From a virus, in the IMG/VR virus record IMGVR_UViG_3300011443_000070: 19,746 nt of DNA, one strand, 5' to 3'. Position numbers and translations under genes: made by a program. The notes below the pieces were generated by a model. It made no database searches. It had not been told where the DNA came from and saw nothing but the letters and a program-made list of their open reading frames with translations. Shown here piece after piece: positions 1 to 19,746 of the stretch. How positions within the stretch are numbered: the first letter of the stretch is position 1; each line of letters opens with the position of its first letter.

Positions 1-123
1 CGCGCCACGTCGTGATCCGTGGTGTAGCACTGCACGAGGCAGCCGTGGTCGGTCGTCAGCGTGAGCGTCGTTTTGCCGGTCGTCTTCGAGCGCGTGCCCG
101 CCGTGATCGTCCCGGTCACCGCC
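1..123. repeat. Direct terminal repeat, copy 1 (identical to 19624-19746)
   Basis: Bases 1-123 (cgcgccacgtcgtgatccgt...cgtcccggtcaccgcc) reappear base for base at 19624-19746. The repeat lies inside a reading frame that stays open and in phase across the junction. Confidence 0.95.
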
Positions 124-872
124 GTTTTATGCACGAAGGGCTGCCACGTCTCGGGGATCTGTGCGTTGAGATTCGCCGCCGCGGCGGCGATCGCAGCCCC
201 CTCTGGAACGGCCGACTCCCGCCATCCGGTTGTTGATCGGTTGAGATTCGCCGGAGTCGCGGAGACTCCCAGCCCCGGATCGGCGATCACCGCGTCAGTC
301 ACGGCCGGCCCCGGCGAAGGCGTCAGGCTCTTATTCAAGGGCGGGGGCGAGCACTCACGCCCGAGGTCGACCGCCACGGGTTGCGCGCCCGGGATCGATT
401 CCACTTCGGATTCGTCGAGTGTGGACAGGCCGACGAGGGAGAGCGTCACGCGCCGCTTCGCCTTCGTCTCGCACTTCATCATCGCGTTGCTGCGCGCTTC
501 GCCTTTCAGCCCCGCAATCGGCACCGCGCCAATGGATTCGTCATGCCGCCCGTCGGGGAAGGACGCCCGCGCGGTGCAGACGTAGCAATCCTCGATGACT
601 TCGCGCGCCATGATCGTCACGCTGATCCCGTAGATCTTGCGCAGTTGATCGGTGCAGTTCCGCGTGGCGTAGAGGACTTCCTTTCCCGACAGCCGGATAT
701 ATTCAAACGGCTTCGTCAGGGGATTGAGGCCGACTGAATCGCAGACGGCGAACAGGTAGGAGCTTTTTTGCGCGCTGGTGAGCTGGGCGAGGTCGCCGCC
801 GAGCAGGACTTTGGCGATCACGTCGGGCGAGGGCAATTCTTTGGCCGGTGCGGGTAATGCGCTGTCTGCCAT
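1..872 (-). CDS. Red-beta/RecT-superfamily single-strand annealing protein, N-terminal 290 codons; continues at 19521-19623 through the terminal repeat
   Basis: ATG at 872-870 is preceded by GAGAGGAGG with a 5-nt spacer. My translation is MADSALPAPAKELPSPDVIAKVLLGGDLAQLTSAQKSSYLFAVCDSVGLNPLTKPFEYIRLSGKEVLYATRNCTDQLRKIYGISVTI...NAMMKCETKAKRRVTLSLVGL, open to base 1. The GLNP-x-TK and KxETKAKRR motifs resemble lambda Bet/RecT. It is missing from the ORF track because it has no stop inside the linear window. An alternative in-frame ATG lies at 971. Confidence 0.8.
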   Translation of the reverse strand, partial: MADSALPAPAKELPSPDVIAKVLLGGDLAQLTSAQKSSYLFAVCDSVGLNPLTKPFEYIRLSGKEVLYATRNCTDQLRKIYGISVTIMAREVIEDCYVCTARASFPDGRHDESIGAVPIAGLKGEARSNAMMKCETKAKRRVTLSLVGLSTLDESEVESIPGAQPVAVDLGRECSPPPLNKSLTPSPGPAVTDAVIADPGLGVSATPANLNRSTTGWRESAVPEGAAIAAAAANLNAQIPETWQPFVHKTAVTGTITAGTRSKTTGKTTLTLTTDHGCLVQCYTTDHDVA

Positions 873-971
873 CGGTGCCTCCTCTCGCCGCCGTGTCTCC
901 CGTTGCCGTTTGATGTCGAGTCCCGTCATGCGCTGCTGCACCGTGCGCATGTCGACGAACCGCCGGCCCAT

Positions 972-1046
972 CTAGCCGCGCAGAATCGTCGTCACGCCGT
1001 TAATCCGGGTCCACAACACGATGAGTTTTTTGGTATCCTGACGCAT
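972..1046 (-). CDS. 24-aa micro-ORF (MRQDTKKLIVLWTRINGVTTILRG), possible remnant of an Xis/AlpA-type HTH
   Basis: ATG at 1046, TAG at 974-972, followed directly by an in-frame ATG at 971. No convincing SD. Confidence 0.2.
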   Translation of the reverse strand: MRQDTKKLIVLWTRINGVTTILRG

Positions 1047-1150
1047 AGCTATTTCGTCCCTATCTTGTTGATGTGACGAGGTTTACACCTCATCCATTAT
1101 GAGACTCACCACGGGAAGGGCGCTGCGAGCAGACAGCCCCAGCCGTAGTG
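1047..1150 (-). promoter_or_regulatory. Non-coding gap upstream of the recombination gene
   Basis: 104 bp with no credible ORF, visibly AT-richer than the flanks (ctcataatggatgaggtgtaaacctcgtcacatcaacaagatagggacgaaatagct on the minus strand). I could not pick a clean -35/-10 pair. Confidence 0.25.
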
Positions 1151-1369
1151 TTATTTCGCCGCCTTCACGCGGGCACGATGCCGCCGCTGATATTCCGCCA
1201 TCTTCGACGGCGCCGGCGTATTCGGATCCTGTGGAGGCCGCCCGCCCTTCTTGCCATTCTCGCGCCCGCTCTTCGTCTTCGCGGCTGATTTCGCGAGGCC
1301 GCCCTTCCGTCCCAACATAGCGGCGGCCGCTGCGATGATGCGTTCTTCCGGTGTGGGCGTGACGGACAT
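1151..1369 (-). CDS. Small basic KGG-rich protein (72 aa from the ATG at 1369; the track gives an 85-aa version from 1408)
   Basis: MSVTPTPEERIIAAAAAMLGRKGGLAKSAAKTKSGRENGKKGGRPP...RRHRARVKAAK. The RKGG/KKGG pattern is typical of small phage or plasmid basic proteins. The longer start would overlap the candidate promoter. Confidence 0.55.
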   Translation of the reverse strand: MSVTPTPEERIIAAAAAMLGRKGGLAKSAAKTKSGRENGKKGGRPPQDPNTPAPSKMAEYQRRHRARVKAAK

Positions 1370-1378
1370 TACGGGCGT

Positions 1379-1408
1379 AGTATGCGCATGGCGGTTTGTT
1401 TTCGTCAA
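1379..1408 (-). promoter_or_regulatory. Candidate sigma70-like promoter for the KGG-protein gene
   Basis: Minus strand reads TTGACG (1408-1403), an 18-nt spacer, then CATACT (1384-1379). The ATG at 1369 lies 9 nt after the -10, implying a near-leaderless mRNA. This is sequence resemblance only. Confidence 0.25.
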
Positions 1409-1526
1409 GCGGGGGGCGTATCTTGGGGTATGCGCGAGGCGCTGTTACTAGACCTAGTGCTGGCGGCCATCGACGCGGGCGTCATTAATTGCGAGGCCGA
1501 TCTCGCGCGCCTCTACACCTGGCTGC

Positions 1527-1688
1527 TTAGGGCAACGTCACGCCGATCAGGCGCAACAGCAGGATCACAATCACGATCACGCCGACGACGCGCACGACGA
1601 CCTTAATCGGCGCCGGCATCGGGATCATGCTCTCGACGAGATAGATGATCACGCCGACGATCACGACGGCGAAGAGAATCGAGATCAT
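1527..1688 (-). CDS. 53-aa two-TM membrane protein (resembles Thivi_2564-type small membrane proteins); holin-like candidate
   Basis: Not in the ORF track. AGGAGG lies 5 nt before the ATG at 1688. Translation is MISILFAVVIVGVIIYLVESMIPMPAPIKVVVRVVGVIVIVILLLRLIGVTLP, with TAA at 1529-1527. It has two hydrophobic helices joined by a Pro-rich turn. Confidence 0.75.
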   Translation of the reverse strand: MISILFAVVIVGVIIYLVESMIPMPAPIKVVVRVVGVIVIVILLLRLIGVTLP

Positions 1689-1696
1689 GTCGCCTC

Positions 1697-1990
1697 CTAT
1701 TCTGACGGCCCGAAGCGTTCCGCGAATTCCTCCGCGCTGATGACTTCCGCCGCCGCGCCCGTATAGCGGTTACTGATCACCCAGTCGGTCAGCAGGAGCA
1801 CCGCCCAGCCGGTCGGCAGGAGCACGCGCGCCGCGCCGTCGTTGAAGAGCGGCGGCAACCCTTCGCCGGGACTCGGATCGATCACCGCGCCCACGGGCAG
1901 CTGCCCTTCCAGATATTGCTCGCCGTAGATCTTCAGCGGGCGTTCGGTGTGCGGTGCCTGGTTGCCTTGCGGCGGGAATGGTGCGGCCAT
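1697..1990 (-). CDS. Hypothetical protein, 97 aa, one hydrophobic segment (LLPTGWAVLLLTDWVI)
   Basis: ATG at 1990 is preceded by GGGAAGGGA. Amino-acid composition is normal. Its TAG stop overlaps the SD of the next gene. Confidence 0.6.
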   Translation of the reverse strand: MAAPFPPQGNQAPHTERPLKIYGEQYLEGQLPVGAVIDPSPGEGLPPLFNDGAARVLLPTGWAVLLLTDWVISNRYTGAAAEVISAEEFAERFGPSE

Positions 1991-2007
1991 CGGTGATCCC
2001 TTCCCTG

Positions 2008-2475
2008 TTAGGTGACGATGTAGGAGCCCTGAAAGATCAGCAGGACGCCGCTCATATTCGCGTTCGTGAGCTGCGTCCCCGTGGAGGCGTTCAGCACATA
2101 CACGGCCACGCCGCTTTGCGGCAAGTGGATCACCCGCGTCGGCCCGTAGGTCGTATGAAACCCGGCATTGATGCCCGTGTTGCTGAATGGGAGCCCGCCG
2201 AGAAACACCGCCGCGCCATTACTCGTCGTGGGAAACTGCACTTGCGCCCAGATCGTCAGTAGCCGGCCGCACTGCTGATACTGCCCGAGGCTCCCGGCCA
2301 GACTCAGCCCGGCCCCGCTCTGATCCGTGGGCGTCCACGTCTGCACGGGGCCAACGAGCTGGTCGATCGGATCCAAGAGCGTCGTCGCAATGGCGGCTTT
2401 ATTCCAGACCGAGCCGGTGAGGTTCGATCCGTCATCATCGACCAGGGCATTCCACGGGGCGCGATTAATCGCCAT
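2008..2475 (-). CDS. Tail fibre / receptor-binding-like protein, 155 aa
   Basis: TGATG overlap with the 997-aa gene. It sits last in the tail module. It is Gly/Thr/Asn-rich and looks beta-rich (…WNALVDDDGSNLTGSVWNKAAIATTLLDPID…). Function is inferred from position only. Confidence 0.5.
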   Translation of the reverse strand: MAINRAPWNALVDDDGSNLTGSVWNKAAIATTLLDPIDQLVGPVQTWTPTDQSGAGLSLAGSLGQYQQCGRLLTIWAQVQFPTTSNGAAVFLGGLPFSNTGINAGFHTTYGPTRVIHLPQSGVAVYVLNASTGTQLTNANMSGVLLIFQGSYIVT

Positions 2476-5468
2476 CAGGCATCCGCCTTTCGAATCAGCA
2501 TGCGTAAGACGGATTCCAGCGACGTGGAGTTATTGCTTGCCGTCACGGTGAACTTCGGCGCGAGCCCACGGATCCCCAGCTCCGTGATCCCGACATCCTG
2601 AATCGTCAGCGTCTCGTGTATCGCGGGCGTCGTTACGTTGATCGTGACGTCCTTGCCGCTTTTCGTTTTGAGGTCGCGCGACGCATAGGTGACCGTCGCG
2701 AGCGGCCGGCTGTAGAGCTGGAGCTGCGCATCGCACACTTGGATCAAGCTGGCTTCCGATCGCCGCTCGTCGCTCCAGATGTGCTCGTAGATGCCATCGC
2801 CGCCGCCATCGAGCGCCGCCATGTAGGCTTGCGCGGCGAGGTCGTCCCGCTGCACCCACACATGGATCGGACTGTTCCGGATGATCGCCTCGATCACGCC
2901 TGACACGCCGACGAGCGCGGGCGCCGCCGTGATCGTGCTGTTGTAGCTGATGCTGGCGACAATCGCGCCCGGGCCGCTCGCCGGGACGCCCGTCAGCGCC
3001 GTCGCGGTGCGCCCCGTATAGCGCACCACCTGATCGCCGTTCCCGATCACGGCCCACCCGCCCGTCGTGGCGAAGGGCGCGGCGTTCGCGACGATGATCG
3101 TCGTCGCACCCGCCGGCACTTGCCCGCTGGGTTGCACGAGGCCGGACGTGTCGACCGCCGGCGGGGGCGCGCCCAGCGCGCTATCGGGCACAAAGTCACT
3201 CGTCACCTGGGTCGTATTGTTCGTAAACGCCCCAAGGAATTGCAGTGGCGTGACGTTCGCTTTCGACCGATACAGGCGCCGGTCGATCACGCCGACGCCG
3301 CCCAAGGGGGCCGTGACCTGCACGGCATTCGCCACGGCGGTATTCACGCTCGGCAGATTCGCGCCGAGCGCCGCCGTCGCTTTCGTGTCCGTGTAGGTCG
3401 TCGCCGTGTTGTTCGCGATCGTGTCGACGAGCCGATACGCGGACTGCCCCGGCGAGAAGCGATACAGCCGGCGCGCGGTGACGTTCGCCGGGCCGGTGAC
3501 AATTCCCGCGACCGGGATCGTCTGATAGCTGGTGCCGCCCGACGTGTCGACCGTGGGCGCGGCCGCATTCGCCGCGACCGACGCCGTGGTGTCGATGTAG
3601 GACGCCGGGCTGTTATGGCCGATCGTGGTCAGCAGCCGGAACGTCGCGCCGTTATCGGAGCGGTAGACCTTCCGCCCGACCGCCCGCCCATCGGCCGATG
3701 TCGGCACCGTCACCGTGGCCGAATCGCCAGGGGGCGTGCCGATCGCGCCTTCCCCGGCCCGGACTGCGCCCAGACTCGCCTCGCTCGCCCCATCCCGATA
3801 AAACAAATTCGGCAGGTTATCGGGGATCGTCGTGACGAGGCGCCAGGTGCCCGCCGAGTACCGATAGAGTTTCCGTCCCGTGGTGCGAGCGTCGGGGCTG
3901 GTCGCCACATACCCCAAGACAATCCGCGTCAGCAGGGGATCCGGCGGGAGGTCCACCACAAGTTGCGGACCGAGGGCCGACTCATAGCCGCCCACGAGAA
4001 ACGACAGGGCATACGCATACACCTGATCCACGATCAGTTGTCCGCCGGATTCATAATCGACCGTCTGTGACACAAAGGTTGGCCCGGGCGGCACGCTGGG
4101 CGCGATCGACGCACTCGCCGCCCCCGGGAGCGTTTCCCCGCCCCCGGCGATCGTGACCGTCGTCTGATACCGATAGCTCACGCCGTTCGCGAGATTCCCC
4201 ACGACTTTCCGGAGCGTCGCACTCGTCGCACTGGGACTGGGGACGCTAGTTCCGATCGTCGTCGTCACCCCTTGCCACGCGGGCGGCGAATCGGTTTCCC
4301 CACTGGCCGTGACGAACGTCACCGCGTAATAGTGCGTCCCGGCATCGACGGCCCCGCCGGCTTGCACCGCCCCCGGCACCGGGGGCGCGCTGGGCGTGGC
4401 GGTGGCGCCGACCGTGATCGCCGCGATCGGCCCCGGCAGGGATTCGCCCGCCGCGGTGACGAACGTGTAGGCATACCGATGGACGCCGGATTCCACGCCC
4501 GCCGCATCGAGCAGGGCCAGCCCCGGCACGGCCGAGGGTGCCGCGCCCGGCCCCACGAGGCCGCCCCCGCCGCCGAGCTGGACGCCCGTATACGTCAGGA
4601 CGCGGGACGCCGCGCCTTCGGGCGTGATTCCCGCGATCGCTTGGCCGCCGACCGGATTGAACATCTCCCCGTTTTCGAGGGGCACGACATCGGTCGCCGC
4701 CGCAATCGACGCGACAATCCGCGTGCTCGCGCCCTTCCCGAATACTCTCGTTCTGACTTGCGACTTATCGAGTGCCCAGGTGATCTGCGGGTCGTGCAGG
4801 AAGCGCCCAGGCGTATCGTCGATCGGATCGGGAGATGGTCCCGGCGGTGTGACGAACAGGTAGAGCGTCTTGTTCTCGAAATACCAGTAGCCGCCGATCA
4901 GCTTCGCGAGCGCGGTGAGGCAGCCTTTCATGCCGCCTTCCGAGCCGTCGAAGTTAATCGAGACGGCCGGGAGGTTCGCTTCCACGCCCGTACTGGAGAA
5001 GCCCGGGGCGAAGCTCGCGATCAAGTCCGCCGCGATCGTGGATGCCGAGACGTTCACATACGGCCGCAGCGGGCGGCGCCGATTCGCCCGCGCGGTATCG
5101 TCGATCGCCGTGACCGGGTGCAGCACCGTCGCGGGCCGCCCCTTATAGGTGCGCTCGACCGTCTGGAGTTCGCCGTTGAAGAGCAGTTGCGGCGTGGTGC
5201 TGTTGATCCAGACTTCGATCGGCGCGCCCACATTCGGGGCCGCGCCGTAAATCGTCAGCGCGCATGTGTTCGGCGCATCGAACACGAGATCGCGGATGGT
5301 CATCGACTTGTAGATCACGCGCATCGCGCTGCCCGGCGCCGTCACATCGATCCCGCCGATGATGATGCGGATGTGCGACAGGCGATCGTGCGCCAGCGCC
5401 GCCGTTAGATAATTCAGGCGGAAGTTATTCAGCCGCGCGGTGCCGAGAACGGCTGGCTGATACGCCAT
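2475..5468 (-). CDS. Large distal-tail / host-recognition protein, 997 aa, with two internal tandem repeat arrays
   Basis: TGATG overlap with the tape-measure gene. It lies immediately downstream of the tape measure. The N- and C-terminal regions look like tail tip/hub modules (…VVRYTGRTATALTGVPASGPG…, …IYEHIWSDERRSEASLIQVCDAQLQLYSRPLATVTYASRDLKTKSGKDV…). The central 500 aa is repetitive. Confidence 0.7.
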   Translation of the reverse strand: MAYQPAVLGTARLNNFRLNYLTAALAHDRLSHIRIIIGGIDVTAPGSAMRVIYKSMTIRDLVFDAPNTCALTIYGAAPNVGAPIEVWINSTTPQLLFNGELQTVERTYKGRPATVLHPVTAIDDTARANRRRPLRPYVNVSASTIAADLIASFAPGFSSTGVEANLPAVSINFDGSEGGMKGCLTALAKLIGGYWYFENKTLYLFVTPPGPSPDPIDDTPGRFLHDPQITWALDKSQVRTRVFGKGASTRIVASIAAATDVVPLENGEMFNPVGGQAIAGITPEGAASRVLTYTGVQLGGGGGLVGPGAAPSAVPGLALLDAAGVESGVHRYAYTFVTAAGESLPGPIAAITVGATATPSAPPVPGAVQAGGAVDAGTHYYAVTFVTASGETDSPPAWQGVTTTIGTSVPSPSATSATLRKVVGNLANGVSYRYQTTVTIAGGGETLPGAASASIAPSVPPGPTFVSQTVDYESGGQLIVDQVYAYALSFLVGGYESALGPQLVVDLPPDPLLTRIVLGYVATSPDARTTGRKLYRYSAGTWRLVTTIPDNLPNLFYRDGASEASLGAVRAGEGAIGTPPGDSATVTVPTSADGRAVGRKVYRSDNGATFRLLTTIGHNSPASYIDTTASVAANAAAPTVDTSGGTSYQTIPVAGIVTGPANVTARRLYRFSPGQSAYRLVDTIANNTATTYTDTKATAALGANLPSVNTAVANAVQVTAPLGGVGVIDRRLYRSKANVTPLQFLGAFTNNTTQVTSDFVPDSALGAPPPAVDTSGLVQPSGQVPAGATTIIVANAAPFATTGGWAVIGNGDQVVRYTGRTATALTGVPASGPGAIVASISYNSTITAAPALVGVSGVIEAIIRNSPIHVWVQRDDLAAQAYMAALDGGGDGIYEHIWSDERRSEASLIQVCDAQLQLYSRPLATVTYASRDLKTKSGKDVTINVTTPAIHETLTIQDVGITELGIRGLAPKFTVTASNNSTSLESVLRMLIRKADA
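3189..3878 (-). repeat. Coding repeat array B in the 997-aa protein: four copies of the R-(K/R)-(L/V)-Y-R ... (L/V)-x-T-I-x-x-N ... Y-x-D motif
   Basis: Copies are GRKLYRYSAGTWRLVTTIPDNLPNLFYRD (aa 531), GRKVYRSDNGATFRLLTTIGHNSPASYIDT (598), ARRLYRFSPGQSAYRLVDTIANNTATTYTDT (665) and DRRLYRSKANVTPLQFLGAFTNNTTQVTSDF (729), spaced about 66 aa apart. Confidence 0.8.
3966..4481 (-). repeat. Coding repeat array A in the 997-aa protein: four copies of the Y-x-Y-x-(T/S)-F-(V/L)-x-x-x-G-E-(S/T) motif
   Basis: Copies are HRYAYTFVTAAGESLPGP (aa 330), HYYAVTFVTASGETDSPP (378), SYRYQTTVTIAGGGETLPGA (431) and VYAYALSFLVGGYESALGP (483), spaced about 50 aa apart. Confidence 0.8.
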
Positions 5469-6919
5469 CAGTTCACCAGCGAGCCGCGTTGAATCTGGCT
5501 GCTAATCGTCTCGCCGACTTTGCGCGCGAGCCCGTCCTGCGTGTCGACCATGTTGAACGTGTTCGTGATCGTCGGCGTGCGCTGCGCAAGGCCCATCGAC
5601 AGCGCCCACGTCAAAAAGTCTTTCGGCGGCCCGCCGCCAATTTGCCCGCCGAGCATGCCCCCGCTGGGATTCTTGCGTTGATATTCGGCGAACACCGCCT
5701 CAAAGCCGCCGAGGCCATAGGTGATATTCCCGGTGTTAATTGGGACTGGCGCGTTGCCCGGTGACATTTGCGTCATGCCCGGCGCCACCTTCGCGGCTTC
5801 GGTCACGCTACGAAACACCGTGTCCAGCTTTTCGATCTTCGGCACGATCGCGTCGACGGTGCCGCCGGTCAGTTCCAGCATGGTCTTAAATTGATCGCCG
5901 TTCTCCGCCGCCACGGCGAACTGTTGGCCAACCGTGCGCATCCACGTATCGAGGGATTGCGTCTTGGGTTCGAGGGCGGCGAGCGTCGTGAGCTGTTCTT
6001 TATAGGCTCTATCGAGCGCGTTGATCTGAATCGTCGACAGGTTGCCCGCCGTCGCGATCGTCGTGAGGGATTGCCCCATCGCGATATACGCCGTCGCCGT
6101 CGCGGCCGCCGCCGGCTCAATCGTTTTGAGGGTGTCGCGCCAGCCGCCGCCCGCTTGATTCAATTCAAGTTGCGCCGCGTTGACTTTCTTGATGTGCGCC
6201 TCTTCGGCTTCGTGCCAGCCCTTGAGGATCTTCGCGTTCTCGGTCGCGCGTTGGGTGTAATACTCGATTGCCTCCCGGCTGATCCCGTAGTGCTGCGCGA
6301 GCTGTTGCACCGTGGAACTATGGTTCTTGAGCTCCGCGGTGATCTGCGGCATATCCGCTTTATGCGCCGTGATCTCCCGGTTCCAATCGGCGACACGTTG
6401 CGCCCCGGTGTTGAAACTCTCGGCGACTTCTTGATTGTGTTTCTTAATGATCTGCATCGCCGTGTCGAAGTCTTTGATCTCCCGGCCGGCGATCTGCGTG
6501 GCACGGGTGAGCACGTCCATCCCCGCCGCCGCGCGTTCTGCCGTGAACCCAGACCACGTGTCGACCACGCCCGCGATCGCTTTATCGAGCCCCGTAAATT
6601 CAAGGGCCATCGTCGTGATCGCATAGGTCGCCGTGCCCACACTCGCCGCGAGCCCGAGCGATCCCCAGAGGCCGAGCTTCTCGAACGTGATGCCCGACAC
6701 GTTCCCCAGCTCCTGAATCGCCCGAATCTGCGGGCCAATGTGGACCCCGAGCGCGGCGAGGGTTTTATCCGCCACGCCCAAGCCTTCGCTGAACTCGCCC
6801 ATCGCGCTGTCGGTATGCCCCGACGCGCTTTCGAGATCCTTTAACTTCACGACGGACTTATCGATCTCGAAGTGGAAGTCGGAGAAATCCGCCGTCATGA
6901 CGCCGGAGAGTTGCGCCAT
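5468..6919 (-). CDS. Tape measure protein, 483 aa
   Basis: It lies between the chaperone pair and the tail tip protein. The sequence is long, looks helical and is rich in Ala, Gln, Thr and Glu. It has a hydrophobic stretch (WGSLGLAASVGTATYAITTMAL) and a Gly-rich C-terminal region. Confidence 0.75.
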   Translation of the reverse strand: MAQLSGVMTADFSDFHFEIDKSVVKLKDLESASGHTDSAMGEFSEGLGVADKTLAALGVHIGPQIRAIQELGNVSGITFEKLGLWGSLGLAASVGTATYAITTMALEFTGLDKAIAGVVDTWSGFTAERAAAGMDVLTRATQIAGREIKDFDTAMQIIKKHNQEVAESFNTGAQRVADWNREITAHKADMPQITAELKNHSSTVQQLAQHYGISREAIEYYTQRATENAKILKGWHEAEEAHIKKVNAAQLELNQAGGGWRDTLKTIEPAAAATATAYIAMGQSLTTIATAGNLSTIQINALDRAYKEQLTTLAALEPKTQSLDTWMRTVGQQFAVAAENGDQFKTMLELTGGTVDAIVPKIEKLDTVFRSVTEAAKVAPGMTQMSPGNAPVPINTGNITYGLGGFEAVFAEYQRKNPSGGMLGGQIGGGPPKDFLTWALSMGLAQRTPTITNTFNMVDTQDGLARKVGETISSQIQRGSLVN

Positions 6920-7053
6920 TAAACGAGCGCCCCCTGATCCTGCTGGCGCGCCAGCACATCTTCGATCAGCACTTCATACACGGCTTGCGGCAACGCGCGG
7001 ATGTCGTCGTAACTCATGCCCATGATCTTGCACAGCGCGAGTGTGGTTCTCAT
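6919..7053 (-). CDS. 44-aa ORF in the -1 frame of the chaperone gene (T part of a G/GT-type pair)
   Basis: Not in the track. ATG at 7053 overlaps the TGA of the 118-aa gene (ATGA). Translation is MRTTLALCKIMGMSYDDIRALPQAVYEVLIEDVLARQQDQGALV. Its TAA overlaps the tape-measure ATG (TAATG). Confidence 0.6.
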   Translation of the reverse strand: MRTTLALCKIMGMSYDDIRALPQAVYEVLIEDVLARQQDQGALV

Positions 7054-7406
7054 GCGGTCACGGGTTCGGGGATTGTTTTTTTTTCCTCGACGGCGCGGCG
7101 ATTCGCGCGCAAGTGCGGCGCGAGCGCCTCGACGATCTCGTCCATCGTCGCCGTGTCGAGGTTGCGCAACGTCGCGCGCCGTTCGTCGACGGATTGCATC
7201 GGGCTGTAGGGAATCGGTTCGTTGCCCGCGCCGACGAACGACCAGCCGACGAGATACGCGAGGATCACCGGCAACGTGCGGGGCGCGGGTTCGGCTTCGA
7301 GGTCGAGCCCTTCGCCCGCGTTCAATTCTTTTTTGACGGTAATGAAGTCACCGTCCGAGAGCGGTAACCGCACCGACTCGGGCGTGACCATCCGACAGCG
7401 ACCCAT
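7050..7406 (-). CDS. Tail assembly chaperone (gpG-like), 118 aa
   Basis: AGGAGG lies 8 nt upstream of the ATG at 7406. It sits directly upstream of the tape measure. The N-terminal motif (LPLSDGDFITVKKELNAGE) resembles tail assembly chaperones, and the tail is acidic. Confidence 0.65.
   Translation of the reverse strand: MGRCRMVTPESVRLPLSDGDFITVKKELNAGEGLDLEAEPAPRTLPVILAYLVGWSFVGAGNEPIPYSPMQSVDERRATLRNLDTATMDEIVEALAPHLRANRRAVEEKKTIPEPVTA
7076..7084 (-). promoter_or_regulatory. Candidate -1 programmed frameshift site (A9 run on the minus strand)
   Basis: The zero frame reads GAG GAA AAA AAA ACA (E107 E108 K109 K110 T111). The heptamer A AAA AAA spans 7083-7077. The -1 frame is open from here (NNPRTRDR) into the 44-aa ORF, predicting a 162-aa fusion. 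Confidence 0.6.
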
Positions 7407-7418
7407 AAGACTCGCCTC

Positions 7419-7694
7419 CTATTGCTCCGGGGATCCCAGCCGCGCCCAGACGTTGGTGTCGCCGATCGAAATCTCGTGCACCGGCCACGCCCAATACCCG
7501 CCCGCGCGGGGCGCCGTGAACAGCAGCGGGCGTTGCCGGGCTTGGAATTTATCGACGCGCGCGATCGTCGCGGTCAGCGTCCACACGGGGTCGGCTGGCG
7601 ATCGGGCCACGCGCCACGATCGCAAGTCCACCGCCACGCCGTAGCCCCACAGGATCGCCCCTGCGGTGCCGTGAACCGTGAGCGAATCAAACAC
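7419..7694 (-). CDS. Hypothetical structural protein, 91 aa
   Basis: GTG start 4 nt after the major tail gene stop. Composition is normal and Trp-rich. It lies between the tail tube and chaperone genes. Confidence 0.5.
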   Translation of the reverse strand: MFDSLTVHGTAGAILWGYGVAVDLRSWRVARSPADPVWTLTATIARVDKFQARQRPLLFTAPRAGGYWAWPVHEISIGDTNVWARLGSPEQ

Positions 7695-7698
7695 GCGC

Positions 7699-8292
7699 TT
7701 ATGCGTGAATGCCCGCGACCCACGCCGTGCCGTTCCAGTTGCAGGTGCTCGCGTCGCCGAGCCGCATGTATTGGCCCGTCACCCAGTTCGTCGCCGGGTT
7801 GGCGGTTTTCCCCGTCATCGCCGCAAGATTCGCCGGGGCGGCGGCGCCCGCTGGCGTGAACGTGCCGGGCGTGCCCGCTGTCGCGCCTGTCGCGGCGACT
7901 ACCGGCTTCATCGCGAAGGGGCCGGCCGCCTTCCACGATCCAGAAACTTTGGGCGCCTGGAGGCTCGCGTCGATGCTGGCGTCCATGTAGGCGAGGCCCG
8001 ACCACGCGTAGGTGGGCTCGGTGCTGTTCGGGACCAGCTCGAGCAGGCCCGGGGTCGTCGCTTCGGCCGCCTTGAAGAGCGCGAGTTCCTGAGAGTTCCA
8101 AAATCCACTCAGCGAACCTTCAGAATTCCTGAGACCGGGGACATATACGCGATTGGTGTCTTGGAAGCAGGTGACGTCCTCATACTCTGTGCTGAAATCG
8201 CCCTGCCACGCGTTCAACGAAATGATCGGCACGGCCGTCACGCCCGCCTGATCCCACTTCACCTGTCCATAGCGCCCCGTCAAAATTGCCAT
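7699..8292 (-). CDS. Major tail (tube) protein, 197 aa, with a C-terminal extension
   Basis: AGAGAGGGTG precedes the ATG at 8292. It follows the gp10-like gene, the usual tube position. The core looks beta-rich and is followed by a low-complexity linker and the motif ANPATNWVTGQYMRLGDASTCNWNGTAWVAG. Confidence 0.65.
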   Translation of the reverse strand: MAILTGRYGQVKWDQAGVTAVPIISLNAWQGDFSTEYEDVTCFQDTNRVYVPGLRNSEGSLSGFWNSQELALFKAAEATTPGLLELVPNSTEPTYAWSGLAYMDASIDASLQAPKVSGSWKAAGPFAMKPVVAATGATAGTPGTFTPAGAAAPANLAAMTGKTANPATNWVTGQYMRLGDASTCNWNGTAWVAGIHA

Positions 8293-8334
8293 CGCTGCAC
8301 CCTCTCTTTTGTCGTTAACGCGCCGTTAAGGACG

Positions 8335-8817
8335 TCACGCCGCTTCGTCGTGCTTGACGATCAGTCCCACGGATTCCAGCAATACGGCGAGCTTCTGATA
8401 CATCCAGCGGCGGTGCCGGATCATCGTCGGCACAAACACAGGGCGCGGGACGCCCTTGACGCCAAACATCGTCCCGCGATTCCATTTCTTTCTCGTTTCG
8501 CGCGGCTTGAGTTTCCAGCCGTTCTCATGCCACCAGGCGTGTGGCGACGTGCTCCGGATTTGCGCCGCCACGGCGAACGCCCCCACGTCGAGCGGGAACA
8601 CCTTCACGCCCTTCTTCAGTTGGCCAGGCGGAATCTTGCGCCCGTTGCGCGAGTTCCCCGGCCCCGTCGGATACTGGCTCTCCACGTCTTTCGCTGCCGC
8701 GTAGGCGGTGTCGAGCACGATCTGCGTCGCTTGCCCCTTGAGTTCCTCCGGCAGCTTCGCCAGCGCGTCTTTCAATTCGGCGATCCCTTGCAGCGTGAAC
8801 GTGGCCTGGATCGGCAT
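8335..8817 (-). CDS. HK97 gp10-family head-tail joining / tail completion protein, 160 aa
   Basis: MPIQATFTLQGIAELKDALAKLPEELKG...PHAWWHENG...PRPVFVPT fits the gp10 family pattern. The ATG at 8817 overlaps the upstream TGA by 1 nt. The track starts one codon earlier at a GTG. Confidence 0.7.
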   Translation of the reverse strand: MPIQATFTLQGIAELKDALAKLPEELKGQATQIVLDTAYAAAKDVESQYPTGPGNSRNGRKIPPGQLKKGVKVFPLDVGAFAVAAQIRSTSPHAWWHENGWKLKPRETRKKWNRGTMFGVKGVPRPVFVPTMIRHRRWMYQKLAVLLESVGLIVKHDEAA

Positions 8818-9134
8818 CACATCACCAGCGGCACGGCGTGGCAGGCCATCTCGACGCCCCGCATCTCGACGTTCTCGACGCTGGTGATCGCAAAGGTCTG
8901 ACTCCCGAAGATCATCCGGGTTTTCGTCGTCACGCCAGGGTGAAAGTCGCCGCGCACGAGATACGAGGCGGAACTGATCGGCGTGCCCGCGACGGGCTCG
9001 ATAAACACGCCGATGTCATCGCCCGTGGTTTGCGCCAAGCTGACGTGCCACGTCGCCGGGTCCAGATCGGTCCACGTGCCCGCCGGCCCCGGGTTCTGCA
9101 GCGTCACGACATGCCGCCAGTCTCCGCGCGCCAT
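8817..9134 (-). CDS. Head-closure / head-tail adaptor protein, 105 aa
   Basis: The ATG at 9134 overlaps the TGA of the connector gene (TGATG). MARGDWRHVVTLQNPGPAG...TFAITSVENVEMRGVEMACHAV matches the short beta-rich head-closure pattern. The longer track start (9191) would overlap the upstream gene by 58 nt. Confidence 0.6.
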   Translation of the reverse strand: MARGDWRHVVTLQNPGPAGTWTDLDPATWHVSLAQTTGDDIGVFIEPVAGTPISSASYLVRGDFHPGVTTKTRMIFGSQTFAITSVENVEMRGVEMACHAVPLVM

Positions 9135-9457
9135 CAGGCCACCACCGTCGGATCGCGATACGCCGCGAGCAGGGCGTAGATCTTCGGCCACACGTCGGGC
9201 TGCGATCCGTCGCCCCGGTCCTCATACAAGAACGCCGTCAACATGTGGATCGCGTGCGTCACGGCGGCCGGCGCCGTCGCCGCCGTCCACGTCGGATCGA
9301 CGGCCACGTTGAGATACCCGAGGATCGCTTCCTGCGCCGTGGCGAGTTTCTGTGTCACGTCGGCGTCGTGCGCCGTGCCGGTGATCCGCAGATGCACCTT
9401 CGCCTGATCGACCGTCCAGAGCGCCGGCAGCGTCACGCGCGAAAATTCCAGCGTCAT
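9134..9457 (-). CDS. gp6-like head-tail connector protein, 107 aa
   Basis: ATGA overlap with the portal stop. The motif (VDQAKVHLRITGTAHDADVTQKLATAQEAILGYL) is typical of the gp6-like connector family. Confidence 0.7.
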   Translation of the reverse strand: MTLEFSRVTLPALWTVDQAKVHLRITGTAHDADVTQKLATAQEAILGYLNVAVDPTWTAATAPAAVTHAIHMLTAFLYEDRGDGSQPDVWPKIYALLAAYRDPTVVA

Positions 9458-10740
9458 GGCACCACCACCTCCTCGACGGGCTCAGCGGCGAGGGTGTTGG
9501 CGGGTTCCTGCCGCTCCGCGAGCGACGCCACCGGCCAGTTCTGCTGCTGCAAATACGGCAACTCGCCTCCGGGCACGGGCGGCAGGTCGTAGAACGTTGC
9601 GCGGACTTCGTTCGGCGACATACCCGAGACGATGGCCTTCTGCGCCGCCGCTGTCCGTGTCGCGGTATCCATCCAACTCAAGAGCGTGTCGTCAAATTCC
9701 ACCTTCAGGGAGAGCGGGAGTTCCAGACCCGTCGTCCACCCATTGGTAATACTGATCATGTAGGGCTCAAGGCACGCCTTGTATTGGAGTTGCGAGGCCT
9801 CCGCATTCGCATACGGCGGCTGCTTCGCGGAGTTCAACAGCGAAATGGGAAAGCGAAAGGCTTTCGCGATCGTCTCTTCCGTCCAGCCGAGTTGCGCAAT
9901 GAGCTGCGAGTCCGCCGCCGTGGTCGGCATCGGCACAATCTGCATGCCGAGTTCCAAGATCATCGTGCCGCTCGTCTTAAACTTGAGCGCTTGTTCCTTC
10001 GTCCGTTCCGCCGACACCGGATCCAGTTTCGTCGGCGCCACGATCGCAAACGGCGATCGGCCGCCACCCGCAAAGAACGCAGAACTGCTCGTCTGGATCG
10101 CCTGGGCCTGCGACACGGCCCCGGCCACGGCATAGAGCGGCGAGAGGCCCATCAGCGGATGGAAGAAACAATTAATCCGCGCGTGGATCATCTCGTGCGC
10201 GGGAATCACGATCGGCTGCGACGCCTCCGGCATGCCCGCCAAGTCGTTGCTTTGACACTCGTAATACACGCTGCCATCCGGCGCGGTGAGGACTTTCACG
10301 CGCGCGGGATCCAGCACATACAGCGCATCGACCACACCTCGAAGATCGCGGTGCTTCAACTGATACGCATTGCCATAGAGCAGCAGACTCAGGACAACTT
10401 GTTCGGTGAATTGCTGCGCGGTCTGATAGCTATTGGGCGTGCGCAAGACCGGCGTATAGGCCGAGTTGGACGTTTCGGCCCAAAAGCCCTGATCGTCACG
10501 CTGCAGGAGGAGCGGCGGCGCGATCTTGCCGATGTCTGCACTGATCGCCGACACGCAGCCGAAGACGGACGGGTTCGCGAGCGCGGATTCCGTCGTGATC
10601 GGATCGTTCTTTTGCCACGCGCCGGTATACGGTTCGTCGACGATCGTGCGCCAGCCGCCACCGCTCATGGTGAGCGGTGACAGCGGCGCCGCCGCTTTCA
10701 GCGTGAATTCGAGTTCACGGCCGAAGACTTTGAGTAACAC
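9454..10740 (-). CDS. Portal protein, HK97 family, 428 aa
   Basis: Matches include …PYTGAWQKN…, NPSVFGCVSAISADIGKI, LLLYGNAYQLKHRD, IHARINCFFHPLMGLSPL and AFFAGGGRSPFAIV. GTG start at 10740; the internal Met at residue 25 is an alternative. Confidence 0.9.
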   Translation of the reverse strand: MLLKVFGRELEFTLKAAAPLSPLTMSGGGWRTIVDEPYTGAWQKNDPITTESALANPSVFGCVSAISADIGKIAPPLLLQRDDQGFWAETSNSAYTPVLRTPNSYQTAQQFTEQVVLSLLLYGNAYQLKHRDLRGVVDALYVLDPARVKVLTAPDGSVYYECQSNDLAGMPEASQPIVIPAHEMIHARINCFFHPLMGLSPLYAVAGAVSQAQAIQTSSSAFFAGGGRSPFAIVAPTKLDPVSAERTKEQALKFKTSGTMILELGMQIVPMPTTAADSQLIAQLGWTEETIAKAFRFPISLLNSAKQPPYANAEASQLQYKACLEPYMISITNGWTTGLELPLSLKVEFDDTLLSWMDTATRTAAAQKAIVSGMSPNEVRATFYDLPPVPGGELPYLQQQNWPVASLAERQEPANTLAAEPVEEVVVP

Positions 10741-10748
10741 GGGGCGCC

Positions 10749-12551
10749 TTACGCCCCGGTGTAGGCCGCCGCGCTCAGGTAATAGACGGCCGCCGTCCGC
10801 GCTTTCAGCCAGGTCGTGGCGTGCTCGACACGGAACGCGACCTTGTTTTCCTGGAACATCGAGCGATACACCGTGGTATCGATCGGCGGATTCACGGGCG
10901 CCGAGTCCATCTGGATCGAGGCTTCACGGCTGACATCGATCCGCAACCCGCCCTGGTTCACGTAGAGGATCGACGGCGTGTGCACCAAGATCACGTTCGA
11001 CCCGGCCGTGTTACTGATCACCACGGGCCGGCCGTAGAGCGTGCCGCCCGCCGGGCTGACGCCCGCGAAGAGCGGCTGCGCGAGCGCGTTGAGGGACTGC
11101 GAGAGGCCCCACGCATTCGCCTCGTTCATAATCCACACGGACTCCGACAGGGGGAGATTCGCCGTGGTAAACGCGGTGACGGCTTTCTGGAGATCCGCCT
11201 TCGCCGCCGCACCGGTCACGCCCGAGGCGGCCGCCGTCGCCGCGCCATTCGTGATCGCGGCGGGATTCACGCCCGCGACAGCGGCGACAGCCGGCGTAAT
11301 GAATTGCGCGTCCAGGAACCGCGTCAGCCCGTCGATCATTTCCTTGCGAATGAGGGCTTCCGCCGAGGGCGACGAATTGCGGATCAGTTCCTCCGTCAGC
11401 ACGATGATCCCGGCCGCCTTGTGGAACGGCACCGTGATCGCGCCGAATTGCGCCGCCGTGACGGGTTTCGGGGCGCCTTCCCCCACCCAGCCATAGGTGC
11501 CGCCGCCGGTCTGGGAATTCACTAACGTATTCGCGGGAACCTCGGTCATCCCGGGAATCCGGCCGATGAGGATCGCCGCGCGCAGTAGTTCCAGAAAGGC
11601 GTTCGCCGATGGCGTGATCGGCACCAGGGGCCCCGCCCACGTGGCATCGGTCGTGTTCCCGGCCGCCACGGCCGCCTTAAACATCAGCTCGACTTCGGGC
11701 GTGTCTTTGTAGAATTGGGCGGCCTGCTGTGACTTGAACGTGTCACCGTTACCCAGCCCGAGACATTTCACATAGCGGATAAAGGGCACCCAATCCGGCA
11801 CCATTGACTTCACTTCGATATGCGGCACGGCCCCGGCGGGCGCCACGCGCCGCGCGCTCGCGAGCTGGAGCGTCTCCTGTTCGGCGAGCAGCGCCAGCTT
11901 TTTGTCGAACCCCGCGACGCGCTCTTTCCGGGCGTCCATATCGGCCGACGCCAGCAGATCGAGGGGTTCGCTGCCAGAGTCTTCCAACGTTTTTGCCATC
12001 CACGCCACGTCGGCCGCGCGCTTCGTCTGACACTCGGTGATCTGCTGTTGAATGGTCATCGGCTTCGCCCTTTCGCCTAATGCGGCGGATTTCACAGTGA
12101 GGATGGTGGCTTCGAGGTTCGCGGGCATCGTCACGAGGGACAACTCCGCGACTAGAGATTTCAGAATATGGAATCGGCCGCCGGTCAGCGCTTTCATCTC
12201 GACGGGCTTGAAGCCGATGGACGCGCCGCGAATCAAGCCGGCTTTCAGCGAATGCCAGGCTTCCTCGACGCGATCGCGCACCCGGCCGGCATCCGGCACG
12301 AAGGGCAGCGACGCCGTGAACGTCACCCCCTTTGCTGTGGGCGTATCGAAGACGACCGTGCCGACGGGTTGCGTCTGATCGTGGTGCAGTAAGAGGGGGA
12401 GGGGGTTCTGATACGTGACACCCAGGGGCTCGACGACATCCCCCACGCGATCCATCGTGGGCGTCGTCGCGATGCCGGTGATCACCCGGCGATCGGCATC
12501 GACGGACTTGACCGAGAGAACACTATAGGCCCGGTGCATCGGCGCCGTCAT
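10749..12551 (-). CDS. Prohead protease (S78/U35) - scaffold-like coiled coil - HK97-fold major capsid protein fusion, 600 aa
   Basis: The N-terminal 155 aa carry protease motifs (ITGIATTPTMDRVGDVVEP…LLLHHDQTQPVGTV…GASIGFKP…LVAELSLVTMPANLEA). The middle is a charged, helix-like linker. The C-terminal region carries capsid motifs (…GTYGWVGEGAPKPVTAAQFGAITVPFHKAAGIIVLTEELIRNS…EMIDGLTRFLDAQFI…). Confidence 0.9.
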   Translation of the reverse strand: MTAPMHRAYSVLSVKSVDADRRVITGIATTPTMDRVGDVVEPLGVTYQNPLPLLLHHDQTQPVGTVVFDTPTAKGVTFTASLPFVPDAGRVRDRVEEAWHSLKAGLIRGASIGFKPVEMKALTGGRFHILKSLVAELSLVTMPANLEATILTVKSAALGERAKPMTIQQQITECQTKRAADVAWMAKTLEDSGSEPLDLLASADMDARKERVAGFDKKLALLAEQETLQLASARRVAPAGAVPHIEVKSMVPDWVPFIRYVKCLGLGNGDTFKSQQAAQFYKDTPEVELMFKAAVAAGNTTDATWAGPLVPITPSANAFLELLRAAILIGRIPGMTEVPANTLVNSQTGGGTYGWVGEGAPKPVTAAQFGAITVPFHKAAGIIVLTEELIRNSSPSAEALIRKEMIDGLTRFLDAQFITPAVAAVAGVNPAAITNGAATAAASGVTGAAAKADLQKAVTAFTTANLPLSESVWIMNEANAWGLSQSLNALAQPLFAGVSPAGGTLYGRPVVISNTAGSNVILVHTPSILYVNQGGLRIDVSREASIQMDSAPVNPPIDTTVYRSMFQENKVAFRVEHATTWLKARTAAVYYLSAAAYTGA

Positions 12552-12582
12552 GCTACGGCGGGTGCCTCCACCCGGTGTGAAT

Positions 12583-12774
12583 TTAAGAACTCTTAATACG
12601 GAATTGCAGCCAGAGGCGCACGAGTTGGGAGATCGTCATGTCGTGCTGTGTGGCGGTTTTACAGATGGTGTCGTATTCCTGCGTCGTCACCCACGCGGAC
12701 ACAATCGCGCCGTCCTTTGGCTTCGGCGTGTCCACGCGCGGGCGCCCGCGCGGCCGGCCGGTTGGGAGCGTCAT
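12583..12774 (-). CDS. Small DNA-binding protein, ribbon-helix-helix-like with an RGRPR AT-hook, 63 aa
   Basis: ATGA overlap with the terminase stop. The sequence is MTLPTGRPRGRPRVDTPKPKDGAIVSAWVTTQEYDTICKTATQHDMTISQLVRLWL. It shows a strand-helix-helix pattern after a basic arm. Confidence 0.55.
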   Translation of the reverse strand: MTLPTGRPRGRPRVDTPKPKDGAIVSAWVTTQEYDTICKTATQHDMTISQLVRLWLQFRIKSS

Positions 12775-14435
12775 ACCACCATCACCGCGTAGGTGGTATC
12801 GCCTTGCCCATCCCGATGCATGACATCGAGCGCCGTCACGAGCGCCGACACGCCGTCAATCCGCTCGGTCGATTTTTCCTTACTCGGCTGGATATTCCCC
12901 GCTGCGTCGATTTCGATCGCCACGTTGCCGATATTCCAGCGCATGACGGGGTGCCCATCGTGGTGCAGCCGCCCCATCAGGACCGCCGATTCCAGCGCCT
13001 TCGAGGGCGAGGAGAGTTCGCCCTTCGTCTGCCGCACCTTCACGCACGGCCGCGCATCGTCCTGTTCGAGTTGCCGGATCAGTTCGACGGCGTTATACGG
13101 GTCATACGCGATCAGGCGCACGTCGTAGCGCTCACAGAGGTCGTTGACATACGCCCGCACGAGCTGCTGGTTGATGTCCATGCCGGGGCACGCCGTCAAT
13201 TGGCCGCGCCGCGCCCATTCGTCATACGGCACGCGGTCCCGCGTCACGCGCTCGGGGATCCGCCCCGCCGGCACGAAGAAATGCGGCAACACCGAAAAGC
13301 CCGATCCGCTGTCATCCGGGAAGAGCGTCACCACGGCCGTCAGGTCTGTCGTGCGACTGAGGTCGAGCCCGACATAACAGCGGCGCCCCTTGAAGGCGTC
13401 CCAGTCGATTGGCCCTTGGCAGGCGTCCCAATCGGCGAGCGCCAACCAGCGTGTGTCCTGTTCTGTCCACTGGTTAAGGAATAATCGGCGAAAACTGTTC
13501 TCTTGCGCGGGGATCGCTTTCGCCCGCGCGCACGCAATCCGCATATCTTCCAGCGATCGAAAATCCCCGAGCGCCGGGTTGCACGCCTTCCACACCTTCT
13601 CATCCGTCCAGTCCGCCTCTGGCGGCGCTTCGAAAATCAGCGGCAGGAATGTTGGATCGAGCTTGGGATTCTCCTGCACCTTCTTCGCGTGCGAATACAG
13701 CTCCCACAAGATGGAATGGCGATCGAAGCCGGCCGTGGAGATGATGAGATACAGCGGCTGCGTGCGCCCGCCCATCGACGTGCTCAACACATCATGCAAG
13801 CGCCGATCGCCCGCCGCGTGCATTTCGTCATACACGCAGAGGTGCGCGTTGTAACCCCATTTCGTGTAGGCCTCCGCCGAGATCGCGCGATACTTGCCCC
13901 CGCTCGCCTCATGCTCGATCCGCTTCTGTGAATCGACGATATACGTCGCCGCCACGAGCGCGGGATCGTTGCGGATCATCTGCGCCGCCACGTTGAACAC
14001 AATCCCCGCCTGGTCCTTGTCGGCCGCCGCGCTATACACCTCCGCGCCGGCTTCCCCATCAGCCAAGAGCCCATACAGGGCGATCGCCGCCGCCAGCTCG
14101 GACTTCCCGTTCTTGCGCGGCAGCATGAGCAGGCACGTCCGATACTGCCGCTGCCCGTCGCGCCGCTTCTTGAAAATCTTCTTGACGATCCGGACTTGCC
14201 ACGGCCGCAGCTTGAACGTCTGCCCCGCGAACGCGCCCTTGGTATGCGTCAGGCGATTAATGAACGCGATCGGATCTTGAGGGGGTGCGGCTTGCCCGAT
14301 CGCGACCCCGTGCCGCCGGGGTTGCTTAGCGTTCCACCCGCCAGCGCGGGACTTTTCACGGGGGATCTCAGCCAGTTTGGGCATAGATCTTATGGACATT
14401 TGCCGCGTGAATGGCCCGGGTGGTTTGGGGCGCAA
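12771..14435 (-). CDS. terL: Terminase large subunit (Terminase_1 family), up to 554 aa; start uncertain (TTG 14435, ATG 14399 or ATG 14384)
   Basis: Matches include FKLRPWQVRIVKKIF, LPRKNGKSELAAAIALYGLLADGEAGAEVYSAAADKDQA (Walker A region), VYDEMHA (Walker B), ISTAG, WKACNPALG, and a C-terminal nuclease region (GLDLS…YDPYN…DGVSALVTAL). Confidence 0.95.
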   Translation of the reverse strand: MRPKPPGPFTRQMSIRSMPKLAEIPREKSRAGGWNAKQPRRHGVAIGQAAPPQDPIAFINRLTHTKGAFAGQTFKLRPWQVRIVKKIFKKRRDGQRQYRTCLLMLPRKNGKSELAAAIALYGLLADGEAGAEVYSAAADKDQAGIVFNVAAQMIRNDPALVAATYIVDSQKRIEHEASGGKYRAISAEAYTKWGYNAHLCVYDEMHAAGDRRLHDVLSTSMGGRTQPLYLIISTAGFDRHSILWELYSHAKKVQENPKLDPTFLPLIFEAPPEADWTDEKVWKACNPALGDFRSLEDMRIACARAKAIPAQENSFRRLFLNQWTEQDTRWLALADWDACQGPIDWDAFKGRRCYVGLDLSRTTDLTAVVTLFPDDSGSGFSVLPHFFVPAGRIPERVTRDRVPYDEWARRGQLTACPGMDINQQLVRAYVNDLCERYDVRLIAYDPYNAVELIRQLEQDDARPCVKVRQTKGELSSPSKALESAVLMGRLHHDGHPVMRWNIGNVAIEIDAAGNIQPSKEKSTERIDGVSALVTALDVMHRDGQGDTTYAVMVV

Positions 14436-14474
14436 CGACTTACAGACATTTCGACCACCCCCCCTAACATTCGA

Positions 14475-14798
14475 TCACATTCCCAATCCGGTCTTGCGAT
14501 GATGACAGTCGCTGCACAGCGCCTGGAGGTTGTTTCGATTCCAGAACAATTCGGGATCACCGTCATGTTTCACAATGTGGTCGACCTCAAGCTGGGAATG
14601 AATCACCCCACACTGTGCGCAGGTATATCCACACTCCACAAGCACCCGCTCTCGTTCCCGCTTCCACCGGTCACGATAATACAGGCGCCGGATGATGCGG
14701 TTCGGGCGTTGCTGTTCCTTCACCCGCGCATGGGTGGGACAGCGGCCCTTGGGGACCAGCACACCGCAGCCGGGCGCCGCACAGAATTGACTAGGCAT
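14475..14798 (-). CDS. HNH endonuclease (terminase-associated type), 107 aa
   Basis: It has an N-terminal Cys knuckle (QFCAAPGCGVLVPKGRCPTH) and an HNH core (CAQCG…LEVDHIVKHDGDPELFWNRNNLQALCSDCHHRKT). It lies immediately upstream of terL, as in HK97-like cos phages. Confidence 0.93.
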   Translation of the reverse strand: MPSQFCAAPGCGVLVPKGRCPTHARVKEQQRPNRIIRRLYYRDRWKRERERVLVECGYTCAQCGVIHSQLEVDHIVKHDGDPELFWNRNNLQALCSDCHHRKTGLGM

Positions 14799-14886
14799 GC
14801 CAGACCCGGCCGCAGACGTTGCAATACCACCAGGATCCGATCCGTTCGACCATCCGACCCTCTTCGCCGCAATAGGGGCAGCGCAT
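14791..14886 (-). CDS. 31-aa Zn-ribbon micro-ORF (MRCPYCGEEGRMVERIGSWWYCNVCGRVWHA)
   Basis: Not in the track. Its ATG overlaps the upstream TAA (TAATG). Its TAG lies inside an 8-nt overlap with the HNH start. It has two CxxC pairs and a paralogous segment inside the 130-aa protein. Confidence 0.65.
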   Translation of the reverse strand: MRCPYCGEEGRMVERIGSWWYCNVCGRVWHA

Positions 14887-15014
14887 TAGGGTTGCCCTTG
14901 TGGGCAGGGCGTGCGGGGTTGCGTGCCCACATCGATCCGCCCTTCGATCGCACAGGCCATGGTCCCGATCGCGACGAGGGTGAGGGCGATGAGGACATAA
15001 TCACGGACTCGCAT
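14886..15014 (-). CDS. 42-aa membrane/secreted micro-protein (MRVRDYVLIALTLVAIGTMACAIEGRIDVGTQPRTPCPQGQP)
   Basis: Not in the track. The ATG at 15014 is in frame with, and one codon past, the TGA of the 130-aa gene. It has an N-terminal hydrophobic helix and a C-terminal tail paralogous to the 57-aa ORF at 15586-15759. Confidence 0.6.
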   Translation of the reverse strand: MRVRDYVLIALTLVAIGTMACAIEGRIDVGTQPRTPCPQGQP

Positions 15015-15017
15015 AGG

Positions 15018-15410
15018 TCATTCGCGATGCCCAATCCAGCGGCGCAGGGTGTCAAGCGGGTTATACTGGGATCGTCCGCGAGGCCCGGGCCGGGCGTCAC
15101 ACTGCTGTTGGCTTGACACCGGAAACTCCCGCACGCCTTGCGGATTTGCCTCGGGCTCTGGCTCGGGATACCACTGCACCATATGGCAGACCGGGCAGGT
15201 CGTATACGGGCCGCTCCACCACAGTTCATGACGCGGACACCATTGCGGCGGATGCCCTACCTGACTCATCGCTGCCCTATCCTCACCACAGTAGGGGCAC
15301 CGCATTACTTCCCCGCTCGCGTCTTTCGCATGTGGCGTGGTATCCACGTGCCGCGGGCACCGTCCACGGGGCACAAGCTCCCCACATCCACGCTCGGCGC
15401 AAAACTGCAT
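15018..15410 (-). CDS. Cys-rich protein, 130 aa: HNH-N-terminal-like knuckle, Zn-ribbon-like segment, novel tail ending RRWIGHRE
   Basis: The ATG at 15410 overlaps the upstream TAA (TAATG). MQFCAERGCGELVPRGRCPRH parallels the HNH N-terminus. MRCPYCGED…WW…CPVCHMVQW parallels the 31-aa Zn ribbon. No HNH catalytic core is visible. The track gives a 140-aa version from 15440. Confidence 0.65.
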   Translation of the reverse strand: MQFCAERGCGELVPRGRCPRHVDTTPHAKDASGEVMRCPYCGEDRAAMSQVGHPPQWCPRHELWWSGPYTTCPVCHMVQWYPEPEPEANPQGVREFPVSSQQQCDARPGPRGRSQYNPLDTLRRWIGHRE

Positions 15411-15553
15411 TACGCGGGCCGCTCCATTTCCGCGATCCAATACTCGATCGCGTTTTGTATCGTGGTGGCTAGTTTTAAAACGAGCCCATCACGTATAAGC
15501 CCTGGCGGGTGGGTGACTACCTGCTCGGCAAGTGCCACCACCCGCGGATCCAT
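15410..15553 (-). CDS. Hypothetical 47-aa protein (MDPRVVALAEQVVTHPPGLIRDGLVLKLATTIQNAIEYWIAEMERPA)
   Basis: The internal ATG of the 84-aa track ORF is chosen because the longer version overlaps the better-supported 57-aa TM ORF in another frame. Confidence 0.4.
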   Translation of the reverse strand: MDPRVVALAEQVVTHPPGLIRDGLVLKLATTIQNAIEYWIAEMERPA

Positions 15554-15585
15554 TTCTCGGATCTTTTTCCGTGCGTTACTTTCTT

Positions 15586-15759
15586 TCACGGCTCCGCTTG
15601 CGGGCACGGCGTTTGTGTGGGGGATTGCCCATCCGCTAAATGCCCTTCGATCGCCAGGGAGCAAGCGATCGCAAATGACAGCATGGCGAGCATGAGACTT
15701 ACGATCGCCACGGTTAGTAGTTTGGGAATAAGCCGTTCTAGTTGCTGATTCGTAAGCAT
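15586..15759 (-). CDS. 57-aa membrane/secreted micro-protein (MLTNQQLERLIPKLLTVAIVSLMLAMLSFAIACSLAIEGHLADGQSPTQTPCPQAEP)
   Basis: Not in the track. Its ATG overlaps the TAA of the DUF1064 gene (TAATG). It has one hydrophobic helix. The C-terminal motif AIEG-x5/6-(Q/S)P-x(1-2)-TPCPQ-x-x-P is shared with the 42-aa ORF. Confidence 0.6.
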   Translation of the reverse strand: MLTNQQLERLIPKLLTVAIVSLMLAMLSFAIACSLAIEGHLADGQSPTQTPCPQAEP

Positions 15760-16196
15760 TACTCGATCTCCACGATGGTGATCCCGTGGTTGGCTTCTAC
15801 GATCTTCTTCCGTAACTGATACGCCTCAGTCTTTGTGGGTTTACTCTTCACATCCTCGACGATCCACGCGCCGAGGCGGTGATCCCGATACTTGAAATCC
15901 GCATGGAACATGCCCACGGTGTGCAGGATCTCGGGGCCACCATCCCGAAATAACTCCTTCACGATCAAGGGAAAGCCGGGGTGAATCTCGATACTGGAGA
16001 TCCGGCCCGCTTGTGCGAGCAGCTTCAGTTCCTGATACCGGGCGGCTTCCCGCTGACTGTCGAAGAGGATGCCATCGACGCGCACGGCATGCGCCTGATA
16101 CTTATTCGTGCTGGGGCGCGTGTTGACGGTGAGTTTCGCACCTGACACGGTGTCATGGGTTTTGGCCCACTGCGTCCAACCGGCCCGATCACTCAT
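15759..16196 (-). CDS. DUF1064-family nuclease (RecU/resolvase-like PD-(D/E)xK), 145 aa
   Basis: NKYQAHAVRVDGILFDSQREAARYQELKLLAQAGRISSIEIHPGFPL…FHADFKYRD…IVEDVKSKPTKTEAYQLRKKIVEANHGITIVEI matches the DUF1064 consensus closely (NKY…DGIxFDSxxEAxRYxELKLL…ADFxY…VEDVKG…T…YxLKxK). Confidence 0.85.
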   Translation of the reverse strand: MSDRAGWTQWAKTHDTVSGAKLTVNTRPSTNKYQAHAVRVDGILFDSQREAARYQELKLLAQAGRISSIEIHPGFPLIVKELFRDGGPEILHTVGMFHADFKYRDHRLGAWIVEDVKSKPTKTEAYQLRKKIVEANHGITIVEIE

Positions 16197-16299
16197 CGAG
16201 ATAGTCCCACGGGATGCGCCGCCAAAGCACGATCAGGCGAATCGCAATCGCCACCGTGACGATCACCAGCACGACGAACACCACAACCCACGCATTCAT
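16189..16299 (-). CDS. 36-aa single-TM micro-protein (MNAWVVVFVVLVIVTVAIAIRLIVLWRRIPWDYLDE)
   Basis: Not in the track. It has an ATGA overlap with the lipoprotein stop and an 8-nt overlap (ATGAGTGA) with the DUF1064 start. It has a hydrophobic core and a charged C-terminus. Confidence 0.6.
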   Translation of the reverse strand: MNAWVVVFVVLVIVTVAIAIRLIVLWRRIPWDYLDE

Positions 16300-16862
16300 C
16301 GGTGCCCCACCCAGCGGCGGACGGTTTCGAACGGCAAGACGCCCCAGCGCACCATCGTCGGGCTGTCAGTTGGACCCGGACAGTGATTCCCCAGCACGTC
16401 CACGATCCAGATGCCGGTGTCGCCCGCGCTCGCCCGATACGCCACGACATCCCGCGCTTTCGTGATGCAGTTCGCGTCTTTACACAAATACCCCCAGCGG
16501 GCGTCACGTTGGCTCAGGACGCCAATCAGGCCATCGAGGAAGGCCCAGGCCGCGTCGCCGTCGGTGAGCTGGCAGGAGTGCGTCACCTGGGCCGGATGGT
16601 CGGCCGCATACTGCCGCGCCACGCCCTCGCCGTAGGCCGGCAGCGGTAGAGCACCCCCAGGGGAAGACGGGGGCGTGCCGGGAGTCGGCTCAGGCGTGGT
16701 CGCGGTATCGCTGCGGTCGACGGTCACCGTGGTCGTATTCGTGACGGTGACGTTGCCCGGGGCCGTGGGCGCCTGCACGACAGGCGAGGGCATCGTCAAG
16801 GCGATGTCACAGCCGAGACTGGTGAGGGCGAGGAGGAGGATTAGTATCCGCAATCGGCACAC
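16296..16862 (-). CDS. Predicted lipoprotein, 188 aa, ending RRWVGHR
   Basis: GTG start. The signal-like N-terminus MCRLRILILLLALTSLGC has a Cys at position 18. A Thr/Pro-rich linker and a Cys-containing globular domain of unknown family follow. Confidence 0.6.
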   Translation of the reverse strand: MCRLRILILLLALTSLGCDIALTMPSPVVQAPTAPGNVTVTNTTTVTVDRSDTATTPEPTPGTPPSSPGGALPLPAYGEGVARQYAADHPAQVTHSCQLTDGDAAWAFLDGLIGVLSQRDARWGYLCKDANCITKARDVVAYRASAGDTGIWIVDVLGNHCPGPTDSPTMVRWGVLPFETVRRWVGHR

Positions 16863-16936
16863 ACCTGTTTCCCGCCCTTATACATCCACTGGTAACAGCC
16901 GCACCGTGGGCATCGGGGCGGTTCGGGTTTCGTCAT
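16841..16936 (-). CDS. 31-aa Zn-ribbon micro-ORF (MTKPEPPRCPRCGCYQWMYKGGKQVCADCGY)
   Basis: The ATG at 16936 overlaps the TGA of the 108-aa gene (ATGA). It has CxxC…CxxC. The 69-aa track version would overlap the upstream gene extensively. Confidence 0.5.
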   Translation of the reverse strand: MTKPEPPRCPRCGCYQWMYKGGKQVCADCGY

Positions 16937-17259
16937 CGCTTCACCCCGAGGCGCCGGAGCTGCTCCTGCGGCGAGAGACTCCGCACCCGTTGCGCCTGAT
17001 CGGCGTTCGAGAGCTGGGGGGGTTCCGGTTCGGGGAGTCGTTGAATCCATCGTTCCTCATCGAGCCAGGTGATCATCGACGGAATAAAGCGCCCCGCACA
17101 GGCCTGCCACTGCGCCGATCGCTGGTGTTGGGCGAGCGCCGTCAACATCACCGTCAGCGAGACTTTCTGGTGCGCCTTCCGAAACGCCGCTCGCGCCGCA
17201 TCGCCGCCTTTTCGTCGTGCCGCCGGATACGCGTCTCGAAAGAGTGCAAAATCCTCCAA
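16933..17259 (-). CDS. Small conserved phage protein of the FxxF-x-x-x-YP … IP-x-x-x-TWL-x-x-x-RW type, 108 aa (often found in replication modules)
   Basis: TTG start at 17259 is preceded by the GAGAGAGAGAGGG purine tract. Motifs are EDFALFRDAYPAARRKGG…AAFRKA…GRFIPSMITWLDEERWIQ. Confidence 0.6.
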   Translation of the reverse strand: MEDFALFRDAYPAARRKGGDAARAAFRKAHQKVSLTVMLTALAQHQRSAQWQACAGRFIPSMITWLDEERWIQRLPEPEPPQLSNADQAQRVRSLSPQEQLRRLGVKR

Positions 17260-17342
17260 GGATTTTCACCCTCTCTCTCTCTCCCTTGCTTGTTGTATCG
17301 ACTGTCACAGTCAAACTACGGGAACTTCGGGGCTTCAAGCAC

Positions 17343-17447
17343 ACGGGGACTTTTTTTGTTTCCGCGCGAAAATTCTTTTCGCACAAAACAAACCACTTGC
17401 CTGTTGGTTCCCCAACACCACAGGACCAGGCGAAAAAAAGTCCCCGT
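17343..17447. repeat. Perfect 15-bp inverted repeat (ACGGGGACTTTTTTT / AAAAAAAGTCCCCGT) enclosing two internal hairpins
   Basis: Arms lie at 17343-17357 and 17433-17447, 75 nt apart. Inside are GCGAAAA-ttc-TTTTCGC (17366-17382) and TGTTGG-ttcc-CCAACA (about 17403-17418; the loop reads GGAA on the minus strand). CCAGGCG (17426-17432) pairs with CGCCTGG (17457-17463) as a competing helix. Confidence 0.8.
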
Positions 17448-17573
17448 TGAAAAAGACGCCTGGATTTTCCGCCTAGCTGGCAGGGACGGCCGAGGGCATC
17501 CCCGCGTTCATGTGACTCGATCCTCATGCAAGTTGTCCCGAAGTCTCTCCCGTTCGGGACCGACGGGCCTTAG

Positions 17574-17593
17574 CGCCCCGGTGGGACGGGGCG
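17574..17593 (-). terminator. GC-rich hairpin 15 nt downstream of the ParB-like gene stop (terminator-like, no U tract)
   Basis: CGCCCCG (17574-17580), a 6-nt loop, then CGGGGCG (17587-17593). It is followed on the minus strand by CTAAGG rather than a T run. Confidence 0.3.
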
Positions 17594-17607
17594 TCGAGGT
17601 CGGTCAC

Positions 17608-18477
17608 TTACGCCGCTATTGCTTGCGCCGCTTTCCGTAGGTCGAATTTGATTTCCTTGATCGGCTTGTCGTCGCGGTAGGCGTTCCACGCATACACGCA
17701 CCCGCGGAACAATTCGCCCTGCTTGATTTCCAGCCGGTCTTCCTTCACAGACTTCAGCCATTCGTCCAACACGGTGGCGGGTGCGTTATCTTCAAAGTCC
17801 TTCCCGCCGCGCGCCACATCGAGCCAGAATTTCCGCGCCTCGTCTTCGTTCGCCTCGAACGTGGCGTGCATCGCGGCGACAATCGGCACCTTCTTCAGTT
17901 CAGGCGTCTTGATGCTGAAGAGTTCCCCGAGCCAGAGTAAATAGCGATGGAGTTGTTCCTCGTGGAACAAGCTGAACTGCTCGTCGCCCTTCTTCGTGTC
18001 AACGCTCACGATGAAATGCCGATACCAGGTCACCGCCTCCACGCCGATCTTCGCGATCGGTTTCGCGACATCGCGCAGATTGGGCACGAGCCCCTGATAC
18101 GCGCCCGCGACATCGGCGGCCGAGCGACTTGACTTGCGATCGTCAAACTGGCGGAACAGCAGCGCGAGATCCCGCTCGCTCGCGACTTCATACAGATCGA
18201 CGTGCGCGAAGAGTCCATCGGGAAACGTGCCGTTGAGTTCACACAGCATGGTCGCGCTATGCTGCCCGTTCATCCGATACCACTGCCCGCCGAGCTTGCA
18301 CTTGGCCCAATGGAACGACACGAGTAAGCCGGCATCGGCCTTGCGGCGGAGATGTTGCAGCCGGGAGGGAATGAGTTCACGTTCCGTGGGGGACGGCGGG
18401 AGATCGCGAAATTCCTGGGCAAGTGCGGGTGTGAGCGGGTGCGTCTCGGCACCCACAATCGAAAAGTTGCCGTTCAT
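17608..18477 (-). CDS. ParB/Srx-fold N-terminal-domain protein (NGQHS variant of the DGQHR-type motif), 289 aa
   Basis: ATGA overlap with the upstream gene. The pattern …ERELIPSRLQHLRRKADAGLLVSFHWAKCKLGGQWYRMNGQHSATML… fits ParB-like N-terminal domains. The rest looks helical. Confidence 0.6.
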   Translation of the reverse strand: MNGNFSIVGAETHPLTPALAQEFRDLPPSPTERELIPSRLQHLRRKADAGLLVSFHWAKCKLGGQWYRMNGQHSATMLCELNGTFPDGLFAHVDLYEVASERDLALLFRQFDDRKSSRSAADVAGAYQGLVPNLRDVAKPIAKIGVEAVTWYRHFIVSVDTKKGDEQFSLFHEEQLHRYLLWLGELFSIKTPELKKVPIVAAMHATFEANEDEARKFWLDVARGGKDFEDNAPATVLDEWLKSVKEDRLEIKQGELFRGCVYAWNAYRDDKPIKEIKFDLRKAAQAIAA

Positions 18478-19283
18478 TGCTTCTTCTCCTTCGTAATGCG
18501 TTTGCTGGTGAGCAAGGATTCGTGAGTGAGTTGTTCGAGAATGGCTTTCAAGTCATGGGCGATCATGGCGATGGTCCCGGGGGAACATTCGGCCAAGTGT
18601 TTACGCCCTTCGGTTTGAAGTGCCTGAACAATCGGGCTCACTTTTTGGAGTAACACATCGACATCTACTGTGCGTCCGCGCCCCCGGACGATCCGATAAT
18701 CAAAGGACGATCCTCCTTTCCTGCGTTCACAGAACGTGTGATACGTCCCGCGCGTCTGCATCTGCGTCAACACGGCGACGACATCGGCTTCAAGCCCTTC
18801 GCTTTGGGTGATGATGGTTTTCAGCCGGTGCCAGCTTCCATCGCCGAAGCGGTCGAGAATTTTTGTCACGAGCTCACGATTCCGCGTGGATGATCGGTTT
18901 TTTGAGAGCGTGAGTTCATCGGCCATGAGTCTCTGCACCGCCTGAAAGCGAATCCGTTCATTCGTTTCGGTCTTATCGGTGCGTTCCCAATAGCTGCGAA
19001 AGCGTCTCTCGGTGAGGTTTTTGGGAATTGCTCCCGCGGTAGCAACGGACAAAAACCGCCCGAAGCGCACTCGCTTCTCGATCCATTGCCGGCTTTTACT
19101 TTCAATTCCTGCGAGTTGTTCTTGTGTCCACCCCGAGCAATAGAACAACGTCGCGAGCACCTGATCGTAGGAGCCCGTTCGTTCTGTGGCGGTGTCGCCA
19201 TGTGTGGCGCGAATCTCGGCGCGGTGGAGCCGATACTCCGCCTCCGTCATCCGTTTCGCTGACGCAAAGTCGATCGCGTTCAC
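18474..19283 (-). CDS. DNA-binding protein with ParB-type HTH and a C-terminal winged-helix-like region, 269 aa (start GTG 19283 or ATG 19250)
   Basis: GWTQEQLAGIESKSRQWIEKRVRFGRFL resembles the ParB/KorB HTH. …LKTIITQSEGLEADVVAVLTQMQTRGTYHTFCERRKGGSSFDYRIV looks like a winged helix. The GTG at 19283 overlaps the TGA of the 84-aa gene (GTGA). The extra 56 residues in the track are Arg/Gly/Cys-rich and overlap that gene. Confidence 0.6.
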   Translation of the reverse strand: MNAIDFASAKRMTEAEYRLHRAEIRATHGDTATERTGSYDQVLATLFYCSGWTQEQLAGIESKSRQWIEKRVRFGRFLSVATAGAIPKNLTERRFRSYWERTDKTETNERIRFQAVQRLMADELTLSKNRSSTRNRELVTKILDRFGDGSWHRLKTIITQSEGLEADVVAVLTQMQTRGTYHTFCERRKGGSSFDYRIVRGRGRTVDVDVLLQKVSPIVQALQTEGRKHLAECSPGTIAMIAHDLKAILEQLTHESLLTSKRITKEKKQ

Positions 19284-19534
19284 AACCCCACACCCCGCCC
19301 GAGCCGCACGCCGGCATCCCAGCGCCGCGCATCCGCATACCGCGCCCGTGATATCAACTCTTCCCAGAGTGCCGGCTGACACGCCAGATACCGGCAGCAC
19401 TCCACGGGCGCGTGCCAGAACATCCCGACCAGCGCCCAGGCGCCTTCGCAATCGGCCACGAGGCCGAGCTCCTCCACGAAGTCCTCGAAGTCGATCGGCT
19501 TGGGCGGCGATTCCTCGAACTCAAAACGCCGCAT
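19280..19534 (-). CDS. Hypothetical acidic protein, 84 aa
   Basis: MRRFEFEESPPKPIDFEDFVEELGLVADCEGAWALVGMFWHAPVECCRYLACQPALWEELISRARY… has protein-like composition. It overlaps the annealing-protein stop by 14 nt. Confidence 0.55.
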   Translation of the reverse strand: MRRFEFEESPPKPIDFEDFVEELGLVADCEGAWALVGMFWHAPVECCRYLACQPALWEELISRARYADARRWDAGVRLGRGVGL

Positions 19535-19746
19535 CGGTCGCCTCCGCGAGTGTGACGATCTCCCCGCTGTCCAGCAGCGTGACCGTCACAGGCGTCTTAA
19601 CTTCCTTGTAACGGGTGACCGCCCGCGCCACGTCGTGATCCGTGGTGTAGCACTGCACGAGGCAGCCGTGGTCGGTCGTCAGCGTGAGCGTCGTTTTGCC
19701 GGTCGTCTTCGAGCGCGTGCCCGCCGTGATCGTCCCGGTCACCGCC
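19521..19746 (-). CDS. C-terminal part of the wrap-around annealing protein (OB-fold-like tail)
   Basis: The track ORF 19521..19742 (TGTITAGTRSKTTGKTTLTLTTDHGCLVQCYTTDHDVARAVTRYKEVKTPVTVTLLDSGEIVTL) is the same frame as the ORF leaving base 1: 872 minus 119 is a multiple of 3, and 19742 equals position 119 of the repeat. Joined length is 975 nt, or 324 aa. Confidence 0.8.
   Translation of the reverse strand, partial: AVTGTITAGTRSKTTGKTTLTLTTDHGCLVQCYTTDHDVARAVTRYKEVKTPVTVTLLDSGEIVTLAEATDAAF
19624..19746. repeat. Direct terminal repeat, copy 2 (identical to 1-123)
   Basis: Same 123 bases as the window start. This implies a 19,623-bp unit that is circular or terminally redundant. Confidence 0.95.

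Follow-up and report, generated by a model that had tools for sequence, protein, structure and literature searches.

Group 4 HNH endonucleases (HNHE) are encoded next to cos and the terminase, the HNH protein carrying an extra zinc-ribbon domain and being accompanied by a separate small zinc-ribbon protein (ZRP) (Xu and Gupta, 2013; PMC3592412). The zinc-ribbon motif of the HNHE is of the CxxxxC / CxxH type and is located at the N- or the C-terminus (PMC3592412). The present locus is the right end of the genome of a small soil phage of the cos type (~19.6 kb), contained in a window of 19,746 nt (the whole stretch of DNA that was analyzed). As in the Group 4 HNHE/ZRP arrangement, and as for the terminase-associated HNH of the HK97 gp74 type, an HNH gene lies beside cos and the terminase, and its product, HNH107, likewise has an N-terminal zinc-ribbon domain (CxxxxC...CxxH). 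In Group 4, the small ZRP gene is found immediately upstream or downstream of the HNH gene and is sometimes fused to it, and relatives of the phage described here show both orders. In contrast to Group 4, no small terminase gene is present between cos and terL, and a single genome holds an intact module together with a second, decayed one in which the order is reversed. An earlier note on this DNA had considered the module to be undescribed, whereas its zinc-ribbon and HNH part corresponds to the published Group 4 arrangement (PMC3592412).

The locus additionally encodes two very small predicted lipoproteins, Lpp57 and Lpp42, which can be compared with several kinds of known proteins. Colicin lysis (or release) proteins and entericidins A and B are very small lipoproteins, the entericidins being a tandem paralogous pair. 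LptM is another very small bacterial lipoprotein (PMC12685063). All of these are made as ~40-60-aa precursors that give rise to lipid-anchored, envelope-acting peptides of tens of residues, as would be the case for the Lpp peptides. Unlike them, the Lpp peptides occur in phage contigs only and have no family match, as no colicin lysis, entericidin or LptM family of Pfam was hit at the thresholds applied and LptM_cons reached E-values of just 0.076-1.1 over model positions 1-15, far below the cut-off. The mature part of the o-spanin Rz1 comprises 40 aa, compared with just 22-30 aa for the Lpp peptides, which moreover differ from o-spanins in having no adjacent or embedded i-spanin gene, no sequence similarity, a patchy and accessory distribution, two paralogues in one genome and a conservation that is highest by the lipid anchor. 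Otherwise, the o-spanins (lambda Rz1 and the families described in PMC6139136) resemble the Lpp peptides, as they are small phage lipoproteins whose mature part is rich in Pro, is probably unstructured and offers a periplasmic Cys for disulfide formation, and as they are encoded near packaging genes or after tail genes. The superinfection-exclusion lipoproteins Llp (T5), Cor (T1/phi80/N15) and Rtp45 act in the periplasm on an outer-membrane protein, Rtp45 binding partly by strand pairing, and are folded proteins of ~6-7 kDa that are usually encoded beside receptor-binding genes (PMC9586334; PMC12685063). They share with the Lpp peptides their small size, their phage origin and their accessory occurrence, which varies among related phages. 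In contrast, the Lpp peptides have a mass of 2-3 kDa, show no similarity to them (Pfam, PHROG) and are encoded beside nuclease and packaging genes.

All of the open reading frames listed in the earlier note are present on the minus strand at the positions given there (Table 1), although its "47-aa ORF" is likely to comprise 59 aa and its 130-aa ORF is composite. The genes are co-directional and translationally coupled, and the right end is a recombinational mosaic containing two versions (A and B) of the packaging-nuclease module, each preceded by one mini-lipoprotein gene (Lpp57 in A, Lpp42 in B). The stop codon of the DUF1064 gene overlaps the start of Lpp57 (TAATG), the stop of Lpp57 overlaps the GTG start of ORF59 at 15589 (GTGA), and the stop of ORF59 overlaps the next ATG. 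In version B, ZRP31 overlaps the stop of Lpp42 (TAATG) and in turn overlaps the start of HNH107 by 8 nt. No promoter-like sites were found on either strand of the region, an Rfam search of the region gave no match, and the terminator-like sites are all on the non-coding strand. DUF1064, a PD-(D/E)XK nuclease annotated in PHROGs as a Holliday-junction resolvase, is the conserved left neighbor of the cassette. Among the related contigs (given L numbers here), it lies upstream of the mini-lipoprotein gene in L092, L096, L098, L101/102, L106, L110 and L112, and directly so in many contexts. ORF59 is a predicted soluble protein with no match in Pfam, NCBIfam or PHROG. Its greater length is the more likely one, given the overlap of the GTG with the Lpp57 stop and a 59-aa homolog at the same position in L097 (59% identical, E=2e-26), which is encoded between the mini-lipoprotein gene and a full-length HNH gene.

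Table 1. Features of the right end of the phage genome (window coordinates).
Feature	Position	Strand	Evidence or remark
terL, large terminase, 537 aa from ATG at 14384	12771..14384	-	TerL_ATPase 2.1e-27; TerL_nuclease 2e-48; phrog_9 2e-164
G7 run and conserved stretch, inferred cos end near 14423	14423..14464	.	contig ends
HNH107, intact HNH endonuclease	14475..14798	-	PF01844 E=2e-6; phrog_144 E=5.3e-28, residues 1-103
ZRP31, 31-aa Zn-ribbon protein (CPYC...CNVC)	14791..14886	-	homologs upstream of same HNH type
Lpp42, 42-aa peptide, paralog B	14886..15014	-	lipobox; profile HMM E=2.3e-21
CPRH83, intact 83-aa gene	15018..15269	-	stand-alone homologs elsewhere
ZRP gene 5' fragment, ~12 codons, MRCPYCGEDRAA	15270..15304	-	matches ZRP gene starts in L001, L096, L098
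HNH 3' remnant, 32 nt	15305..15336	-	alignment to 354-nt L096 HNH
HNH 5' remnant, 74 nt, codons 1-25	15337..15410	-	DNA identity to L096/L097/L098 HNH genes
130-aa ORF (composite)	15410..15018	-	HNH and ZRP fragments plus intact CPRH83
ORF59 (earlier "47-aa ORF")	15410..15589	-	59-aa homolog in L097
Lpp57, 57-aa peptide, paralog A	15586..15759	-	lipobox; profile HMM E=1.6e-19
DUF1064 gene	15759..16196	-	PF06356 E=1.7e-16; phrog_190 E=4.7e-26
Lipo188, predicted lipoprotein	16296..16862	-	alignment; lipobox SLGC

The position of cos near 14423 is inferred from contig ends and not from a mapped terminus. Contigs L087 and L088 stop at this position, and L001, L107 and L112, which belong to other lineages, end 32-36 nt past the homologous G run. 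In all, four lineages are represented by five contigs whose ends lie 32-36 nt beyond a G run located just downstream of the HNH gene. With HNH107 ending at 14475 and terL starting at 14384 (537 aa in the public gene call as well), the nuclease adjoins both the terminase and the inferred genome end.

The two peptides appear to be genuine gene products and, as far as can be judged from sequence comparison, belong to a previously unnamed, conserved family of very small lipoproteins. Lpp57 has a predicted signal peptide, a lipobox (AIAC, Cys33) and a mature part of 25 aa (CSLAIEGHLADGQSPTQTPCPQAEP), and Lpp42 a predicted signal peptide, a lipobox (TMAC, Cys21) and a mature part of 22 aa (CAIEGRIDVGTQPRTPCPQGQP). 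They are identical at 16 of 45 positions (36%; BLASTP, E=3e-7), and among 139 ORFs of 30-80 aa in the six frames of the window they alone meet the lipoprotein-signal rule. The family comprises 62 clusters in a word-indexed search and 33 representatives in an exhaustive profile search, nearly all of 37-79 aa and all from metagenomic phage contigs, and the Lpp57 protein itself is listed in 59 blocks of a public assembly collection. Searches of Pfam, NCBIfam and PHROG returned no family match for either peptide, and a tblastn search of 50,697 phage records gave no match beyond E~4. The suggestion of the earlier note that the small peptides are related, exported and outside described families is thus borne out, with conservation across about 60 clusters, predicted export and no curated family. 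The search for relatives and the synteny check that it proposed likewise recovered a conserved peptide family, encoded mostly in the DUF1064-HNH interval, although in L108 and L109 the gene follows the tail genes by an integrase. The peptides are accessory, as neither the corresponding interval of the three closest relatives nor any of 78 further terL-related contigs contains them. In L097, the peptide lacks its own start codon and forms an in-frame fusion with the CPRH protein.

Members share the lipobox, an AIEGRIDVG core and a C-terminal Cys-Pro. A PROSITE PS51257-type rule is passed by 15 of the 16 members tested, Lpp57 failing just the "K/R in first 7 residues" clause, while the strict lipobox consensus [LVI][ASTVI][GAS]C fits only 5 of the 16. 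The Ala-Cys pair is invariant in the first alignment of 14 sequences and at least 90% conserved in a wider one, and the sub-threshold LPAM_1 and LptM_cons matches fall on the signal region. In all 16 scored members, the mature part contains exactly two Cys as well as 3-5 Pro, the non-lipid Cys being nearly invariant and located within the Cys-Pro motif. These features strongly suggest that the precursors are exported, lipid-modified at the lipobox Cys and cleaved. Processing would leave a Pro-rich peptide of 22-30 residues tethered to the extracytoplasmic side of a membrane, in which a conserved membrane-proximal segment, (G/S)(V/L)AIEGRIDVG, is followed by a variable linker and by one free Cys within the terminal Cys-Pro. 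The host may be monoderm, which would change what such a tethered peptide can reach.

A second predicted lipoprotein, Lipo188, has an Asp at position +2 after its lipobox, a Thr/Asn/Pro-rich linker and a conserved Cys-containing C-terminal domain of ~115 aa, and matches nothing in Pfam or PDB. Members of this ~190-aa class accompany the mini-lipoprotein in every context with enough upstream DNA, which could simply reflect the shared ancestry of a phage clade. With low confidence, the Lpp peptides may be regarded as accessory envelope-acting factors in the same compartment as Lipo188, possibly acting jointly with it. A holin/antiholin pair, as considered in the earlier note, finds no support, the conserved Ala-Cys lipobox being indicative of lipoproteins and not of simple membrane helices. 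Our leading guess, tentatively held and based on analogy to Llp, Cor and Rtp45, is that they serve in superinfection exclusion or receptor masking, and we lean towards this role over a spanin-like role in lysis, although the Lpp genes of the window are not beside receptor-binding genes, as is usual for exclusion lipoproteins.

In a spanin-like role, the Lpp peptides would be Rz1-like outer-membrane lipoproteins that, possibly with Lipo188, disrupt the outer membrane late in infection. Both positions in which the Lipo188-Lpp pair is found are classical lysis-cassette positions, as in lambda and HK97. The order of Lipo188 followed by Lpp, with a 4-nt overlap of the two genes in L108, resembles that of i-spanin and o-spanin genes, and the closed genome contains no other recognizable spanin and no recognizable endolysin. 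Its coding-strand ORFs with a hydrophobic segment are limited to TM36, Lpp57, Lipo188, Lpp42 and a 53-aa two-helix protein, and Lipo188, Lpp57 and Lpp42 are the only coding-strand lipoprotein candidates with a hydrophobic signal segment; the 53-aa ORF is holin-like and lies far off, at 1527-1688. Homologs of Lipo188 give weak "Rz-like spanin" PHROG matches (E 0.03-0.45). The Lpp peptides also have the hallmarks of o-spanins, namely a lipobox, a small size, a Pro-rich mature part and one periplasmic Cys (PMC6139136). The DUF1064 nuclease gene that separates Lipo188 from Lpp in this genome recalls the spanin pairs of Shivani and phiR201, which are split by a nuclease gene (PMC6139136). However, a gene of the i-spanin type, with an N-terminal membrane helix and a long helical periplasmic domain, is absent genome-wide, and the neighbors of Lpp in relatives encode nucleases, Zn ribbons or soluble small proteins. 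Lipo188 is itself a lipoprotein, its low-confidence structure model consists mostly of strands with no coiled coil, and it occurs without Lpp in L004 and L005, as well as in L105. Two divergent Lpp copies would be superfluous for a spanin, the conserved part of the peptides is membrane-adjacent rather than C-terminal, none of the spanin families in Pfam, PHROG or NCBIfam is significantly similar to them, and the host may be without an outer membrane. Hence, a spanin-like role seems unlikely.

It is similarly doubtful, though conceivable, that the mini-lipoprotein and Lipo188 are the two components of an envelope system of soil phages that has gone unrecognized so far. Such a system could replace a spanin, both partners carrying a lipid anchor where a spanin has one membrane-helix protein. 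Alternatively, it could be an exclusion device, in which the 2-3-kDa lipopeptide would dock on a host outer-membrane machine via its AIEGRIDVG strand and terminal Cys; if so, the two diverged paralogues would cover two target variants.

Version B of the packaging-nuclease module is intact, ZRP31 and HNH107 being located ~50 nt from the inferred cos end and just upstream of terL. HNH107 has an HNH catalytic domain (PF01844, above cut-off), and its N-terminal knuckle FCAAPGCGVLVPKGRCPTH is a CxxxxC...CxxH zinc ribbon that lies inside the phrog_144 match. HNH107 and ZRP31 correspond to the known HNH endonuclease and its adjacent zinc-ribbon protein, predicted to assist the terminase. In L004, L005 and L083, the same HNH type is immediately preceded by a ZRP31 homolog (of 29, 34 and 30 aa, respectively), while in the other module type, found in L001, L096 and L098, the ZRP gene is downstream of HNH.

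The occurrence of both orders in relatives bears on how the two copies arose. The earlier note had described the cassette as duplicated and shuffled, and it does contain two related modules; however, these are of two natural types, with ZRP upstream or downstream of HNH, and are best explained by recombinational mosaicism at the right end rather than by duplication within the genome. A tandem duplication followed by divergence and reshuffling would account for two sets of similar parts lying side by side, and for the motifs and the 12-nt DNA identity (GCGATCGAAGGG, repeat D8) shared by the peptides. Yet the 5' remnant of the HNH gene in copy A shares 92-96% of its nucleotides with the HNH 5' ends of L096, L097 and L098 and only 55% with HNH107, which argues against duplication in the genome. 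Likewise, intact representatives of the two HNH types are only ~39% identical in protein, Lpp42 is 73-76% identical to the peptide of L001 compared with 36% to Lpp57, each gene order occurs separately in relatives, and the population variants L086 and L104 show recombination patches. A tandem duplication is therefore very unlikely.

Version A is a decayed module of another lineage, with ZRP after HNH, in which a frameshifting deletion of 248 nt has removed the HNH core and just about 12 codons of the ZRP gene remain. The N-terminus of the 130-aa ORF product matches that of the HNH protein at 15 of 20 residues (BLASTP, E=2e-8), and its residues 36-52 match the 31-aa Zn ribbon (BLASTP, E=8e-6). 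The earlier note had read this protein as a fusion of an HNH-like knuckle to a Zn-ribbon-like segment. Compared with the 354-nt HNH gene of L096, 74 nt and 32 nt are kept and 248 nt are gone (248 mod 3 = 2), at the junction GTGGATACCAC / GCCACATGCG. The 5' remnant encodes just the N-terminal zinc-ribbon knuckle MQFCAERGCGELVPRGRCPRHVDTT, and residues ~25-107 including the catalytic core have been removed, so that copy A has no HNH catalytic domain, as the earlier note had correctly observed. The 3' remnant and the ZRP start are identical to L096. In the 130-aa ORF, this remnant is read out of frame as residues 26-35 (PHAKDASGEV), while the original frame encodes HMRKTRAGK followed by a stop; in L096 the same alternative frame reads "MPHAKDASGEVMRCPHCG", so that PHAKDASGEV is readable there as well. 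The ZRP fragment resembles the M(R/K)CPHCGEDR... starts found downstream of HNH in L001, L096 and L098, the similarity ending after ~11 codons. The C-terminal two-thirds of the "130-aa protein" are CPRH83 (QWCPRHELWW...CPVCHMVQWYPEP), a protein with a Zn-ribbon-like domain and with the stand-alone homologs P0015 (63 aa, after the Lipo188 homolog in L105) and P0014 (77 aa), and in L097 the ORF of its homolog starts 3 nt after the DUF1064 stop. Loss of the 248 nt from the foreign-lineage HNH gene thus shifted its frame, which then continues through the 12 ZRP codons into the unrelated, intact 83-aa gene and gives the appearance of a fusion. CPRH83 is probably the only functional part of the ORF.

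These results also bear on whether the cassette could be a working, duplicated module of three parts, with the 130-aa product as a purposeful fusion that acts alongside its own peptide. No stop codon interrupts the frame between the HNH start codon and the end of CPRH83, its start overlaps the ORF59 stop (TAATG) as in intact relatives, and its sequence is identical in most public contigs that carry the phage; however, all carriers represent one near-clonal population, hence their identity says nothing about selection. With residues 26-35 out of frame, a deletion that is no multiple of three, just ~12 surviving ZRP codons, a remainder that exists alone elsewhere and is called from Met48 by public gene callers, and an architecture absent from every other protein among 5.8 billion, a purposeful fusion is highly improbable.

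Conservation of the peptides at the protein level, as proposed in the earlier note, is supported by the codon pattern, the DNA of the two copies being diverged outside the 12-nt identity. In the xPCP block, 91 synonymous and 24 non-synonymous codon pairs were counted, Ser is encoded by both of its codon families, and amino-acid identity is 0.87 in frame compared with 0.41-0.43 in the other frames, while the AIEG core is highly conserved in DNA too and contributes little to this test. That the micro-ORFs are chance open frames over a conserved packaging or recombination site, to which the nearly invariant GCGATCGAAGGGCGGATC core with its GATC and CGATCG palindromes, the proximity of cos and short conserved boundary sequences in the region such as the 35-nt repeat D1 might point, is scarcely credible given the synonymous (third-position) excess and Ser codon-family switching in the PCP block and the lipobox Ala-Cys, the fact that about 60 diverged clusters have kept the lipobox and the reading frame with its start and stop despite linker indels in multiples of three, and the presence of the gene far from cos, after tail genes.

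Taken as a whole, a mosaic genome end with a decayed version A, an intact version B and putatively envelope-acting mini-lipoproteins is the best explanation of the locus, with a probability of roughly 0.6. What looks like a shuffled fusion protein is the scar of a deletion and offers a clean example of the decay of a redundant HNH packaging nuclease after mosaic recombination at the end of a phage genome, and an ORF spanning such scars should not be taken for a domain fusion. The HNH and Zn-ribbon part being already known, what is new are the two transmembrane/Cys peptides, whose family of about 60 clusters appears to rank with the smallest phage lipoproteins known to date and is missed at the usual gene-size cut-offs. 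The practical significance is modest until the host and phenotype are known. Should the peptides prove to target the host envelope, whether for exclusion or for lysis, effectors of this kind would be known in a wider range of sizes and designs, and the peptides would also provide a short scaffold, namely a lipopeptide that carries a defined binding motif.

The genes that lead from a DUF1064 nuclease to terL are joined successively by TAATG, GTGA, TAATG, a 3-nt gap, TAATG and an 8-nt overlap, and promoter, terminator and Rfam scans detected no promoter-like sites, coding-strand terminators or Rfam families inside the cassette. In pairwise BLASTP, the two mini-lipoproteins (Lpp) match each other (E=3e-7), the N-termini of the 130-aa ORF and the HNH endonuclease are identical at 15 of 20 positions, and the Zn ribbon matches residues 36-52 of the 130-aa ORF (E=8e-6), while the 12-mer common to both copies is repeat D8. 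The coordinates and alignments therefore confirm the ORFs, the peptide, knuckle and Zn-ribbon similarities and the 12-nt identity reported in the earlier note. Its observation is accurate; its interpretation is partly wrong.

Features of the cassette, of its genomic surroundings and of related contigs
Feature	Coordinates	Strand	Remark
DUF1064 nuclease	16196..15759	minus	first of the cassette order
57-aa peptide (Lpp57)	15759..15586	minus	after DUF1064
Small ORF (ORF59)	end at 15410	minus	after the 57-aa peptide; '47-aa ORF' of the earlier note
130-aa ORF	15410..15018	minus	after the small ORF
42-aa peptide (Lpp42)	15014..14886	minus	after the 130-aa ORF
31-aa Zn ribbon (ZRP31)	14886..14791	minus	after the 42-aa peptide
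HNH endonuclease (HNH107)	14798..14475	minus	followed by terL
Lipo188	16296-16862		larger lipoprotein
TM36	16189-16299		36-aa single-helix membrane peptide, overlaps the Lipo188 stop
53-aa ORF	1527-1688	minus	two strongly hydrophobic helices, just after tail-region genes
600-aa ORF	10749-12551	minus	head-maturation protease region (phrog_80) and major capsid protein (phrog_617, Phage_capsid)
483-aa ORF	5468-6919		contains the Terminase_2 signal
Pro-rich family, L083	767-1138
Pro-rich family, L093	1181-1540
Pro-rich family, L108	5165-5461
Pro-rich family, L109	3572-3898

The 130-aa protein, previously read as a fusion of an HNH-like knuckle with a Zn-ribbon-like segment, is the scar of an out-of-frame 248-nt deletion, to which a fragment of a Zn-ribbon protein (ZRP) gene and a separate gene are attached. 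Its beginning, MQFCAERGCGELV.RGRCPRHV..., opens a full-length 117-aa HNH endonuclease in four related phage contigs (L001, L096, L097, and L098), in which a Zn-ribbon gene follows with its ATG overlapping the HNH stop. Of the 354-nt HNH gene of L096, the window retains 74 nt from the 5' end and 32 nt from the 3' end, joined as GTGGATACCAC to GCCACATGCG, and the catalytic core (residues ~25-107) is missing. As 248 mod 3 = 2, the frame shifts across the deletion; the old HNH stop is bypassed and the HNH 3' end is therefore read out of frame as PHAKDASGEV, a string that is also readable in L096 upstream of the ZRP start. The ORF then runs into the ZRP gene, of which ~12 codons are left (MRCPYCGEDRAA), and from Met48 onward it corresponds to the 83-aa gene CPRH83 (QWCPRHELWW...CPVCHMVQWYPEP), which starts at Met48 in public gene calls too. 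CPRH stands alone in L105 (63 aa, directly after a Lipo188 homologue), L104 (77 aa) and L097 (start 3 nt past the DUF1064 stop), and no other protein in a 5.8-billion-sequence database has the fused architecture. At 30-350 of L097, CPRH reads in frame into a mini-lipoprotein with neither stop nor start codon between them, and ~11 codons present in the window are absent around the boundary; either the copy has decayed, or the fusion is genuine and the signal serves as internal anchor, or the 1.8-kb contig is misassembled here.

The two copies are of mosaic origin, not the product of duplication and shuffling within this genome as first proposed, since both the HNH remnant and Lpp42 are nearer to genes of other phages than to their counterparts in the window. 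The remnant DNA of copy A is 92-96% identical to the HNH genes of L096, L097, and L098 versus 55% to HNH107, and Lpp42 is 73-76% identical to the L001 peptide versus only 36% to Lpp57. Both adjacencies, 'Lpp - ORF59 - HNH' and 'CPRH - Lpp', are repeated in L097, and the content of the DUF1064-terL interval is quite different in the three closest terL relatives. Two otherwise identical variants carry dense patches of change, namely L086 (32 mismatches and 2 gaps at 14509-14697, confined to the 3' half of HNH107) and L104 (nine changes in the CPRH tail at ~15020-15080, including TGG to TAG, which creates a stop), and these indicate that the cassette is still recombining with relatives. In the simplest history, recombination would have joined two module types, rendering one HNH redundant, and one of the two HNH genes would then have decayed; ordinary phage mosaicism, together with gene decay, accounts for the 'fusion' and 'shuffling'. 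Population variation was uninformative as a measure of selection, as eight contigs of the same phage show no differences across the cassette and the sole variant, L086, differs solely by its HNH107 patch.

The HNH and Zn-ribbon parts of the cassette represent a known arrangement. Residues 1-103 of HNH107, with the knuckle within, match PF01844 and phrog_144, and phage HNH endonucleases that adjoin cos and the terminase and have an additional zinc-ribbon domain at the N- or C-terminus are described by Xu & Gupta (PMC3592412); those of 'Group 4' have a separate zinc-ribbon protein beside them, immediately upstream or downstream and sometimes fused. Both orders are likewise found among the relatives of this phage, the ZRP lying upstream of HNH in L004, L005, and L083 and downstream in L001, L096, and L098. 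For two of its three parts, the module is thus already described.

The window begins and ends with the same 123 nt (1-123 and 19624-19746) and hence represents a closed circular assembly of 19,623 bp, which is very small for a tailed phage with terL, portal, protease-capsid fusion (a single ORF) and tail genes; the gene order is terL, small ORF, protease/capsid and portal, and no integrase family was recognised among the window ORFs scanned. Contigs of four lineages (L001, L087, L088, L107, and L112) end 32-36 nt past a G-rich run (G7 in the window; region 14423-14464) that lies shortly after the HNH or ZRP gene, and the ends of L087 and L088 at window position 14423 suggest a cohesive end (cos) at ~14423. 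Given such an end, the cassette would occupy the far right of the virion DNA, and the TTG at 14435 that opens the longest terL ORF would not be the real start; the ATG at 14384 is compatible with it. The stretch from the putative cos end to terL (14384-14475) contains no gene for a small terminase, and the scans gave a single terS-like signal, a Terminase_2 match below threshold (E=0.009) inside a 483-aa ORF; the relatives L083 and L092 have terS before terL. In the 37-kb JGI contig L106, two related right-end cassettes lie head-to-head at 4570-7279 (DUF1064-Lpp-61aa-HNH and, in reverse, HNH'-61aa-Lpp-DUF1064), and one of the HNH genes, the second, is called at only 74 aa, i.e., 5'-truncated. 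The arrangement looks like two genome ends joined together, either through chimeric assembly or through a genuine end-to-end junction.

The Lpp peptides form a real family, and its conservation is at the protein level, as the earlier note had claimed for the two copies. A profile of three peptides matched 13 clusters and a broader one 62, and when 1.84 billion representatives were searched exhaustively by profile, 33 matches at E<=1e-3 were obtained, nearly all of 37-79 aa. All members have a basic N-terminus and then a hydrophobic stretch; an Ala-Cys in lipobox context (invariant in the first alignment, at least 90% in the wider one), the core (G/S)(V/L)AI(E/Q/S)GR(I/V)(D/E)VG, a linker of varying length and a Pro-Cys-Pro at or near the C-terminus complete the pattern. 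In codon tests on motif-anchored ungapped blocks, third positions hold 106 of the 148 differences in the xPCP block, where synonymous codon pairs outnumber non-synonymous ones by 91 to 24; both AGC and TCN are used for Ser, and amino-acid identity is 0.87 in frame versus 0.41 and 0.43 in the other two frames. The PROSITE PS51257-type lipoprotein rule is passed by 15/16 members and, in the same-size six-frame ORF set of the window, only by Lpp57 and Lpp42. The precursors thus very probably enter the lipoprotein pathway, leaving a short lipid-anchored peptide; the mature sequence has 22-30 aa, 3-5 Pro and exactly two Cys (lipid site and terminal Cys-Pro), and once anchored would display, next to the anchor, a conserved segment of strand-like character together with one free Cys.

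The Lpp peptides match no Pfam, NCBIfam or PHROG family above threshold, sub-threshold matches being confined to the signal region, and neither the 50,697 phage records searched, cultured or deposited, nor the species representatives of GTDB yielded a homologue. One member carries the JGI annotation 'LptE/RlpB', which was discounted as a sign of homology, the Pfam match being a sub-threshold LptM_cons on the signal region. As for the host, HIP1-like GCGATCGC sites, a possible cyanobacterial mark, are not significant (6 versus 3.0 expected; 18/200 shuffles reach 6), and the sole match in 185,579 species representatives, a Byssovorax MAG (L103), is spurious and reflects a low-complexity kinase stretch. 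TerL is at most ~46% identical to cultured-phage records, with Firmicutes phages as best matches; no Lpp homologue was found among the records, and they yield no host clue.

Examination of synteny, also suggested before, revealed a recurrent order DUF1064 - Lpp - (0-2 small genes) - HNH - contig end (L092, L096, L098, L101/102, L106/107, L110, and L112). Other arrangements are Lpp-ZRP-HNH before a different terS/terL pair (L083), HNH upstream and Lpp downstream (L093), and Lpp after tail genes (L108 and L109), in L108 beside an integrase and repressor region. Wherever the sequence extends far enough upstream of Lpp, a Lipo188-family gene precedes it in the same orientation, overlapping it by 4 nt in L108. 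As Lipo188 also occurs without Lpp (L004, L005, and L105) and Lpp is absent from 78 other contigs with related terL, Lpp behaves like an accessory gene within one phage clade.

Lipo188 belongs to a conserved family of predicted lipoproteins of ~170-200 aa, which have a lipobox xGC, an acidic residue at +2 in all homologues, a linker rich in Thr, Asn and Pro, and a C-domain of ~115 aa that contains Cys. The family lacks a Pfam match and, by sequence search with the Lipo188 profile, a PDB match; Lipo188 homologues gave only sub-threshold matches in Pfam and PHROG scans, and the single-sequence model of Lipo188 is unusable (pLDDT 40, pTM 0.22). Lipo188 and CPRH proteins share the tail (D/E)T(V/L)RRW(I/V/M)GHR-stop (also in L105, 1495-2201), which in the window is a 35-nt repeat, 77% identical, at 16296-16334 and 15025-15059, with the start of the next gene directly after each; this could be a common C-terminal motif or a recombination boundary sequence. 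A Pro-rich family of 98-123 aa, absent from the window, adjoins Lipo188 or Lpp in several relatives and has an N-terminal ...ALITF..GGG, repeated DN(S/T)LPG and no signal peptide.

A spanin-like or other lysis role of Lpp appears unlikely, even though its features are Rz1-like, Lipo188 precedes it, and both sit at what we take, from lambda and HK97, to be classical lysis-cassette positions. The genome offers no other candidate: it has no recognisable endolysin or spanin family, and as no endolysin family was detected anywhere in it, the lysis system of this phage goes unrecognised. However, the i-spanin partner that defines such a system (criteria from PMC6139136) was not found: on the coding strand of the whole genome, only TM36, Lpp57, Lipo188, Lpp42 and the 53-aa ORF have a membrane-type hydrophobic segment. 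The idea that a membrane mini-protein always follows Lipo188, which would suggest a split unimolecular spanin, was rejected, as TM36 occurs only in the window lineage. The 53-aa ORF is holin-like in form. Other roles share the remaining probability.

The reading we favour, with low confidence (roughly 35%), is that Lpp has an accessory role at the envelope, in exclusion or receptor masking, because it is patchily distributed among close relatives, has two diverged paralogues in this genome and is dispensable for Lipo188, and because the known precedents for exclusion, Llp and Rtp45, are small periplasmic lipoproteins (PMC9586334; PMC12685063). Both the Lpp family and Lipo188, its constant companion, are new and uncharacterised, and in this phage clade Lpp may act at the cell envelope in such a way.
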